Program-made: the position numbers and the translations under genes | Assembly (NCBI GenBank): GCA_947477745.1 | Contig: CANJUF010000006.1 | Coordinates: 29,424 to 93,423, forward strand | Source of the DNA: Sphingomonadaceae bacterium | GTDB taxonomy: Bacteria; Pseudomonadota; Alphaproteobacteria; Sphingomonadales; Sphingomonadaceae | Direction: 5' to 3' | DNA length: 64,000 bases | Part shown: positions 1 to 64,000 of the stretch, in pieces | How positions within the stretch are numbered: position 1 is the stretch's first letter | Layout: each line of letters begins with the position of its first letter | Notes under the pieces: generated by a model | What the model saw: the letters and a program-made list of their open reading frames with translations, nothing else | Databases searched by the model: none | What the model was told of the DNA's origin: nothing

Positions 1-130
1 TCGCACCCTACCCACGCGAACTGGTGCGAGGAATCTGAATAAACATCAGCCATTGCCGCTCTCGCAGCATAAATTCTCATCGCAAGGTCATTTGCGACTG
101 GCGGGTAATTGGATTCAATTGCACGTTCCA

Positions 131-745
131 TCACCCCGCCGCCTTTCTCAGCGCCACCCGGATCAGGTCGGCCTCGCCCGCATCCTCGCCAAGCTCGGCT
201 TGCGCGTGGGCGACGGCGCTTGCCGCTACCGCAGGCTTGAAGCCGAGGTTCTGCAGGGCCGAGACAGCGTCGGCGCTGGCCGATCCGGCCTGCGAGATAC
301 CCGGCGCGCCGCCTACAAAGGTAGCGCCCGGGCCGCCCGGCATCGCGCCGGCCTTGTCCTTGAGTTCGTTGACGATCCGTCCCGCCAGCTTCGGCCCCAC
401 GCCTTGCGCGCGGGCAACCGTAGCCGCATCGCCGCGCGCGCAGGCGTCGCGCAGATCGCTCACAGTCAGCGCAGAAAGCACCGCCAGCGCCATCTTGCTG
501 CCCACGCCCTGCACCCCCGTCAGCAAGCGAAACCACTCGCGCTCAGCGGCATCGGCAAAGCCCAGCAGCCGCATGTCGTTTTCGGAAACCTGCAGGTCGG
601 TGTGGACCGTGACCGCGTCGCCGCGCGTACCAAGCGCCGAAAGCGTCCGCGCCGAACAGTGCACCAGATAGCCCACGCCCGCCACGTCGATAACCGCCCA
701 ATCGGGGCCGAAATCGTCGAGCGTGCCGGTCAGCTTTGCGATCAT
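131..745 (-). CDS. ruvA: Holliday junction branch migration protein RuvA
   Basis: MIAKLTG...VIDVAGVGYLVHCS, HhH motifs GVQGVGSKMA and GVGPKLA, C-terminal AVSALQNLGF. Start re-set to ATG 745. Confidence 0.97.
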   Translation of the reverse strand: MIAKLTGTLDDFGPDWAVIDVAGVGYLVHCSARTLSALGTRGDAVTVHTDLQVSENDMRLLGFADAAEREWFRLLTGVQGVGSKMALAVLSALTVSDLRDACARGDAATVARAQGVGPKLAGRIVNELKDKAGAMPGGPGATFVGGAPGISQAGSASADAVSALQNLGFKPAVAASAVAHAQAELGEDAGEADLIRVALRKAAG

Positions 746-754
746 GGTTTGTTC
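740..754 (-). promoter_or_regulatory. Possible LexA (SOS) box overlapping the ruvA start
   Basis: Minus strand GAAC-AAACCAT-GATC, one mismatch from the alphaproteobacterial GAAC-N7-GAAC box. ruvA is a typical SOS gene. Confidence 0.35.
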
Positions 755-831
755 TATGACAGGCTTGAATCGGGCGTGCAATGGCCCCACCTCGGATGCA
801 CACACCTCGGCATTATAGTGGGAACATTCCG

Positions 832-1095
832 ATGGCAGGCGGCTGGACCCGCGACGGCGCGGTGCAGGATCAGATCGACGATACGGTGCGCGATGCCGTG
901 AACGGTGCGCGCGCGCGGATGCCGGCGGGCGAGAGCCTAGAGCACTGCGAGGAGTGCGGAGAGCCGATCCCCGAGCGCCGCCGCGTCGCCCTGCCCGGGG
1001 TGCGGACCTGCGTCGCATGCCAGTCGGAACGCGACAAGAGCGTGCGCCACAGCATGATCAACCGGCGCGGCAGCAAGGACAGCCAGCTACGCTGA
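832..1095 (+). CDS. DksA/TraR family C4 zinc-finger protein (YbiI-like), 87 aa
   Basis: [52 protein letters not shown]. Confidence 0.92.
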
Positions 1096-1563
1096 ACCGC
1101 GCACCATGCCGGCGTGGCACACCGCCACAGCCAGTGCGTCCGCAGCGTCAGCGCCCGCCAGCTTCACGCCGGGCAGCAGCACGCGCAGCATCGCCTGGAC
1201 TTGCGCTTTCTCGGCCCCGCCGGTGCCGACAATCGCCTTCTTGACGAGCCGCGTAGCATATTCGCTCACCGGCATTCCAGCGCGCGCCAAGGCAAGCAGG
1301 CACACGCCGCGTGCCTGCCCGAGCTTGAGCGTCGATTGCGCATTGGTGTTGACGAACACTTCTTCCACCGCCCCCGCATCGGGCCGGTGCGCGAGGATCA
1401 CGTCGGTGAGTTCGCGGTCCAGCGTCACCAGCCGCTCGGCCAGCGGGGCCTTGGGATCGGTCGAGACTTGCCCGTTGGCAATGTGCGAAAGCCGGTTGCC
1501 CGATTTCGCGATCACCCCCCAGCCGGTCGTGCCCAGGCCCGGATCGAGGCCGATGATGATCAT
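1087..1563 (-). CDS. ruvC: Crossover junction endodeoxyribonuclease RuvC
   Basis: [36 protein letters not shown]. Confidence 0.97.
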
Positions 1564-1564
1564 G

Positions 1565-1915
1565 CTATATCGGAATGCCGAGGCGCGGGCCGAAATGCGC
1601 CATCAGCAGGTAAAGCCCGACGGTCAGCGCGCAGCCTGCGGGCAGCGCCAGCCAGAACGACCAGCCGCTGCGCAGCATCGCCGGGATAGCCAGGAACATT
1701 GGCAGCGAGGGCAGCACGTACCAGAAGGTTGCCTCGGCATGGCGCGCCATGTTCTCCGCCTCGGGCCGCGCGTGCCACAGCAGGATCATGCCCAGCACCG
1801 AGACCAGCGGCAGCGAGGCGACCAGCGCGCCAACGGTCGGCAGCCGCTTGCCGATCTCGGCGATAGCGACGATCAGGGCGCCCGACAGCAGCGCCTTGGC
1901 GACCAAAGCTAGCAT
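1565..1915 (-). CDS. DUF3147 family membrane protein
   Basis: [18 protein letters not shown]...[19 protein letters not shown]...[12 protein letters not shown]. Start ATG 1915. Confidence 0.8.
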
Positions 1916-1916
1916 G

Positions 1917-2477
1917 TCAGAACCAGCCATCGAAAGCGCCACCCCTGGTCTCGATAAGACCGGGACGCAGCACCTCGGGCACCATGGCGGCCACGGTATC
2001 CTCGAACCCGGGATCGATCTGCGCGCCGCGTTTGCAGTTCCACGAATTGCCTTCCCATTCGCCATTGGGACCAAGCACCTGCGTCACGCCCGAATAGGTT
2101 CGGCCCGGCCGGTCGGCCAGTTGCCCATCTACGCCGTGGTAGACGATGTAGTGGCTGTCGCCCTGCGTGAAGCGGATGTGATGCTGACTGCCGCCCTGCT
2201 GCCCGGTCACCATGCCGATCCGGACATTGGACCAGTCAGCCGCGCTGGCGATGTCGATTTCGGCGCGGCCGGGCTTGCCGAACCGGTAATGCGCCCCGCC
2301 GCCCCCGGCGCAGACGCTGCCGATGCGCGACCCGAAGCGGCACGAATAGACGACGCTCTCCCCGGCCAGGCACTGGCTGGCGGACTGTGTGCGGGAAGAC
2401 GCGATAGCGCCCGGCTGGACTGACACCGTAGCGGCCAGCAAGGCGAACAGGCCGGCCGCGACGTGCCAGCGTCTCAC
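1917..2477 (-). CDS. Secreted hypothetical protein with Cys motif
   Basis: Signal-peptide-like N-terminus, [21 protein letters not shown]. Overlaps the yebC stop (GTGA) in operon fashion. Confidence 0.75.
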
Positions 2478-3217
2478 CCCAGCTTCTCCATGATCTCGTC
2501 GGAGACTTCGTAATTGCCCCAGACGGTCTGGACGTCGTCGTCATCCTCGAGCGCGTCGACCAGCTTGAGCAGGGTCGAGGCATCGCCCTCGCCGAGATCG
2601 ACGGTCAGGTTGGGCTTCCAGGCAAGCTTGACGCTTTCCGCCTCGCCCAGCGCTGCTTCGAGCGCGCCGGCTACTTCGTGCAGCGCTTCCATCTGAGTCC
2701 AGATCGAATGCCCCTCCTCGCCGCTTTCGACGTCGTCCGCGCCTGCCTCGATCGCGGCTTCGAGCACCTTGTCCTCGTCGCCCGCCGAGGCCGGATATTC
2801 GATCAGGCCGAGCCGCTCGAACCCGTGGCTCACCGCGCCCGATGCGCCGAGGTTGCCGCCGTTCTTGGAGAACGCAGTGCGCACATTGGTGGCGGTGCGG
2901 TTGCGGTTGTCGGTCAGCGCCTCGACGATGAGAGCGACGCCGCCCGGGCCATAACCCTCGTAGCGCACTTCTTCATAGTCTTCGCCGCCTGCCGCGGCGG
3001 CCTTGTCGATCGCGCGCTGGATATTGTCCTTGGGCATCGACAGCGCCTTGGCGTTGTTGACCGCAAGGCGCAGGCGCGGGTTCATGTCCGGATCGGGCGT
3101 TCCCATCTTGGCCGCGACGGTGATCTCGCGCGAAAGCTTGGAAAACTGCGCCGAACGCTTTTTGTCCTGCGCACCCTTGCGGTGCATGATGTTCTTGAAC
3201 TTGGAATGACCTGCCAT
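2474..3217 (-). CDS. yebC: YebC/PmpR family regulator
   Basis: [47 protein letters not shown]. Confidence 0.97.
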
Positions 3218-3332
3218 CGGATCCCCGGAACTTGACGTGAGCGACGCACCGGCAGTGCCGGTACGTTCAAGCCAAGGCCCCTAGACAATTTGTGCCCGGC
3301 CCGCAATCGGCGCGCCGGAAGCCCGCGCGCTG

Positions 3333-3515
3333 CTATTTTGCGTAGAGCTTGACCAGCGACACCTCCGGCGCTGTTTGCGAAGCGTCGTCGCCCGGCTTTC
3401 CGCACGGTTTTACGCCGCGAGGGGACTTGGGCTGCCGGCCCTTGTGCTGCTGGCTGGGCAAATGCCAGCGCTGCAGATCCTGCGTATGGTCGACCAGTTC
3501 GAGCGACGAGGCCAT
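3333..3515 (-). CDS. Small hypothetical protein (60 aa)
   Basis: ATG preceded by GGAGAGAAGAA. Fills an otherwise empty intergenic gap; no family recognised. Confidence 0.3.
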   Translation of the reverse strand: MASSLELVDHTQDLQRWHLPSQQHKGRQPKSPRGVKPCGKPGDDASQTAPEVSLVKLYAK

Positions 3516-3684
3516 TTCTTCTCTCCGGGAATGCAATTAGATCAATCCAACGCGGCACCCGGCACGCGGTTGCACGGTTCATCGCAAGCGTTCGGATTGT
3601 CCTCCAGCCTTGGGCCAAAAGCCGCTTGCGAAACGGGCCGCAATTCATTAAGGCAATCGTATTAAATAAAAGGAGAGAGAGGCC

Positions 3685-4548
3685 ATGGCAACGCTTGCGA
3701 TCACCCGCCCGATGCTTTCACCGGTCACCGGCACCCTCGGTGCCGAAGTGGAAGGCGTCTCGCTTTCAGGCGATCTGCCTCAGGAGACGATTGACTGGAT
3801 CAGCGCGGCGCTGGTCGAGCACAAGGTTCTGTTCTTCCGCGACCAGACCTTCAGTCGCGACGAACATGTCGCTTTCGGCAAGCGCTTCGGCGCGCTCGAG
3901 GTCCATCCCTTCGCCAAGCATCTCGGCCCGTTCAACACCACCGACGACGATCCCGAAATCATCGTCATCAAGAGCGAGCCGGGCAACCGCAACCGCGGAA
4001 CCGACGTGTGGCACAGCGATGTGACCTGGCGCAACGAACCCTCGCTCGGCTCGATCCTGCGTTGCATCAAGGCCCCCGAAACCGGCGGCGATACAATGTG
4101 GGCCGACATGGAAAAGGCGTACGAGCTGCTTGACGAGGACACCAAGGCGCAGATCGAAGGTCTCGAGGCCACGCACGACTGGGACAATTTCCGCCGCGGC
4201 CTGATCAACAACGGCGTACCCGCCGCGATCATCGAGACGCTCAACGCGGAGTTTCCGCTCGCCGTCCACCCGGTGGTGCGCACCCATCCGGTTAGCGGGC
4301 GCAAGTGTCTTTACGTCAATGCGATCTTCACCACCGGCATTGTCGGAATGGACAAGCAGGAAAGCGACGAACTGCTGGCGAAACTCAACCGCCAGACCGC
4401 GATCCCCGAAGTGCAGGTGCGGCTGCGCTGGAAGCCGGGAACCGTGGCGTTCTGGGACAACCGCAGCACCCAGCACTATGCGCTTGCCGACTATGACGAG
4501 CACCGGCTGATGGAGCGCGTGACGGTCGCGGGCGACCGGCCGTTCTGA
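3685..4548 (+). CDS. TauD/TfdA family 2-oxoglutarate-dependent dioxygenase
   Basis: WHSDVTW (HxD), GGDTMWA, HPVVRTHP, WDNRSTQHYA; strong AGGAGAG RBS. Confidence 0.93.
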   Translation: MATLAITRPMLSPVTGTLGAEVEGVSLSGDLPQETIDWISAALVEHKVLFFRDQTFSRDEHVAFGKRFGALEVHPFAKHLGPFNTTDDDPEIIVIKSEPGNRNRGTDVWHSDVTWRNEPSLGSILRCIKAPETGGDTMWADMEKAYELLDEDTKAQIEGLEATHDWDNFRRGLINNGVPAAIIETLNAEFPLAVHPVVRTHPVSGRKCLYVNAIFTTGIVGMDKQESDELLAKLNRQTAIPEVQVRLRWKPGTVAFWDNRSTQHYALADYDEHRLMERVTVAGDRPF

Positions 4549-4565
4549 TCCTGCCGCCCTGCCGG

Positions 4566-4883
4566 TCAGATCGTAACGGCGGTACCGGTACAGCTCACCA
4601 TCAGCATGGATCCGTTCGAGCCGAGCACCTCGTAATCGAGATCGACCCCGATCACGGCATTGCCGCCCAGCTTCGCAGCTTCGGCTTCCATTTCGGAGAG
4701 CGCCTGCTTGCGGGCGCGGGCCAAAACGTCCTCATAGGCACCCGAGCGGCCGCCGACGATATCGCGGATCGATGCAAACAGGTCGCGGAACATGTTGGCC
4801 CCGACGATCACTTCGCCGGTGACGATGCCGTGATAGTTCTGGACCGGGCGTCCTTCGATCATTGCCGTGGTAGTGACGATCAT
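4566..4883 (-). CDS. YbjQ/UPF0145 heavy-metal-binding-domain protein
   Basis: [45 protein letters not shown]. Confidence 0.92.
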
Positions 4884-4963
4884 CTGCTGCGCTCCTTGGC
4901 TGCCGGACGGTTGCGGCATTTCCAGATTGGGCAGCGCGGCACGCGAGTCAAGAAGCCCGCAGA

Positions 4964-5206
4964 TCAGCCGAGGCCGAGCGCCGCCTTGTAGAGATCGAGC
5001 ACGGTTTCCATCTCGCGCCGGTCGTCGGGCGGCATTTTCCGCAGCCGCACGACCTGGCGCATGATCTTGGCGTCGTAGCCCACCGCCTTGGCCTCGGAAT
5101 AGACGTCGCGGATATCGTCGGCGATGCCCTTCTTCTCTTCCTCAAGGCGTTCGACCCGCTCGATCAGGAGGCGCAGGCGATCGTCGGTGGGTTCGGCATC
5201 GGACAT
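4964..5206 (-). CDS. gapR: DUF2312/UPF0335 nucleoid-associated protein GapR
   Basis: [47 protein letters not shown]. Confidence 0.9.
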
Positions 5207-5322
5207 GTTGAGGCTTGGCTCCGGCAAATGGTGATGGGCTCGGCGGGCTGTTAGACGCGCGTTCCGATTCGGACCAAGCGCGGTCTAGGCGGGACTTGTG
5301 GATAGCGGGGATAGCCGCAGGC

Positions 5323-5787
5323 CTAGCGTGGATTCTCGCGGAATTGCTTCAATGCTGGCGGGCGGTGAAGACACTCGGAGAACCGGAACGGTCGAACTAC
5401 CAGCGGCGATACGGCGACCGCGTCGCGGTGCAGCGGATTGAGGAAAATCACGTCGGCCTCGGGAAGGACGGCTGACTGGATCGCGGCAAGCAATGATCGG
5501 CCGCTATCCAGCCAGTCATCCACCCAGCGCGTAGTATCCTCGCGCGACATGCCCGGCGCGATCCGCTCGGGCACGGCATCGGCTTCGGTCCAGCCGAGAA
5601 AATACCCGGCATCCATCCCTCCAGCCTCGGCCATCGCGTAGCGCAGTGTGACGAGAACCGCGAGCCCGGCCTCGCTCGCGAGACTTACGACAGGCCGTCC
5701 CGACGAACTGTAGCGGCCGCCGTGCAGCCGGGCACCCTCGCCGTCGAGCGTCAGTTGCCCGGCCCGCGCAAGACGCCAGAGGCGCAC
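5323..5787 (-). CDS. RES-domain protein (orphan, divergent)
   Basis: LWRL...DGEGARLHGGRY, SAVLPE...LNPLH are RES hallmarks. GTG start. Confidence 0.8.
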   Translation of the reverse strand: MRLWRLARAGQLTLDGEGARLHGGRYSSSGRPVVSLASEAGLAVLVTLRYAMAEAGGMDAGYFLGWTEADAVPERIAPGMSREDTTRWVDDWLDSGRSLLAAIQSAVLPEADVIFLNPLHRDAVAVSPLVVRPFRFSECLHRPPALKQFRENPR

Positions 5788-5803
5788 CGTCAGAGATTTC
5801 CCC

Positions 5804-6115
5804 TCAATGCGTCCCGCCGTTTTTCTTCAGGCTTTCTTCCATTCGCGCAAGTTGCTGGGGCGTGGTCTCCGACTGATAGTTTGCCTTCCACTCATCCGCT
5901 GGCATGCCGTGGATCAGTTCGCGCGCGGCGGCCTTGTCGCCCTCGTATCCGGCGTCGCGGATCCAGTCGGCAAGGCAGTTGCGGCAAAAACCGGCGAGCC
6001 CCATCAGGTCGATATTCTGCGCATCGTGGCGGTGGCGCAAATGGCGCACCAGCCTCCGGAAAGCGGCGGCGGCCTGGCCATCGTCGAGTGTGTCGAGCGG
6101 ATCGGTTCCGGTCAT
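5804..6115 (-). CDS. DUF1244 domain protein
   Basis: AFRRLVRHLRHRHDAQNIDLMGLAGFCRNCL..W, GMPADEWKA.YQ. Confidence 0.9.
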   Translation of the reverse strand: MTGTDPLDTLDDGQAAAAFRRLVRHLRHRHDAQNIDLMGLAGFCRNCLADWIRDAGYEGDKAAARELIHGMPADEWKANYQSETTPQQLARMEESLKKNGGTH

Positions 6116-6205
6116 GTTCAGACATTCCCTGCTTGGTGTTGAGCCTTGGCTTTGCCATAGGACGGCGCGATCCGCAAAATCGAGGGCAAAAGGGGTAAGC
6201 ACGGG

Positions 6206-7675
6206 GTGGCGAGCAATAACACGCAAGGCCGCATCAAGCGCACGCGCAAGGTGAAGATCCTGGCGACGCTCGGCCCTGCCAGCAATTCCCCCGAGATGAT
6301 CGAGAAGCTGCTGCGCGCGGGCGCAGACGCTTTCCGCCTCAACATGAGCCACGGCGATCACGCTGCCCATGCCGCCGCCTTCGCCTCGATCCGCAAGATC
6401 GAGGAAAAGCATGACCGCGCCATCGCGGTGCTGTGCGACCTGCAGGGCCCCAAGCTGCGCGTCGGCACCTTTGCCGACGGCGAGGTGACGATCCGCCACG
6501 GCTCGCACTTTACGCTCGACCGCAATCCGACGCCGGGCGACGCGGCGCGCGTGTACCTGCCGCATCCCGAACTGTTCCGCATCCTCGAGAAGGGCCAGCG
6601 GCTGCTGGTCGACGACGGGCGCATCCGCCTACGCGTGCTGCGCGCCAGCGACGACGAAATCCTGTGCAGCGCCGAGGTCGGCGGGGTCATTTCCGACCGC
6701 AAGGGCGTCAACGTCCCCGATACGATCGTGCCCGTCCCCGCGATGACCGCCAAGGACCGGCGCGACCTCGCCTTCGCGATCGAGCACGGCGCGGACTGGA
6801 TCGGCCTGTCGTTCGTGCAGCGGCCTGAGGACGTCGCCGAGGCGCGCCGCCTGATGGGCGGCTACGGCGCGCTGATGGCCAAGATCGAGAAGCCCAGCGC
6901 GGTGCGCCACATCGACGAGATCATCGAGCTGTCCGACGGCATCATGGTCGCGCGCGGCGATCTCGGCGTCGAGCTCGATCCCGAGCAGGTACCGCCCTTG
7001 CAGAAGCGTCTGGTCGAGGCCGCGCGCAAAACCGGCAAGCCAGTGGTGGTGGCGACCCAGATGCTCGAATCGATGATCGAGCGGCCAACCCCGACCCGCG
7101 CCGAAGTCTCCGATGTCGCCAACGCAGTCTATGACGGGGCCGACGCGGTGATGCTGTCTGCCGAGACCGCCGCGGGCGACTGGCCCGAGGAAGCCGTCAC
7201 CATCATGGACCGCATCGCCAGCGAAGTCGAAAGCGACGAGACCTACTTCAAGCGCATCCACATCGCCGAGACCCCGCCCGACGCGACCATGGCCGATGCG
7301 CTGGCGCTGTCGTGCGCGCGCATTGCCGATACCCTGCCGATCGATGGCATCATCGTCTTCACCGGTTCGGGATCGACCGCGCGGCGCGTCGCGCGCGAGC
7401 GGCCCAAGGCGCCGATGCTGGTGCTCACCCCCAGCACCCAGACAGCAAGGCGGCTCGCGCTGTTGTGGGGCGCGCATGCGGTGCAGACCAAAGACATCGG
7501 CAGTTTCGACGGCATGATTGCCAAGGGCAAGCGCATGGCGCTGCGCCACGGTTTCGGCGGCGCCGGTTCACGCCTGATCACGCTCGCCGGAGTGCCCTTC
7601 GGCACGCCGGGATCGACCAACCTGATCCACGTCGTCACCCTTTCGGGCACCGAGCTCAAGGCCGCGGCCAAATGA
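6206..7675 (+). CDS. pyk: Pyruvate kinase
   Basis: KILATLGPAS, RLNMSHG, DLQGPKLR, KIEKP, MVARGDLGVE, ATQMLESM. Confidence 0.97.
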   Translation: MASNNTQGRIKRTRKVKILATLGPASNSPEMIEKLLRAGADAFRLNMSHGDHAAHAAAFASIRKIEEKHDRAIAVLCDLQGPKLRVGTFADGEVTIRHGSHFTLDRNPTPGDAARVYLPHPELFRILEKGQRLLVDDGRIRLRVLRASDDEILCSAEVGGVISDRKGVNVPDTIVPVPAMTAKDRRDLAFAIEHGADWIGLSFVQRPEDVAEARRLMGGYGALMAKIEKPSAVRHIDEIIELSDGIMVARGDLGVELDPEQVPPLQKRLVEAARKTGKPVVVATQMLESMIERPTPTRAEVSDVANAVYDGADAVMLSAETAAGDWPEEAVTIMDRIASEVESDETYFKRIHIAETPPDATMADALALSCARIADTLPIDGIIVFTGSGSTARRVARERPKAPMLVLTPSTQTARRLALLWGAHAVQTKDIGSFDGMIAKGKRMALRHGFGGAGSRLITLAGVPFGTPGSTNLIHVVTLSGTELKAAAK

Positions 7676-7773
7676 ACCCCCGCGCGGCGGCAGGCTTGCA
7701 ATCGCGGGTTTCCGTCAGTAAGCGCGCCCGAATTAATCGCGCGATTAAAACCAGCGCGCCGCATGACAGGGAC

Positions 7774-10071
7774 ATGATGACCTCTCGCTCCGCGCCCGGC
7801 CTGCCGCTTGCCGGCATGTTCATCCTAGCCGCGCTCGGCGCGCCGGCTGCCCATGCACAGGACCAGGCCGTCCCCGAGCTGAAAGAACCAGACGAGCGCA
7901 CCATCGTCGTCTCGATCAAGAACCCTTCGGCCGATCTCGATTCCTATTCGGGCAGCGCAACCGACATCGACGTCGACGATCTGCAGGCGCGCAACGTCAC
8001 CGACCTTTCATCGTTGAGCTATGTCGCGCCAAACGTCTCGCTCGATCCTATCGGCACCTTCAAGGGCGTCGCCAATTTCTCGATCCGGGGGCTTGGCATC
8101 AACAGCTCGATACCCTCGATCGAACCGGCAGTCGGGCTGTTCGTCGACGGCGTCTACATGGGCGTCAATGCCGGCACCGTGTTCGATCTGGTCGACGTGC
8201 GCAGCGTCGAACTGCTGCGCGGACCGCAAGGCGTCGCCTTCGGTCACAACACCACCGGCGGCGCGGTACTGATCAGCACCGCCGATCCCTCGCGCGAATG
8301 GCTGGGCCACGCCTCGCTGGCATACGAAGGCCCGGTTGGCGGCGGGCGCGGCGGGCCGATGGCGACCGGGCGCGCGGTGCTATCGGGGCCGCTCAGCGAC
8401 ACGCTGGCGGTGCGGCTTGCGGTGCTTCACTCGACCGACGCGGGCTATTTCCGCAACCAGCTTACCGGCGCAGATTTCGGCAAGAGCGAGACGACCGTGC
8501 TGCGCGGCGGCCTTACCTTCGACGCGAGCAGCCGGCTCACGCTCACTGCCAAGGCGGAACTTATCGACAGCCACGGCGACGGCGCGGCGACGCATAACAA
8601 CGGCCAGTTCCCGCGCGACGAGTTTGACTTGTCGATCAACCAGCCCGGCTTTTACGACAGCAAGAACCGCTTTGCCGTGCTGCGCGCCGAATACGAACTC
8701 GACACTGGGGTCATCACCAATATCGCCGGCTGGCGAAAATATGACCAGCGCACCCGCAACGACATCGATTCCTCGCCGGTCAAGATCTTCGAATCGGACA
8801 CGCGCACCCGCCAGGAGCAATGGTCGAACGAGCTTTACTATGCTGCCGACCTCGGCCGGGCGAGCTTCACCCTGGGAGCCTACCTGTTTCACCAGGACCT
8901 CGGCTATGATGAGGCGCGCGATCTCACCGGCGTCGGCGGCACGCTGCAATACGGCGGCGGCACGCAGGACCATGACGTCTACGGGCTTTACGGCCAGCTC
9001 GACTACGACGTGACCTCCGCGCTGGCGCTCAGCGTTGGCGCGCGCTGGTCGCGCGAGAAGAAGTCGGCGATTGTGACTTATGTCCGACCACGCGCCGCCT
9101 GTTCTGCGATCGCGGGCACCTGCCCGGTGAGCGGCACCAATCCCAGCGTCGCGGCCAAGGAAAATAACGGCTTTACCGACAATCGCGCCTGGACCAATCT
9201 CGCCCCGCGCGTGGCGCTGACTTACACCGCCACGCCGACGACCCGGATCTATGCCAGCGCAACGCGCGGCTTCCGCTCGGGCGGCTACAACCTGCGCATC
9301 ACCCAGTCCAGCGCCTTCGAGGCCGTCAGCACGATGATGGGTTCGCTGTCTTTCGACGCCGAGCGCATCGACAGCTTCGAGGCAGGCGTCAAATGGCGCT
9401 CGCAGGATCAGAGCGCGCGGCTCGAGGCGGCGGTGTTCTGGATGGACGTCAACAGCCTGCAGCGCGAGATCAATGTGCCCAGCGCGACATCGGGCCTCGC
9501 GCAGTCTATCTACAATACCGCCGATGCCCGCATCCGGGGCGGCGAGATCGAGGCCGAATACGCCGTTACCGCGAACCTGCGCATTTCGGCCAACCTCGGC
9601 TATGTCGACGCCCGCTATACCGAGGCATTCTACGACATCAATTCGGACGGGGTGATCGACGAGGAAGACCTCGCGCTCGCACTGCCGCGTGCGCCGGAAT
9701 GGACCTATGGCGGATCGATCGAATGGTCGGCGCCGATCGGCAAAAGCGAGGCGAGCCTGTTCGCTAACGCCTTCTACCAGCACCGCGCCAAATACGCCTA
9801 CACCGACAACAACTGGGGCTACAATTCGCCTTCCAACCGGCTCGACGCCGGGCTGGGGGTGAACCTCGGCAATCCGGCGATCCGCTTTACGCTGTTTGGG
9901 CGCAACCTCCTCGACGAGCTGCAATTCGGCGGCGACACGCAGCTGCCGTTCGCAGGCGGCGGACAGTCCGACGGGGACAACGAGCCATTCGACCCCAACC
10001 CGGCGGCGGGCACCTTCTCGCCTGCGTTCAAGGGCCGGACGATCGGGCTCGAAGTGTCGATGGATTTCTGA
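7774..10071 (+). CDS. TonB-dependent receptor
   Basis: Signal peptide, plug (IRGLG...EPAVGLFVDGVY), VELLRGPQG, C-terminal F. Start set at ATG 7774. Confidence 0.93.
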   Translation: MMTSRSAPGLPLAGMFILAALGAPAAHAQDQAVPELKEPDERTIVVSIKNPSADLDSYSGSATDIDVDDLQARNVTDLSSLSYVAPNVSLDPIGTFKGVANFSIRGLGINSSIPSIEPAVGLFVDGVYMGVNAGTVFDLVDVRSVELLRGPQGVAFGHNTTGGAVLISTADPSREWLGHASLAYEGPVGGGRGGPMATGRAVLSGPLSDTLAVRLAVLHSTDAGYFRNQLTGADFGKSETTVLRGGLTFDASSRLTLTAKAELIDSHGDGAATHNNGQFPRDEFDLSINQPGFYDSKNRFAVLRAEYELDTGVITNIAGWRKYDQRTRNDIDSSPVKIFESDTRTRQEQWSNELYYAADLGRASFTLGAYLFHQDLGYDEARDLTGVGGTLQYGGGTQDHDVYGLYGQLDYDVTSALALSVGARWSREKKSAIVTYVRPRAACSAIAGTCPVSGTNPSVAAKENNGFTDNRAWTNLAPRVALTYTATPTTRIYASATRGFRSGGYNLRITQSSAFEAVSTMMGSLSFDAERIDSFEAGVKWRSQDQSARLEAAVFWMDVNSLQREINVPSATSGLAQSIYNTADARIRGGEIEAEYAVTANLRISANLGYVDARYTEAFYDINSDGVIDEEDLALALPRAPEWTYGGSIEWSAPIGKSEASLFANAFYQHRAKYAYTDNNWGYNSPSNRLDAGLGVNLGNPAIRFTLFGRNLLDELQFGGDTQLPFAGGGQSDGDNEPFDPNPAAGTFSPAFKGRTIGLEVSMDF

Positions 10072-10085
10072 AAGGGCCGAGCGCG

Positions 10086-10490
10086 ATGGTCGCAATTACC
10101 GTTAGATACCAGGGCGAGCTTCACTGCGAGGCCGTCCACGGCCCGTCCAGCACGACCCTGACAACCGATGCGCCGCTCGACAATGGCGGCAAGGCGGAAA
10201 GCTTCTCGCCGACCGACCTGGTTGCGACGGCGCTAGGCACCTGCATGCTCACGGTAATGGGCCTGAAGGCGCGTGCACTGAATGTCGACATCGATGGAGC
10301 AACCGCCACGGTCGAAAAGGAAATGGCCAGCGCGCCGCGCATGATCGGCAGGCTCACCGCAAAAGTGCAGATGCCGGGCGGCGTGCCAGCCGAATTGCGC
10401 GATCAGCTTGAGCAGGCCGCCGTGACCTGCCCGGTCTATCAAAGCCTGTCCGAAAAGATCGACAAGCAGGTCGAATTTGCCTGGGGTTGA
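10086..10490 (+). CDS. OsmC family protein
   Basis: TDAPLDNGGKAESFSPTDLVATALGTC...CPV. Confidence 0.9.
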   Translation: MVAITVRYQGELHCEAVHGPSSTTLTTDAPLDNGGKAESFSPTDLVATALGTCMLTVMGLKARALNVDIDGATATVEKEMASAPRMIGRLTAKVQMPGGVPAELRDQLEQAAVTCPVYQSLSEKIDKQVEFAWG

Positions 10491-10515
10491 CCCCGCGCCG
10501 CCAACGGCGCGCTGA

Positions 10516-10911
10516 ATGCGCCAGCCACTGAAAGCCCGGCTCTTGCTGTGGGCCCGCACCGTGAAGCGCGACGTGGTTGCCTTGTGGCTCGCGGTTCGCG
10601 ACCCCCGGGTTCCCTGGTATGCCAAGGCCGTGGCTGCAGCGGTCGCCGTCTACGCCTTGTCGCCGATCGACCTGATCCCCGACTTCGTGCCCGTCCTCGG
10701 GTACCTTGACGACCTTGTGATCGTTCCGCTCGGGGTTCTGCTGGCAGTCAGGCTGATTCCCCCTCCGGTCATGGCCGAGCTTCGCCACAGGGCGGAAGAG
10801 CAGGGCAAGCTGACCTCGCGCATCGGCGCAGTAATCGTCGTCGTGACGTGGCTTGCCGCCATCGCGGCACTGGTCTGGCTGATCTGGCCGATCGATGCTT
10901 TGGGCGGCTGA
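10516..10911 (+). CDS. DUF1232/YkvA family membrane protein
   Basis: RDPRVPWYAK...YALSPIDLIPDFVPVLGYLDD. Confidence 0.9.
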   Translation: MRQPLKARLLLWARTVKRDVVALWLAVRDPRVPWYAKAVAAAVAVYALSPIDLIPDFVPVLGYLDDLVIVPLGVLLAVRLIPPPVMAELRHRAEEQGKLTSRIGAVIVVVTWLAAIAALVWLIWPIDALGG

Positions 10912-10914
10912 TTT

Positions 10915-11577
10915 TCATTCGCGCGCGCCGAACAGCGCGCTGCCCACCCGCACATGCGTCGCGCCCAGCATGATCGCGGTCTCGTAGTCGCCGCTCATCC
11001 CCATCGACAGCTTGGTGAGGCCATTGTCCGCCGCAATTTTCGCGAGCAGGGCAAAGTACGGCGCGGGCTCGACCCCGTGCGGCGGGACGCACATCAGTCC
11101 CAGAACCGGAATCTCCGCGCTGCGTGCCTCGGCAAGCAAGGCGGGCACCTCGGCAATCGGGCAGCCGCCCTTCTGTTCTTCCTCGCCGATGTCGACCTGC
11201 ACGAAGCAGGGCACCTGCCGCCCCGTCTTGTCGAATGCCCGCGCCAGTGCTGCCACCAGCGAAGGCCGGTCAAGCGAATGGATGCAATCGAACAGCATGG
11301 CCGCGTCCTCGGCCTTGTTCGACTGGAGGCTGCCGACGAGATGCAGCGAAAGCCCCTCATGCGCATCAAGAAGCGCCGGCCATTTTGCCTGAGCCTCCTG
11401 CACCCGGTTCTCTCCGAACACGCGCTGCCCTGCGGCGATCAGCGGCGCGATCGCCTCCGAGGGATGAGTCTTGGAAATGGCGACCAGCTCTATCTGCGCC
11501 GGATCGCGCTGCGCGATTTTCGCGGCGTGGGCGATAGTTTCGCGGACATGGTGCAGGGCGCGGGCTGGCTCGGTCAT
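10915..11577 (-). CDS. yggS: YggS family PLP-binding protein
   Basis: LVAISKT, FGENRVQEA, HLVGSLQSNK, LSMGMSGDY, VRVGSALFG. Confidence 0.95.
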   Translation of the reverse strand: MTEPARALHHVRETIAHAAKIAQRDPAQIELVAISKTHPSEAIAPLIAAGQRVFGENRVQEAQAKWPALLDAHEGLSLHLVGSLQSNKAEDAAMLFDCIHSLDRPSLVAALARAFDKTGRQVPCFVQVDIGEEEQKGGCPIAEVPALLAEARSAEIPVLGLMCVPPHGVEPAPYFALLAKIAADNGLTKLSMGMSGDYETAIMLGATHVRVGSALFGARE

Positions 11578-11599
11578 GGCGCGCTGCTATAGCGGCTGA

Positions 11600-12139
11600 A
11601 TGCAGCGACGCCACCGCCTTCCAGATCTATGGCTAGTTACAGACGCGCGCAACGACGCGCGGCTGGAGCAATTGCTGCGCCGACTGCCGCGCGGATCGGG
11701 CATGATATTCCGGCATTATCATCTCAATGCCAAAGAGCGCCGCTTGCGGTTCGATGCGCTGGCGAGGATCGCGCGGGCGTGCGGACATCTGGTGGTGCTG
11801 GCGGGAGGCGCGCGCGAGGCTCGGCGATGGGGCGCGGATGGGGTCTACGGCGCGCCTGACAAATGGAGGTCCCAGCCTGCACAGGGGCTCATGCTGCGTC
11901 TTGTCACCGCGCACTCCTTGCACGAGATCGGCATGGCGCAGCGACTTCGCGCCGATGCAGTGCTGCTCTCACCGGTTTTCCCGACACGCTCGCATCCCGG
12001 CACCAATGTGCTCGGCCCGGTGCGCTTTCGCCTGCTGGCAAGGCACGCGCAGGTGCCGGTCATCGCGCTCGGCGGGGTGAACGCGCACCGTGCGCGCGGC
12101 CTCAAATGGAAAAAATGGGCTGCAATTGACGGTGCTTAA
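11600..12139 (+). CDS. Thiamine-phosphate synthase-like (TMP-TENI) protein
   Basis: LWLVTDAR, IFRHYHL, TAHSLHE, LSPVFPTRSHPG, VIALGG. Confidence 0.85.
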   Translation: MQRRHRLPDLWLVTDARNDARLEQLLRRLPRGSGMIFRHYHLNAKERRLRFDALARIARACGHLVVLAGGAREARRWGADGVYGAPDKWRSQPAQGLMLRLVTAHSLHEIGMAQRLRADAVLLSPVFPTRSHPGTNVLGPVRFRLLARHAQVPVIALGGVNAHRARGLKWKKWAAIDGA

Positions 12140-12147
12140 CCGAAACT

Positions 12148-12184
12148 GAGTCACTGGATTCCTTGAGAATCTTGACGCGGAGTC
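12148..12184. promoter_or_regulatory. Cluster of four GANTC (CcrM) sites upstream of ftsK
   Basis: GAGTC 12148, GATTC 12157, GAATC 12167, GAGTC 12180. Confidence 0.6.
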
Positions 12185-12226
12185 ACCCAATGGAGCATTA
12201 TCGCCCCTCTAAGTGGGGAATTTGGC

Positions 12227-14578
12227 ATGGCGACACGCGCAAGCATGAGGCGAAGGACCGTCCGCACCGACTGGCGCGCGGTGCTGCGCCGCGCTTTGCG
12301 CCGCTCGAGCGAGCTGGCGGGCGCGGTATTCCTGTTCGCGGCGATGGTGTTCCTTGCGCTTGCACTTGTCTCCTACCGTCAGACCGATCCGTCCGCTTCC
12401 ACCGCCGCCGGTGAGGAAGTGCTAAACTGGATGGGCCCGGTCGGGGCCTGGACTTCGGAGCGGGTGCTGTTCCTGTTCGGCCCGGTTTCCGCGCTGCTGC
12501 TGCCGCTGCTCTATGTCTTTGCGCGCAAGCTCTGGCGGCTGGTCGAGGAAGAGGACGGCCTTGCCGAACCCAGCGACCAGCGCTGGTGGTGGCCGATCTG
12601 CCTGCTGGTCTTCGCGATGGCGCTGATCTGCACTGTGCTCAGCCTGGTGTTCACTGGGCCGGGCGGCTCGCTGCCTGCCTCGATGGGCGGCATTTCGGGC
12701 TTGCTTGGCGCCAAGGCGATCACCGCCGCGGCGGCCCTATTGCCCGATGCGGCGCGCTTCTGGGCGACATTCGGGACGGCTGTCGTATGCCTTGTGGCGG
12801 GATGCGTCATCGCCGGGCGAGTCTTCGCGCTCGACTGGGCGGCCTTGCTGACCCTGCCAAGGGCGCTTGGCCGGCGCCAACTGGCGCTTGCAGATCATAG
12901 CGCGCCGCTTGCCCGCGCTGCTGCCGCCAGGGACGATGCCCCGCCGCTTCCGCGCGCGTCGCTGCCGATCGGGCCTGCGCGCAAGGCGCCCGAAATAGTC
13001 GATCCCACCAGCCCGGCCAAGGCCGCGCGGCTCGCCGGGACCAAGCGCCAGAAGGACCTGTTCGAACAGTTCGACCTGCCCTCGCTCGACCTGCTCACCG
13101 ATCCGCCGCCCAATTCGGCCCAGAAAATCGACAAGCTGAGCCTCGAGCGCAACGCGCGCCTGCTCGAAACCGTGCTCGACGATTTCAACGTCAAGGGCGA
13201 GATTACCGCGGTGCGCACCGGCCCGGTCGTCACGATGTACGAGCTGGAGCCCGCGCCGGGCATCAAGGCCAGCCGCGTGGTCGGCCTGGCCGACGACATC
13301 GCCCGCAACATGAGTGCGATATCGGCACGCGTCTCGGCAATACCGGGCCGCACCGTAATGGGCATCGAACTTCCCAACGCCGACCGGCAGATGGTTTCGT
13401 TCAAGGAAATGGTCGCATCCGAGGCCTTCGCCGGCCACAAGGGCATGCTGCCGATCATCCTGGGCAAGGACATCGCGGGCGAGCCGGTGATCGCCGATCT
13501 GGCCGCGATGCCACATCTGCTGGTCGCGGGCACTACCGGGTCGGGCAAGTCGGTCGGGCTCAACGCCATCCTGCTCTCGCTGCTGTTCCGCTTCACGCCG
13601 CAGCAGGTGCGCCTGATCCTCGTCGATCCCAAGGTGCTCGAACTCAAGAGCTACGACGACATCCCCCACCTGCTCTCCCCGGTCGTCACCGAACCGGCCA
13701 AGGCGGTGCGCGCGCTCAAATGGGCGGTCGAGGAGATGGAGCGCCGCTACCGGATGATGAGCGAGATTTCGGTGCGCAACCTCGCCAGCTTCAACGAGAA
13801 GGTGCGCGCCGCGCAGGCCAAGGGCAAGCCGCTCGGCCGCAGGGTGCAGATCGGCTTCGATCCCGATACCGGCGAAGAACTGCACGAGGAGAACCAGCTC
13901 GATTTCGAGGCGCTGCCGCAGATCGTGCTGATCGTCGACGAACTGGCCGACCTGATGATCACGGTCGGCAAGGAGATCGAGGTGCTGATCCAGCGGCTGT
14001 CGCAAAAGAGCCGCGCCGCAGGCATCCACCTGATCATGGCGACGCAGCGTCCGTCGGTCGATGTCATCACCGGCGTCATCAAGGCCAATCTGCCGACCCG
14101 CATTTCCTTTGCAGTGACCAGCCGGATCGACAGCCGCACGATCCTGGGCGAGCAGGGGGCGGAGCAGCTGCTGGGTAAGGGCGACATGCTCTACAAGCCC
14201 AACACCGATCCCGTCCGCCGCGTCCACGGCCCGTTCGTCTCCGACGAGGAAGTTGAGGCCGTGGCCGAAGCGTGGCGCGCGCAGGGCACGCCGGACTATG
14301 TCGATTCGGTCACCGAGGAGCCCGAAGACGGATATTTCGGCTTCGACGATATCGACGCCGCCTCGGACAGCCCCGACGAGCGCAAGTACCGGCAGGTCTG
14401 CCAGCTGGTGTTCGAGAACCAGAAGGTCTCGGCAAGCTGGATCCAGCGCCAGATGGGCGTGGGCTACAATACCGCGTCAAAATGGGTCGAGCGGATGGAG
14501 GCGGATGGCTTCGTCGGCCCGGCCAACCATGTCGGCAAGCGCGACATCTACCGCGACGAGAACGGCAATCCGCTGTGA
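12227..14578 (+). CDS. ftsK: DNA translocase FtsK
   Basis: N-terminal TM domain, GPVVTMYE, PHLLVAGTTGSGKS, DELADLM, ATQRPSVDV, gamma domain. Confidence 0.97.
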   Translation: MATRASMRRRTVRTDWRAVLRRALRRSSELAGAVFLFAAMVFLALALVSYRQTDPSASTAAGEEVLNWMGPVGAWTSERVLFLFGPVSALLLPLLYVFARKLWRLVEEEDGLAEPSDQRWWWPICLLVFAMALICTVLSLVFTGPGGSLPASMGGISGLLGAKAITAAAALLPDAARFWATFGTAVVCLVAGCVIAGRVFALDWAALLTLPRALGRRQLALADHSAPLARAAAARDDAPPLPRASLPIGPARKAPEIVDPTSPAKAARLAGTKRQKDLFEQFDLPSLDLLTDPPPNSAQKIDKLSLERNARLLETVLDDFNVKGEITAVRTGPVVTMYELEPAPGIKASRVVGLADDIARNMSAISARVSAIPGRTVMGIELPNADRQMVSFKEMVASEAFAGHKGMLPIILGKDIAGEPVIADLAAMPHLLVAGTTGSGKSVGLNAILLSLLFRFTPQQVRLILVDPKVLELKSYDDIPHLLSPVVTEPAKAVRALKWAVEEMERRYRMMSEISVRNLASFNEKVRAAQAKGKPLGRRVQIGFDPDTGEELHEENQLDFEALPQIVLIVDELADLMITVGKEIEVLIQRLSQKSRAAGIHLIMATQRPSVDVITGVIKANLPTRISFAVTSRIDSRTILGEQGAEQLLGKGDMLYKPNTDPVRRVHGPFVSDEEVEAVAEAWRAQGTPDYVDSVTEEPEDGYFGFDDIDAASDSPDERKYRQVCQLVFENQKVSASWIQRQMGVGYNTASKWVERMEADGFVGPANHVGKRDIYRDENGNPL

Positions 14579-14681
14579 AGGGTCGCAGCAACGCGGCGAA
14601 ATGACGGGAGCCAAACCCGTCACCTGAGCGTTCGGGTCTTCGAGGATGGCAGCATCGGCTGCCGCCTGGGGAGACCTGACG

Positions 14682-15368
14682 TTGCGCAGCCTGCACTTTA
14701 CCTTGCCCATCGTGATACTGCTTTCGGCCTGCCAGATGGATCCATCGGGCGGCGCGCAGGAACGGGACGAGCCCGCCTCCGCCGAACCCGCTGACCGGAT
14801 GCTGTCACGCGATGCCGCAGCGGGACAATCGGACGATCCTTCGCTGGCGCAGGACGTCGAGCGCCCGGTCATGCAGATGCAGGTGGTGCTCGACCGCCTG
14901 GGCTTCACCCCGGGCGTGGTCGATGGCAAGGCCGGCATGTCGACGCGCAATGCGATTGCCGGATACCAGGAATCGCGAGATCTCAAGATCACGGGCGAAG
15001 CCGATGAGGCGACATTGGCAGCGCTCAAGGAGTGGGAAGCTATCCCGGCAACGCGGCTGGTCACGATCCCGGCCGAATTTGCAGCCGGACCCTTCGTCAA
15101 GACGCCCGACGGCGCGCCCGAACAGGCAAAGCTCGAAACGCTTGGCTATCAGTCGCTCGAAGAGAAACTGGCGGAACGCTTCCACACCACGCCCGAGACG
15201 CTGCGTAGCCTCAACCCCGCGCTTGCACCGGCTGCGGCGACCGGCACGCCAAGTCCCTCGCCGTCAGTTTCGGCGTCGGCCCCGCCATCGGCGACCCCCT
15301 CGGCAGACGTGGCCTCCTCGCCTTATCGGGCCGGGCAGCAGATCAGGGTGCCCAATGTTGGCGCGGAC
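14682..15368 (+). pseudogene. N-terminal half of an L,D-transpeptidase-family lipoprotein (catalytic YkuD domain absent), in frame with the Kef gene
   Basis: TTG start after GGAGAC, lipobox LLSAC, PG-binding QVVLDRLGFTPGVVDG, EKLAERFHTT, IRVPNV. No HGT/SHGC catalytic motif follows. Confidence 0.75.
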
Positions 15369-17093
15369 ATGCTGCTCGATGGCGCGGTGCTGCTGGGCTT
15401 CGCCCTCGCGCTGGTGCTGGTATTCCGCAAGCTGGGACTCGGCGCGACACTGGGCTATCTTCTGGCGGGGGCGCTGGTCGGGCCTTACGTCTTCGGCCTG
15501 ATCGGCGAGGCGGAGACCAAGCTTTCGATAGCCGAGCTTGGCATAACCTTCCTTTTGTTCATCGTCGGGCTTGAGCTGGCTCCGCGCCGGCTATGGCGGA
15601 TGCGGCGCGAGATATTCGGCCTCGGCCTGCTTCAGGTGACGCTGTGCGGGCTGGCGCTCGCCGGGGCGATCTGGGCCACCACCGGCTTTACGGCGACCGC
15701 GGCGCTCGCGATCGGCCTGCCGCTGGCGCTGTCCTCCACCGCGCAGGTGCTGCCGATGCTGCAAAGCGCCGGGCGGCTGCATACCCCGTTCGGCGAGCGC
15801 GCGTTCTCGGTCCTGCTGTTTCAGGACCTGTCGATCATCCCGCTGATCACCATTGTCGCGGCATTGAGCCGCAATCCGGCGTCTGCCGAAGGTCCGCCGG
15901 GCTGGCAGCTAGCAATATACACCGTGCTTGCCATTGCCGGCCTGATCGCGGCGGGCCGGTTTCTGGTGCGGCCGCTATTCCGCCTGATCGGCAGCCTTGG
16001 CGAGCGCGAGATGTTCGTGGTCGCCGCGCTGTTCATCGTCATCGCCGCCGCCGCGCTGATGCAGGCGCTGGGCCTGTCGACCGCGCTGGGCGCATTCATC
16101 GCCGGGGTCATGCTCGCCGATTCGCCCTTCCGCCACGAGATCGAGGCCGATGTCGAACCGTTCCGTTCGGTCCTGCTCGGCCTGTTCTTCATGTCGGTGG
16201 GCATGCTGCTCGATCTCGGCGCGATCGCCGAGAGGCCGCTGTTCGTGCTCGGCATGGCGGTCATGCTGATCGCCATCAAGGCGGCAATAATTTTCGGTCT
16301 CGGCAGGGCTTTCGGCATGCCGTGGCGCGGTGCGCTCGCGCTTGGGCTGCTGCTGAGCCAAGGCGGCGAGTTCGGCTTCGTGCTGTTTGCGCAGGCGCAG
16401 GCGGGCCTCCTGATCTCGCCCGAGGCAGCGAGCCTGTTCGGCGCGATCGTCACCCTGTCGATGGTGACCACGCCGTTCCTGATGATGGCGACCCGGCGCA
16501 TCCGCGAGGACCCGCAGTTGCAGGAAACCCGCGACGAGCAGCAGCTTGACGGCGCCTCCGCCCTGATCGTCGGCTATGGCCGGTTCGGCCAGACCGTCGC
16601 GCAGATGCTGATCGCGGCGGACGTCAAGGTCGCGATGATCGACACCGATGTCGAGATGATCGACGTGGCCGCCTCGTTCGGGGCCAAGGTCTATTTCGGC
16701 GACGGCACCCGTATGGATCTGCTGCGTCAGGCCGGCGCGGCCGAGGCGCAGGTGATCGCCTTCTGCATCGACGGCGACCAGCTTTCGGCCGATTTCCTTC
16801 ACGAGGTGCACAAGGCGTTCCCCGATGCGCAGCTCTATGTCCGCGCCTATGACCGCCGCAGCGTGGTCACGCTCGGCGATGCGCCGGTGCGGCACGTGGT
16901 GCGCGAGTTGATGGGCTCGGCGCTGGCCATGGCGCGCTCCGCGCTCGAAGGGCTCGATGTCTCGATCGAGGACATCGAACGGGCCGAGGACATGTACCGC
17001 TCACGCGACCGCGAACGGCTCGCTCGCCAGATCGAAACCGGAGACGTTCGCGAGGCCCGCGAACTGGTGATTACGAGGCGGCCGGGGGGATAA
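15369..17093 (+). CDS. Kef-type (CPA2) K+/H+ antiporter with C-terminal KTN/RCK domain
   Basis: LGLGATLGYL, FLLFIVGLEL, LALSSTA, LLFQDL, GAFIAGVMLA, LLSQGGEFGFV, GYGRFGQ, YFGDGTR. Confidence 0.93.
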   Translation: MLLDGAVLLGFALALVLVFRKLGLGATLGYLLAGALVGPYVFGLIGEAETKLSIAELGITFLLFIVGLELAPRRLWRMRREIFGLGLLQVTLCGLALAGAIWATTGFTATAALAIGLPLALSSTAQVLPMLQSAGRLHTPFGERAFSVLLFQDLSIIPLITIVAALSRNPASAEGPPGWQLAIYTVLAIAGLIAAGRFLVRPLFRLIGSLGEREMFVVAALFIVIAAAALMQALGLSTALGAFIAGVMLADSPFRHEIEADVEPFRSVLLGLFFMSVGMLLDLGAIAERPLFVLGMAVMLIAIKAAIIFGLGRAFGMPWRGALALGLLLSQGGEFGFVLFAQAQAGLLISPEAASLFGAIVTLSMVTTPFLMMATRRIREDPQLQETRDEQQLDGASALIVGYGRFGQTVAQMLIAADVKVAMIDTDVEMIDVAASFGAKVYFGDGTRMDLLRQAGAAEAQVIAFCIDGDQLSADFLHEVHKAFPDAQLYVRAYDRRSVVTLGDAPVRHVVRELMGSALAMARSALEGLDVSIEDIERAEDMYRSRDRERLARQIETGDVREARELVITRRPGG

Positions 17094-17096
17094 ATT

Positions 17097-18326
17097 TCAC
17101 GCCACCACCCCAGCCTCGCGCCACCGTGCAACCTCTTCCGCCCCGCATCCGATCCCGGCGAGCAATTCGTCGGTGTGTTCGCAGAAATCGGGCGCACGCG
17201 GTGGATCGCCCGCCTCGCCGTCGAATTGGATCGCGGGCGCGGGCATCAGCAGTCCGTCCGGCCCCGAAGGCCGCACATAGCCGTTGGCGATCACCTGCGG
17301 ATCACTGGGTAGCTCCTCGGGATACTGCACCGGTGCCCAGGCGCCGCGCGCCTCTGCCAAGGCCGTTTTCCAGTCCGCGAAGCTGCGCTGGCGAAACGCC
17401 TCGTCGAGCACCGCGGTCAGCTCGCGCGTGTGGGCGCTGCGCTCGCGCGCGGCGGCGAAGCGCGGATCGCTCGCCAGGCCGGGCTGGCCGATCTTTTCGC
17501 ACAGGTCGGCGAAATCGCGGTCGTCGTTGGTAAGGAACAGCAGGTAGATAAAGCGATTGTCGCTGGTCTGGTACATCGAGATCAGCGCCGAAAGGAACTG
17601 GCTGGGCACGTCGTCGGACACAGGCGGACGCTCAGCCCGCGTCGGCTCAGGCCGCGCGCCGTGAGCGAGCGCGTTCATCATGTAGATGCCGTTAAACCAT
17701 GCCGCCGTGCCGAGCAGCGAGCTGTCGACCACCATCGGCTCGCCGCCGCGCTCGCGGCTGAGCAGCGCCGCACAGATCCCGCCTGCGAAGACCAGGCCCG
17801 ACATGCCGTCGCCGTGGCCGACCATTTGCGTGGTCGGCCAGTCAAGCCCGGTCAGGTCCATTGCCGATTGGTTGAGCGAGCCGCGGCTCCACCAGCTTAC
17901 CGCGTCGTAGCCGGGCCGGTCGGCGTCCGGCCCTTTCGGCCCGTGGCCGCTGCCGCGCGCGTAGACGATGCGCGGATTGGCCTTGCGGATATCGTCGACG
18001 TCGATGCCGAGCTTGCGGCGCGTCGGCGCGAGATAGCTGGTGAGGAACACGTCGGCGTCCGCCACCAGCCGGTAAAGCAGGTCGCGGCCCTCCTGGCTGG
18101 CTAAATCGAGGCCGATGGATTTCTTGGCGCGGCTGTAATGCTTGAAATGCGGCCCGGCGCCTCCGGGTTCCAGGGTGCCGCCATGCATCAGCCGCATCGG
18201 ATCGGGCGCGCGCGGGCTTTCGACCTTGATCACCTCCGCGCCCCAATGCCCAAGCACCCCGCCGGCGGAGGGCACGAATGCATAGGCGGTCACGTCGATG
18301 ACCTTGATCCCCTTCAGAACGTCCAT
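17097..18326 (-). CDS. CaiB/BaiF family CoA-transferase
   Basis: LKGIKVID, GAEVIKVE, ADVFLTS, GPKGPDADRPGYD. Start ATG 18326. Confidence 0.92.
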   Translation of the reverse strand: MDVLKGIKVIDVTAYAFVPSAGGVLGHWGAEVIKVESPRAPDPMRLMHGGTLEPGGAGPHFKHYSRAKKSIGLDLASQEGRDLLYRLVADADVFLTSYLAPTRRKLGIDVDDIRKANPRIVYARGSGHGPKGPDADRPGYDAVSWWSRGSLNQSAMDLTGLDWPTTQMVGHGDGMSGLVFAGGICAALLSRERGGEPMVVDSSLLGTAAWFNGIYMMNALAHGARPEPTRAERPPVSDDVPSQFLSALISMYQTSDNRFIYLLFLTNDDRDFADLCEKIGQPGLASDPRFAAARERSAHTRELTAVLDEAFRQRSFADWKTALAEARGAWAPVQYPEELPSDPQVIANGYVRPSGPDGLLMPAPAIQFDGEAGDPPRAPDFCEHTDELLAGIGCGAEEVARWREAGVVA

Positions 18327-18440
18327 TTGGCCTCCCCTTTCCGATAGTTTGTGCCGAAATATCCCCCTTGTCGAGGGCTGCGCAAGCACGCACCTGCGCC
18401 TATCTTGGAAGACGACCAGTTGCATAAGAAAGGCCAGCCC

Positions 18441-19571
18441 ATGCGCGTAGGCACCGTCCGCGAAATCAAGAACCACGAATACCGGGTCGGGCTCACCCCT
18501 GAAAGCGTGCGCGAGATCGCCGCTCACGGGCACGAGGTGCTGGTCGAAAGCAGGGCGGGCGAGGGCATCGGCGCCTTCGATGCCGACTATGCCGAGGCCG
18601 GAGCGACAATTGTCGCCACCGCTGCCGAGGTGTTCGGGCAGGCCGATCTGGTGGTCAAGGTCAAGGAACCGCAGGCAGGCGAGCGCGCGATGCTGCGCCG
18701 CGGGCAAGTGCTGTTCACGTACCTCCACCTCGCCCCCGATCCCGAACAGACCGCCGATCTGGTGACGTCAGGCGTTACCGCCATCGCTTATGAGACGGTG
18801 ACCGGAAAGGGCGGAGCGCTGCCGCTCCTCAAACCGATGAGCCAAGTCGCGGGCCGCATGGCGATCCAGGCAGGCGCGACCGCGTTGCAGAAGGCGACCG
18901 GCGGGCGCGGCGTGCTGCTGGGCGGCGTACCCGGCGTGCTGCCGGGCAAGGTGCTGGTGATCGGCGGCGGCGTGGTCGGCTTCAACGCGGCGCAGATGGC
19001 GGTCGGCATGGGCGCGGACGTCACCGTACTCGACCGCGACGCCGAAGTGCTCGAACGGCTCGACAACCACTTCGAGGGCCGCGCCAAGACCCGCTTCTCC
19101 AACCGCGCCACGGTCGAGCAGATGATCGGCGAGGCAGAACTGGTGATCGGCGCGGTGCTGGTGCCCGGCGCGGCCGCGCCGCAGCTCGTCACCCGCGCCA
19201 TGCTTTCGCGCATGAAGCCGGGTTCGGTGCTCGTCGATGTCGCCATCGACCAGGGCGGCTGTTTCGAGACCAGCCGGCCCACAACTCACGACGATCCCAC
19301 CTATGTGGTCGACGGCGTGGTCCACTATTGCGTCGCCAACATGCCCGGCGCGGTTTCGCGCACCAGCACTTACGCGCTCAACAATGTCACCCTGCCGCAC
19401 GTGATCGCGATTGCCGACGCCATGGACGGTCCGGGGGGCTGGAAGCAGGCCCTGCGCGGCGATCCGTGCCTTGCCGACGGCCTCAATGTCCACGATGGTC
19501 AGGTGGTCCACCCCGCCGTTGCGCAGGAGCTGGGCTATGAAGCGGCTTCGCTCGCAGCAATCCTTGCCTAA
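18441..19571 (+). CDS. ald: Alanine dehydrogenase
   Basis: [58 protein letters not shown]. Confidence 0.97.
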
Positions 19572-19625
19572 GCCAAGTCTGCGTAAATAAACCTAATTTG
19601 AACCATTCGCGTTTAGTGTTGGCGC

Positions 19626-21358
19626 ATGGTTCAGGGAGTGCTGAGACGAGCCGCGATGGCAATCGCAGCGCTCCTGCTTCTGGCGAGTGCACCTGCACTG
19701 GCCGGCGGCTTTGAGCGCGGCGGTGCATGTATCGCGGCCGATCCCGGCAATCTTGGCTATGCCGCACTTTCGCGCGATCGGGCGCGCTGGTCGTGCAGCC
19801 CATCACAGTGGTCGCTGGCGCCCGAAAGGGTGATCCTGCGCTTCGATCTTTCCGGACAGGATATGTCCGCAGTCGATACGTTGACGATGCGCACCACCCG
19901 GTTCGAGACCATGAAGCTGACGGTTGAGGGGACGGACGGCAAGACCGCCAGCGCCGCTTACAGCTCCGATGACCTCAGCTTGGCCACCTACGACTGGTTG
20001 ATGAACGCCCCGCTGCCAAATCTGGCGGGGAAGGGCGAAGTGCTGTGGGTCGAGGTAGCGGAGCCGAGCGACACCGACATGCTGACCGACGCGCGGCTGG
20101 TCTCGGGAGGCCATATCAGCGACGGGTTCGTCGGCCTTGAACTGCTGGTAGCCGCGCTGTGCGGGGTGATGGTGATCCCGTTCGTTTACAACATTGCGTT
20201 CTACCGCGTGCTTCGCAAACGGTTCCTGCTCTGGCACGCCTCGGTCGTCGCCTGCCTGTTCACGCACATTACGGTTTCGAGCGGCCTCGTAAACCGCTTC
20301 GCCGATCTCACGGTCACGCAGGCGACTGCACTGTCGGTAACCAGCTGGACGCTCGGGATAGTCGCGGCGGGCAACTTCCTGGTCAACCTGGTCGAGGACG
20401 GCAAGCTCGATCCCTGGCACCGGCGCCTCACCCACGTGCTTTCGGCGACGATCGTTGCCGCGCTGCTGTTCTTCCTGTTCGCAGGGGGACCGCTGCGCAG
20501 CTGGACCACGCCGGTCTTCGTCTTCAGCTTTTCCCGGTGCTCGGCTCATTCGCGCTGATGATCGCGACCGCCGTGCGCCGCGGCAGCCGCGCCATGCGCT
20601 TCCAGTTGGTCGCCTGGGCACCGATCATGCTGGTCGGGCTGGACAGGGCCACGTCCAATCTGGGCGCGTTCGGCTCGCCCATGGACATGATGGTGGCGCA
20701 GCACGTGGCGATCGCCTTCGAAGTGGTCGTTACCTCGCTCGGCGTCGCCGACCGATTTATGGTCATCAAGCGCCAGCGCGACCGCGCGCGCGCCGAAACC
20801 CGCCAGCTGGAGATCGAGGTCGAGCGCGACGAGCTCACCGGCCTGCATAACCGCCGCGCGATCCGCCTGCGCTTCGATGCGCTGTGCGCCAGCGGCTTCG
20901 ACACCATGGCGGTGATCGATCTCGACCACTTCAAGCAGGTCAACGACACGCGCGGCCACGCGGTCGGCGACGAAGTGCTGCGCCACGTCGCCTCGGCGCT
21001 GATGCCCGACGAAAATACCATTGCGGTGCGGATGGGCGGCGAGGAATTCATGCTGATCCTGCGCGGGTCCAATGCGGTTGCCCGCGCAGAGCATCGCCGA
21101 AGGGCGATAACCGCGCGCGTGGCATCGCAAATGCCGGGGCTGGGATCGCCCGTCACCGCGAGTATGGGCCTCGTCAGCCAGCCCCGCAATTCGAGCGTCC
21201 ATTCGGACTTCGGCACGCTTTATGCGCATTGCGACCGGCTGCTTTACGAAGCCAAGCGCGCCGGCCGCAACCGCACCATGAGCGAGCGGATCATGCGCTT
21301 CGGCCAGATGACGCCGGAGCAGGCGGAAGATTATCCCGACCCAGCCGTGGCCATCTGA
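19626..21358 (+). pseudogene. Membrane diguanylate cyclase (7TM-DISM-like + GGDEF), frameshifted
   Basis: ORF 19626-20558 joins the GGDEF frame (DLDHFKQVNDTRGHAVGD, RMGGEEF) if one T is added to the T4 run at 20529-20532. Confidence 0.85.
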
Positions 21359-21371
21359 CCAAAGGAACCGG

Positions 21372-23558
21372 CTATTTCCCGCCCATCTGCCACAGGATGA
21401 AGGCGTATTCCTCGGCGTCCTCGCGCAGCGATTCGAACCGGCCCGACTTGCCGCCGTGGCCCGCGCCCATGTTGGTCTTCAAGAGCAGCTCGTTGTCGTC
21501 GGTCTTCATCTCGCGCAGCCGCGCCACCCATTTCGCCGGTTCCCAATAGGTCACGCGGGGATCGTTGAGCCCGGCGGTCACCAGCATCGGCGGGTAGGCC
21601 TGGCGGCGCACGTTGTCATAGGGGCTGTAGGCGCGGATCGTCTCGAATGCCTCCTTGTCCTCGATCGGGTTGCCCCATTCGGGCCATTCGCCCGGCGTCA
21701 GCGGCAGCGAAGCATCGAGCATGGTGTTGAGCACGTCGACGAAAGGCACTTGGGCCACCACCGCGCCGAACAGGCCGGGATCGGAATTGACCACCGCGCC
21801 CATCAGCTCGCCGCCTGCCGATCCGCCCGAGGCGCTGATCCTGCCTTCCTTGGTATAGCCGAGCGCGGCCAGACCCTTGGCGACATCGACGAAATCGTTG
21901 AAGGTGTTGGTGCGCTGTTTCAGCTTGCCCGCCTTGTACCAGGCGCGGCCCAGATCGTCGCCGCCGCGAATGTGAGCGATGGCATAGGCAAAGCCGCGAT
22001 CGACGAGACTGAGCCGCACGGTCGAAAAGCCCGGGTCCATCGCCATACCGTAAGCGCCGTAGCCATAGAGATGGAGCGGGCCGCCCGGGCCGCCGTTGAG
22101 CGCATCGCGGTCCTTGCGCATGACCATGCTGACCGGGATCATGGTGCCGTCGCGCGCCTCGATCTCCAGCCGCTCGGTAACATATTTCGATGCATCGTAG
22201 CCCGAAGGGATCTCCTGCACCTTGAGCACCTCGAGCGTCCTTGCGGCAACGTCGTAGTCATAGGTGGTCGAAGGGCTGACCATCGATTCGTAGGACAGGC
22301 GCAGCTTGGTCACCGCCCATTCGGGATTGTCGGCAAGGCCCGCGACATAGCTCGCCTCGGGGAACCGGATCGGTTCGATCCGCGCCGGATCGCCGTAATA
22401 GCGCACTTCGATCTGATCGAGGCCGTGGCGGCGGCCCTCGATCACGTAAAAGTCCTTAAACAGCGAAAACCCGGTCATGTAGAATTCGTCCGAACCGGCG
22501 ATCAGCGTGGTCCACTGCGACGGCGCGGCAAGCGGCGCGGTCGCCAGCCGGAAATTCTCGTGCGTGTCGTTGGCATAGACGAACAGCGTGCCGCCCGCGC
22601 CAAGCTCGCCATTGACGTCGACGGCATATTCAAGCCCCTTCTGGCGCGCGCGCACCAGCAGCGGCTTGGCAAGGGGATCGGCGGCGGGAACCATGCGCAC
22701 TTCGCTGGTCTCGTGGTCGCCGGCAGAAATGATCACCCACTTTTCGTCGGAGGACAGCGATGCGCCGACCCCGAAGCCATCGTCGGGCTCGTGATAAAGC
22801 TCGACGTCCTGCGCAACCGGCTTACCCAACCAGTGCAGCCGCGCATTGTCGGTGCGCCAGTTCTCGTTGGCGAGCGAATAGACGAGACCCTTGTCGCCAG
22901 CGACCCAGACCAGCGAGGAAAGCGTGCCGGGGATCGTGTCGCGCAGCAGCTTACCGGTGGCGAGGTCCTTGATCCTGACCGTGTAGCGTTCCGACCCGTT
23001 GTCGTCGGACGAATAGGCGAGCAGCTTGCCGTCCTGGCTGACCGACAGCGCGCCTAGCCGGAAGAACTTCTTGCCCTTGGCCAGTGCGGGCTCATCGAGG
23101 ATCAGCTGGTCGGCGCTGCCGTCCGCGGCAGAGCCGACCGGGCGGCGCCACCATTTCTTGTATTCGGCGCCTTGCTCGTATTCGACCCAGTAAACCCAGT
23201 CGCCATCCTTCTGCGGGGTGCTTTTGTCGGCTTCCTTGATGCGCCCGCGCATCTCCTTGAAAAGGGCTTCGACCGTGTCCTTCTGCGAGGCCATGCGCGC
23301 TTCGAACCAGGCGTTCTCGGCCTTGAGGTGGTCGAGCACTTCCTTGTCGTCGACCGTCGGATAGGATCTGTCGCGCAGCCAGTCATAGGGATCGGACAGG
23401 GTCACGCCGTGATGGGTGGCGACATGTTCGCGTTTTTGGGCGACTGGCGGCGCGCTCGGGATTGGCTTGGGCAACTGGGTGGGTTCCTCGGCTTGGGCGG
23501 GCAGGCTCGCCATCCCGGCAAGCAGGACGGCGGCGATCAGGGCGAACAGCGGCTTCAC
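21372..23558 (-). CDS. ptrB: S9 family oligopeptidase B
   Basis: DPYDWLRD, YGYGAYG, HIRGG, GGSAGG, GLNDPRV, GAGHGG. GTG start with signal peptide. Confidence 0.93.
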   Translation of the reverse strand: MKPLFALIAAVLLAGMASLPAQAEEPTQLPKPIPSAPPVAQKREHVATHHGVTLSDPYDWLRDRSYPTVDDKEVLDHLKAENAWFEARMASQKDTVEALFKEMRGRIKEADKSTPQKDGDWVYWVEYEQGAEYKKWWRRPVGSAADGSADQLILDEPALAKGKKFFRLGALSVSQDGKLLAYSSDDNGSERYTVRIKDLATGKLLRDTIPGTLSSLVWVAGDKGLVYSLANENWRTDNARLHWLGKPVAQDVELYHEPDDGFGVGASLSSDEKWVIISAGDHETSEVRMVPAADPLAKPLLVRARQKGLEYAVDVNGELGAGGTLFVYANDTHENFRLATAPLAAPSQWTTLIAGSDEFYMTGFSLFKDFYVIEGRRHGLDQIEVRYYGDPARIEPIRFPEASYVAGLADNPEWAVTKLRLSYESMVSPSTTYDYDVAARTLEVLKVQEIPSGYDASKYVTERLEIEARDGTMIPVSMVMRKDRDALNGGPGGPLHLYGYGAYGMAMDPGFSTVRLSLVDRGFAYAIAHIRGGDDLGRAWYKAGKLKQRTNTFNDFVDVAKGLAALGYTKEGRISASGGSAGGELMGAVVNSDPGLFGAVVAQVPFVDVLNTMLDASLPLTPGEWPEWGNPIEDKEAFETIRAYSPYDNVRRQAYPPMLVTAGLNDPRVTYWEPAKWVARLREMKTDDNELLLKTNMGAGHGGKSGRFESLREDAEEYAFILWQMGGK

Positions 23559-23659
23559 GAAAATGCCATTCCTTTCGCCGCAGGCCTTTGCTGGCGCGGC
23601 TTGGCGGTGATACCTATGTCTCGCCAGACATGACGGCAAGCCCGGACGGAACACAATCG

Positions 23660-25504
23660 ATGCTGATGAGCACTCACGGATCGCGCCTCGAGGCGCTGCG
23701 CAAGGAACTGCAGCGGCAAGGGCTGGACGGCTTCGTCGTGCCGATCTCGGACGAGCACATGAGCGAATATGTCGGCGCCTATGCGCAGCGGCTCGCCTGG
23801 TTGACCGGCTTCGGCGGATCGGCGGGAACCGCAGTCGTACTGACCGACGCGATGCGCGATCCGGCAGCCGCGATGTTCGTCGACGGGCGCTATACCCTGC
23901 AGGTCCGCGATCAGGTCGATGGCGCGCTGTGGTCATACGAAAGCGTGCCCGAGACCAGCGTCGCCAAGTGGCTGGGCGACCATGCGCCCGAGGGCGCACG
24001 GATCGGCTATGATCCGTGGCTGCACGGCAAGAACTGGGTCAAGGCGGTCTCGGAAGCCCTGGCGAAAAACGGCGGCGAACTGGTTGCGGTCACGGCCAAT
24101 CCGGTTGACGCGGTTTGGGCCGACCGGCCCGCGCCCTCGCCAGCCACCGCGCTGGTCCATGACGAGAGCCATGCCGGCCGCTCCAGCGCCGAAAAGCGGG
24201 GCGATCTTGCAGCGTGGCTCGAAGCGGAAAAGCTCGACGCCGCGGTGATCTGCGCGCTCGATTCGCTGGCTTGGCTGTTCAACATTCGCGGAAGCGACAT
24301 CGAGCGAACGCCGGTGGTGCTCGCCAATGCTGTTGTCCATGCGGGCGGGCAGGCAGAACTGTTCATCGCGCCGGGCAAGGTCACGAGCGAGCTTCGCGCG
24401 CATCTCGGCAATGTGGTGACGCTGCGTCCGGCAGAGGATTTTGCCGATGCCCTGGCCACACTGGCGGGCAAGCGGGTCGCCGCCGATCCCGATTCGTGCG
24501 TGGCGGCAGTGTTCGGCCTGCTTGGCGATGCAGGTGCGGAGGTGATCGAAAAGCCCGATCCCTGCGCGCTGCCCAAGGCGATCAAGAATGCAGCCGAGCA
24601 AGCAGGGCACCGCGCGGCACAGGCTCGCGACGGCGCGGCGCTCTCGCGCTTCCTGCACTGGCTTTCAGTCGAAGCGCCGGGCGGCAGCCTGACCGAACTG
24701 GCTGCGGCGGACAGGTTGCAGGCTTTCCGAGAGGCCACGGGCATGCTGCGCGACCTTTCGTTCGACACCATTTCGGGAAGCGGCCCCAATGGCGCGATTG
24801 TCCATTACCGCGTCAGCGAGGAAACCAACCGCACGCTCGAACCGGGCAGCGTGTTCCTGCTCGATTCGGGCGGCCAGTATCCCGACGGGACCACCGACGT
24901 CACCCGCACCGTGTGGATCGCCGGACCGGACGAGCCACCTGCCGAGGTCCGGGACCGCTTCACCCGGGTGCTCAAGGGCCACATCGCGCTGGCGCTCGCG
25001 GTATTTCCCAGGGGCACCAAGGGAAGCCAGCTCGATGTGCTCGCCCGCCAGCACTTGTGGCAGGGCGGCGTCGACTATGCCCACGGCACCGGCCACGGCG
25101 TCGGCAGCTTCCTCTCGGTCCACGAAGGGCCGCAGCGCATCGCCAAGACCGGCGGCGCACAGCCGGGCGGCGAGCAGGAATTGCTCGCGGGCATGATCCT
25201 TTCGAACGAGCCAGGTTATTACCGCACCGGCGCATACGGCATCCGCATCGAGAACCTGCTACTGGTCGAGCCGCGCGAGATTGCGGGCGCGGAAGGTGAC
25301 TGGCTCGGCTTCGAGACTCTGACGCTGGCCCCGATCGAGGCGCGGCTGGTCGACTGGTCGATCATGACGCCGGGCGAGATCGATTGGTGGAACCGCTATC
25401 ATGCGCGGGTGCTGGACGTGATCGGTCCGCAGCTTGGGGGCGAAGCGCGCGCTTGGCTCGAGGCGCAGTGCGCGGCGGTCGCCCTTCAGATGACACCGGT
25501 ATGA
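23660..25504 (+). CDS. Xaa-Pro aminopeptidase (M24 aminopeptidase P family)
   Basis: DEHMSEY, FVDGRYTLQ, SFDTISGSG, DSGGQY.DGTTDVTRT, HGTGHGVG, SNEPGYY, GIRIENL. Confidence 0.94.
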   Translation: MLMSTHGSRLEALRKELQRQGLDGFVVPISDEHMSEYVGAYAQRLAWLTGFGGSAGTAVVLTDAMRDPAAAMFVDGRYTLQVRDQVDGALWSYESVPETSVAKWLGDHAPEGARIGYDPWLHGKNWVKAVSEALAKNGGELVAVTANPVDAVWADRPAPSPATALVHDESHAGRSSAEKRGDLAAWLEAEKLDAAVICALDSLAWLFNIRGSDIERTPVVLANAVVHAGGQAELFIAPGKVTSELRAHLGNVVTLRPAEDFADALATLAGKRVAADPDSCVAAVFGLLGDAGAEVIEKPDPCALPKAIKNAAEQAGHRAAQARDGAALSRFLHWLSVEAPGGSLTELAAADRLQAFREATGMLRDLSFDTISGSGPNGAIVHYRVSEETNRTLEPGSVFLLDSGGQYPDGTTDVTRTVWIAGPDEPPAEVRDRFTRVLKGHIALALAVFPRGTKGSQLDVLARQHLWQGGVDYAHGTGHGVGSFLSVHEGPQRIAKTGGAQPGGEQELLAGMILSNEPGYYRTGAYGIRIENLLLVEPREIAGAEGDWLGFETLTLAPIEARLVDWSIMTPGEIDWWNRYHARVLDVIGPQLGGEARAWLEAQCAAVALQMTPV

Positions 25505-25520
25505 ATGCGGTGCCGTTTCT

Positions 25521-25569
25521 GCGACAAATTGCGACAATTTCGGCGCATTGCGGCATAACTGCGCGACAA
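25521..25569 (+). promoter_or_regulatory. GCGACAA direct repeats, putative OmpR-family binding sites
   Basis: GCGACAA at 25521 and 25531 (10-bp period) and at 25563, upstream of the EF-hand/RR/HK operon. Confidence 0.5.
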
Positions 25570-25591
25570 TCGAAGCCTAGATCAGTGACAA

Positions 25592-25649
25592 GAAAGCCGC
25601 AGGGTAATGGCTCCCCTCCCCTTCCCCCGCCTCCTGCGGCTTTCGATTT
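25592..25649 (+). other. 12-bp perfect hairpin with a 29-nt C-rich loop
   Basis: GAAAGCCGCAGG (25592-25603) / CCTGCGGCTTTC (25633-25644), followed by GATTTTT. Confidence 0.55.
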
Positions 25650-25671
25650 TTCCCCCGCACTGGAGATTGAA

Positions 25672-26265
25672 ATGGTGAAAAAGCACCTGGTTATCGGCTT
25701 TTCGGCGCTCGCCCTTGTGGCTGGCGGAGGCGCCGCTCTGGCGCACAATCACGGCGGCGGCATGAAGGTCGACGCCGACGGCAATGGCGTTCTCACCCGC
25801 GCCGAGGCGGAAACCGGTGCGTCCGCAATGTTTGCAAAAATGGACGCCGACGGCAATGGCGCGATCACTCCGGCGGACCACGAAGCGCGCATGTCTGCTC
25901 ACCGCGCCGAAATGTTCGCGATGATCGATACCGACAAGAACGGCCAGATCAGCCGCGCCGAATTCATGCCCCCCCGGCCCGAGGGCAAGCGCGGCGGCAT
26001 GCACCAGGGCATGGGCGGCGGCGGTCATGGCAAGATGGGCATGCGCGGCCACGGCAAGATGATGGCGTCCATGGCCGATGCGAACAGCGACGGCAGCATT
26101 TCCAAGGCTGAGTTCACTGCCGCTGCGCTGAGCCATTTCGACAAGGCGGACACCAACAAGGATGGCCAGGTGAGCGCCGATGAGCACAAGGCCATGCGCG
26201 AACAGATGCATGAGCAGATGCGCGGCAAGATGAACGAGATGAATCACGATCACGCCGAGAGCTGA
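25672..26265 (+). CDS. Secreted EF-hand repeat protein
   Basis: Signal peptide; DADGNGVLT, DADGNGAIT, DTDKNGQIS, DANSDGSIS and DTNKDGQVS loops; GGAGA RBS. Confidence 0.9.
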   Translation: MVKKHLVIGFSALALVAGGGAALAHNHGGGMKVDADGNGVLTRAEAETGASAMFAKMDADGNGAITPADHEARMSAHRAEMFAMIDTDKNGQISRAEFMPPRPEGKRGGMHQGMGGGGHGKMGMRGHGKMMASMADANSDGSISKAEFTAAALSHFDKADTNKDGQVSADEHKAMREQMHEQMRGKMNEMNHDHAES

Positions 26266-26267
26266 GC

Positions 26268-27020
26268 GTGCCGGGCAGCGACCGGATGAACGAGGACGAC
26301 CCGCCTCTCGTGCTGCTCGTCGATGACGAGGATACGCTTCGCATTCCCCTGGCCGAGTATCTCTCGCGCCAGGGGTTTCGCGTAACCGAGGCGGACAATG
26401 CTGCCCGCGCGCGCGCGGTGCTGCGCGACGAGGCGCCCGATCTGGTGCTGCTCGACATCATGATGCCCGGCGAGGACGGCTTGTCGCTGTGCCGCCATGT
26501 GGTCGAGGCGCGGGACATTCCGGTAATCCTGCTGACCGCGAAAGGCGAGGCGACCGACCGCATCGTCGGCCTCGAAATCGGCGCGGACGATTATGTCGTC
26601 AAGCCGTTCGAGCCGCGCGAACTGGTCGCGCGCATCCGCAGCGTGCTGCGCCGCGCCGGACGCAGTGCACCGCCCGCCGAAGACAATGAATGCTATGAGT
26701 TCGAGGGCTGGCGGCTCGATCCGCTCAAGCGCCGCCTCACCGATCCCGAGGGCGCGGTCGTGCCGATCTCCTCGGCTGAATTCCGGTTGCTTTCCGCGCT
26801 ACTCGATCGTCCGCGCCAGGTAATGGACCGCGACCGTCTGCTCGATCTGGTCCAGGGCCGGGAGGCGCACCTGTTCGACCGTGCGGTCGATAACCAGATC
26901 AGCCGGCTGCGGCGCAAGATCGAAGCCGACAGCCGCAATCCGCAGCTTATCCAGACCGTCTGGGGCGGCGGCTACATGCTCGCCGCCGACGTGCGGCGCG
27001 TTCTTCGCGAAGCCAGCTGA
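26268..27020 (+). CDS. OmpR-family response regulator
   Basis: LLVDDE, LLDIMMPGEDG, GADDYVVKPF, RAVDNQISRLRRKIE, QTVWGGGY. Start may be 26286. Confidence 0.95.
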   Translation: MPGSDRMNEDDPPLVLLVDDEDTLRIPLAEYLSRQGFRVTEADNAARARAVLRDEAPDLVLLDIMMPGEDGLSLCRHVVEARDIPVILLTAKGEATDRIVGLEIGADDYVVKPFEPRELVARIRSVLRRAGRSAPPAEDNECYEFEGWRLDPLKRRLTDPEGAVVPISSAEFRLLSALLDRPRQVMDRDRLLDLVQGREAHLFDRAVDNQISRLRRKIEADSRNPQLIQTVWGGGYMLAADVRRVLREAS

Positions 27021-28396
27021 TGCGGTTGTGGCCGCGTGACATGACCGGCCAGATCATGCTGGCGGTCGCGCTCGCGCTGCTGGTGGTTCAAGGTTTTGGC
27101 GCGTTTCTGGTCTATCAGGCGCAGTACGAGCGGCGCGAGGCGGATTTCGTCAACGCCGCCGCCTTCCGGATCGCGATCGAAGCCCGCGGCGGGCTGCAAG
27201 CCTTCGCCGGATCGCATGATCGGGTTTCCCGGCGGGCTTCGCGTTTCCACATGACGCGTAGCGAGCATTCCCCCCTGCGCCCGGGAGAGCCTCGCTATCC
27301 CTTCGCCGAAGACATGCTCAAGCGGGTTCTTGCCGAGCGTGAAATCGTGACGACTCACGCTGTCGTCATGCACCGCGACGTGATGGACGATCCGCCGGCC
27401 AAGGCGCGCGCCAAGCGGCGGGCGGCCTATTTCGGTCCGCGTCCCGAGCTGTTCGACGGCTCGGTGATGATCGCCGGCGTGAAAATCGAGGGCAGGGACG
27501 ACTGGCTGGTGGCGCGCGTGTGGATGCCGGGCAATCCGCAGGAACTGCTATGGCCGCTGATCGTCCAGACCCTGCTGATCTACGCCGCGCTGTTCGCCGT
27601 GCTCGCCTTGGCAATGCGCCGGATCACGCAGCCGCTCGCGCGGCTCACCCGCAGGGTGGAGGCCTTCGCGCGCACCCGCAACGCCGCCGAACGGCTCGAA
27701 CTCGAAGGGCCGGAGGATGTGCGCCGCCTGATTTCAGCGCACAATGCGATGGAGGCGCGCATCGCCTCGATGCTTGACGAGAAGGACGTGATGCTCGGCG
27801 CCATCGGCCACGATCTCAAGACCCCGCTGGCGGCGCTCAGGGTGCGCATCGAATCGGTCCCCGACGAGGCCGAACGCGCCAAGATGGCGGGCACGATCGA
27901 GGACATCGTCCACTCGCTCGACGACATTCTGTCGCTCGCTCGGGTCGGCAGGCCCGGCGACGCGTCCGAGCGGACCGAGCTGTCGGCGCTGATCGCCTCG
28001 GTGGTCGAGGAATACGAGGACATGGGCAAGCCGGTGGAACTGGCCGAAAGCGCGCGCATGGTCGTCAGCCTGCGGCCCAGCTGGCTGCGCCGGGCGCTGC
28101 GCAACCTCATCGACAACGCTCTGCGCTATGGCGGTGCCGCCCGGGTATCCCTGCACCGCGACGAGCAGGGCCTGCACATCAGGGTCGACGACGACGGCCC
28201 CGGTATCCCCGAGGCTGATCTCTGGCGCATGACCGATCCCTTCACGCGCGGCGATCCTTCGCGCAACACTGCAACCGGAGGGGCGGGGCTTGGCCTTGCC
28301 CTCGCGCGCGCGATCGCCGAGCAGCATGGCGGCTCGCTGATGCTGGCGAACCGGGCCGAAGGCGGGCTGCGGGCGGAGATCGTGCTGCCGGGGTGA
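27020..28396 (+). CDS. Sensor histidine kinase (HAMP-HisKA-HATPase)
   Basis: Two TMs, GAIGHDLKTPL, NLIDNALRYG, DDDGPGI, GGAGLGLAL. Confidence 0.95.
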   Translation: MRLWPRDMTGQIMLAVALALLVVQGFGAFLVYQAQYERREADFVNAAAFRIAIEARGGLQAFAGSHDRVSRRASRFHMTRSEHSPLRPGEPRYPFAEDMLKRVLAEREIVTTHAVVMHRDVMDDPPAKARAKRRAAYFGPRPELFDGSVMIAGVKIEGRDDWLVARVWMPGNPQELLWPLIVQTLLIYAALFAVLALAMRRITQPLARLTRRVEAFARTRNAAERLELEGPEDVRRLISAHNAMEARIASMLDEKDVMLGAIGHDLKTPLAALRVRIESVPDEAERAKMAGTIEDIVHSLDDILSLARVGRPGDASERTELSALIASVVEEYEDMGKPVELAESARMVVSLRPSWLRRALRNLIDNALRYGGAARVSLHRDEQGLHIRVDDDGPGIPEADLWRMTDPFTRGDPSRNTATGGAGLGLALARAIAEQHGGSLMLANRAEGGLRAEIVLPG

Positions 28397-28506
28397 TGGG
28401 GCATCCCGCAAGCTAGGGCTATCGCGAGATCCGAGGCTGTGAGAAAGGGCGATGGCGCGTATGCCGGCAGGGTTGGCGGCACACGCGAAGTGGGGAGATT
28501 TCGTCA

Positions 28507-29616
28507 ATGAGCCGAGTTCTCATATCGGGCGCGGGGATCGCCGGGCTGGCGCTAGCCAACAGCCTGAAGGGCTTGGGCTGGCACATCACGCTGATCGAGC
28601 AATCTCCCTCCCTGCGCGTCGGCGGTCAGGCCATCGACATTCGCGGCGTTGCGCTGGACGTCGCCAAACGGCTTGGCGTGCTGGAAGAGCTGGAACGCAG
28701 GCGGCTCAAGACTCGGGGCGTCACGATGATCGACCGCGAAGGCAATGTGATGCACGAATCGGACGAGCACACGCTGACGGGCGGATATTTTGCCGACCAG
28801 GACATCGAGGTCATTCGCGACGAGCTTGTCGAAGTGCTGTTCGAAACATTCGCTCCCGATCCGGCGCAGGTGTGGTTCTCCGATTCGATCGTCGATCTGG
28901 AACTGGACGAGAGCGGCGTCCAGGTGACGACCCAAGCCGGCAAGAGTGAGCGCTTCGACCTCGTATTCGGGGCAGACGGCATCAATTCGCCGGTGCGGCG
29001 CAGCTTGTTCGGCGCGGACCAGACGAACCTGCGCTATCTCAATCGCTGCGTTGCCAACGTCACCGTGCCCAACACGATCGGCCTCGACCTGTGGCAATAT
29101 GCCGGCTGGGAGACCGAGCCGCGCTGGATCGTCTATCCCAGCCGCGAAAACCAGGATCTCAGGGCATTCGTCCTTTATGACCGTGCCGAAGATGATCCGC
29201 CGCCTGCGAGCCGTGCGGAGCAAATGGCGCTGATCGCTTCAATGGCGGCTACACTCCCCTGGAAGGTCCCCGAAATACTGGGCGATCCGGCGCGCTACGA
29301 GCAGTTCTACTTCGGCGATCTGGCATGGGTGGACTTGCCTCGCTGGTCGCAGGGCCGCGTGGCTCTGGTGGGCGACGCTGCTCATTGCCCGACGCCCATG
29401 ACCGGCCAGGGCACCAGCCTCGCGATCGTCGGCGCTTTCGTGCTCGGGCAGGAACTGCGCCGCCATGCCGAAGATTACGCTGCTGCATTCGCGCGGTATG
29501 AGGAACGCATGCGCCCCTTCGTTGCCGCGAACCTCAAGATCCTTGATGCGCACAAGGACGATGGCGCGCGCGGCGCCATAGCTTACGCCAAGAACGCAAT
29601 TTCTCTCGACGCCTGA
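28507..29616 (+). CDS. FAD-dependent monooxygenase
   Basis: GAGIAG, FGADGINS, LVGDAAHCPTPMTGQG. Confidence 0.9.
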   Translation: MSRVLISGAGIAGLALANSLKGLGWHITLIEQSPSLRVGGQAIDIRGVALDVAKRLGVLEELERRRLKTRGVTMIDREGNVMHESDEHTLTGGYFADQDIEVIRDELVEVLFETFAPDPAQVWFSDSIVDLELDESGVQVTTQAGKSERFDLVFGADGINSPVRRSLFGADQTNLRYLNRCVANVTVPNTIGLDLWQYAGWETEPRWIVYPSRENQDLRAFVLYDRAEDDPPPASRAEQMALIASMAATLPWKVPEILGDPARYEQFYFGDLAWVDLPRWSQGRVALVGDAAHCPTPMTGQGTSLAIVGAFVLGQELRRHAEDYAAAFARYEERMRPFVAANLKILDAHKDDGARGAIAYAKNAISLDA

Positions 29617-29620
29617 TCGT

Positions 29621-31195
29621 TCAACGCATCAGGCCGCCGATCAGGTTCCTCACAAACCGCCCGACGGTCGCGCCGCCGATGCTCGTCGCGATCGAACCCG
29701 CCGCAGCGGTCGCGGCATTGCGCATCGGGCTCGACGAGGACTTGCGGCCGGAAATCTTCGCCGCGATCACCGTCGCGGCTGAACTCGCCACCGCGCCGGC
29801 AACCGCCTTGCCGGTCTTCTCCCACATCGAAGTGGTCTTGCGCGGCTGATTGCGCACTTCCTCCTCGCCTTTTTCGGCGACTTCCTGCGCGGTGGCCGCT
29901 GCATCCGACGCCTTGGCGAGCAGCACTTCCTCGGCGCTCTCACGGTCGACCGCGGTGTCATACTTCCCGTCGTGCGGGCTGATCGACTGGACGATCGCAC
30001 GCTCCTTGGGCGTCACCGGCCCCAGCCGCGAGCGCGGCGGCGCGATCAGCGTGCGCTGGACAATCGTCGGCGCGCCATCCTCGTCGAGCGTGGAGACCAG
30101 CGCCTCGCCAACCTTGAGTTCGGTGATTGCGGTCTCGACGTCGAGATCGGGATTGATGCGGAACGTCTCTGAAGCGGCCTTGATCGCCTTCTGGTCGCGC
30201 GGGGTGAAAGCGCGCAGCGCGTGCTGCACCCGGTTGCCGAGCTGGCCGGCCACTTCCTCGGGAATGTCGATCGGGTTCTGGGTGATGAAATAGATGCCCA
30301 CGCCTTTCGAGCGGATCAGCCGCACGACTTGCTCGATCTTTTCCTCCAGCGCCTTGGGCGCGTCCTCGAATAGGAGGTGCGCCTCGTCGAAGAAGAACAC
30401 GAGCTTGGGCTTGTCCGGATCGCCGGTTTCGGGAAGCGTCTCGAACAGTTCGGCAAGCAGCCACAGCAGGAAGGTGGCGTAAAGCTTGGGGCTGCGCATC
30501 AGCTTGTCGGCGGCGAGAATGTTGATGATGCCGCGGCCCTGCTCATCGCACGTGATGAAATCGTCGATCTCGAGCGCGGGCTCGCCGAAGAACTGTCCCG
30601 CGCCCTGGCTGTCGAGCGAGAGCACCTGGCGCTGGATGGTGCCGACCGACTGCTTGGAGACATTGCCATATTTGGAGGTGAAGTCCGCGGCGTTATCGGC
30701 GACATGGGAGAGCATCGCTTGCAGGTCGCCGAGATCGAGAAGCAGCATGCCCTCGTCGTCGGCATAGCGGAACACGATGTTGAGCACGCCTTCCTGCGTC
30801 TCGTTGAGGTCCATCAGCCGCGCCAGCAGCAGCGGGCCCATTTCGGAAATGGTGGTGCGGATCGGGTGGCCTTGCTCGCCGTAGAGATCCCAGAACACCG
30901 CCGGATTGTCGCGGTAGGCATAGTCGGTCAGGCCGATTTCCTTCGCGCGCGCTTCCAGTTTGTCGGCATTCTTGAAATCCGGACTGCCCGCCATGGCGAT
31001 CCCCGAAAGGTCGCCCTTCACGTCGGCGAGGAACACCGGCACCCCGGCGGCAGAGAACTGCTCGGCGATGGTTTGCAGGGTGACGGTCTTGCCGGTGCCG
31101 GTCGCTCCCGCAATCAGGCCGTGGCGGTTGGCCCGGTCGAGCCGCAGCACCTGCCGCTCGTGATCGAGACCCAGACCGAGATAGATTTCCGACAT
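29621..31195 (-). CDS. HerA-like ATPase, DUF853/YjgR family
   Basis: [45 protein letters not shown]. Confidence 0.92.
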
Positions 31196-31312
31196 GCTAG
31201 CGCACTCCCTCGCCGCCCACTGGCCCGCTTGATAGGCACGCGGCCCCGCCAAGGCGAGAGGCATTTTGCATGCCGCCGAAAAGCGCGCTACTGCTTCGAT
31301 TTCACGCGACTT

Positions 31313-31395
31313 CGTCATTGCCAGGCTGAAAGCCGAAGCAATCCAGGGCAGTCGGTTGCTCCGCTCTGGATTGCTTCGCTACGCTCGCAATGACG
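31313..31395. repeat. CGTC-tagged REP-like palindrome
   Basis: CGTCATTGC/GCAATGACG outer arms and CGAAGCAATCCAG/CTGGATTGCTTCG inner arms. Confidence 0.8.
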
Positions 31396-31410
31396 AATCT
31401 AACTAACAAT

Positions 31411-33267
31411 ATGCCACGAACTGAACCCTTCATCCTGCTCGACGATGCCCGCGACCCCGATGGCGACAGGGGCCCGGCGGACGCGCGGCTGTATCGCGCG
31501 CCGATCGAGGTGGTGGTTGCCCGTCGTCCGATCGAGGTGGAGCCCGCGCTCGAGCGGCTGCGCGAACTCTCCGCGAGCGGGCTCCACCTTGCAGGCTATC
31601 TCGCTTATGAGGCAGGCCTGTGCCTTGAGCCGAGGCTTGCCGCGCTGGCTGCACCCCGCGCCGGGGCCGATGGTCCGCTGGTCTGGTTTGGCGCCTTCGA
31701 GAGCTATGAGACGATTGCAGCCTCGGCCATGCCCGCATGGCTGGCGGTGAACAGCGCCCTGGGACCGGCAGGGATCGGCCCGCTCGATCCCGCGGTCTCG
31801 CCGGGCGGATATCACGCCGCCTTTGCCGCAATCCAGGAGGCGATCCGCGCGGGCGACATCTACCAGGCAAACCTGACCCTGCCGCTTGCCGGCACCTGGC
31901 ACGGCGATGCGCTGGCGCTTTACCGCGCGATCCGCCCGGCGGCAAAGGCCGGCTATGGCGGGGTGATCCACGACGGCACGCATTGGCTGCTGAGCTTCTC
32001 GCCCGAACTGTTCTTCGCGCTGAAGGGCGGAGCAGCCACAGCCAAGCCGATGAAGGGCACCCGTCCGCGCGGGCGCGATGCGACACAGGACGCGGCACTG
32101 GCCGCAGAACTGGCGGCTTCCCAAAAGGACCGGGCCGAAAACCTGATGATCGTCGATCTGATCCGCAACGATCTTTCGCGCGTGGCCGAGGCGGGCAGCG
32201 TCCGGGTCGAAAATCCCTTTACGGTAGAAACATACCCCACACTGCATACCATGACCACGATGGTCCGCGCGCGGCTCAGGCCCGGCCTTGGCGCGGTCGA
32301 CATGCTGCGCGCGCTGTTTCCCTGCGGATCGATCACCGGTGCGCCCAAGATCCGGGCGATGGAATTGATCGCCCGGGCCGAACATGCGCCGCGCGGCCCC
32401 TATTGCGGCGCGATCGGCAGGATCGATCCTGATACCACTGATGGCAGTGCGGGCGATGCCGCCTTCAACGTCGCGATCCGCACCTTGCGCCTCACGGTGG
32501 ACCGCAACGGGCCGCAGACCGGAGGCGGACTTGCCGTGCTCGGCGTCGGCTCGGCGATCGTCGCGGATTCGGAATCGCTCCCCGAATGGCGGGAATGTCT
32601 GGTCAAGGGCGCGTTCCTGCGGCAATCGGCAAGCGAGATGACCGCGAGCCGCTTTGACCTGATCGAGACCATGGCCTTCACGCCCGAAGGGGGCGTGCCG
32701 CTGCTCGAACTTCATCTGGAGCGGATGAAGGCAAGCGCGGCGGAACTGGGCTTCGCGTTCGACCGCCACGCGGTGCGCAATGCCATCCATGCCTTGTGCT
32801 TCGATCTCGAGGGCCCAGCCAAGCTGCGGCTGCTGCTCGCTCGCAGCGGCGCGACCGCGCTCGAAGCTGCGCCACTGAGCGACGGATTGCTTGCCGGGCC
32901 GATCGTCTGCGGCGCCCTTCCCCTGCCTATCGATTCGGGCGACTGGCGGCTGCGCCACAAGACCACCGACCGCTGGTTCTACGACGCCGCACGCGATGCG
33001 GCCGTGGCAGCGGGTGCGCAGGAAGGTATCCTGGTTCGCGGCGACGGTCTGCTCACCGAAGCTAGCCGCTCCAACATTTTCGTCGAGCGCGATAATGTGC
33101 TGCTCACCCCGCCCGCCGCGCTTGGTCTGCTTCCCGGCGTGCTGCGCCGCTCGCTGATCGAGCAGGGCCGCGCCCGCGAAGCCGAATTGACTTTGGATGA
33201 CCTTGCCGGCGGTTTCCTGCTCGGCAACTCGGTCAGGGGCCTGATGCAGGCGGAGATACTGACATGA
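31411..33267 (+). CDS. pabB: Aminodeoxychorismate synthase component I fused to an aminotransferase class IV (ADC-lyase-like) domain
   Basis: GDIYQANLT, SFSPELFF, KPMKGTR, AENLMIVDLIRND, GSITGAPK; C-terminal HKTTDR, EASRSNIF, LLPGVLR. Confidence 0.93.
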   Translation: MPRTEPFILLDDARDPDGDRGPADARLYRAPIEVVVARRPIEVEPALERLRELSASGLHLAGYLAYEAGLCLEPRLAALAAPRAGADGPLVWFGAFESYETIAASAMPAWLAVNSALGPAGIGPLDPAVSPGGYHAAFAAIQEAIRAGDIYQANLTLPLAGTWHGDALALYRAIRPAAKAGYGGVIHDGTHWLLSFSPELFFALKGGAATAKPMKGTRPRGRDATQDAALAAELAASQKDRAENLMIVDLIRNDLSRVAEAGSVRVENPFTVETYPTLHTMTTMVRARLRPGLGAVDMLRALFPCGSITGAPKIRAMELIARAEHAPRGPYCGAIGRIDPDTTDGSAGDAAFNVAIRTLRLTVDRNGPQTGGGLAVLGVGSAIVADSESLPEWRECLVKGAFLRQSASEMTASRFDLIETMAFTPEGGVPLLELHLERMKASAAELGFAFDRHAVRNAIHALCFDLEGPAKLRLLLARSGATALEAAPLSDGLLAGPIVCGALPLPIDSGDWRLRHKTTDRWFYDAARDAAVAAGAQEGILVRGDGLLTEASRSNIFVERDNVLLTPPAALGLLPGVLRRSLIEQGRAREAELTLDDLAGGFLLGNSVRGLMQAEILT

Positions 33268-34436
33268 CATCGCACACCTCGCTGGCGCTTTCGCGCATCG
33301 CCCCCTCGCAAACCGTCGCCATGACCGACCGCGCCATCGAACTGCGCGATGCGGGCCGCGACATCATCTCGCTTTCGGTGGGCGAGCCCGATTTCGCCAC
33401 GCCGCCGCATGTGATCGAAGCAGCCAAGCGCGCCCTCGACGCGGGCGACACCAAATATACCGCCGTGGGCGGCACCGCCGCGATGAAGCGCGCCGCCGCG
33501 CTGCATTTTTCGCGCGATCTCGGCATCGAAACCTCTCCCGACAGGGTGGTGGTCAGCGCGGGCGGCAAGCAGGCGATCTTCCACGCCATCCTCGCCACGG
33601 TGAGCGAGGGCGAGGAAGTGATCGTGCCCGCGCCGTGGTGGGTCAGCTATCCCGAGATCGTGCGCTTCGCGGGCGGCACCGTCGTGCCGCTGATCACGCA
33701 CGCGAAAGACAATTTCCGCTTCACGCCGGGCGATCTCGAGTCGCTGATCGGCCCGCGCACCTCGTGGCTGCTTCTCAACAGCCCCGGCAACCCGACCGGC
33801 GCGGTTTATCCCGCCGAAATGCTGCCCGGGATCGGCGACGTGTTGCGCCGCAATCCCCGGATCATGGTGATGAGCGACGACATCTACGCGCCGCTTTCCT
33901 ACACCGGGGCGCAGCACGCCACGCTGTCTGTCGTCTGTCCCGATCTTGCCGACCGGATCCTGACCGTCTCGGGCGTATCCAAGAGCCACGCGATGACCGG
34001 CTTTCGCATCGGCGTTGCCAGCGGGCCGGAATGGCTGATCAGGGCGATGACCAAGCTGCAATCGCATAGCTCGGGCAACCCATGCTCGATAAGCCAGGCC
34101 GCGGCCGTCGCCGCCTTCGAAGGTCCGCAGGATTTTCTCGCAGGCTGGCGCGAAAGTTTCCGTGCGCGCCGCGATCTCACCGTGGCGGGGATCAACGCCA
34201 TTGCCGGCCTGTCCACACCGGTGCCCGACGGTGCATTCTATTGCATGGTCGATGCCGCGCCGCTGATGGACCGCTTCGGCGATGACAGCGCACTTGCCTT
34301 GCACCTGCTCGAACATGGCGTGGCGATCGTCCCGGCATCGGCATTCGGCGGCAGGGACGGGTTCCGCATCAGCTTCGCGACCGGCGAGGACACGCTGCGC
34401 GAGGCGATCCGGCGCATCGCCGCCGCCGTTTCGTGA
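33264..34436 (+). CDS. PLP-dependent aminotransferase class I/II (aspartate aminotransferase-like)
   Basis: LSVGEPDF, NSPGNPTG, SDDIY, SKSHAMTGFRIG. Confidence 0.93.
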   Translation: MTSHTSLALSRIAPSQTVAMTDRAIELRDAGRDIISLSVGEPDFATPPHVIEAAKRALDAGDTKYTAVGGTAAMKRAAALHFSRDLGIETSPDRVVVSAGGKQAIFHAILATVSEGEEVIVPAPWWVSYPEIVRFAGGTVVPLITHAKDNFRFTPGDLESLIGPRTSWLLLNSPGNPTGAVYPAEMLPGIGDVLRRNPRIMVMSDDIYAPLSYTGAQHATLSVVCPDLADRILTVSGVSKSHAMTGFRIGVASGPEWLIRAMTKLQSHSSGNPCSISQAAAVAAFEGPQDFLAGWRESFRARRDLTVAGINAIAGLSTPVPDGAFYCMVDAAPLMDRFGDDSALALHLLEHGVAIVPASAFGGRDGFRISFATGEDTLREAIRRIAAAVS

Positions 34437-35089
34437 GCGCGCTCGAAATACTTTTCGAGGACGGCGAGGCGCTGGTCATCGACAAGCCCGCCGGGCTGCC
34501 GCTTGATCCTCCGCGCGCGGGCGGACCAAGCCTGGAGGACGAACTTCCCTGGCTGCGGCTGGGGTTTGTGCGCGAACCGCAGCCGGTCCACCGGCTCGAC
34601 CAGGATACCTCGGGCTGCCTGCTGCTGGCGCGCAATCCCAAGGCCCTGAAGCGCTTTGCCCGCGCTTTCGAGGAACGGCTGGTGTCCAAGCGCTATCTCG
34701 GTATCGTCTCGGGTGCTTTGTCGGAGGTTGAGGGCACCATCGAGCTCGCGCTGGCCAAGGTCAGCACGGCAGCGCAAGGCTGGCGGATGATCCCAGCGAA
34801 AGCGGGCAAACCATCGGTGACGCACTGGCGCAAGCTCGACGAACAGGACGGCCTGACGCTGGTCGAATTCCGGCCCGAAACGGGACGAACTCACCAGATT
34901 CGGGTCCATGCTGCATCGGGCCTTGGCGCTCCGCTGCTCGGCGATCCCGTCTATGGCGACGGGACGGGAGCGAGCCGCACTATGCTCCATGCTGCCGCGC
35001 TTACCGTGCCGCGCGAAGGCAAACCGGATATCGTCGCGGTCAGTCCGCTGCCAGCCGATTTCACCGCGCTGGGCTTTTCCGATGGCTGA
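34433..35089 (+). CDS. RluA family RNA pseudouridine synthase
   Basis: IDKPAG, HRLDQDTSG, TGRTHQIRVH, LGDPVYG. Confidence 0.93.
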   Translation: MSALEILFEDGEALVIDKPAGLPLDPPRAGGPSLEDELPWLRLGFVREPQPVHRLDQDTSGCLLLARNPKALKRFARAFEERLVSKRYLGIVSGALSEVEGTIELALAKVSTAAQGWRMIPAKAGKPSVTHWRKLDEQDGLTLVEFRPETGRTHQIRVHAASGLGAPLLGDPVYGDGTGASRTMLHAAALTVPREGKPDIVAVSPLPADFTALGFSDG

Positions 35090-35489
35090 CCTGGTCGAGC
35101 GGGCGCTGGCTTCGGTAAGCGAAAGCTTCATCGCTTCGTCGGGGCCGGGCGGGCAAAATGTCAACAAGGTTGCAACCGCGGTGCAGCTGCGTTGCAATGT
35201 CTATGCGCTGCGCTTGCCGCCCGATGTATTCCGGCGTTTGAAGGCGCTGGCGGGCAGCCGCATGACCTCCGCCGGCGAAATCGTCCTCACCGCGAGGCGC
35301 TTCCGGACACAGGAAATGAACCGCGCCGACGCCCGCGAGCGGCTCGCTGAACTGCTTGAAAAGGCTCTGATAGAGCCGGGAATGCGCAAGAAGAGCCGTC
35401 TCAACCGGGTCGGCAAAGTGCAGCGATTGAAGGCGAAGAAAGTGCGCGGGACAGTGAAAGCGAACCGCGGCAAGGTCGCGCTCGATTAG
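35082..35489 (+). CDS. arfB: Alternative ribosome-rescue peptidyl-tRNA hydrolase ArfB
   Basis: SSGPGGQNVNKVATAVQLR, RTQEMNR, basic C-terminal tail. Confidence 0.93.
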   Translation: MADLVERALASVSESFIASSGPGGQNVNKVATAVQLRCNVYALRLPPDVFRRLKALAGSRMTSAGEIVLTARRFRTQEMNRADARERLAELLEKALIEPGMRKKSRLNRVGKVQRLKAKKVRGTVKANRGKVALD

Positions 35490-35591
35490 AGCGGGCTGCG
35501 TGAAATCAGCAACACTACGCCCGCTCTATATCTTTGTTGTTGCATCGTTATTCGCGAAAAACCGGTTCCCACTTTTTCGCACGATGCTCTA
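35487..35591. repeat. RIME/CIR-like double-palindrome intergenic element (MITE-like), 105 bp
   Basis: Termini TAGAGC...GCTCTA; arm 1 TAGAGCGGG/CCCGCTCTA; arm 2 contains GAAAAACCGGTTCCCACTTTTTC. Confidence 0.75.
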
Positions 35592-36479
35592 AACTTCCTG
35601 TTTTCCAAGGCCAATTCCGCCGTGCTCGCGGATGACGGGGCCGAACCGTTCGGCCAGAGCCTCGATCGACCAGCCGCCCTCCTGCGTCAGCCGCGCGACC
35701 GGGCGCGGCAGGTCGAAGAACGAGACCTCCTCGCCGCGTGCGCCCATGATATAGCCTGAGATATCAGCGGCATCGTCCGAGACCAGCCACGCTGCGAGCG
35801 GCGCGATCCGGTCGGCACCCATGCTTTTCGCGACCTGCGCGACATAGGCATCGTCGGCGCCATTGGCGCGCATCGCGCCTTCCACCAGCCGCGTCATCGC
35901 CGTTGGCGCAATCGCGTTGGCGCGTACTTTCGAGCGCGCCATGTCGAGCGCGATCGACTGCATCAGGCCAATAACCCCATGTTTTGCCGCCGAATAGTTC
36001 GACTGCGCCGGGTTGCCGATAATCGCGGAGGGCGAAGTGAACAACACGAAACTGCCGCTCTCCTGCTCGCGGAAATAGGGCGTTGCCGCCTTGCACATGT
36101 TGAACGAGCCGTTGAGGTGGACGTCGATCATCTCGTCCCACTGCGAGCGCGACATCTTGTGCCACCAGCCGTCGCGCAGATAGCCGCCGGCGTTGACCAC
36201 GCCGTCGATCCGCCCGAACTCGCCGACCGCCTGATCGATCATGGCATTGGCCTCGGCCGGGTCGGCCACGCTGCCGAAATTGGCGTGCGCGGTGCCGCCG
36301 GCAGCGAGAATCGCATCGACGGTCGCCTGCGCAGGGGCAGCATCCTCGCCGCTGCCGTCGGCTGCAACGCCAGGATCAGCCACAATCACGCTTGCGCCCT
36401 TGGCGGCACAGTACAGCGCGGTTTCGCGGCCAATACCCCGCCCGCCGCCGGTTACGACGATTGCCTTACCTTGCAGCAT
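35589..36479 (-). CDS. SDR family oxidoreductase
   Basis: VTGGGRGIG, VNAGG, NYSAAK, NAIAP. Confidence 0.93.
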   Translation of the reverse strand: MLQGKAIVVTGGGRGIGRETALYCAAKGASVIVADPGVAADGSGEDAAPAQATVDAILAAGGTAHANFGSVADPAEANAMIDQAVGEFGRIDGVVNAGGYLRDGWWHKMSRSQWDEMIDVHLNGSFNMCKAATPYFREQESGSFVLFTSPSAIIGNPAQSNYSAAKHGVIGLMQSIALDMARSKVRANAIAPTAMTRLVEGAMRANGADDAYVAQVAKSMGADRIAPLAAWLVSDDAADISGYIMGARGEEVSFFDLPRPVARLTQEGGWSIEALAERFGPVIREHGGIGLGKQEV

Positions 36480-36699
36480 CCTGCTGTGCTCCCTGTGCAT
36501 CCTTGCTCTGCACGGGAGCCGTATCGACAGCAGGGACATTTCGCAATTGCTCGGTCGGCAGCCGGCGCTGCTCAAGCATCTCGGCGGCATCGTCCAGCGC
36601 ACGCGCCTCGTCCGCCGTCACTGCGCCCGGGCCGGGATCCTCCCGCCCCTGACCACAGGCGCATAGCAGCACGAGGGCCAGGGGCGCGAGCTTCTGCAT
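36466..36699 (-). CDS. Small lipoprotein
   Basis: Lipobox LCAC followed by PGPGAVTADEARALDDAAEMLE. Confidence 0.75.
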   Translation of the reverse strand: MQKLAPLALVLLCACGQGREDPGPGAVTADEARALDDAAEMLEQRRLPTEQLRNVPAVDTAPVQSKDAQGAQQDAAR

Positions 36700-36703
36700 T
36701 TTC

Positions 36704-36985
36704 TCAGGCCTCGATGATCGAGCTTTGGGGATGGTGCTTGTCGAGATGCTTGCGGATGATCCTGATGTTTCGGGTGTTCGACAAGAACAGGAAGTCGAAC
36801 ACGTCGCCCGCCAGCGGGACCAGACCGATGATCGAATCGAGCCCGACCGGCAGCTTTGTTCCCGGAACGTGGAACGAGCGCTCAAGCAACCGCTCAATCG
36901 CCTCGATCCGCCGTCTCACCGAGACGGGATCGTTGCCGAGCGGTAGCTCGGAACGCAGCGGAACGGCTCGGGCTTGCTCGGGCAT
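36704..36985 (-). pseudogene. DUF4112 domain protein with apparent internal in-frame deletion
   Basis: GLDSIIGLVP is followed directly by LAGDVFDFLF.SNTRN; the TM segment expected between them is absent (93 aa). Confidence 0.6.
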
Positions 36986-37020
36986 CGCAATGTCCTTTCA
37001 GGCTTGATCCTCGACCGGCT

Positions 37021-38517
37021 TTATTTGGGGCGAAGCGCCATTGGCATCAAGGGGTGCCACCCCCAGGCATTGGGAGCAAAGCCGATCGCGTCGCTGCGTA
37101 CCAATGCCCAGCGAATAGGAGAAGCAAACGGAATGAAGACATTGGCTTCGGTGAGCAATTTGCGTGCCTCGGCTAACAACGCCGCGCGCTCTGCGGGATC
37201 GGTCGACCTGCGCGCCTTTGCCAGCGCGGCATCGGCTTCGGAGGAACAGGCGGCCTGGGCTGCCGAGCAGTTGAAGCGGTTGAGATACCAGATCGCCGTG
37301 GGATAACGGGCAACGACGTCGAGCAACCTGAGGTCTGCGCCTGCTTCAACGCGTGCGCGGGTTAGCGCCACCCCGATCGCCGCGAAGTCTTCCTTGAGGC
37401 GCGAAAATACAACATCCGAGCCGGGACCGGCAGGTAGCCACACCGAAAGCTTCGGGCCGCTACCACTCCCTCCCTGAGCCTGCCGCCAGGCGGCAACCCG
37501 CGCCGCGGCAAAGGCGCGGCGGTCGGCGAGGTCAAGATTCGACCATCTTTCCTCAACCGGGTTGTCAGGCCCGCCCGCCAGCGAAGGCGGCACGATATCG
37601 GTAGTGGCCTTCCAGCCATCGACGCCGAACCGTGCGATCAGAGCGGCGCGGTCGATGGCGAGCGCCAGCGCCTCGCGGTTGGCGGGATCGGCCAGAAAAC
37701 CGCGCGAAGAGGCGACCTGCAAGCCGAATAACCCTTCGACGGGATCAAGCTGGATCGTGCCGCGCAGGATTCCGACCGAAGCGGTATGCGGAAAGGTCGC
37801 AAGCCTGCCGTCGAGTACCAGGTCGGCTTCACCGGCGTTGAAGCGTCGCACCGCCTCTGCACCACTAGTCGATGCGAGTTCTATCGCACGGACACGCTCG
37901 TCCCATTTCGGCACCTGCGGCAGGCCGAGCTGGGGGGGCGCGATTGGCGTAAGCAGCGCGATCTTGCCCTGACGCTTGAGCGCCATCGGGCCGGAGCCGC
38001 GGCCATCATGCAGCAGGCCAAGCTCGGGCTGAGCCAGAAGCTGAAGCAGATGGGGCGCAGGATGCGAGAGGCGAATCTCTACCACCCGGCCCGCCATCTC
38101 ACGAATCTCCTCGATCCCCGCGAGATCGAGCCCTAGCGGAGTGCCGCGCAACTGCTGCACCGCCTTGCGCAGCGAGCGCGCCGCCGCGTTCGCCGTCAGT
38201 TCGCTGCCATCGCGCCAGGTTCCGTCGCGCAGGCGGAAGATATAGCTCTGCCCGTCATCGGTCACGATCCAGCGGTCGGCAAGCGCGGGGATCACCCGGC
38301 CCTGTTCATCGAAGGCTACCAGACCCTCTGCGGTAGCCGCGCGCACCAGTTGGCCGGCGGGAGAAAGGCGCACGCCCTTTTCGAACGGATCGTCGGGATC
38401 GCCGATGGCGACCACCTTTAGGTGCGAATCCCCGGGCGAGCCGCATCCGCTAACCAGTGCCGCCAGCAATGTGGCTGCAGCAATCACGAAGGGCCGAATA
38501 GGCAAAGCCATAGGCAT
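37021..38517 (-). CDS. ABC transporter substrate-binding protein (family 5), lipoprotein
   Basis: LVSGC lipobox, EGLVAFDEQGRVIPALADRW, YIFRLRDGTW. Confidence 0.88.
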   Translation of the reverse strand: MPMALPIRPFVIAAATLLAALVSGCGSPGDSHLKVVAIGDPDDPFEKGVRLSPAGQLVRAATAEGLVAFDEQGRVIPALADRWIVTDDGQSYIFRLRDGTWRDGSELTANAAARSLRKAVQQLRGTPLGLDLAGIEEIREMAGRVVEIRLSHPAPHLLQLLAQPELGLLHDGRGSGPMALKRQGKIALLTPIAPPQLGLPQVPKWDERVRAIELASTSGAEAVRRFNAGEADLVLDGRLATFPHTASVGILRGTIQLDPVEGLFGLQVASSRGFLADPANREALALAIDRAALIARFGVDGWKATTDIVPPSLAGGPDNPVEERWSNLDLADRRAFAAARVAAWRQAQGGSGSGPKLSVWLPAGPGSDVVFSRLKEDFAAIGVALTRARVEAGADLRLLDVVARYPTAIWYLNRFNCSAAQAACSSEADAALAKARRSTDPAERAALLAEARKLLTEANVFIPFASPIRWALVRSDAIGFAPNAWGWHPLMPMALRPK

Positions 38518-38603
38518 TGCCTAGCCGATTCTGAAGCTTACGGAAACGCGCGAATGGGCGGTAGTCCAGCGCGGCGATTTGTCGCGCTAATCAAGCGCCC
38601 GGT

Positions 38604-38969
38604 TCAGATCTTGCGCAGGGTGCCGCCCGCGTTCTTCTGATAACCGAGAGCGCGGTGCACGCGGGTGTAGTCTTCGTGATGGACATCGGTTGCAAGCGAA
38701 GCGCGTGCCACCTTTGGGTCGATTTCCTCGACAAAGGCGACGCCGAACCGGTCATCCTGCAGCCACGCCACGGTACCTTCGACCCAGCCGATATTGCGAA
38801 TGTTGATTTCGACGAGATTGCCCCGCGCAACGCGCACGCGACCTTCGCCCATCATGCCGCCCCCCGAGAGGTTTCGCACCTTTATACGGTGCTCACCGTC
38901 CTCGCCATCAACACGCATGTCGGCCATCAGGAAGAGGCTGTCGCGATTGAGATGCCGATGCTCGTCCAT
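38604..38969 (-). CDS. PilZ domain protein
   Basis: RHLNRDSLF (RxxxR), RNLSGGGM (NxSxxG), FGVAF. Confidence 0.88.
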   Translation of the reverse strand: MDEHRHLNRDSLFLMADMRVDGEDGEHRIKVRNLSGGGMMGEGRVRVARGNLVEINIRNIGWVEGTVAWLQDDRFGVAFVEEIDPKVARASLATDVHHEDYTRVHRALGYQKNAGGTLRKI

Positions 38970-39110
38970 TCCAGTAAGGCCGGTCCGTTGCTTGCGAAAA
39001 CAGTTCCATCGGGATCGGGAGCACAGGGCACCCGCATTCCGCATGGGAGATCACTAAACTATCCTGGCAAACAAAACCTTAAGAGCGCGCAGTAAGCCCG
39101 CCTTGTCGCA

Positions 39111-39569
39111 TCAATCGTCGCGAGAAACTTTTTCGCGGCGTTCGTGTGCTTCCTGCGCCTCTACTGTCATGGTCGCGATTGGGCGGGCAACGAGGCGGCG
39201 GAGACCGATCGGCTCGCCGCTGACTTCGCAGAAACCGTATTCGCCTTCCTCGATCCGGCGGAGCGCCGATTCGATCTTGGCGATTAGCTTGCGCTGCCGG
39301 TCGCGGGTGCGCAATTCGATGCCCCACTCGGTCTCGCTGGAGGCGCGGTCGTTAAGGTCGGGCTCGCGAATCGGACCGTCCTGCAACTGCTGAAGGGTGC
39401 CGGCGGATGCATCGAGGATCAGCCGCTTCCAGCCGTTGAGCAGCTTGCGGAAATAGTCCCGCTGCCTATCGTTCATGTATTCCTCGTCCTCGGACGGGAC
39501 GTAGCTTCCGCCAATTTCGCGCCGGGCCTTCACCAGCACGTCGATTTCGTCAGCCAAGGGCGATGCCAT
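39111..39569 (-). CDS. dksA: RNA polymerase-binding protein DksA
   Basis: YMNDRQRDYF, PDLNDRASSE, RDRQRKLIAKI, YGFCEVSGEPIG. Confidence 0.95.
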   Translation of the reverse strand: MASPLADEIDVLVKARREIGGSYVPSEDEEYMNDRQRDYFRKLLNGWKRLILDASAGTLQQLQDGPIREPDLNDRASSETEWGIELRTRDRQRKLIAKIESALRRIEEGEYGFCEVSGEPIGLRRLVARPIATMTVEAQEAHERREKVSRDD

Positions 39570-39763
39570 CCAGAAACTCCGCTACAGACCTATCAGCGTC
39601 GCTTCGTCTTGCCGTTCCGGGCTTTCCCGGTAACCCCACGAGCCGCGTTGCCGCGCCTATAATTGCGCGCCTGTTCCCGCACAAGCGCTCATAAGGGTTT
39701 GTCGCTGAAAAAGTCGGTGCGGGTTCATTCTTGCCGCCCCCGGTCCAAAAACCGGATCAGCCG

Positions 39764-39779
39764 TTAACCATTTGTTGAC
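39764..39779 (+). promoter_or_regulatory. Putative CtrA box
   Basis: TTAA-CCATTTG-TTGAC, one mismatch from TTAA-N7-TTAAC, upstream of the Sel1 gene. Confidence 0.5.
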
Positions 39780-39846
39780 CATGTAAGGCCAGCTTCCACC
39801 TCAAGGCGGGGCAACAGGGGTCCCGGCCGACAGGGGGTTTTTGAAG

Positions 39847-40188
39847 ATGATGGAAAACGGTTGGTTAGGCAGATCAGCTGCCACGGGCGCACTGCCAGCG
39901 GACCTCGAAGGGTCGGATCTGTTCGTGGCGCAATGTTTAACCGCGGCGGCAGATGGCGACCGCGCAGCCTACTATGAATTGGGCGTTGCCTATTCCACCG
40001 GCAGTCACGGAATCGACTGCGATCTGATCGAAGCGCACAAGTGGTTCAACCTGGCAGCGGTTGGCGGCCATGAAGAGGCCCAGTTCTGCCGCGCCGAAAT
40101 TTCCGAAGAGATGACCGCGCGCGAAATCGCCGAAGCCCAGCGCCGCGCGCGCCAATGGCTTTCGCAAACCAGCCGCAAGGCAGCCTGA
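39847..40188 (+). CDS. Sel1-like repeat protein
   Basis: YELGVAYSTG...DLIEAHKWFNLAA...EIAEAQRRARQW. Start may be TTG 39841. Confidence 0.85.
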   Translation: MMENGWLGRSAATGALPADLEGSDLFVAQCLTAAADGDRAAYYELGVAYSTGSHGIDCDLIEAHKWFNLAAVGGHEEAQFCRAEISEEMTAREIAEAQRRARQWLSQTSRKAA

Positions 40189-40194
40189 ACTCTT

Positions 40195-41334
40195 TCAGCT
40201 TCCCTTGCGGAACGGCGTCCGCTCGCCGAGCCAGAATTGCTCCTGCGCAACGCCCTTGCGCTCGCGCTCGAGAAAATCGGCGACGGCCTCCCGGAAACCG
40301 GGGTGAGGAATGAAGTGGGCCGAGGTGGTGCGCACCGGCTCATAGCCGCGCGCCAGCTTGTGCCCGCCCTGCGCGCCGGCCTCGACCCGGTCGAGCCGCA
40401 AGGCAATGGCGAGATCGATCGCCTGATGATAGCACAGCTCGAAGTGCAGGAACGGGCGGTCCACCAGCGCGCCCCAGTACCTGCCGAACAGCGTGCGCGC
40501 GCCGATGAAATTGAGCGCGCCAGCGACCGCCTTGCCGTCAAGGAATGCCAGCACCAGCGCAACCTTGTCCGCCATGCGCTCGCCGATCAACGTAAAGGCG
40601 GCGCGGGTCAGATAGGGCGTGCCCCATTTGCGCATCCCTGTATCCTGGTAAAACGCCCAGAACGCATCCCAATGTTCGGACTTGATGTCGCCCCCGGTCA
40701 GAGTGCGGATATCGAGGCCCTCGTGGGCACGGGCCCGCTCCTTCCTGATGTCCTTGCGCTTGCGTGAAGATAGCGCGGCGAGAAACTCCTCGAAGCTCTC
40801 GTAGCCGCGCCTCTCCCAGTGGAACTGAATGTCGTTGCGGATGAGCCAGCCAGCGCGGTCGAACAGCTCCACCTGCCCGTCCTCGATGAAGGTAGCATGG
40901 ACCGACGACAGGCCATTGCCACGGCAAATTTCCTCCGCGGCCTGAAGCAGCGGCACGGCCAGGCCGGGATTGCGGGTGAGCACGCGCGGTCCGGTCGCCG
41001 GGGTGAACGGCGCGGCGATCTGGATCTTGGGATAATAGTCGCCGCCCGCGCGCTGGAATGCATCCGCCCAGCTATGATCGAAGACATATTCGCCCTGGCT
41101 GTGCTGCTTGACGTAGGCAGGCAGCGCTCCCGCCAGCACGCCTTCAGCCGTTTCAGCCACGATCGGCAGCGGCTGCCAGCCGCTCCTGCCGCCGACCGAG
41201 CCCGATTCCTCGAGCAATGAGAGGAACGCGTGGCTCATGAAGGGATTGGCCCCGTCACTGAGCGCGTCCCACTGCCCGGCAGGCAAGGCAGCGACCGCGT
41301 CGGCCGAACGGATCGTATACTCGCCGTCGCTCAT
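40195..41334 (-). CDS. GNAT/FemAB-like protein (DUF482 type)
   Basis: HSQGEYVFDHSWA, YYPK, SRKRKDIRKER, GRYWG, LHFELCYHQ, EAGAQG.HK. Confidence 0.92.
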   Translation of the reverse strand: MSDGEYTIRSADAVAALPAGQWDALSDGANPFMSHAFLSLLEESGSVGGRSGWQPLPIVAETAEGVLAGALPAYVKQHSQGEYVFDHSWADAFQRAGGDYYPKIQIAAPFTPATGPRVLTRNPGLAVPLLQAAEEICRGNGLSSVHATFIEDGQVELFDRAGWLIRNDIQFHWERRGYESFEEFLAALSSRKRKDIRKERARAHEGLDIRTLTGGDIKSEHWDAFWAFYQDTGMRKWGTPYLTRAAFTLIGERMADKVALVLAFLDGKAVAGALNFIGARTLFGRYWGALVDRPFLHFELCYHQAIDLAIALRLDRVEAGAQGGHKLARGYEPVRTTSAHFIPHPGFREAVADFLERERKGVAQEQFWLGERTPFRKGS

Positions 41335-42107
41335 GGCGCGATCCCCTCACCTTCGGCGATCGGCGCATCGGCGTGAAGGCGCGCGCGTTCGCGCAGTTCG
41401 GGGCTGCGTACAGTCCAGGTTGCGACCGGCAGGCCGCGCGCACGCTGAACGGCAGCGAACCGGCTCGGCAAGTCGCGGATGTCATAGGCCAGGAAATCCG
41501 GCCGCGCATGCCACAGCGCCAGATGGCGGCGCAGGTCGCCGCGAAACCCCTTAGCGCCCTCCTCGGTCACGACCAGACCGCGTACAGTTTCAGGACTGTG
41601 CCGCGCGAACCAGTGCGAGACGCGCGGATCGAAGCTCATTACCGCGTGGAGGCCGCGATAGGTTTCGAGCGCGGCGCGAACCAGGCTGCAGCTGCGTTCA
41701 ACGTCGTAGCCGCGCCTCGACTTGACCTCGATCAGCAGCGGAGCGCGCCCGGCAATCAGCTCCAGCAAATCCGAAAGTTCAGCCGGGCCTTCGTCGGTCC
41801 CCGGATAGCGCATGGCCTTCAATTCGCTGGCCGGAAAGGATTCGGTCCCGCCTTCGGCGACCAACAGGCGATTAAGATCCCAGTCGTGGAACACCATCGG
41901 ACGGTTGTCGAGGCTGCGCTGGATATCGCACTCGATCCCGAAACCGCGCTCAATCGCGCCGCGCGCCGCCGCCAGCGAATTTTCAGGAATACCAGGCCCG
42001 TGCAGTCCGCGATGGGCATAGGTCCATTGTCCGATCCAGTCGGCCCTGCCTGCCTTCGGCGCGGGAGCCCGCCAGCGGTCAATCAGTGCGAATAGCGACA
42101 ATCGCAT
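41331..42107 (-). CDS. Glycerophosphodiester phosphodiesterase family protein
   Basis: YAHRGLHG..ENSL, IECDIQ, VFHD, LIEVK. Confidence 0.9.
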   Translation of the reverse strand: MRLSLFALIDRWRAPAPKAGRADWIGQWTYAHRGLHGPGIPENSLAAARGAIERGFGIECDIQRSLDNRPMVFHDWDLNRLLVAEGGTESFPASELKAMRYPGTDEGPAELSDLLELIAGRAPLLIEVKSRRGYDVERSCSLVRAALETYRGLHAVMSFDPRVSHWFARHSPETVRGLVVTEEGAKGFRGDLRRHLALWHARPDFLAYDIRDLPSRFAAVQRARGLPVATWTVRSPELRERARLHADAPIAEGEGIAP

Positions 42108-42549
42108 CGATTTCGACCGCCGCGCCAAGCGGCAGGACGGGAACGCCCACCGCGCTGCGCGCGTGCTTTCCTGCTTCGCCAAACACGTGAGCCATCAGCT
42201 CCGACGCTCCGTTCGCGACCTTGGACTGATCGGTAAAATCGGCCGCCGATCTTACGAATGCGCCCAGCTTGACGATCCGCTCGATCCGCGAAAGTGAACC
42301 TAAAGCCGCCTTGAGCTGCGCCAGGATCATCAGACCGCAGGCCTGCGCGGCCTCGAATCCGGCCTCTAGCGATACATCTTCGCCCAGCCGCCCGGTGACA
42401 AGCTGACCCTGCACGAAAGGCAGCTGTCCCGAGACGTGCGCGAGCCCGCCCGCAATCACCACCGGTACATAGGCCGCGACGGGTGCTGCGGCCTCGGGCA
42501 GGGCCAGGCCCATTCCAGCGAGTTTCGCTTCGATTTCGGCATCGGTCAT
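42079..42549 (-). CDS. RidA family protein
   Basis: AAPVAAYVP, VSGQLP, KLGAFV, NGASEL, HARSAVGV..LP. Alternative start 42570. Confidence 0.92.
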   Translation of the reverse strand: MTDAEIEAKLAGMGLALPEAAAPVAAYVPVVIAGGLAHVSGQLPFVQGQLVTGRLGEDVSLEAGFEAAQACGLMILAQLKAALGSLSRIERIVKLGAFVRSAADFTDQSKVANGASELMAHVFGEAGKHARSAVGVPVLPLGAAVEIDAIVAIRTD

Positions 42550-42559
42550 TGGTTGATCC

Positions 42560-43192
42560 TCAGGCGTCATTTTCGCCGTGCAGCCGCCCGAGCAGCCACG
42601 GCAAGGCGTGTTCCCAGGTGTCGATCCGGGCGTGAGCGTGTCCCGCCACTAGCGCGCAGGAAATATGCGGAGCGATCCGCGGCGCGCCGCACAGGTGCAG
42701 CCGATCGACATGCGGCGCGATCTCGGCGACCGAGCCGTGATGCTGCGCCAGATCGTCTATGAACACCGCGCGGCTCGGCGCATATTCTTCGAGGATGGCC
42801 TGGAGCGCCGGTCCTTTTGGCCCCTGGTTGGTGAACACCCGCAAGTTGATGCCGTGGTCGGCAAGCTGCCGCGTGCGGCTTTCACGGTGCTGGTCCTGCA
42901 GGTTGGTGAGCACTACAACGTCGGCGTCCTGCGCGAGCAGTGCCATGGCCGAAACCGATCCTTCGATCGGAAACTGGCGGTGCATCTCGCTGTCGAAGAA
43001 GGCCTTGAGGTGCTTCCAGATGTCCGCGAGCTCGACGGGCTCACCTGTGCCGACCTGCTTCATCGAGCGGGCGAAATCGCCGCCGCTCATGTCGAAGCGG
43101 ATGCCGTGCGCTTCTTCGAGCCACTCGCCAAACGGGCCGACCATGTGGAGCAGCACCTCGTCGCAATCGGAGATTACCAGCGGTCTGCTCAT
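42560..43192 (-). CDS. HAD family hydrolase
   Basis: ISDCDEVL (DxD), VVLTN, FIDD. Confidence 0.85.
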   Translation of the reverse strand: MSRPLVISDCDEVLLHMVGPFGEWLEEAHGIRFDMSGGDFARSMKQVGTGEPVELADIWKHLKAFFDSEMHRQFPIEGSVSAMALLAQDADVVVLTNLQDQHRESRTRQLADHGINLRVFTNQGPKGPALQAILEEYAPSRAVFIDDLAQHHGSVAEIAPHVDRLHLCGAPRIAPHISCALVAGHAHARIDTWEHALPWLLGRLHGENDA

Positions 43193-43494
43193 GACATTAG
43201 TCTTTCTTTGACTGCGGCGAGCTGCCTCGGCTCGATGCCAAGCGCGTCAGCCGCCGCGACGAGGTCGGGCTCATGCGCGCAGAGGAATTCGACCACGGCA
43301 CCCAATACTGCCGGATCATCCAGCCCCCGGCGCAGCGCGTCCGGGGTCAACCCGGTAAGCGCGAGAAGGCGTTCCGCCCGGTCAGGCTGACCGAGGATCC
43401 AGCCAAGCGCCGCTAGCGCAAGCGCCTGAGGGTCGGTTGCCGGGGATGGCGCCTGGCTTTGAATTGTCAGTCTCGCTTTCAGGGCATAGAGCAC
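43189..43494 (-). CDS. DUF3572 domain protein
   Basis: LALAALGWIL...RLLALTGLTPDALR...EPDL; divergent from the divK-like gene. Confidence 0.85.
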   Translation of the reverse strand: MLYALKARLTIQSQAPSPATDPQALALAALGWILGQPDRAERLLALTGLTPDALRRGLDDPAVLGAVVEFLCAHEPDLVAAADALGIEPRQLAAVKERLMS

Positions 43495-43528
43495 ATGTCA
43501 CGGCCCAAGATGGTGTGCGGAACTGCGA

Positions 43529-43891
43529 ATGGCAAAGCGAATCCTGGTTGTCGAGGACAACGATCTCAACCGGAGGCTGTTTTGCGACGTTCTCACCAAC
43601 CAGGGCTTCGCGGTTGAGCCGGTTTCCGATGGCAATGAAGTGCTCGAAGCAGCGCGGCGATTCGTGCCCAATCTTATTATCATGGACATCCAGCTTCCCG
43701 GCGTATCGGGCCTTGAGCTGATCGAAGCGGCCAAGGCCGACAAGGTGCTGCGGGCTATCCCGGTGCTTGCCGTCACGGCTTAAGCCGGCAAGGGCGACGA
43801 AGAACGCATTCGCGATGCCGGGGCCGATGGCTACCTGTCAAAACCCGTCTCGATCGGGCCATTTATGGCCGCGGTGCAGTCGCTGCTCTGA
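43529..43891 (+). pseudogene. divK: DivK-like single-domain response regulator with internal TAA
   Basis: ILVVEDNDLN...IMDIQLP...AVTA*AGKGDEERIR..YLSKPVS. TAA at 43781-43783; frame continues to TGA at 43891. Confidence 0.85.
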
Positions 43892-43958
43892 CGCCGGCCT
43901 TGACAACGCCGCCCTCGCGCCTCTTTTGCGCCCCAATCCGTTTTTAGGAACCCCCACC

Positions 43959-44198
43959 ATGGACCGCTCAGAAGTCGACACCAGCATCCGCGCGCTGATC
44001 GAATCCTTCAACAAGAAGGGCATGGACATCAGCGATGCGACGCGATTTACCGATGATCTCGAATTCGACAGCCTGACGGTGATGGATTTCGTCGCCGCTA
44101 TCGAGGACGAGTTCGACATCATCATCTCGATGAACCTGCAGGCCGAGATCGAGACTTACGGCCAGCTTGTCGATGCAGTGGTGAAGCTGCTGGGATGA
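43959..44198 (+). CDS. Acyl carrier protein (spt-associated)
   Basis: DLEFDSLTVMDFVAAIEDEFDI; overlaps the spt start. Confidence 0.92.
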   Translation: MDRSEVDTSIRALIESFNKKGMDISDATRFTDDLEFDSLTVMDFVAAIEDEFDIIISMNLQAEIETYGQLVDAVVKLLG

Positions 44199-45394
44199 CC
44201 GATCTCTTCTCGAAATTCGACGACATCATCGAGATGCGCCGCGCGCTGCTTGCGTCGGGCGTGGAGGATCCCTTCAGCCTGGTGATGGAGCGGGTGCTCT
44301 CGCCCACCGTGGCAGTGTGTAACGGGCGTGAAACGATCTTGGTCGGCACTTACAATTACATGGGAATGACCTTCGATCCCGACGTGATCGCGGCGGGCAA
44401 GGAAGCCCTCGACCTGTACGGTTCGGGCACAACTGGCAGCCGGGTGCTCAACGGCACGTATTCCGGGCACCGCGAGGTCGAGCAGGCCCTGCGCGAATTT
44501 TATGCCATGGATCACGCCATGGTGTTCTCGACCGGCTACCAGGCCAACCTCGGCATCATCAGCACGATTGCCGGCAAGGGCGATTACATCGTGCTCGACA
44601 TCGATAGCCATGCCTCGATCTGGGATGGCTGCAAGTTGGGCGACGCCGAAGTCGTGCCCTTCAAGCACAATGACATCGAGGCGATGGAAAAACGCCTCAA
44701 ACGCATTCCCGAAGACGCGGGCAAGCTGGTCATTCTCGAAGGCGTCTATTCGATGATGGGCGACATCGCCCCGCTCAAGGAAATGATCGCCATCGCCAAG
44801 GCGAACGGGGCTATGGTGCTCGTCGACGAGGCGCATTCGATGGGCTTTATCGGACCCAACGGGCGCGGCGTCGCAGAGGACCAGGGCGTGCTCGACCAGG
44901 TCGATTTCGTGATCGGCACCTTTTCGAAGAGCGTCGGCACGGTCGGCGGCTTTTGCGTTTCCAACCACCCCAAGTTCGAGGTGATGCGGCTGGTCTGCCG
45001 CCCCTATGTGTTCACCGCGAGCCTGCCGCCCAGCGTCGTGGCCACGGCGGCAACCTCGATCCGCAAGCTGATGCACGGCCACAACAAGCGCCAGCACCTG
45101 TGGGAAAATTCACGCACGCTTCACGCCGGGATCAAGGCGCTCGGCTTCAAGCTCGGCACCCAGACCCCGCAAAGCGCGATCATCGCGGTGATCATGCCCG
45201 ATCTCGAGCGCGGCGCGGCGATGTGGGAGGCTCTGCTCCACGAAGGGCTCTACGTGAACCTGGCGAGGCCGCCCGCGACCCCTGCGAACATGACGCTGCT
45301 GCGCTGCTCGCTCTGCGCCGAGCATACCGCCGATCAGGTCGAGCGCATCATCGGCATATTCGAGCGCGCGGGCAAGGCGGCCGGGATTATCTGA
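44195..45394 (+). CDS. spt: Serine palmitoyltransferase
   Basis: GTYNYMG, GSRVLNG, EGVYSM, DEAHSMG, GTFSKSVG; acp-spt synteny. Confidence 0.92.
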   Translation: MTDLFSKFDDIIEMRRALLASGVEDPFSLVMERVLSPTVAVCNGRETILVGTYNYMGMTFDPDVIAAGKEALDLYGSGTTGSRVLNGTYSGHREVEQALREFYAMDHAMVFSTGYQANLGIISTIAGKGDYIVLDIDSHASIWDGCKLGDAEVVPFKHNDIEAMEKRLKRIPEDAGKLVILEGVYSMMGDIAPLKEMIAIAKANGAMVLVDEAHSMGFIGPNGRGVAEDQGVLDQVDFVIGTFSKSVGTVGGFCVSNHPKFEVMRLVCRPYVFTASLPPSVVATAATSIRKLMHGHNKRQHLWENSRTLHAGIKALGFKLGTQTPQSAIIAVIMPDLERGAAMWEALLHEGLYVNLARPPATPANMTLLRCSLCAEHTADQVERIIGIFERAGKAAGII

Positions 45395-45403
45395 GTCCCT
45401 GCT

Positions 45404-46039
45404 TCACGCCGGCAGCTCGGCCGCGGATGCGCATTTCTGGCTGGTTTCCTCGCCCTCTCCGCCAAGCAGCGTGACGGCCGCAAATCCAGAAATCACGATC
45501 GCGACGAAAGCTGCCGTCACCTTGCCGAGGTGCTTGTCGATCACCGCCTTGATCGGCGCGCCGAACAGGCGGAACAGCACGCCCACGATCAGGAAGCTGA
45601 TCGAACGCGAAACCACGCTGCCGAGCAGGAAGGTGCCGAGCGGCATCGCCATGAAACCGGCAGTGATGGTCAAGAGCTTGAACGGAATTGGCGTGGCGCC
45701 CTTGGCGACGAACAGCCAGAATCCGTATTCGCGCAGATAGCAGACCGCCGCCGGGAAGCTTTCGGCAAGCCCTAGCGCGCGCAGAAGAGCCGTGCCGAAG
45801 GCCTCGTAGGCGTAATGGCCGATAGCATAGCCAAGCATACCGCCCGCGACCGAGGCCAGCGTGGCGATCACGGCAAAACGCAGCGCCTTCTTTGGTTCGG
45901 CCAGGCACATCAGGCCAAGCAGGGGATGCGGCGGGACCGGAAAAAAGCTCGCTTCCATGAAACAGAACGCCGCCAGCCACCACTGCGCGTGCCGGTGCGC
46001 CGCCTTGTCCATGGTCCATTCGTAAATGCGGCGAAGCAT
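45404..46039 (-). CDS. YqaA/DedA family membrane protein
   Basis: FMEASFFPVPP, ATLASVAGG, GATPIPFK. Confidence 0.9.
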   Translation of the reverse strand: MLRRIYEWTMDKAAHRHAQWWLAAFCFMEASFFPVPPHPLLGLMCLAEPKKALRFAVIATLASVAGGMLGYAIGHYAYEAFGTALLRALGLAESFPAAVCYLREYGFWLFVAKGATPIPFKLLTITAGFMAMPLGTFLLGSVVSRSISFLIVGVLFRLFGAPIKAVIDKHLGKVTAAFVAIVISGFAAVTLLGGEGEETSQKCASAAELPA

Positions 46040-46141
46040 GGGCGGTTCTTTCTGCGCGGGCTTGCGGGCTAATAGGTTGAGGTCCGCACCGGGACAAGGG
46101 CGCTCCGCACGCTGCCCACAACACCAACGCGCGGGGATATT

Positions 46142-46200
46142 TAACCAGATTGGTTATTATTTCTTGACATCGTCACGCTGTTTCGGTACATACAGGGAAC
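46142..46200 (+). promoter_or_regulatory. Putative sigma70 promoter of the GTA locus with LexA-like and CtrA-half-site-like motifs
   Basis: TTGACA 46164, 17-nt spacer, TACATA 46187; GTAC-N7-GAAC at 46186-46200; TAACCA-N3-TGGTTA palindrome at 46142-46156. Confidence 0.45.
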
Positions 46201-46263
46201 ATCGCGATATACCGATTCGCCTCGCCGGGGCAATTGGCCCCCACCTTTCATGGAAAGCCGCAA

Positions 46264-46740
46264 ATGACCAAGCCGATCAGGCGTGGCCGCAACCTGGTTG
46301 TGCGCCCGACGCCCCGGAACAACACCCGCTGGCGGGAAGTCTTTCTTGAGAAACTTGCAGAAACCTCGAATGTCTCGCTTTCCGCCGAATGGGCGAGCAT
46401 CTCGACCGCGCAGGTCTATGCGTCCCGCCGCTGCGAGCCTGAATTTGCGCGCAAATGGACAGCCGCCCTGTGCGAAGGCTACGACAATCTCGAAATGGAT
46501 GTCCTGCGCCGCCTGCGCACCGGCGATTCCAAGGACCTGGACGGCAACAAGTTCGATTTCGGCGCGGCGCTGCGCATCCTCGCCGCGCACCGTGAAAGCG
46601 CCGCACGCGAAAGGGCAATCCGCGACAACGAGGACGCCGACGCCATCATTGCCGAAATCGACGCGCAGTTCGACCAGATGCGCACTCGCGCCAAGGCGGC
46701 CGAGCGACTGGCGACGACGGACGACGATGTCACGCCGTAG
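46264..46740 (+). CDS. Putative GTA small terminase subunit
   Basis: WREVFLEKLAETSNV...FARKW..ALCEGYDNLE; lies directly upstream of the large terminase. Confidence 0.7.
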   Translation: MTKPIRRGRNLVVRPTPRNNTRWREVFLEKLAETSNVSLSAEWASISTAQVYASRRCEPEFARKWTAALCEGYDNLEMDVLRRLRTGDSKDLDGNKFDFGAALRILAAHRESAARERAIRDNEDADAIIAEIDAQFDQMRTRAKAAERLATTDDDVTP

Positions 46741-47185
46741 CGAGCGCCTTGAATGGCTGCTTTCGCTCGAACCCGAGGAACGTCATGCCCGCCTTCGCAA
46801 GCTTAAGGAAAGCGGCAAGCGCAAACTGCGCTTTCACTGGCGGCTGTGGGCGCATACCGAGCAGTTGCCGCCGCCCGGCGACTGGTCGACATGGTTGATC
46901 ATGGCAGGGCGCGGCTTCGGCAAGACCCGCGCCGGGGCCGAATGGATGCGCGAAATTGCCGATCACGATCCCGATGCGCGCATCGCATTGGTCGGCGCAA
47001 CGCACAATGAAGTGCGCGCGGTGATGGTCGAAGGCGAAAGCGGCCTGCTTTCGATCACGCCGCGCGGCCGCCGCCCGCGTTTCGAAACCACGCTGCGGCG
47101 GCTGACATGGCCCAACGGCGCGATAGCGACGATTTATTCGGCAGGCGAGCCGGAGAGCTTGCGCGGTCCGCAGCACAGCCATGCT
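46727..47185 (+). pseudogene. GTA/phage large terminase, N-terminal fragment only
   Basis: WLIMAGRGFGKTRAGAEW (Walker A), VEGESGLL, WPNG, EPESLRGPQHSHA, then homology stops before the expected WxDE Walker B. Confidence 0.85.
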
Positions 47186-47585
47186 CGCCGGCCAGGCTCA
47201 GAAGGAAGCCTGGGTAAACGAAGCTTTTGCACGCATCGATGGCCTGCTTCATTGCAGCGTCGAGGGCGAACGCGCCGATCCGCCGCCTTCGCCCGCCAAT
47301 GGCGAGGCGTGGGTCATTGCGACCGGGGCGACCGGCGCCTGGGCTGGCAAGGACGCGATGATCGCGGCGCGGCAGGCCGACAACTGGCTCTACATCGAAG
47401 GCAAGGACGGCATGCGCCTGTACGACAAATCAACCGGACAAGAGCGTCTGTTTGCAACGACGTGGGTAACGCCCGTGATACCGATGGAACCAACCGGAGG
47501 CTCAGTGGTTGATGTCGAGGCACGGGCAGTTCTCGCCGAACTGATCCTGGCACTGCGGGTTTCGGGAGTTTTTCCAAGACCTTGA
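47181..47585 (+). pseudogene. DUF2793 domain protein, probably N-terminally truncated
   Basis: AGQAQKE..VNEAFARID, PPPSPANGEAW, GAWAG, G.VVDVEARA. Confidence 0.75.
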
Positions 47586-47774
47586 CCTGGGCAGTGGCGG
47601 GATTGGCAAATCGAGAGAGGATATCCAAGTACCCGTGTGACAACTCAGGGGCCACCGGCAGACGAAAGCGACATTCTTGCAACAGTCTACGGCAAAGTGC
47701 GCTTGCGCGAGCCTGCCAGAGTCGGTAGAGAAAAGCCGCACTCGGTGGCTAAGTCTCTTTTTAGGGGAAGAGTA

Positions 47775-48608
47775 ATGCGAAAACTCGTCATAGGATTGGC
47801 TCTGGCTTCTACTGCCTTTGCAACTCCTGCCATGGCCCGCGATGACGCCTGGTACGTCGAACTCGATTTTGGCCCGATGATTGTTGAGGATGCCGATTTC
47901 GATATTGGCACCTTTGATAATGCTGCGACGCTCGATTCCGAATACGGCGGCGATGGCGGCTTCATTGTTGGCTACGATTTTGGCGGTTTCCGGCTTGAAG
48001 CCGAAGCGAGCTATCGCAAGGCAGATAACGACGCTTTGGACACTCTCGGCGCTGTCGCTCTCCCCATTGGCGGAGTTGGCAACCGGGTGATCGGAAGCTT
48101 CGGTAATGTTGGCGGCGATGCCAGCGCGCTTTCGTTCATGCTGAACGGCTTGCTCGATTTCGGCGACGATGATGGTCTTCAGGCATTCATAGGCGGCGGT
48201 GCGGGTATCTCGCGCGTCGATTATGATGTCAGCCTCGGCGGCGGAACGCCTCAGTTCCTTGATTCGTCCGATAGTTCGTTTGCTTGGCAGGTTCTTGCAG
48301 GCGTTCGCGCACCGCTTACCGAAAATATCGATGCCGGCATCAAGTACCGCTTCCACAACGTCCCCGATGTTGGGCTGGTCGATGGCTTGGCGCGCGATGT
48401 CGATACGCGTTGGCGCTCGCACAGTGCGATGGGCACGTTGACCTACAACTTTGGTGCACCGCCGCCTCCGCCGCCCCCGCCTCCGCCGCCTCCGCCGCCT
48501 CCGCCGCCGCCGCAGACGATGACCTGCCCGGATGGCACAGTCGTTGGCATGAACGAGACGTGTCCGATGCCGCCGCCACCGCCGCCGCCGGCGCCGGAAC
48601 GCGGTTAA
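47775..48608 (+). CDS. OmpA-like outer-membrane beta-barrel protein with polyproline tail
   Basis: Signal peptide, GYDFGGFRLEAE, FAWQVLAGVR, YNFG, poly-Pro, CPDG..CP, PERG. Confidence 0.88.
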   Translation: MRKLVIGLALASTAFATPAMARDDAWYVELDFGPMIVEDADFDIGTFDNAATLDSEYGGDGGFIVGYDFGGFRLEAEASYRKADNDALDTLGAVALPIGGVGNRVIGSFGNVGGDASALSFMLNGLLDFGDDDGLQAFIGGGAGISRVDYDVSLGGGTPQFLDSSDSSFAWQVLAGVRAPLTENIDAGIKYRFHNVPDVGLVDGLARDVDTRWRSHSAMGTLTYNFGAPPPPPPPPPPPPPPPPPPQTMTCPDGTVVGMNETCPMPPPPPPPAPERG

Positions 48609-48634
48609 GACACAGCGATCGCATCGGCAATGCG

Positions 48635-48673
48635 AAAGGGCAGGAACGCACAGCGTTCCTGCCCTTTTCTTTT
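48635..48673 (+). terminator. Rho-independent terminator
   Basis: AAAGGGCAGGAACGC-ACA-GCGTTCCTGCCCTTT followed by TCTTTT. Confidence 0.85.
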
Positions 48674-48787
48674 GACGCGTTGCGCACAATCTCAAGTGAT
48701 GGCTAGTGACGCAGGGACACGCAGATGCGCAAGTACGCCAGTTCTATTGCTGGCGAACTGCACTGATACTGGCTGAAATTGCGGTTA

Positions 48788-50137
48788 TCAGCGGGCCGCG
48801 CTGGCTGCCGACCCGAGCGGCTTGAACTTACCCCCTGCATCCCAACCGTAGATATCATTGAGAAACGCAATCTTGCCGTTGCTCTCCGTGGCGGTGAGAT
48901 AGGTGATGTAGACAGGCACGCCAACCGGGAGCTGGACGAATTGCTCTGGCGTAGCCGAGGGGGCCACGGGCTCGCGCTTGAGCAGCCACTTCCCGAACCG
49001 GCGCGCGTCTTCCAGCCTGACGCAGCCATTGCTCAGCGTGCGCAAAGGCTTGGCGAAATATTCCTTGGTCGGTGTATCGTGGAGGAATATGCCTTCCCCG
49101 TTTTCGAACGAGAACTTTATCTTGCCCATCGAATTACCGGCATTGGGCATTTGACGGACGCGCACCCGCAAATTGCCAGAGGCAACAGCCGCCCAATCGA
49201 CCGTAGTTGGCGCAACGGCGGTCGCATCAGCCGCCCAACTCGTCATGACCTGATAGCCTCGGGCGGTGAGATAGGACATACCAGTCTTGAGGACATTTGG
49301 CGCCACGGTCTTGCGAACCAGATGTTCGGGCACGTTCCAGTAGGGATTAAAGGTCGCGTAATAGATTACGCTGGAGATCATCGGAGTGGGCAGGTCTTGC
49401 ATCCCGACGACTACCTTCATCGAATCGACCGGCTGGTTGTTTTCGTACATCGTCAGCGTCTGGTTCGCGATGTTGACGAGCGCAAAGCGCTCGGTCCGCG
49501 GCATCGAGCGCAGACGGTCGAGGTTCATAACCACCCGGCGATCGGGTATTGCAGCGGGAGTGCCGCCTAGCTGTGTCCAGGCGGAATCGCGCAGTTGATT
49601 GTAGATCAGATTGACTGAAGCAGCTGCATCGAGATGCTGAGCAAGCGAAGGAGCCGCGGCCGCCGCTGACAAGACTCTTTCCACCGGCGTTGGCCTTGGG
49701 GTCATCGACGGATAACCGAAGATAACGTCAGACGACGGCCGCTGGATAGTCTCCAGATAGGTCACCCAGATCGCCGACAGCAATTGCTCTGCAGCGCCGC
49801 GCTGCGCGGGGTCCTGCGATTTGGCAGTCAATGCCGCGCTTTCGATCTCAAGCGCCAGACTGGGCCCTTGCGACAAACCCTCGAGTTGCGCCCGGCGCAT
49901 TATCATCGCCAGACGCGCGGCCGCTGCGCCATCATCCTTGAACCAGTCCGGGCCGCGATAGCGCCGGTAGTAGGCGTGAACTGCAGTGCCTTGCGCGAAA
50001 CCGGCAAGCCGGGGGTTCATGACATCGGCACGGGCGGCCGCCGCTTCCCGTTCCTTTTCCTTCTTGCTCTTGGCTATGGCCGGCCCGGAAGCTGTCAACA
50101 CCGCCGCGGCAATGGCAAGCGATGCCGTTCGGTACAT
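48788..50137 (-). CDS. L,D-transpeptidase (YcbB/LdtD-like)
   Basis: VNIA, MKVVVG, FNPYWNVP, N.MGKIKF, IFLHDTP, SNGCVRL. Confidence 0.92.
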   Translation of the reverse strand: MYRTASLAIAAAVLTASGPAIAKSKKEKEREAAAARADVMNPRLAGFAQGTAVHAYYRRYRGPDWFKDDGAAAARLAMIMRRAQLEGLSQGPSLALEIESAALTAKSQDPAQRGAAEQLLSAIWVTYLETIQRPSSDVIFGYPSMTPRPTPVERVLSAAAAAPSLAQHLDAAASVNLIYNQLRDSAWTQLGGTPAAIPDRRVVMNLDRLRSMPRTERFALVNIANQTLTMYENNQPVDSMKVVVGMQDLPTPMISSVIYYATFNPYWNVPEHLVRKTVAPNVLKTGMSYLTARGYQVMTSWAADATAVAPTTVDWAAVASGNLRVRVRQMPNAGNSMGKIKFSFENGEGIFLHDTPTKEYFAKPLRTLSNGCVRLEDARRFGKWLLKREPVAPSATPEQFVQLPVGVPVYITYLTATESNGKIAFLNDIYGWDAGGKFKPLGSAASAAR

Positions 50138-50373
50138 GCGGTTGCTGATCACCTTTTGAAACTCCGTAGGATTGATATCGCGGCTATTAGTGCTCGCGCC
50201 CTGAGCGCAGCCTGAATTCATATTCGATTTACACTGGCGTCGAAAAGCCGAAAACTGCAGGGTAAAGCGCCGCGAAACTCGGTTCATCTCCATATCGACT
50301 CGCTTCACCGAAGTGGCTTCTGTTCGACAAGCGTTCCGGTCCATCGGCTGAACCAGCTCATTTTCGCCTTTCA

Positions 50374-51072
50374 TCAGGCTGCATAGTCGGTCTCGTCGAA
50401 AAGGCCAGCTTGTGCAAAACCCGCCTTGCGCAGGCGGCAGCTGTCGCAAAGCCCACATGCCTGCCCTGATGGGGCAGGGTCATAGCATGACCAGCTCAGC
50501 TCAGTCCGCAAGGCCAGCCGGGCGGCTTCGCGCGCAATTTCGCTCTTCGTCATGTGCTGCAAGGGCGCGTGAATGCTGAAGCCTTCGCCTTCGGAGCCGG
50601 ACTTGGTGGCAAGGTCTGCCAGGCTGGCAAAACCAGCAATGAATTCGGGTCGGCAGTCGGGATAGCCTGAATAGTCGAGCGCATTGACGCCGATGAAGAT
50701 ATCCCGCGCCTTGAGAGCCTCGGCCCAGGCCAGCGTGAGTGAGAGGAAAACTAGGTTTCGCGCCGGGACGTAGGTAACCGGGATGCCTGGCTGCAAGCCG
50801 GCTTTTGGCACCTCGATCTCGTCCGTCAGTGCCGAGCCGCCAAATTGCCGCAGGTCCAGGGGCAGGACGACATGCCGCGCCGCGCCCAGCATATCCGAGA
50901 TTGCCCGGGCGGATTCGATCTCGCGGCGATGTCTCTGGTTATAGTCGATGGTCAGCGCGTTGAGGCGATAGCCGGCTTCTCGCGCCAATCCTGCGGCAAC
51001 CATCGAATCGAGGCCGCCGGAAAGCAGCACGACGGCGTCACGACCGGCTCCCGGCTCTTGCAACTTTGGCAT
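50374..51072 (-). CDS. queC: 7-cyano-7-deazaguanine synthase
   Basis: LLSGGLDS, DYNQRH, TYVPARN, DYSGYPDCRPEF, SWSCY, CGLCDSCRLR. Confidence 0.96.
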   Translation of the reverse strand: MPKLQEPGAGRDAVVLLSGGLDSMVAAGLAREAGYRLNALTIDYNQRHRREIESARAISDMLGAARHVVLPLDLRQFGGSALTDEIEVPKAGLQPGIPVTYVPARNLVFLSLTLAWAEALKARDIFIGVNALDYSGYPDCRPEFIAGFASLADLATKSGSEGEGFSIHAPLQHMTKSEIAREAARLALRTELSWSCYDPAPSGQACGLCDSCRLRKAGFAQAGLFDETDYAA

Positions 51073-51113
51073 GGCAGGCGGTTATCCGGCTTGAACCGCC
51101 AAAGCAATCGGCA

Positions 51114-51518
51114 TCAGCGCTGGCAGGCGCCCGTCCAGCGAGCCTCAGCCGCAAACGCAAACGGCAAACCGCCGTCGATGCCCTGGGTATCGATCTGGAC
51201 CAGCCGATCGGACTCGCGGCGGATGTGCGTCCTGCCGTATCCGCTGCCGGGGCAGGAATACTGGACGGTTACCTCGTGCGGCGTATCATCGACAACGATG
51301 CTGCGGCATTTGAGGTGCGAATGGCGCAACTGGATAAGCTCCCTGCCGCTGGCAAGACAGACCTTGCCGATCTCGGGATCATCGTCCCGATAGGTCAAAG
51401 ACCAGTTGCCGCGCTCGAGGCGGTCCAGCAGCGCGAGCTGCGCTTCCTGCGCCCATGCCGCGCCGGCCAGCGCAGCTGATGCTGCGAACGGAATTACAAT
51501 CCAGGCGATTTTTCGCAT
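51114..51518 (-). CDS. DUF3617-like secreted protein
   Basis: Signal peptide; LERGNW, C..SGRELIQLRH...C, YSCPGSGYGRT, GAC. Confidence 0.7.
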   Translation of the reverse strand: MRKIAWIVIPFAASAALAGAAWAQEAQLALLDRLERGNWSLTYRDDDPEIGKVCLASGRELIQLRHSHLKCRSIVVDDTPHEVTVQYSCPGSGYGRTHIRRESDRLVQIDTQGIDGGLPFAFAAEARWTGACQR

Positions 51519-51623
51519 TGTGGGATGGTTCCTGACCCGCCGAAACGCCGGGGCTTCACGATCTTCGCAAAACACACGCTCACGGCAAAGCATAATCACG
51601 CACGCTTTTTAGCCGACCAGCCC

Positions 51624-51638
51624 TTAACCAGAGCTTAC
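51624..51638. promoter_or_regulatory. Putative CtrA box
   Basis: TTAA-CCAGAGC-TTAC, one mismatch from TTAA-N7-TTAA, upstream of the DUF3617-like gene. Confidence 0.4.
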
Positions 51639-52546
51639 ACGTCGATTTCCAGCACTTTTGAGCAGAACGCGCATTCTACCGGAATAGTGCCGGAAGGATC
51701 GCGCATCTCATCGAGGTCCTCGACCGGGAACCGCGCAAGGACCCCGCGGTAATGCGCCACGGTGCAGCGGCACCCGCGCTTTAGTGGTACCTGCCGCTCG
51801 ACCCTAACCTCTTGCTCCTCGTGAAACAGGCGCCAGATGATCTGTTCGAGCGACAGCTCCGGGTCGACCAGCTCGTCATAGCGGATCGATCCGGCCAGCA
51901 CGGCGACGTGTTCCCATTCGGGGTTGTCGTCCCGGACGTGCAGCCGCTCGCGGCCTTCCTCGCCGTCCGGGAAGTGCTGCACCAGCAGCCCCGCCGCGAT
52001 CGTGCCCTTCCCCGAATTCCTCATCCCGACCCGGATCAGAGTCGGGATCTGCTCCGATCGTTCGAAATAGGACTCGCATGCCCACGCCAGCGATTCGCCT
52101 TCGAGCGGCACGATCCCCTGATAGCGCTCGCCGCTGGTCGCAAGATCGAAGGTGATCGCGAGATAACCGGTGCCGAATAGCGCCTCCAGGCCCGGATTGG
52201 CACCGAGCTTTTCCAACCTCTCCGCATCGTGGCGGACGTAGCCGCGCAGCTCGCCGTCGCGGTGGTCGCAAACCAGCAGGTCGACGACCGCACCTTCGGC
52301 CTGAGCCTGAAACGTAAGCTGGCTCGCCGGGTCCTTGAGCAGAGAGCCCATCAAGGCCGTCAGTACCAGCGCCTCGCCAAGCAGCAGCCGGATCGGCGCC
52401 GGATAGTCATGCGCCGAAAGCACGGTGTCGAGCACCGGCCCCAGCCTGACGATCCTGCCACGCGCATCGCGGTCCGGGATCGACAGGGTCAGGACGCGGT
52501 CGAACCCGGTTTCCCCGCTCTCGATCAGATAGTCCTCCAGGCTCAC
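51635..52546 (-). CDS. hslO: Hsp33 redox chaperone
   Basis: RGRIVRL, YQGIV.LEG, SEQIPT, CRC...CAFC. GTG start overlaps the argF stop. Confidence 0.93.
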
Positions 52547-53469
52547 AGCAGACCGAACGCCCACAGCAGGATCGATTTCTGCGCGTGGATGCGGTTCTCG
52601 GCCTCGTCGAACACCGCTGATTGCGCGCTTTCGAACACCTCTTGCGTCACTTCCTCGCCGATATGCGCTGGCAGGCAGTGAAGGAAGACCGCATCGGGCT
52701 TGGCCAGACGCATCAGCGCGGCATTGACTTGATAGGGCGCCATCGCCGCCAGCTTCTCGGCAGCATGGGCCTGGCCCATCGAGACCCATGTGTCGGTAAC
52801 CACCACATCGGCGCCGGAGGCCGCCTCGGCCGCATCGCGGGTCAGCGTTACCCGCGCCCCGCCAGCCTGCGCCTCACTAACGAACGAAGCATCGGGGTCG
52901 TAGCCCGCGGGCGTTGCAACCCTGACGTTGAACTTCATCAGCCCTGCGGCTTCGAGGATCGAGTGCAGCACGTTATTGCCATCGCCCAGCCAGGCCACTT
53001 CCAGCCCGGGGAGTGCCTTGCGCCGCTCGACCACGGTTAGCAGGTCGGCAACGATCTGGCAGGGATGCGACCGGTCGGTCAGCCCGTTGATCACCGGAAC
53101 CGTCGCGTGGCGCGCCATTTCCTCGGCCTTGGCGTGATCGTCGGTGCGGATCATGATGGCATCGACCATCCGGCTCAGCACCCGCGCGGTGTCGGCTATG
53201 GTTTCACCGCGTCCAAGCTGCGTGCTTGCCGCGTCCATCACCAGCGATGTGCCGCCAAGCTGGCGCATTGCCATGTCGAAGCTGACGCGCGTGCGGGTCG
53301 AGTTCTTCTCGAAGATCATCGCCAGCACCCGGCCCTCCAGCGGGCGGTCCGCGTCGGATGCGCCCTTGGGAAGCTGCGCACGGGCGGCCTTGCGATCGAT
53401 CGCATCGTTGATCATCGCCGCAATCGCGTCGCCGCCTGCATCGCACAGGTCGAGCAGGTGCCTGGTCAT
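52543..53469 (-). CDS. argF: Ornithine carbamoyltransferase
   Basis: [39 protein letters not shown]. Confidence 0.97.
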
Positions 53470-54659
53470 TTTGCCACCTCTGCCGGCTGGTAGCTTGCAG
53501 CAGCGGCCGAGAGCTTGTCCATGAACTCATCGATGTGACCATCGTCGATGACCAGCGGCGGGACGATACGCAGTATGTTGTCGCTTCCCGAAACGGTCAG
53601 CGCATGGTGCGCATCGCGCAGATGCGCGACGAAATCGCGCGGCTCCGATTTCAGCTTGAGCCCGATCATCAAGCCGATGCCCCGAACTTCCTCGAACAGA
53701 TCGGGATAATTGCCGATAAACTGCTCGAGCTTGCCGCGCAGCCGGTCGCCTTTGGCGCGCACATTGGCGAGAAACGCCTCGTCCGCCACCACGTCGAGCA
53801 CGGCCTCTGACGCTGCCACGCCAAGCGGATTGCCGCCATAAGTCGAGCCGTGCGTGCCGATAGTCATGCCGCGCGCCGCCTTTTCGCTGGCAAGGCAGGC
53901 GCCGATCGGGAATCCTCCCCCCAGGCCCTTTGCCGATGCGAGTACATCGGGCGCGATGCCGTAATGCTCGTAAGCGTAGAAGCTGCCGATCCGGCCCACA
54001 CCGCACTGGACCTCGTCGAACGCGAGCAGGATATCATGCTCGTCGCACAGGGAGCGCAGGCCCTCGATGAAGCCTTGCGAGGCCATGCGCACCCCGCCTT
54101 CGCCTTGGATCGGTTCGACGAGGAATCCTGCGGTCTGCGGCCCGATTGCTGCCTTCGCCTCGTCGAGATCATCGAACTCTACATAACGGAAACCCGGCAG
54201 CAGCGGGTGAAAGCCAGAATGGAGCTTCTCCTGGTTCGAGGCGCTGATCGTGCCCATCGTCCGCCCGTGGAAAGCATTGCGGAAGGTGATGATCTCGAAC
54301 CGGTTCGCATCGCCGCCGTGCTGGTGATAAGCGCGCATCGTCTTGATCGTGCATTCGACCGCCTCCGCGCCCGAATTGGTGAAGAACACCGTGTCGGCGA
54401 AGGTGAGGTCGACGAGGCGCTGCGCGAGATGCTCGCCTTGCGGGCTGCCATAGAGGTTCGAGACGTGCATCAGCGTCTCCGCCTGGCGCGCGATCGCGCC
54501 GGTCAGTCCGGCATGCGAGTGCCCGAGCGCATTGACCGCGATTCCCGCCGCAAAGTCGAGGTAGCGCTGGCCGTCCTCGCCGATGAGGTGGCAATGATCG
54601 CCGCGAACGGGCCGGAAATCGCACCGGCCATAAACGGGCATGAGCGGGGTGATCGACAT
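53466..54659 (-). CDS. argD: Acetylornithine aminotransferase
   Basis: [40 protein letters not shown]. Confidence 0.95.
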
Positions 54660-54722
54660 GGTTTGGGTCCTCGATTCAGATCGGTAATGTGGAAAGCAAT
54701 GCGGACTGGCATTGCGAAAACG

Positions 54723-54762
54723 AAAAATGGCGGCTGCCAAGCCCAATGCCCGGTGCCGCCAT
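54723..54762 (-). terminator. Possible terminator downstream of the cold-shock gene
   Basis: Minus strand ATGGCGGC-N20-GCCGCCAT followed by TTTT. Confidence 0.4.
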
Positions 54763-54826
54763 CTTGCGCGTTAGATTGTGACGCGCTCCGGTTTCAGCAC
54801 CTGGAGCAGCGTCGGCTTATCTGCTC

Positions 54827-55537
54827 CTATTGCGGGACGAGATTGACCGCCGAATACTTGCCGCGTCGGTCCACCTCGATGTCGAACTCGACTCGGTCAC
54901 CCTCGTTGAGCCCGGACAGGCCGGATCGCTCGACAGCGCTGATATGGACGAAAGCGTCTGGCTGGCCGTCATCGCGGGTGATGAAGCCAAAACCCTTCAT
55001 GGCGTTGAAGAACTTGACCGTGCCGGTGGCCTTCTCGCCGGTCAGCTGACGCTGCGGCGGAGCCTCGCGCTTTTCAACCGCGATGGCTTCGCCAACGATC
55101 TGGAGGTCGCTGGCGGAAATCTTACCGCCGCGATCGACGAGCTGGAATTCCAACTCCTGTCCTTCGGCGAGCCCTTCGAGCCCGGCGCGCTCAACCGCGC
55201 TGATGTGCACGAACACATCCTCGCCGCCATCATCGCGCTGGATGAAGCCGAAGCCCTTGCCCGAATTGAAGAATTTTACGACGCCCTTGCCTTGGCCAAC
55301 GACCTGCGCGGGCATTCCGCCTCTCGCGCCGCCGCCGCCGCCAAATCCGCCGCCGGAACTACCGCCACCGCCGAATCCGCCGCCGCCGCTGCGCGGGCCG
55401 CCCCTGTCGCCGCCGCCGAACCGATCATCGCTTCCTGCGCTGCCCTGCTGACCGCCGAAGAATGGATCGAAATCGTCTTCGCCAAACCGATCACGCTTGT
55501 CGCGTCCCCTACCGCGACGCCCTCTTTCAAAACTCAT
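54827..55537 (-). CDS. Cold-shock protein with two CSD domains and a Gly/Arg-rich N-terminus
   Basis: GVVKFFNSGKGFGFI..DVFVHISA and GTVKFFNAMKGFGFI..DAFVHISA. Confidence 0.95.
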   Translation of the reverse strand: MSFERGRRGRGRDKRDRFGEDDFDPFFGGQQGSAGSDDRFGGGDRGGPRSGGGGFGGGGSSGGGFGGGGGARGGMPAQVVGQGKGVVKFFNSGKGFGFIQRDDGGEDVFVHISAVERAGLEGLAEGQELEFQLVDRGGKISASDLQIVGEAIAVEKREAPPQRQLTGEKATGTVKFFNAMKGFGFITRDDGQPDAFVHISAVERSGLSGLNEGDRVEFDIEVDRRGKYSAVNLVPQ

Positions 55538-55823
55538 CTCTGCAAACAAACCTTCGAATCGCCCCACGAAACTGGGCCGGGAAACGTGGACGAACCGCAC
55601 CCAGCCACGGGATGGAGCCGCAACAAGCAGTCGAAGCGCATCCTGACAGCCCCGCATCTACACGATTTTCCACAGGATTGCGAACACATTCGCGAATCGG
55701 CCTCCGGACGCGCCGGTTGCGCAATTTGCTTCAGTGCGCGCTAACGGGCCGCGCCTCTTGACGCGGGGCCGTATTGGCGCTTGGTGCGATCACTCAGGCA
55801 CCCGCAGCGCACAGGCCAAAGCC

Positions 55824-56261
55824 ATGTTCCGAAAAGTCACCGACAGGTTCTACGCCAGCCCCCAGATCGAAGTGAGCGACATCGCCGAAGCCGCGCAGCT
55901 TGGCGTCAGGCTGGTGATCAACAACCGGCCCGAGGGCGAAAGCGAAGACCAGACCCCCGGCCCGGTGATCGAGCAGGCAGCGCGTGCGGCGGGCATGGAC
56001 TATGTCGCGATCCCCGTCACTCATGCGGGCTTCAGCGAAACGCAGGTCAGCGCTATGGCCGCGGCGCTCGCGCAGACGCAGGAGCCGGTTCTGGCCTATT
56101 GCCGCTCGGGCACCCGCTCGACCCTGCTTTGGTCGCTGGCCGAGGCAAGCCGCGGCAGGAACCCGCAGAAACTTACGGCGCTTGCCGCCAATGCGGGTTA
56201 CGATCTTTCGCCGGTCCGCGCGATGATCGACATGCTCGCCGCCAACGCGCCCGACGACTGA
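55824..56261 (+). CDS. TIGR01244 family sulfurtransferase/phosphatase-like protein
   Basis: ASPQI, INNRPEGE, LAYCRSGTRS. Confidence 0.9.
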   Translation: MFRKVTDRFYASPQIEVSDIAEAAQLGVRLVINNRPEGESEDQTPGPVIEQAARAAGMDYVAIPVTHAGFSETQVSAMAAALAQTQEPVLAYCRSGTRSTLLWSLAEASRGRNPQKLTALAANAGYDLSPVRAMIDMLAANAPDD

Positions 56262-56271
56262 GCGAAATCAG

Positions 56272-56610
56272 CTACAGCGCCTGATCGTTGGTTTCGGCAG
56301 TGCGTATCCGCATGGCCGATTGCAGATCGAAAACGAAGATCTTGCCGTCACCGATAGCCTCGGTGCTGGCGGCCTGCTGGATAGTCTCGACGATCTTGGC
56401 CGCCATCGCGTCGGTGGTCGCGATCTCGATCTTGACCTTCGGCAGCATGTTGGTGGTGTATTCCGCGCCGCGATAGATCTCGGTCTGGCCCTTTTGCCGC
56501 CCGAAACCCTTGACCTCCGAAATCGTCATTCCGGCCACGCCAGCCGCGCTGAGTGCATCGCGCACCTGCTCGAGCTTGAACGGCTTGATGATCGAAATGA
56601 TGTATTTCAT
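56272..56610 (-). CDS. P-II nitrogen regulatory protein, second GlnK-type copy
   Basis: [32 protein letters not shown]. Confidence 0.95.
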   Translation of the reverse strand: MKYIISIIKPFKLEQVRDALSAAGVAGMTISEVKGFGRQKGQTEIYRGAEYTTNMLPKVKIEIATTDAMAAKIVETIQQAASTEAIGDGKIFVFDLQSAMRIRTAETNDQAL

Positions 56611-56691
56611 TGCGCTCCATCCCCCTGGCCGGTTGTCCCGCGGTTCGCCGGATCACCGTGCCGCCCCGGTGCTAGCAAAATGACGCACACG

Positions 56692-56724
56692 AAAAAAGGG
56701 GCCGAAGCATTTCTGCCTCGGCCC
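56692..56724 (-). terminator. Rho-independent terminator of the glnK-amtB transcript
   Basis: GGGCCGAGGCA-GAAA-TGCTTCGGCCC followed by CTTTTTT. Confidence 0.85.
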
Positions 56725-56810
56725 GTTGAGTCGTGTGTTCGCAGGAGGAACATCGGATGGCGGGGTGGGGTGGGAGGAGAGGAGGAAACCCCGCCCCCGC
56801 CAAACTCGTT
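56692..56810 (-). ncRNA. Candidate anti-SD (CCUCC-loop) small RNA, amtB 3'-derived
   Basis: Hairpin with loop UUCCUCCUCUCCUCCC (56759-56801), hairpin with loop CUCCUGC (56736-56752), then the terminator. Confidence 0.45.
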
Positions 56811-56837
56811 AAGTCATTTTCTGGTCGCGTCGCGGAT

Positions 56838-56871
56838 AGCGAAAACCGGTTCCCACTTTTCGCGCGAAGCT
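56838..56871. repeat. Single-arm copy of the RIME/CIR-like repeat
   Basis: GCGAAAACCGGTTCCCACTTTTCGC matches arm 2 of 35487-35591; lies immediately after the amtB stop. Confidence 0.7.
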
Positions 56872-56874
56872 CCC

Positions 56875-58404
56875 TTAGGAGTTGTATGCCCTTTCGCCGT
56901 GGCTGGTGAGATCGAGGCCCTGCTGCTCGTCTTCGGCCGAGGGGCGCAGGCCCATCGTCTTGTCGATGATGAAGAACAGGACCGCAGAGCCGATACCCGA
57001 CCACAGCAGCGTGACGACCACGGCCTTGATCTGAGTGATCACCTGGCCGCTGATGCTGTAGGCATCTGCGTCGAAACCTGCCGGGAAGACGGTGTAGTCG
57101 AAGTATCCCTGACCGCCGAGCGAAGGCGCCGCGACGATGCCGGTGGCGATTGCACCGACGATGCCGCCGATGCAGTGGACGCCGAACACGTCGAGGCTGT
57201 CGTCATAGCCGAGCTTCGGCTTGATCGTGGCCACGAACAGGTAGCACAGCGGCGATACGACAAAGCCGAGGGCGATCGCGGTCATCGGCGCGGCAAAGCC
57301 CGAAGCCGGGGTCACCGCGACCAGTCCCGCAACCGCACCGGTTACGGCGCCAAGCAGCGAAGGCTTGCCGTGGTGGATCTGTTCGACCAGAGCCCACGAC
57401 ACCGCAGCGGCACAGGTGCAGACCATCGTGTTGATGAAGGCAACCGCGGTCACGCCGTTGGCTTCAAGGTTGGAACCGGCATTGAAGCCGAACCAGCCAA
57501 CCCACAGCAGGCTCGCGCCGATCATCGTCATCACCAGCGAGTGCGGCGGCATCGGTTCCTTGGGATACCCGTTACGCTTGCCGATCATCAGGCAGCCGAC
57601 CAGGCCAGCGATACCTGCGTTGATGTGAACAACGGTGCCGCCGGCAAAGTCCAGCGCGCCCCATGCCCACATCATGCCGGCGTCAGTCGGCGCATCGGGA
57701 AGGAAGTCCGGACCTGCCCAGTACCACACCATGTGCGCGATCGGGTAATAGACCACGAACGACCACAGCACGACGAAGATCAGCAGCGAGGAGAACTTGA
57801 TGCGTTCGGCGAATGCGCCGACGATCAGCGCCGGAGTGATCATCGCGAAGGTCATCTGGAACACCACGAAGCTGAGCTCGGGCAAATAGACGTTGTTGCT
57901 GAAGGTCGCGGCAAGGGTGGTGTTGTCCACGCCCGCCAGCAGCGCCTTGGAAAGGCCGCCGATGAAGTGGTTGTCGCCGCCGCTGGTGAAGGCCAGCGAA
58001 TAACCGGCGACGCACCACAGCAGGCCCGTCACCGAAACGATCATGAACACCTGCATGAGCAGGCTGAGCATGTTCTTGGCGCGCACAAGGCCGCCGTAGA
58101 ACAGAGCCAGCGCCGGGATCGACATCATCAGCACCAGCGCGGAGCAGACCAGCATCCAGGCGGTGTCGCCCTTGTCGACCATGCCGGCCATCTGCTCGAG
58201 AGTAGGCGCCTTGATCATCGTCGTCGCTGCTTCAACAGCAGCAGCGGTGGCCTCGGGTGCGGGTGCGGGGGCGGTCGGTGCGGCCGCAGCAGTGGCTGCC
58301 GCTGCTCCGGTGGCGACTACAGCCGCCTTTTGTGCGAAGGCGGCTGTCGCGGCGAAGAGCGTAGTGCCCAGTGCGCCGGCGCCGCAGATCATCTTTCGGA
58401 TCAT
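56875..58404 (-). CDS. amtB: Ammonium transporter
   Basis: GDTAWMLVCSALVLMM.IPALALFYGG, FQMTFA, ALDFAGGTVVH, WVGWFGFNAGS, DVFGVH. Confidence 0.97.
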   Translation of the reverse strand: MIRKMICGAGALGTTLFAATAAFAQKAAVVATGAAAATAAAAPTAPAPAPEATAAAVEAATTMIKAPTLEQMAGMVDKGDTAWMLVCSALVLMMSIPALALFYGGLVRAKNMLSLLMQVFMIVSVTGLLWCVAGYSLAFTSGGDNHFIGGLSKALLAGVDNTTLAATFSNNVYLPELSFVVFQMTFAMITPALIVGAFAERIKFSSLLIFVVLWSFVVYYPIAHMVWYWAGPDFLPDAPTDAGMMWAWGALDFAGGTVVHINAGIAGLVGCLMIGKRNGYPKEPMPPHSLVMTMIGASLLWVGWFGFNAGSNLEANGVTAVAFINTMVCTCAAAVSWALVEQIHHGKPSLLGAVTGAVAGLVAVTPASGFAAPMTAIALGFVVSPLCYLFVATIKPKLGYDDSLDVFGVHCIGGIVGAIATGIVAAPSLGGQGYFDYTVFPAGFDADAYSISGQVITQIKAVVVTLLWSGIGSAVLFFIIDKTMGLRPSAEDEQQGLDLTSHGERAYNS

Positions 58405-58433
58405 TGGTTCATATCTCCTGTCAAGCGCGCCGG

Positions 58434-58814
<381 letters not shown>

Positions 58815-58819
58815 TTATA

Positions 58820-58835
58820 AGCAAGGGGTGTGCCA
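58820..58835 (-). promoter_or_regulatory. Sigma54 (-24/-12) promoter of glnK-amtB
   Basis: Minus strand TGGCAC-ACCCC-TTGCT matches the consensus TGGCAC-N5-TTGCW exactly. Confidence 0.85.
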
Positions 58836-58917
58836 GTTTTACTTTTTGGTAAGATTTCCGGGATGGGCCGACGGGAGACGCACGCCAGACGGAGATATGC
58901 CGCCCGGATTCCGGGCA

Positions 58918-59628
58918 CTATGCCTGTTTTTTGTGCAGCTCGAGCAGCGCCCATACCGGCAAATGGTCCGAGCCGCGCGCAGACAGCGCGCTGCGGTGAA
59001 CCCCGCTCGCCTCGATGGTCCACTGGCGCGAGGCGATCACCCGGTCGAGCCGCGCCACCGGCCGGCGGGCATGATAGCTCGGCCCCGGGGAGAGCACCTG
59101 CCAGGAATCGCCAAATTCGCGGAAACAACCGCCGCGCTGCGCCCATTCGTTGAAATCGCCCATCAGTACGGTGGGCAATTCGCTATCGAGATTGCCGATA
59201 TGCGCGAGGACCGTGCGCACTTGCAGCCGGCGGCGCAGCCCCTACAAGTCGAGGTGCATTCCCACCACCCGCACGGCGCGGCCCTCGATCAGCAGATCGG
59301 CGCGGATCGCTCCGCGCGGCTCTAGCACCGGCAACGGCACCGGCGCGGCCGAGACAATCTCGATGCCGCGCTTCACCAGCAAGGCATTGCCGTGCCAGCC
59401 GATGGAATCGGGCCGCATCGAAAGCGGCACCGGGCGGTAATGCGTATGATCGAGGATCATGGCCATCGGCAGCGCGCTTGCCCGCCGTCCGATCCGCCGG
59501 TCCGCTTCCTGCAGCGCGACGACATCGGCATCGATCTCGCGCAGCACAGAGAGGATGCGTTCGGGATCGCGCCGCCGGTCGAGCCCCACAGCCTTGCGGA
59601 TGTTGTAGCTGGCGAAAGTGAGCTTCAT
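58918..59628 (-). pseudogene. Endonuclease/exonuclease/phosphatase family protein with internal TAG
   Basis: SYNIRK, ALQEAD, GNALL, HLDL*GLRRRLQV (TAG at 59242-59244, in frame), MGDFNEW, LDRV, SDHLP. Confidence 0.85.
58921..58937. promoter_or_regulatory. Possible NtrC enhancer site
   Basis: TGCCTGTTTTTTGTGCA, partial match to TGCACCA-N3-TGGTGCA, about 90 bp upstream of the sigma54 site. Confidence 0.3.
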
Positions 59629-60188
59629 TGCTCCCCTGGAATGAAGCGGTCGGTCGGCCTTGTCGGGATGCCGTCGATGCTCTTGGTGCGGCTCTGGGCG
59701 AGCTTGACCCAGGCCTCCGGGTCCTTCTGGACATGCCATTTGACCATCGTATCGCGCTCTTTCTCGAGGCTCATCACCGGCACGCCCCAGCCGCAACTGG
59801 TTTGGACGCTGTCGACGGCGATATCGAAGATCTGGCGGGTTCCGGGCAGCAAGGTGAAATGCCGGGCAAGCTCGTCCCAGCCGGGATCGGCAGGCAGCAC
59901 GGGCTGGCCCCGGCCATAGATGCGCAGGATCAGCGCGGGCTGCTGGAAATTGCACATCATCACGGTAATGCGCCCGTCGACCGAAAGATGCGCGTGAGTC
60001 TCGTTGCCAGATCCGCCAAGATCGAGGTAGGCGATCCGCTTCGGCGAGAGCACCGCGAAGGTGTCCGCCAGCCCCTTGGGGCTGAGATTGATGCGCGCAT
60101 CGGCGGCAGCGGTGGCGACGAAGAACACGCTCTGGCGCTCGATCATCGCCATATGGTCGGCGGTGAGGTGGTCAGTAAAGTCGGACAT
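59625..60188 (-). CDS. Pyridoxamine 5'-phosphate oxidase family protein
   Basis: FFVATA, NLSPKG, YLDLGGSGNET, QTSCGWGVP. Confidence 0.9.
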   Translation of the reverse strand: MSDFTDHLTADHMAMIERQSVFFVATAAADARINLSPKGLADTFAVLSPKRIAYLDLGGSGNETHAHLSVDGRITVMMCNFQQPALILRIYGRGQPVLPADPGWDELARHFTLLPGTRQIFDIAVDSVQTSCGWGVPVMSLEKERDTMVKWHVQKDPEAWVKLAQSRTKSIDGIPTRPTDRFIPGEQ

Positions 60189-60240
60189 GGGGCGATGCTA
60201 GCCGGTTTGGCCCTGGCTCGCCAGCCTCACCGTAAGGCGC

Positions 60241-61779
60241 TCACCGCTCCTTGGTCGCCGAGAACGCCAGCTCGGGGTTCTTTTCCTGCTGGTAGCCAAC
60301 GTCCCAGGCCGACCGGGCCATAAACACCGGGTCGCCGTCGCGGTCCTTGGCCAAGTTGCCCTTGTTGAAACCGGCAAAGTCGCGCAGCGCCGCTTCGGGA
60401 CCACTGATCCAGCGCGCGGTGTCGAACGGGGCCATCTCCAGGACGGCCTCGACCTTGTATTCCGCCTCGAGCCGCGAGACGAGCACTTCGAGCTGAAGCT
60501 GGCCAACCACGCCGACGATCCACTGCGCGCCGATCTCGGGATAGAACACCTGGATCACGCCTTCTTCCGAGAGATCGTCGAGCGCCTTCCTGAGCTGCTT
60601 GGTCTTGGTCGGGTCCTTGAGCACCACGCGGCGCAGAATTTCCGGCGCGAAGTTGGGCAGGCCGGTGAAGCGTACCTCGTTCTTTTCCGAAAGCGTATCG
60701 CCGACCCGCAAGGTACCGTGGTTGGGAATGCCGATAATGTCGCCGGGCTGCGCGGTGTCAGCGATCTCGCGGTCCTGCGCGAAGAACAGGATCGGCGAAT
60801 GGACCGCCACCGGCTTGCCGAGGCCCGAGGGCGTCAGCTTCATGCCGCGCTTGAAGGTGCCTGAAACCAGCCGCATGAAGGCGATCCGGTCGCGGTGCTG
60901 CGGATCCATGTTGGCCTGCACCTTGAAGATGAAACCGGTGACCTCGTCGCGCTCGGGCGCGATCTCGCCGCTCTCGCTGGGCTGCGGGCGCGGCGGCGGC
61001 GCATATGTCGCGATGGCGTCGATCAGCTCGGCGACGCCGAAATTCTTGAGCGCGGAGCCGAAATAAACCGGCGTCAGGTCGCCGCTACGATAGGCATGGA
61101 GATCGAACTCGGGATAGCCGACACGCGCCAGATCCACTTCCTCGGCGACGTCGTCGGGCAATTCGGGGGTGGCGTCGACCTTGCCAAGGAACTCGCGGCT
61201 GTCGCCTTCGGGTCGACTGGCCATGCCGGTCGTCAGGTCGAGCACGCCTTGGAACAGCCCGCCCATGCCAATCGGCCATGATTGCGGGCTGACATCGAGC
61301 GCGAGCATGTCCGCCACTTCGTCTAGCACGTCGAACACCGGCCGGCCTTCGCGGTCCACCTTGTTGACGAAAGTGATGATCGGCACCGACCGCAGACGGC
61401 AGACCTCGAACAGCTTGCGGGTCTGCGGCTCGATGCCCTTGGCCGCGTCGATCACCATGATCGCCGAATCGACCGCGGTGAGGGTGCGGTAGGTGTCTTC
61501 CGAAAAATCCTCGTGGCCCGGCGTGTCGAGCAGGTTGAAGGTGATGATGCTTCCGTCAGGATTGGGCCGCTCGAAGGTCATCACGCTTGACGTGACCGAA
61601 ATGCCGCGCTGCTGCTCGATCTTCATCCAGTCCGAGCGCGCGCGCCGCGCTTGACCGCGCGCTTTGACCTCGCCGGCAAGATGGATCGCGCCGCCCTGCA
61701 GCAGCAGCTTTTCGGTAAGCGTGGTCTTGCCCGCGTCAGGATGCGAAATGATCGCGAAAGTGCGGCGTTGGTTGGCCAT
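60241..61779 (-). CDS. prfC: Peptide chain release factor 3
   Basis: RRTFAIISHPDAGKTT, SDWM, LLDTPGHEDFSEDTYR, FKVQANMDP.HRDR. Confidence 0.97.
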   Translation of the reverse strand: MANQRRTFAIISHPDAGKTTLTEKLLLQGGAIHLAGEVKARGQARRARSDWMKIEQQRGISVTSSVMTFERPNPDGSIITFNLLDTPGHEDFSEDTYRTLTAVDSAIMVIDAAKGIEPQTRKLFEVCRLRSVPIITFVNKVDREGRPVFDVLDEVADMLALDVSPQSWPIGMGGLFQGVLDLTTGMASRPEGDSREFLGKVDATPELPDDVAEEVDLARVGYPEFDLHAYRSGDLTPVYFGSALKNFGVAELIDAIATYAPPPRPQPSESGEIAPERDEVTGFIFKVQANMDPQHRDRIAFMRLVSGTFKRGMKLTPSGLGKPVAVHSPILFFAQDREIADTAQPGDIIGIPNHGTLRVGDTLSEKNEVRFTGLPNFAPEILRRVVLKDPTKTKQLRKALDDLSEEGVIQVFYPEIGAQWIVGVVGQLQLEVLVSRLEAEYKVEAVLEMAPFDTARWISGPEAALRDFAGFNKGNLAKDRDGDPVFMARSAWDVGYQQEKNPELAFSATKER

Positions 61780-61793
61780 GGTCGTTGGATCGG

Positions 61794-64000
61794 TCAGCCG
61801 CGCAGCGCCGCGCCGAGTTTTTCCGCCGCTGCGGTCACGCGCTCGCTGATCGCCTTGAGATCATCATCGGTGAAGCTTTTCTCGCCCGGCTGGAGCGTCA
61901 CCTCGACCGCCAGCGACTTCTGCCCCTCGGGAACGCCTGCGCCCGCGAACAGGTCGAACAGCCGCGCATCGACCACGCTCGTCTTGTCGGCATTGCGCAC
62001 CGCGCGGACCAGATCGCCGGCTGGCAGATCGGCGGGCACGAGGAAGGCAAAGTCACGCGTCACGCTTTGCAAGGCGGGCGGCGCATAGGCAGGGCGGGCG
62101 AAACCCGCGCCGTCCTTCTTCGCCGGGATCGCATCGACGAACATCTCCACCGCCGCAACTGGCCCGGCAATGTCGAAAGCCTTGAGCGTGGCCGGATGCA
62201 GCATGCCGAAGCGCGCCAGCACGGCCTTGGGTCCGAGCCGCAAAGTGGCCGACTGGCCGGGATGGAACTGCTCGCCTGCCTCACCCATCACTTGCAGCTT
62301 ATCGACCGGAGCGCCGGCCTCGGCTAGCAAGCCCAGAGCCTCTGCCTTGGCGTCGAAAGCGTCAAAGGTGGCCGCCTTGCCGCTCGCCCAGCCGCGCCGG
62401 GTCCGCTCACCTGCCAGAACGACGCCCAGCGCCGGGCGCTCATCGCTGCTGCCGTCGGCGGCGATGAAGTAGCGCCGGCCAAGCTCAAACAGGCGCAGCG
62501 ACGATGCGCCGCGATCAAGATTGCGCTTTGCCGCTGCGATCAGCCCAGGCAGCAGCGAAGGGCGCATCGCCTTCATGTCCTCGCTGATCGGATTGGCGAG
62601 AACCCACAAGTCATTTCCAGATGCGAAGTGCTCGGCTTCGGCAGTGGGCAGGAACGACCATGTCACCGCCTCGTTCAGCCCGCGCGCGGCAGCGGCGCGG
62701 CGCAGGCGGCGCTCGGTTATCTGCAAGCCGCTCGCGGTGGGGCGGGCAACACCGTCCGCACGCGGCAGGGCGACGCTTTCCACCTTGTCGACACCGTGAA
62801 TGCGCACGACTTCCTCGACCAAGTCGGCAGCGCCCTCGATATCGTGGCGGCGCAGCGGCGCGGTAACCTGCCAGTCGGTTGAAACATCGAAATCGAGCGC
62901 GGCAAGTATGCGGCGCTGTTCATTGTCGGCCACATCCAGGCCGCCCAACTTGCGGCACAGCGCCGGATCATAAGCGACCATTTTCGGCTGCGATGGCGGG
63001 GATCCCGCGCGCACCACTTCGCTCGCCTCGCCGCCGCATATGCGCAGAATGAGGTCGGTAAGGATAGCGAGACCTTGATCCAGAAATGCCGGATCCACGC
63101 CGCGCTCGAAGCGGCTTCGCGCATCGCTGGCGATGTTCAGGGCGCGGCCGGTCGCGCCGATCCGGTCGGGATCGAAATAGGCGATCTCGAGCAGCACATC
63201 GCTTGTCGTCTCGCTGCAACCCGAATGCTCACCGCCCATGATCCCGGCGATATCGTGGACGCAGCTATCGTCGGCGATCACGGTCATCTCCGGGCTGAGC
63301 GTGTAAGTCTTTTCGTTGAGCGCCAGCACCTGCTCACCGGGCGAGGCCCGCCGGGCGACTACCGCGCCATTGAGCGTGGCAAGGTCATAGGCATGAGCAG
63401 GCCTTCCGAAGGCGAGCATCACGTAATTGGTGATGTCGACCAGCGCCGAAATTGGCCGCTGGCCCGCCGCAGAGAGCCGCGCCTGCATCCATTCGGGCGA
63501 AGCGCCGTTGCTCACGCCGCGAATGACGCGCCCGTAGAACGCCGGGCAGCCTTCGGGATCGTCGGTGCGAATCTCCACTGGACAAGGGAAAGTACCCGCC
63601 AATTCAGGCGCCGAGAATGGCTTGAACGTGCCAAGCCCCGCTGCCGCGAGATCGCGGGCGATACCGTAAACCCCCATGCAGTCCGGCCGGTTGGGATTGA
63701 CCGAAATGTCGATCACCGGAGACGCGCCGTGGTAATCGGCGAAAGCCGTGCCCACCGGCGCATCGGCGGGCAGTTCGATGATCCCGTCATGATCGCCGCC
63801 CAGCTCGAGCTCGCGGGTCGAGCACATCATGCCGTTCGATTCGACGCCGCGCAGTTCGGCCTTCTTCAATTGCATGCCATTGGCCGGAACCACCGCTCCG
63901 GCCACGCCCAGCACGCCTTTCATCCCCGCGCGCGCGTTGGGCGCGCCGCAGACCACCTGCAATGCTTCGCCAGTACCCGCATCGACCGTGAGCACTTGAA
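61794..64000 (-). CDS. pheT: Phenylalanine--tRNA ligase beta subunit (5' end outside window)
   Basis: VCGAPN, GMMCS, NRPDC, DITNYV, RFERG, NPIS.DM..MR.SL, RDFAF, FDLF. Confidence 0.97.
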   Translation of the reverse strand, partial: QVLTVDAGTGEALQVVCGAPNARAGMKGVLGVAGAVVPANGMQLKKAELRGVESNGMMCSTRELELGGDHDGIIELPADAPVGTAFADYHGASPVIDISVNPNRPDCMGVYGIARDLAAAGLGTFKPFSAPELAGTFPCPVEIRTDDPEGCPAFYGRVIRGVSNGASPEWMQARLSAAGQRPISALVDITNYVMLAFGRPAHAYDLATLNGAVVARRASPGEQVLALNEKTYTLSPEMTVIADDSCVHDIAGIMGGEHSGCSETTSDVLLEIAYFDPDRIGATGRALNIASDARSRFERGVDPAFLDQGLAILTDLILRICGGEASEVVRAGSPPSQPKMVAYDPALCRKLGGLDVADNEQRRILAALDFDVSTDWQVTAPLRRHDIEGAADLVEEVVRIHGVDKVESVALPRADGVARPTASGLQITERRLRRAAAARGLNEAVTWSFLPTAEAEHFASGNDLWVLANPISEDMKAMRPSLLPGLIAAAKRNLDRGASSLRLFELGRRYFIAADGSSDERPALGVVLAGERTRRGWASGKAATFDAFDAKAEALGLLAEAGAPVDKLQVMGEAGEQFHPGQSATLRLGPKAVLARFGMLHPATLKAFDIAGPVAAVEMFVDAIPAKKDGAGFARPAYAPPALQSVTRDFAFLVPADLPAGDLVRAVRNADKTSVVDARLFDLFAGAGVPEGQKSLAVEVTLQPGEKSFTDDDLKAISERVTAAAEKLGAALRG

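What the first reader, a model, noticed from the sequence alone, without database searches (positions are those of the whole stretch)
46264..47585. Gene-transfer-agent cluster collapsed by a single junction
Seen: small terminase, then a large terminase that stops at RGPQHSHA (before Walker B and the nuclease domain). At 47180-47186 (CATGCT) the sequence switches to a DUF2793 frame lacking its N-terminus, followed by the OmpA-like gene. Recalled: in sphingomonads the RcGTA-like head-tail cluster (portal, protease, capsid, tail genes) lies between the terminase and DUF2793-ompA, next to yqaA/spt. Inference: the whole structural cluster, on the order of 10 kb or more, is missing here. This is either a natural GTA loss with a clean breakpoint or a misassembly.
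Basis: partly seen in the sequence, partly recalled or inferred. Interest (0 to 1): 0.65.

Follow-up and report, generated by a model that had tools for sequence, protein, structure and literature searches.

The report
Recurrent precise gene-transfer-agent deletion scar
This Novosphingobium chromosome has lost the ~12.8 kb block of genes that builds its virus-like gene transfer agent. The loss is real, and the same base-precise breakpoint recurs independently in about a third of sampled species of the genus and in at least seven other genera, which suggests an unknown site-specific deletion process.

Summary
A small-terminase gene is followed by a large terminase that ends after codon 152 (…RGPQHSHA). 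At 47184/47185 it is joined to a DUF2793 tail-fibre gene that lacks its first 17 codons.

Relatives carry a complete RcGTA-like head-tail cluster between these two points. The missing piece is 12,764-12,782 bp.

It is not a misassembly. No portal, protease, capsid or tail gene occurs anywhere in this 98.7%-complete genome. The same junction is present in dozens of independent assemblies.

The breakpoint recurs:
- It occurs in 32 of 95 inspected Novosphingobium species.
- These species are scattered almost at random over the terminase tree, and supported branches force at least 15 changes of state.
- It occurs in at least 7 other genera, whose flanks are only about 70% identical.
- In one species, collapsed contigs match an intact genome at 99-100% right up to the break.

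The remnants are barely decayed, so these alleles are young.

There are two junction classes. They have the same length and differ only in a 2-3 nt overlap. No repeat is shared between the two ends.

Best reading: a recurrent, site-specific deletion made by defined breaks rejoined in register. The enzyme is unknown. The main rival is a single old allele spread by recombination.

The parts
44195..45394 (+). Flanking host gene: class I/II aminotransferase (serine palmitoyltransferase-like)
   Evidence: Pfam Aminotran_1_2, E=3e-51
45404..46039 (-). Flanking host gene: VTT/YqaA-like membrane protein
   Evidence: Pfam VTT_dom. The same gene lies upstream of TerS in relatives
46234..46740 (+). GTA g1 / small-terminase-like gene, retained
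   Evidence: tblastn: 51% identity to the gene preceding TerL in the intact cluster of G003. The only differences from G012 are in-frame indels
46727..47184 (+). Remnant of the GTA large terminase: codons 1-152 plus 2 nt. Walker A (GRGFGKTR) is present. Walker B and the nuclease domain are absent
   Evidence: Pfam Terminase_6N 1-98/215 only. Alignment to intact TerL
47184..47185 (+). Deletion junction, class I: TerL …CATGC | TCGCCGG… DUF2793
   Evidence: Alignments of collapsed and intact relatives
47185..47512 (+). Out-of-frame tail of the terminase reading frame. It runs through DUF2793 DNA in the wrong frame to the stop at 47510-47512
   Evidence: ORF 46283-47512. No family hit beyond aa 151
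47181..47585 (+). DUF2793 (GTA tail-fibre N-domain) gene lacking its first 17 codons. Its ATG is created at the junction
   Evidence: Pfam PF10983, 85 bits. Aligns to aa 18-151 of the intact protein
47637..48608 (+). Flanking outer-membrane beta-barrel gene. It follows DUF2793 in both intact and collapsed relatives
   Evidence: Pfam OMP_b-brl. Synteny

Best explanation
The locus is the scar of a chromosomal deletion. The deletion removed the RcGTA-like head-tail module, from terminase codon 153 to DUF2793 codon 17 (about 12.8 kb). The bacterium can therefore no longer build gene-transfer-agent particles.

The scar is one instance of a deletion that forms again and again at the same two nucleotide positions in Sphingomonadaceae.

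Proposed mechanism (inferred, not shown): the two sites lie in conserved coding motifs, just before the terminase Walker B and in the N-terminal LPLL(F/Y)|AGQAQKE motif of the tail fibre. Both are broken at defined positions and rejoined in a fixed register with a 2-3 nt overlap. The overlap is resolved to either parent's letters. This gives the two equal-length junction classes …GC-CTG-CCGG… and …GC-TCG-CCGG…. The enzyme is unknown.

The leftovers (g1, the terminase stump, the truncated DUF2793) are young, non-functional remnants. Collapsed lineages seem short-lived, or coexist with intact ones within species.
For: Deletion shown:
- The intact cluster lies between the same flanks in relatives.
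- tblastn of all 15 cluster proteins against the whole genome finds only the four flanking pieces.

Recurrence shown:
- The same junction is present in 32 of 95 inspected species of the genus.
- On the TerL-N tree the states need 23 changes against 25 for shuffled labels, and supported branches force at least 15.
- The PheT tree gives at least 3 forced changes among 17 genomes.
- Collapsed/intact pairs are 97-99% identical in TerL-N.
- In one species the collapsed contigs match the intact genome at 99% over the 2,398-nt left flank and 100% over the 1,346-nt right flank. The break lies at …CACGCCTG|GTGC and …TTTTCG|CCGG, and 12,764 bp are missing.
- The junction also occurs in 7 other genera whose flanks are about 70% identical, once with +1 nt.

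Against shared origin or homology:
- No nucleotide in the left flank is associated with state, right up to the junction.
- There is no in-register homology between the two sites (24% identity).

Young remnants:
- Deviations at 56 conserved residues average 1.10 in collapsed against 0.69 in intact genomes.
- dN/dS is 0.25 against 0.23.

Other loss alleles are rare (G046, G105, G148).
Against: - No nuclease or recombinase has been identified, and none is encoded in the deleted block.
- The two sites share no recognisable recognition sequence.
- The synonymous positions around them vary freely.
- Collapsed and intact alleles of the same species were found in different sequencing runs, not in one.
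- The class difference could also have arisen by point mutation (CTG-TTG-TCG).
- Within the genus alone the pattern is also compatible with an old allele whose flanks are homogenised by recombination.
Confidence: 0.7

Rival explanations
1. Single origin. The deletion happened once, long ago. It persists as a presence/absence polymorphism, or hops between lineages by homologous recombination. Gene conversion from intact alleles homogenises the flanks up to the junction, so the flanks track species.
For: - A blunt junction with 0-1 nt of microhomology is the kind expected from one rare illegitimate event.
- The near-random distribution over tips and the within-species polymorphism fit a balanced producer/cheater polymorphism.
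- The sequences next to the junction are the most conserved of the flanks, so short conversion tracts would leave little trace.
- One pair of intact terminases (P0009/P0010) has a recombination breakpoint at the junction column.
Against: - The junction occurs in at least 8 genera with flanks about 70% identical, once with a 1-nt difference. Recombinational spread across such divergence is very unlikely.
- There is no linkage disequilibrium within 20-30 nt of the junction.
- Lineage-specific variants sit directly against the junction (GCG-TG in G139c/G138i). The 57 nt next to the junction in L147 match the conspecific intact genome exactly.
- Many independent imports, each followed by complete flank erasure, would be needed.
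Confidence: 0.17
2. Reversible cassette. The 12.8 kb block is an excisable and integrable element, and the collapsed locus is its empty attachment site, which can be refilled.
For: - The junction is precise.
- Flanks are species-congruent.
- States are interspersed on the tree.
- One terminase mosaic has its breakpoint at the junction.
Against: - No integrase lies in or next to the block.
- There is no common core at the two ends.
- Among 68 full-length terminases, N- and C-parts show no general discordance or breakpoint enrichment at the junction.
- On a circle the terminase would lack its N-terminal ATPase part.
Confidence: 0.05
3. Exapted remnant. The retained g1, terminase stump and truncated DUF2793 form a selected mini-operon with a new function. 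That function would explain the intact ORFs and the low dN/dS.
For: - Walker A is intact in 30 of 32 stumps.
- dN/dS is 0.25.
- In-frame indels occur in g1.
- An in-frame TerL-N::DUF2793 fusion exists in G115.
Against: - dN/dS and divergence equal those of intact genes. That is expected if the alleles are simply young.
- Many junctions have CAC instead of CAT, so there is no start codon for DUF2793.
- The tail of the terminase frame is unconserved.
- Older copies decay (G001, G142, G082).
- Several collapsed branches are longer than those of their intact sisters.
Confidence: 0.07
4. Assembly artefact that joins two distant points of an intact cluster.
For: The genome is a 63-contig draft, and reads could not be checked.
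Against: - No portal, capsid or tail sequence lies on any contig of a 98.7%-complete genome.
- No repeat is shared by the two sites that could mislead an assembler.
- The identical junction occurs in dozens of assemblies from different sources.
Confidence: 0.01

Closest known systems
RcGTA-type head-tail cluster of Alphaproteobacteria (Rhodobacter capsulatus g1-g15 plus tail fibre Rcc00171/DUF2793; sphingomonad-type clusters)
   Same: - The flanking pieces are homologues of g1, g2 (TerL) and the DUF2793 tail-fibre domain.
- The chromosomal position is the one where relatives carry the full cluster.
- DUF2793 is the domain of the RcGTA tail fibre (PMC5026251) and co-evolves with GTA genes (PMC10883770).
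   Different: Every particle gene between TerL codon 153 and DUF2793 codon 17 is absent. This genome cannot make the particle.
Decaying or partial GTA clusters ('small clusters', pseudogenised RcGTA homologues; Shakya et al. 2017, PMC5721377) and GTA deletion scars noted earlier in this scan
   Same: Loss of GTA genes from a lineage whose relatives keep them, with leftover fragments of the end genes.
   Different: Known and previously noted scars have private, differing breakpoints. Here one breakpoint recurs to the base in many species and genera.
Developmentally excised elements that interrupt genes (B. subtilis skin element in sigK, Anabaena nifD element) and other site-specific excisions
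   Same: The excision is nucleotide-precise and repeatable, removes a >10 kb block, and has its ends inside coding sequence.
   Different: - Those elements have a dedicated recombinase and identical core repeats at both ends, and they restore a functional gene.
- Here no recombinase and no common core were found.
- Here the product is two broken genes.
Microhomology-mediated illegitimate deletion, and end joining of nuclease-induced double-strand breaks (for example homing endonucleases that target conserved coding motifs and tolerate wobble variation; established knowledge)
   Same: - The junction has 0-1 nt of microhomology.
- There are rare length variants (+1 nt).
- Both targets are conserved protein-coding motifs with variable third positions.
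   Different: - Spontaneous illegitimate deletions do not reuse the same two nucleotides in independent lineages.
- No endonuclease has been linked to these sites.

Membership tests
Functional RcGTA-like gene transfer agent cluster | Collinear particle genes (portal, prohead protease, HK97 capsid, connectors, tail tube, tape measure, distal tail/hub, g15) | tested here: not met
   tblastn of the 15 proteins of an intact same-genus cluster against the whole genome finds none of them
Functional RcGTA-like gene transfer agent cluster | Complete large terminase with ATPase (Walker A and B) and RNaseH-like nuclease domains | tested here: not met
   Only Terminase_6N positions 1-98/215 match, with no Terminase_6C. 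Intact relatives have both domains
Functional RcGTA-like gene transfer agent cluster | Located at the conserved chromosomal site of the cluster in relatives | tested here: met
   Same flanks (g1 upstream, outer-membrane protein downstream; PheT 14-24 kb away) in intact and collapsed relatives
DUF2793 (PF10983) tail-fibre N-terminal domain | Pfam match above the gathering score | tested here: met
   85.2 bits against a cut-off of 27, profile positions 1-86/87
DUF2793 (PF10983) tail-fibre N-terminal domain | Full-length protein with its native N-terminus and start | tested here: not met
   Aligns to aa 18-151 of the 151-aa intact homologue. The start codon is made by the junction
Site-specific recombinase-mediated excision (skin/nifD-type, prophage att recombination) | Identical core sequence at both ends of the excised block | tested here: not met
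   In-register identity between the TerL and DUF2793 sites is 24%, the random level. Only a 1-nt G is shared at the class II break
Site-specific recombinase-mediated excision (skin/nifD-type, prophage att recombination) | Recombinase gene in or beside the element | tested here: inconclusive
   None appears among the Pfam-annotated genes of two intact clusters. The rest of the genome was not searched
Site-specific recombinase-mediated excision (skin/nifD-type, prophage att recombination) | The same junction produced in independent events | tested here: met
   At least 15 forced state changes within the genus, 7 further genera, and one near-identical conspecific pair
Spontaneous microhomology-mediated deletion | Independent events have different end points | tested here: not met
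   38 of 39 junctions examined at nucleotide level have the same length and position. Only G046 and G148 differ
Nuclease-induced breaks rejoined by end joining | A nuclease that cuts both sites, and dependence on Ku/LigD | not testable with these tools
   Only the pattern is available: two equal-length classes differing in a 2-3 nt overlap and one +1-nt variant

The most novel reading that the evidence does not exclude
Sphingomonadaceae may possess an enzyme-driven, site-specific process that cuts the GTA structural module out of the chromosome at two fixed positions. One position is in the terminase gene and the other is in the tail-fibre gene. The process could be a host or GTA-linked function that switches lineages irreversibly from producer to recipient-only. 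It could instead be an attack by phage-borne homing-type nucleases on the two conserved motifs. The many collapsed genomes would be its survivors.
Probability: 0.4. Interest if true: 0.9.

Novelty: new variant of a known kind. Interest (0 to 1): 0.72.

Why it matters
Why gene transfer agents persist is an open question, because producers die and non-producers can cheat.

A base-precise deletion that repeatedly creates GTA-less lineages has three consequences:
- The supply of non-producers may be set by a specific molecular process, not by random decay. These lineages make up about a third of sampled Novosphingobium species, they are young, and they coexist with intact conspecifics.
- Producer/non-producer dynamics become directly measurable with a single junction-specific PCR in cultures and metagenomes.
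- The pattern points to an undescribed nuclease or recombinase activity that targets two conserved coding motifs.

For this genome itself the practical message is simple: it cannot make GTA particles.

Tried and rejected
- Single ancient deletion in one clade: rejected by the PheT tree and the TerL-N tree.
- Haplotype signature of a spreading allele: a mutual-information scan of the left flank found none.
- Hidden repeat or in-register homology between the two ends: none.
- Mobile cassette: comparison of N- and C-parts of 68 terminases and a max-chi-square breakpoint scan gave no enrichment at the junction.
- Selection on the stump: pairwise dN/dS and conserved-site deviations are explained by youth.
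- G148 as the 'intact sister' of G007 turned out to carry a different deletion, from portal into DUF2793 codon ~33, plus a GIY-YIG ORF.
- Co-occurrence of both alleles in one run: the identical capsid of the intact strain was found only in other runs.
- My first family-wide pattern had one N too many and missed even the window. The corrected pattern worked.
- Ideas considered and dropped because they predict a junction of a different length or find no support:
  - gyrase subunit exchange;
  - restriction sites (NgoMIV/EcoRII-like);
  - Xer/dif;
  - integron core sites;
  - intron-like splicing;
  - headful packaging cuts;
  - a 6-bp inverted repeat that depends on wobble positions.

Full report
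**1. What is in the window**

The + strand carries, in order:
- ORF 46234-46740. It is the homologue of the gene that precedes the large terminase in GTA clusters of relatives (51% identity over 150 aa).
- A frame opening at ATG 46727. It matches Pfam Terminase_6N over profile positions 1-98 of 215 only.
- ORF 47181-47585. It matches DUF2793 at 85 bits.
- An outer-membrane beta-barrel gene at 47637-48608.

Upstream lie a VTT/YqaA-like gene and a serine-palmitoyltransferase-type aminotransferase.

The terminase homology stops after …LRGPQHSHA. In every intact relative the next residues are WCDE, the Walker B motif.

At nucleotide level, terminase DNA runs to 47184 (…CAGCACAGCCATGC) and DUF2793 DNA starts at 47185 (TCGCCGGCCAG…).

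The DUF2793 frame is +1 relative to the terminase frame. Its ATG is made from the terminase CAT plus G. The protein aligns to residues 18-151 of the 151-residue intact homologue.

**2. What is missing**

Genome G003 of the same genus carries the following between the two joined points:
- the rest of TerL (456 aa, both domains);
- portal, prohead protease and HK97-type capsid;
- connector and tail genes;
- an NCTSP/DUF2460 protein and a hub protein;
- an Rcc01698-like g15;
- the first 17 codons of DUF2793.

That stretch is 12,782 bp. Seven further relatives show 12.6-13.6 kb between the same two genes.

tblastn of all 15 proteins of that cluster against the whole assembly (63 contigs, 98.7% complete) finds only g1, TerL residues 19-165, DUF2793 residues 18-151 and the outer-membrane protein. 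The particle genes are absent from the genome, not displaced to another contig.

**3. Not a private event**

The nearest sampled relative, G012, is about 78% identical in DNA here. It has the same junction to the base.

Among 19 same-genus genomes, six are collapsed in the same way.

I then searched 151 evenly drawn genomes of the genus with a concatenated query. I read the DNA across the terminase site for 95 of them:
- 32 have the junction.
- 61 continue into WCDE.
- One (G105) has a frameshift.
- One (G046) has a stop in Walker A and a different break.

One of the 61, G148, later proved to have another deletion. It keeps a full TerL, carries a GIY-YIG ORF, and has a portal truncated and joined into DUF2793 near codon 33.

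Names attached to database homologues identify the genus as Novosphingobium: N. pentaromativorans US6-1, Novosphingobium sp. 9U and N. marinum. In that search, at least 36 of the 120 closest TerL-N relatives carry the same junction and 61 were scored as full-length TerL; 68 met the length criterion used in the later mosaic tests.

**4. The distribution is not that of one inherited deletion**

- A PheT tree (733 aa, a gene 14-24 kb from the locus) places G001 (collapsed) as sister of G003 (intact), with support 100/100. It places G017 (collapsed) as sister of G006 (intact), with support 100/99.
- A maximum-likelihood tree of the terminase stump (91 genomes, 351 nt) needs 23 changes of state. 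Shuffled labels need 25 on average. Well-supported branches alone force 15.
- Collapsed/intact sister pairs are common: G111/G072, G125/G152, G135/G104, G145/G040, G070/G098 and others.
- In the protein database, collapsed and full-length forms occur at 99.1% (P0019/P0028, P0036/P0038), 97.4% and 96.6% identity in the TerL-N core.

**5. A conspecific pair**

Contigs assembled from three sequencing runs (L147-L149) carry the collapsed form. A metagenome-assembled genome (L146 = G163) carries the complete cluster.

The collapsed contig matches the intact genome in two blocks. The left block is 2,398 nt at 99% identity. The right block is 1,346 nt at 100% identity. The blocks meet at one shared G.

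The parental sequences are …CAGCCACGCCTG|GTGCGACGAG in TerL and …CTGCTTTTCG|CCGGCCAGGCC in DUF2793. The product is …CACGCCTGCCGGCCAGG… and 12,764 bp are missing.

So within one species both alleles exist, and the flanks carry no foreign patch at all. The capsid protein of the intact strain recurs identically in other runs, but not in the three runs with the collapsed contig. The two alleles were thus seen in different populations, not side by side.

**6. Beyond the genus**

A pattern scan of family genomes, about two per genus, and an alignment show the same junction in seven other genera: g87, g95, g109, g111, g112, g117 and g118. Their flanks are only about 70% identical to the window.

In G554 (g95) I verified the reading frames: TerS, then TerL …PQHSHA|RPGK…, and the DUF2793 frame …AGQAQKEFYVNE…. 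Its junction has one extra nucleotide. Spread of one allele by homologous recombination across such divergence is very unlikely.

**7. Tests between recurrent formation and one spreading allele**

- *Linkage.* I scanned the left flank for any nucleotide associated with the collapsed state. There is none up to the last terminase base, and no rise towards the junction.
- *Homology.* The two sites share no in-register similarity (24% identity).
- *Lineage-specific letters.* The Ala codon before the break is GCG in intact G138 and in collapsed G139. G125's first post-junction bases match the DUF2793 of its intact sister G152, including the unusual CAG-TCN-CAG.
- *Cassette exchange.* Comparison of N- and C-parts of 68 full-length terminases shows no general mosaicism at the junction. 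One pair (P0009/P0010) does break there.

These results favour repeated formation in situ. Within the genus alone they cannot exclude an old polymorphism with complete flank homogenisation. The cross-genus cases weigh strongly against that.

**8. Anatomy of the junction**

All but one of the 39 junctions read at nucleotide level have the same total length. They fall into two classes.
- *Class I* keeps TerL to …CAYGC, followed by the last two bases of the DUF2793 Phe/Tyr codon (TC, TT or AT) and then GCCGG…. The window belongs to this class.
- *Class II* keeps three more terminase bases (…CAYGCNTG) and starts DUF2793 three bases later (CCGG…).

The classes therefore differ only in whether a 2-3 nt stretch comes from the left or the right parent.

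This is what an in-register exchange with a short overlap would give. So would two staggered breaks whose overhangs are annealed or filled and then resolved either way. Random end processing would give variable lengths. This step is inference.

I could not identify a recognition sequence or an enzyme. Third codon positions around both sites vary freely. No recombinase is encoded in two annotated intact clusters.

**9. State of the leftovers**

- Pairwise dN/dS of the stump is 0.25 among collapsed genomes and 0.23 among intact ones. For DUF2793 the values are 0.26 and 0.24.
- Walker A is intact in 30 of 32 stumps.
- At 56 residues that are at least 95% conserved in intact genes, collapsed copies deviate 1.10 times on average and intact copies 0.69 times (p = 0.04). 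The window's copy has two such deviations.

This small excess means the collapsed alleles are young, not that they are conserved for a function. Four further observations point the same way:
- Many junctions read CAC instead of CAT, so they provide no start codon for DUF2793.
- The out-of-frame tail is unconserved.
- Older copies decay. In G001 the sequence upstream of the stump is no longer terminase-like and the stump carries a stop. In G142 part of DUF2793 is deleted.
- Several collapsed branches are longer than those of their intact sisters.

**10. Comparison with what is known**

- DUF2793 is the conserved domain of the RcGTA tail fibre Rcc00171 (PMC5026251). It co-evolves with GTA structural genes (PMC10883770).
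- Partial clusters have been discussed as possible GTA remnants (PMC5721377).
- Earlier notes of this scan describe GTA deletion scars in other sphingomonads with different, private breakpoints.
- My literature searches found no report of one breakpoint recurring across species and genera.

**11. Verdict**

The added result is that this breakpoint is a hotspot used repeatedly in Sphingomonadaceae.

I put 0.7 on recurrent site-specific formation, with the mechanism itself only inferred. I put 0.17 on one old allele spread by recombination. Reversible cassette behaviour, exaptation and artefact get small weights.

Noticed in passing
L140 (G148:C5) 2902-3210 and 3348-4346: A close relative of collapsed genome G007 has a different GTA deletion. 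It keeps a full TerL, then a 102-aa GIY-YIG-domain ORF, then a portal truncated after about 230 aa and joined into DUF2793 near codon 33.
   Followed up: partly
L060 (G115:C17) 87-941, minus strand: A 10-nt deletion inside the terminase stump shifts it into the DUF2793 frame. The result is one 284-aa TerL-N::DUF2793 fusion ORF.
   Followed up: partly
window 48440-48608: The outer-membrane beta-barrel gene ends in long proline runs (PPPPP…). It lacks the C-terminal OmpA domain present in the orthologue of G148 and in G003's 378-aa protein. OmpA-like C-terminal parts match other contigs instead.
   Followed up: no
window 46150-46215: The intergenic stretch upstream of g1 (…TTCTTGACATCGTCACGCT…GGAACATCGCGAT…) is conserved between this genome and G012 although the cluster is gone. 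It may be the old GTA promoter/regulatory region.
   Followed up: no
L019 (G001:C6), minus strand, about 1750-2030: In G001 the sequence upstream of the last ~65 terminase codons no longer aligns with terminase DNA, and the stump carries a TAG. This is an older, decaying copy of the same scar.
   Followed up: partly
P0009 vs P0010 (closest full-length terminases to the window, 87% and 83% identical to its stump): Identity between these two proteins drops from about 90% to about 55% exactly at the junction column and recovers near the C-terminus. This is a terminase mosaic with a breakpoint at the hotspot.
   Followed up: partly
L153 (JGI contig carrying P0028) 6807-7812: A full-length TerL is followed by small ORFs and a DUF2335 gene instead of a portal. 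The TerL-portal gap appears to be a variable insertion point, or another rearrangement.
   Followed up: no
G046:C3 22957-23481 (L136): Another independent GTA lesion: a TAA inside the Walker A codons, and loss of terminase homology about 40 nt before the usual break.
   Followed up: no

Follow-up and report, generated by a model that had tools for sequence, protein, structure and literature searches.

A conserved structured RNA element with predicted anti-Shine-Dalgarno function at the 3' end of the sphingomonad glnK-amtB mRNA

The glnK-amtB mRNA of sphingomonads ends in an RNA element that is real, well conserved, and absent from RNA catalogues. Its predicted function is probably that of a regulatory RNA linked to nitrogen starvation, most likely a SuhB-like 3'UTR regulatory RNA wired to nitrogen limitation. 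With moderate confidence, we propose that the last ~120 nt of this mRNA constitute a conserved, structured anti-Shine-Dalgarno (anti-SD) regulatory module, coupled to nitrogen limitation and predicted to act in trans.

Sphingomonads are important degraders, and are abundant oligotrophs of freshwater and sea. If the proposal is correct, the universal ammonium-uptake operon carries a family-wide, nitrogen-linked riboregulator, through which a connection from nitrogen limitation to post-transcriptional control can be tested directly. The genetically tractable strains N. aromaticivorans DSM 12444 and S. granuli TFA carry the element or close relatives of it. The element would also exemplify how the 3' end of an mRNA can capture a modular sRNA scaffold of the Alphaproteobacteria. 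A new Rfam family could be seeded from the alignment and covariance model described below.

Locus and anatomy of the element

The window (the whole stretch analysed, 64,000 nucleotides from a Sphingomonadaceae bacterium) carries the operon on its minus strand. The first gene encodes a GlnK-type PII protein (58434-58772; NCBIfam P-II family, E = 1e-46), and the second the AmtB ammonium transporter (56875-58404; TIGR00836, 426.8 bits versus a 343.3-bit cut-off). The amtB gene runs from an ATG at 58404, a start read from the sequence, to a TAA at 56877-56875. Upstream of glnK lies a sigma54 (-24/-12) promoter, TGGCACACCCCTTGC (58835-58821, minus strand), which matches TGGCAC-N5-TTGC exactly and is the single such occurrence in the window. 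The initial annotation had called this promoter, and the relatives bear it out: the same pattern stands 40-75 nt upstream of glnK in all 79 relatives with a readable upstream region. This argues that the parent glnK-amtB transcript is sigma54-dependent throughout the family. General knowledge of such operons suggests that the promoter depends on NtrC as well.

The amtB stop codon is separated by 264 non-coding bases from a second PII gene (56610-56272). In this spacer the initial annotation described a candidate small RNA of 183 nt: a repeat arm, an AU-rich stretch, two hairpins, and a terminator. All of these features are present on the minus strand after the amtB stop, and the description of the first 185 spacer bases is accurate. 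The extent of the RNA required revision, however. The two hairpins (SL1 and SL2) and the terminator are conserved, and together form a unit of ~120 nt (56809-56692); the repeat arm and the AU-rich stretch belong to a REP-like insertion.

SL1 (56802-56758, minus strand) is a GC-rich hairpin with an 18-nt pyrimidine-only loop. Its parts are the 5' arm UGGCGGGGGCGGGG (56802-56789), the loop UUUCCUCCUCUCCUCCCA (56788-56771), and the 3' arm CCCCACCCCGCCA (56770-56758); compensatory changes affect 11 of its 12 pairs in a 48-sequence alignment. SL2 (56752-56736, minus strand), UGUUC-CUCCUGC-GAACA, is a short hairpin with the central sequence UUCCUCCUG, recovered in both of the alignments described below (A1 and A2). 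Within it lies the 15-mer GUUCCUCCUGCGAAC (56751-56737), which is invariant family-wide in both alignments. A terminator scan identified the intrinsic terminator (56724-56692, minus strand), shared by amtB and the element: an 11-bp stem (56724-56699) with a GAAA-type loop, and a run of six U residues (56697-56692). A 201-nt stretch folds at -86.9 kcal/mol (z = -4.3 versus shuffles). The element is single-copy in its own genome, where the covariance model R1 (see below) scores it at 109.7 bits and the next match at 14.9; the R1 search found no paralogues there.

A small antisense ORF opposite the element (in the window, a Shine-Dalgarno sequence, an ATG, and 50 codons) was considered and rejected: it is not kept in relatives, and the G-U pairs fit the amtB strand only.

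The REP-like repeat occupies the junction between the amtB stop codon and the element (56874-56810, minus strand) and comprises an inverted-repeat arm, GCGCGAAAAGUGGGAACCGGUUUUCGC, followed by the AU-rich stretch. It occurs at least 19 times in the genome and in many copies in relatives. In a BLAST comparison of the spacer with 40 related genomes, the first ~63 bases were dispersed, and the remaining ~120 matched once in almost all genomes of the genus. The repeat is missing from this site in the closest relative (L002, whose AmtB is 97% identical); metatranscriptome contig X22 record 9, from a relative, lacks it too, jumping exactly over 56812-56874. These absences indicate a recent insertion, outside the conserved RNA.

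The repeat itself is a nested palindrome, (A)GAGCATCGCGCGAAAAAGTGGGAACCGGTTTTTCGC...GCGATGCGAC, found in many sphingomonad genomes and with a further copy near 35558-35576 of the window. It gives a weak, partial match to Rfam BASRCI408 (the Brucella "sRNA" CI408) at model positions 351-410; that model may thus contain a copy of a widespread alphaproteobacterial REP-like element.

Two neighbouring genes deserve mention. The second PII gene (56272-56610, minus strand), behind the amtB terminator, encodes a protein 80% identical to GlnK and has its own upstream region, CATTTTGCTAGCA...GGTGATCCGGCG, common to the window and L002. A PII gene occupies the position downstream of the element in 17 of 101 loci; unrelated, varying genes do so in the others. 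Farther along, a minus-strand gene (54827-55657) encodes a 276-residue protein in which residues 124-182 and 209-273 form cold-shock domains. A GC-rich repeat in the gene, with a 9-bp period (55317-55431), suggests a glycine-rich tract between the two domains.

Conservation, covariation, and distribution

Two alignments underlie the analysis. A1 is an independent MAFFT alignment of 19 copies, from which covariance model R1 was built; A2 is a family-spanning alignment of 48 sequences fitted to the model. RNAalifold applied to A1 returned three helices with compensatory changes in 11 pairs. In A2, 95% of cells are paired and 23 of the 28 pairs show compensatory changes, counts that lean towards the structure through the fitting. 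None of 500 shuffles of A2 reached the observed values, and slid-partner controls were paired at 34-56%. Both alignments give the same structural picture.

The three helices differ in how they vary. In the terminator, 9 of 10 pairs covary (A2). Upstream of it lies the invariant core, GUUCCUCCUGCG(A/G)AC, followed by a short A/C-rich spacer. The closing pair of SL2 covaries (UA in 14 sequences, CG in 13, GC in 7), and one of its U-A pairs becomes U-G in six sequences; these changes support a hairpin of 5 bp closed over the loop CUCCUGC. The inner four of its pairs hardly vary, which points to constraint on the sequence as much as on the structure.

SL1 is the variable part. In roughly 90% of loci its loop is a pyrimidine-only tract of 9-21 nt (resembling CUCCUCUCC), and of the 113 named loci among the matches listed from a genome scan, 102 have a CU-rich loop. 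The remaining ~10% of loci (Sphingobium and others) have a short SL1 loop without CU content, although the stem still covaries; one genome lacks SL1 entirely. The large loop therefore appears to be dispensable. Also among the matches listed, CUCC is absent from the 60 nt preceding SL2, SL1 included, in 11 of 113 relatives. The initial annotation had staked its proposal on conservation of CCUCC loops in relatives. CU-rich anti-SD loops are indeed conserved, universally so for SL2, whereas the large CU-rich loop of SL1 is lacking in ~10% of family members.

Position is conserved along with structure. At all 19 loci checked by BLAST, the ~120-base match lies directly 3' of the amtB stop; in relatives SL1 starts 5-20 nt past that codon. 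R1 detects the element in 171 of 173 high-quality Novosphingobium genomes, and in 148 of 201 genomes representing 89 of 112 genera of the GTDB family Sphingomonadaceae. At each of the best 29 family loci the element directly follows amtB, even where that gene is a paralogue of about 30, 50, or 75% identity, and two genomes with tandem amtB operons carry two copies of the element.

A scan of 185,579 species genomes with the exact pattern GCCWNNCNNNGTTCCTCCTGCGAAC found at least 119 loci. Nearly all of the matches listed are labelled as sphingomonads (Novosphingobium, Erythrobacter, Altererythrobacter, Qipengyuania, Sphingobium, Parasphingorhabdus, Croceicoccus, and others), with a few metagenome-assembled genomes (MAGs) bearing a broad or discordant label. 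Of the 114 evaluable named loci among the matches listed, 113 have the motif at a distance of 40-170 nt past an amtB stop. Two MAGs, one labelled Actinomycetes (L083) and one Acetobacteraceae (L129), contain this sphingomonad-specific motif, in L129 behind an amtB gene 67% identical to that of the window; both contigs probably are mis-binned sphingomonad DNA.

In other families of the order, R1 returned only matches of 23-31 bits, none adjoining amtB. The weak matches in L182, L184, L188, and L189 are hairpins with long C/U-rich loops (for example CUCCAACCCUCCCCCUCCCCCCC) accompanied by terminators, and may represent further sRNA candidates of the anti-SD type.

Transcription and kinship with known RNAs

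Four stranded RNA-seq runs of N. aromaticivorans (2026; raw reads, with coded conditions) cover the locus, as placed in the genome of strain DSM 12444. The libraries are of the standard fragment type, from which RNAs of ~120 nt are lost. In runs X53 and X50, coverage of the amtB strand is continuous from the coding sequence across both hairpins, SL1 and SL2, and reaches to ~7 nt short of the terminator stem; from there on it is zero until the 5' ends of the next gene, at ~2195-2208. This pattern indicates that the element is transcribed as the tail of the amtB mRNA, and that the terminator is efficient. A search for RNA runs of the lake MAG to which the window belongs yielded only fragments of relatives; among these, metatranscriptome contigs likewise join the amtB coding sequence to the element. 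Flanked by a stop codon on one side and the message's own terminator on the other, and sharing its transcription with the ORF, the element has the location expected of a 3'UTR-embedded regulatory sRNA.

Processing is another matter. The depth of amtB coverage differs 3-10 fold between runs and is highest in X51, where none of ~21 fragments at the coding sequence's end enters the element, and seven end at the last base before the stop codon. This sharp 3' end could reflect a cut between the mRNA and the element. In the same libraries, however, ends pile up in a similar way 18 nt upstream of a suhB gene's terminator hairpin, which makes a priming or structure artefact possible. (Logan contigs of older RNA runs are long and flat in depth, and as such unable to show processing.)

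The same reads bear on one N. aromaticivorans suhB copy (L222:1350-1750, copy at 1501-1577), where coverage is unbroken from the upstream gene and ends at 1527/1528. Either this copy, too, may be transcribed as a 3'UTR tail, or transcription of the upstream gene may run on into it.

No Rfam 15 family passes its gathering threshold in the window. Permissive searches gave sub-threshold matches to suhB, ar14, and ar35 only. Against suhB/MmgR (RF00519, threshold 41 bits), the window copy scores 15.5 bits and relatives 40.2, 31.9, and 28.8; against alpha-r14 (RF02344, threshold 58.8 bits), the window copy scores 20.7 and the highest of 20 relatives 36.7. Against the suhB model, the same genome's true suhB copies, at other sites, reach 43.3 and 42.4 bits. 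The window copy of the element and all relatives scored fall below the suhB/MmgR threshold.

Membership in the alpha-r14 or cuckoo RNAs, which the initial annotation had cited as a precedent, does not hold up. Both these RNAs (NfeR1, CcsR1-4) and the element contain several hairpins with anti-SD loops of the CCUCC type followed by a terminator, and the ar14 model aligns to the element over its full length, but its second hairpin finds no match. Besides the score, the motif CCUCCUCCC occurs in neither the SL1 loop UUUCCUCCUCUCCUCCCA nor the SL2 loop CUCCUGC, whereas cuckoo RNAs are defined by two to four adjacent hairpins with CCUCCUCCC in each loop (PMC4615179). The members surveyed belong to the Rhizobiales, the Rhodobacteraceae, and Polymorphum only, with no sphingomonads among them (PMC4615179). 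NfeR1, an alpha-r14 RNA, forms a feedback loop with NtrBC and silences through its anti-SD motifs (PMC10746234).

Among catalogued RNAs, the suhB/MmgR module comes nearest to the element. In both, a 5' hairpin is followed by a pyrimidine motif, G-UU(U)CCUCC, by a spacer that contains ACU, and by a terminator of the GGGCCG type, and the suhB/MmgR model (1-77) aligns end to end with the elements of relatives. Variants of the element with a short SL1 (hairpin, G-UUCCUCC, ACU spacer, terminator) look most like suhB. Three differences stand out: suhB/MmgR presents GUUUCCUCCCU single-stranded between its small 5' hairpin and its terminator, whereas the element, built in the same order, has GUUCCUCCUGCGAAC with hairpin potential, in which the extra UGCGAAC makes the motif a hairpin; SL1 usually is much larger; and suhB is a stand-alone gene with its own promoter, whereas the element has none and is fixed to the amtB 3' end.

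Genomes that bear the element contain two to four true suhB genes elsewhere (four in N. aromaticivorans), none of which R1 detects. The genome of the window has three suhB/MmgR genes, C20:18557-18632 (plus strand), C1:202537-202613 (minus strand), and C62:975-1054 (minus strand), two of them above threshold and the third just below. The two true copies share an upstream promoter-like motif, TTTTCGCAYTTGCA...CATAT, and their seed, AUCCUCUCCCAAACU, differs from that of the element.

Studies of these relatives offer precedents. The suhB module is a reusable building block that accepts variable 5' hairpins (del Val et al., PMC3346310). MmgR of Sinorhizobium meliloti, activated by NtrC and bearing an anti-SD motif, keeps PHB accumulation down (PMC7143759). 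In Sphingopyxis granuli TFA, the sphingomonad studied for its sRNAs, SuhB is to date the sole sRNA to have been characterised; it has its own LysR-activated promoter and, with Hfq, represses thnR and phbB at their ribosome-binding sites (bioRxiv 10.64898/2025.12.09.693200). Our search of the literature, including the supplements of the SuhB preprint, found no description of an amtB-associated regulatory RNA in sphingomonads, nor of an amtB-borne one in other organisms.

Location in a 3'UTR has parallels as well. CcsR1-4 lie in the 3'UTR of a small ORF. The enterobacterial 3'UTR sRNAs (GlnZ from glnA; CpxQ; SdhX) share the promoter and terminator of their parent mRNAs, so their expression mirrors that of the operon. 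Like the element, these RNAs reside in the 3'UTR of a regulated mRNA, but there is no homology in sequence or structure. Seeds in those enterobacterial examples are single-stranded; the candidate seeds of the element, by comparison, lie in hairpin loops.

Predicted mechanism and competing explanations

The proposed mechanism runs as follows. The module begins with a 5' hairpin that varies and in most cases bears a long loop of C and U only; then come the small hairpin formed by GUUCCUCCUGCGAAC, a short A/C-rich spacer, and the terminator of the operon. There is no room for a promoter of its own, so it should be made only when the sigma54-dependent (presumably NtrC-activated) glnK promoter fires, that is, during nitrogen limitation. 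Its CU-rich motifs complement SD sequences; most likely the module would pair with the ribosome-binding regions of target mRNAs, probably with the help of Hfq, and repress their translation, by analogy with the SuhB/MmgR, AbcR, and alpha-r14 sRNAs found in other Alphaproteobacteria. The active form may be part of the full-length mRNA, or a ~120-nt RNA after endonucleolytic release. In both cases other pathways would respond to nitrogen starvation; by analogy, genes for carbon storage (PHB) make a plausible target class. What has been observed is the structure with its conservation, the fixed place behind amtB, the sigma54 promoter, co-transcription, and efficient termination; NtrC dependence, base pairing in trans, the involvement of Hfq, processing, and the identity of targets are inferences.

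A stronger form of the proposal, which we regard as unlikely, has the SuhB-like anti-SD module hard-wired into the NtrC/sigma54 glnK-amtB transcript, so that each burst of amtB expression would deliver a translational repressor with UCCUCCU in an invariant hairpin. If so, the element could act as a nitrogen-starvation throttle on many mRNAs with strong SD sequences, including carbon-storage genes. With SL1 only 5-20 nt behind the stop codon, ribosomes that terminate on amtB might also control whether the module folds.

Searches for targets of a trans-acting module gave little to single out. In its own genome, the perfect complement of the 15-mer occurs only in the element itself, and 10- and 11-mer complements of it touch just two start regions, neither related to nitrogen; the SL1 loop has no extended mRNA complement there. 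A whole-genome duplex scan of start regions was discarded, since GC-rich noise and false internal starts dominate it, and indicated generic SD-type pairing only. In the same genome, the phbB leader carries AGGAGAGG, to which the SL1 loop is complementary; the examples of SuhB and MmgR make phbB a lead as a possible target. Several points count against the trans model: no discrete small RNA was seen in the fragment libraries, which lose RNAs of this size; pairing searches yield no outstanding target; pairing predicted with the glnK and amtB start regions barely exceeds the background; the large SL1 loop is dispensable; and invariance over 15 nt exceeds what a short anti-SD seed needs. That invariance could reflect a protein-binding site instead.

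The foremost competing explanation, possible though on the unlikely side, is that the element works purely in cis, protecting the mRNA from 3' exonucleases or folding its CU motifs onto the glnK or amtB ribosome-binding site, with no targets in trans. It would account well for an element that is never found away from amtB, that was duplicated along with amtB in the tandem-operon genomes, and whose SL1 is near enough to the stop codon to be melted by terminating ribosomes. Complementarity points in the same direction in one clade: amtB start regions of the Novosphingobium type, ACAGGAGG(G)AA, are complementary to UUCCUCCUG over up to 9 nt, and 19% of amtB start regions fall within the best 5% of the genome background. 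Other amtB clades (UGAGGGGUA, AAGGGGG) lack this complementarity, however, yet SL2 is invariant there too. Predicted pairing to the glnK and amtB start regions (-11.4 and -11.7 kcal/mol, against a background of -9.4 +/- 3.3) is only slightly better than that background, with a mean advantage of ~0.6 standard deviations. Autoregulation of glnK and amtB by pairing was rejected as weak and clade-specific. Nor would plain stabilising hairpins need an invariant 15-mer or a pyrimidine-only loop.

Decidedly less probable is that the element binds protein or serves as a decoy, with SL2 as a site for Hfq, a protein of the ProQ/FinO type, a cold-shock protein, or another factor, or as a mimic of the 3' end of 16S rRNA. 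In nitrogen-starved cells, such an RNA would titrate the bound factor, or SD-bearing mRNAs generally. Fifteen nucleotides invariant over ~90 genera, between stems that vary freely, are what a binding site would predict, and the lack of an extended mRNA complement in the same genome fits as well. The loop sequence UCCUCCU also is presumably equivalent to the core of the 16S anti-SD, which would suit a mimic. But no candidate protein is linked to the locus, where downstream genes vary, and the papers cited above describe base pairing as the mode of action of the related RNAs SuhB, MmgR, and ar14.

Very improbable is an independent sRNA gene, with its own promoter inside the amtB 3' end and adjacent to amtB by coincidence. 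The true suhB genes of the same genomes do have promoters of their own (preprint 10.64898/2025.12.09.693200), and in X51, the run with the highest amtB depth, no amtB fragment continues into the element. Against this, the element begins 5-20 nt past the stop codon, and the conserved ...GAACACGGCGAGCGCGCCTACAACTAC TGA end of amtB contains no sigma70- or sigma54-like motif. Moreover, the X53 and X50 reads pass continuously from the coding sequence into the element, with no pile-up of molecule starts at its 5' edge.

That the element is merely the amtB terminator with a neutral conserved flank is scarcely credible: the terminator is canonical and clearly used, but the non-coding stretch remains recognisable while AmtB identity drops to 30-50%, and the two helices upstream of the terminator show compensatory changes, together with the invariant 15-mer and the pyrimidine-only loop.
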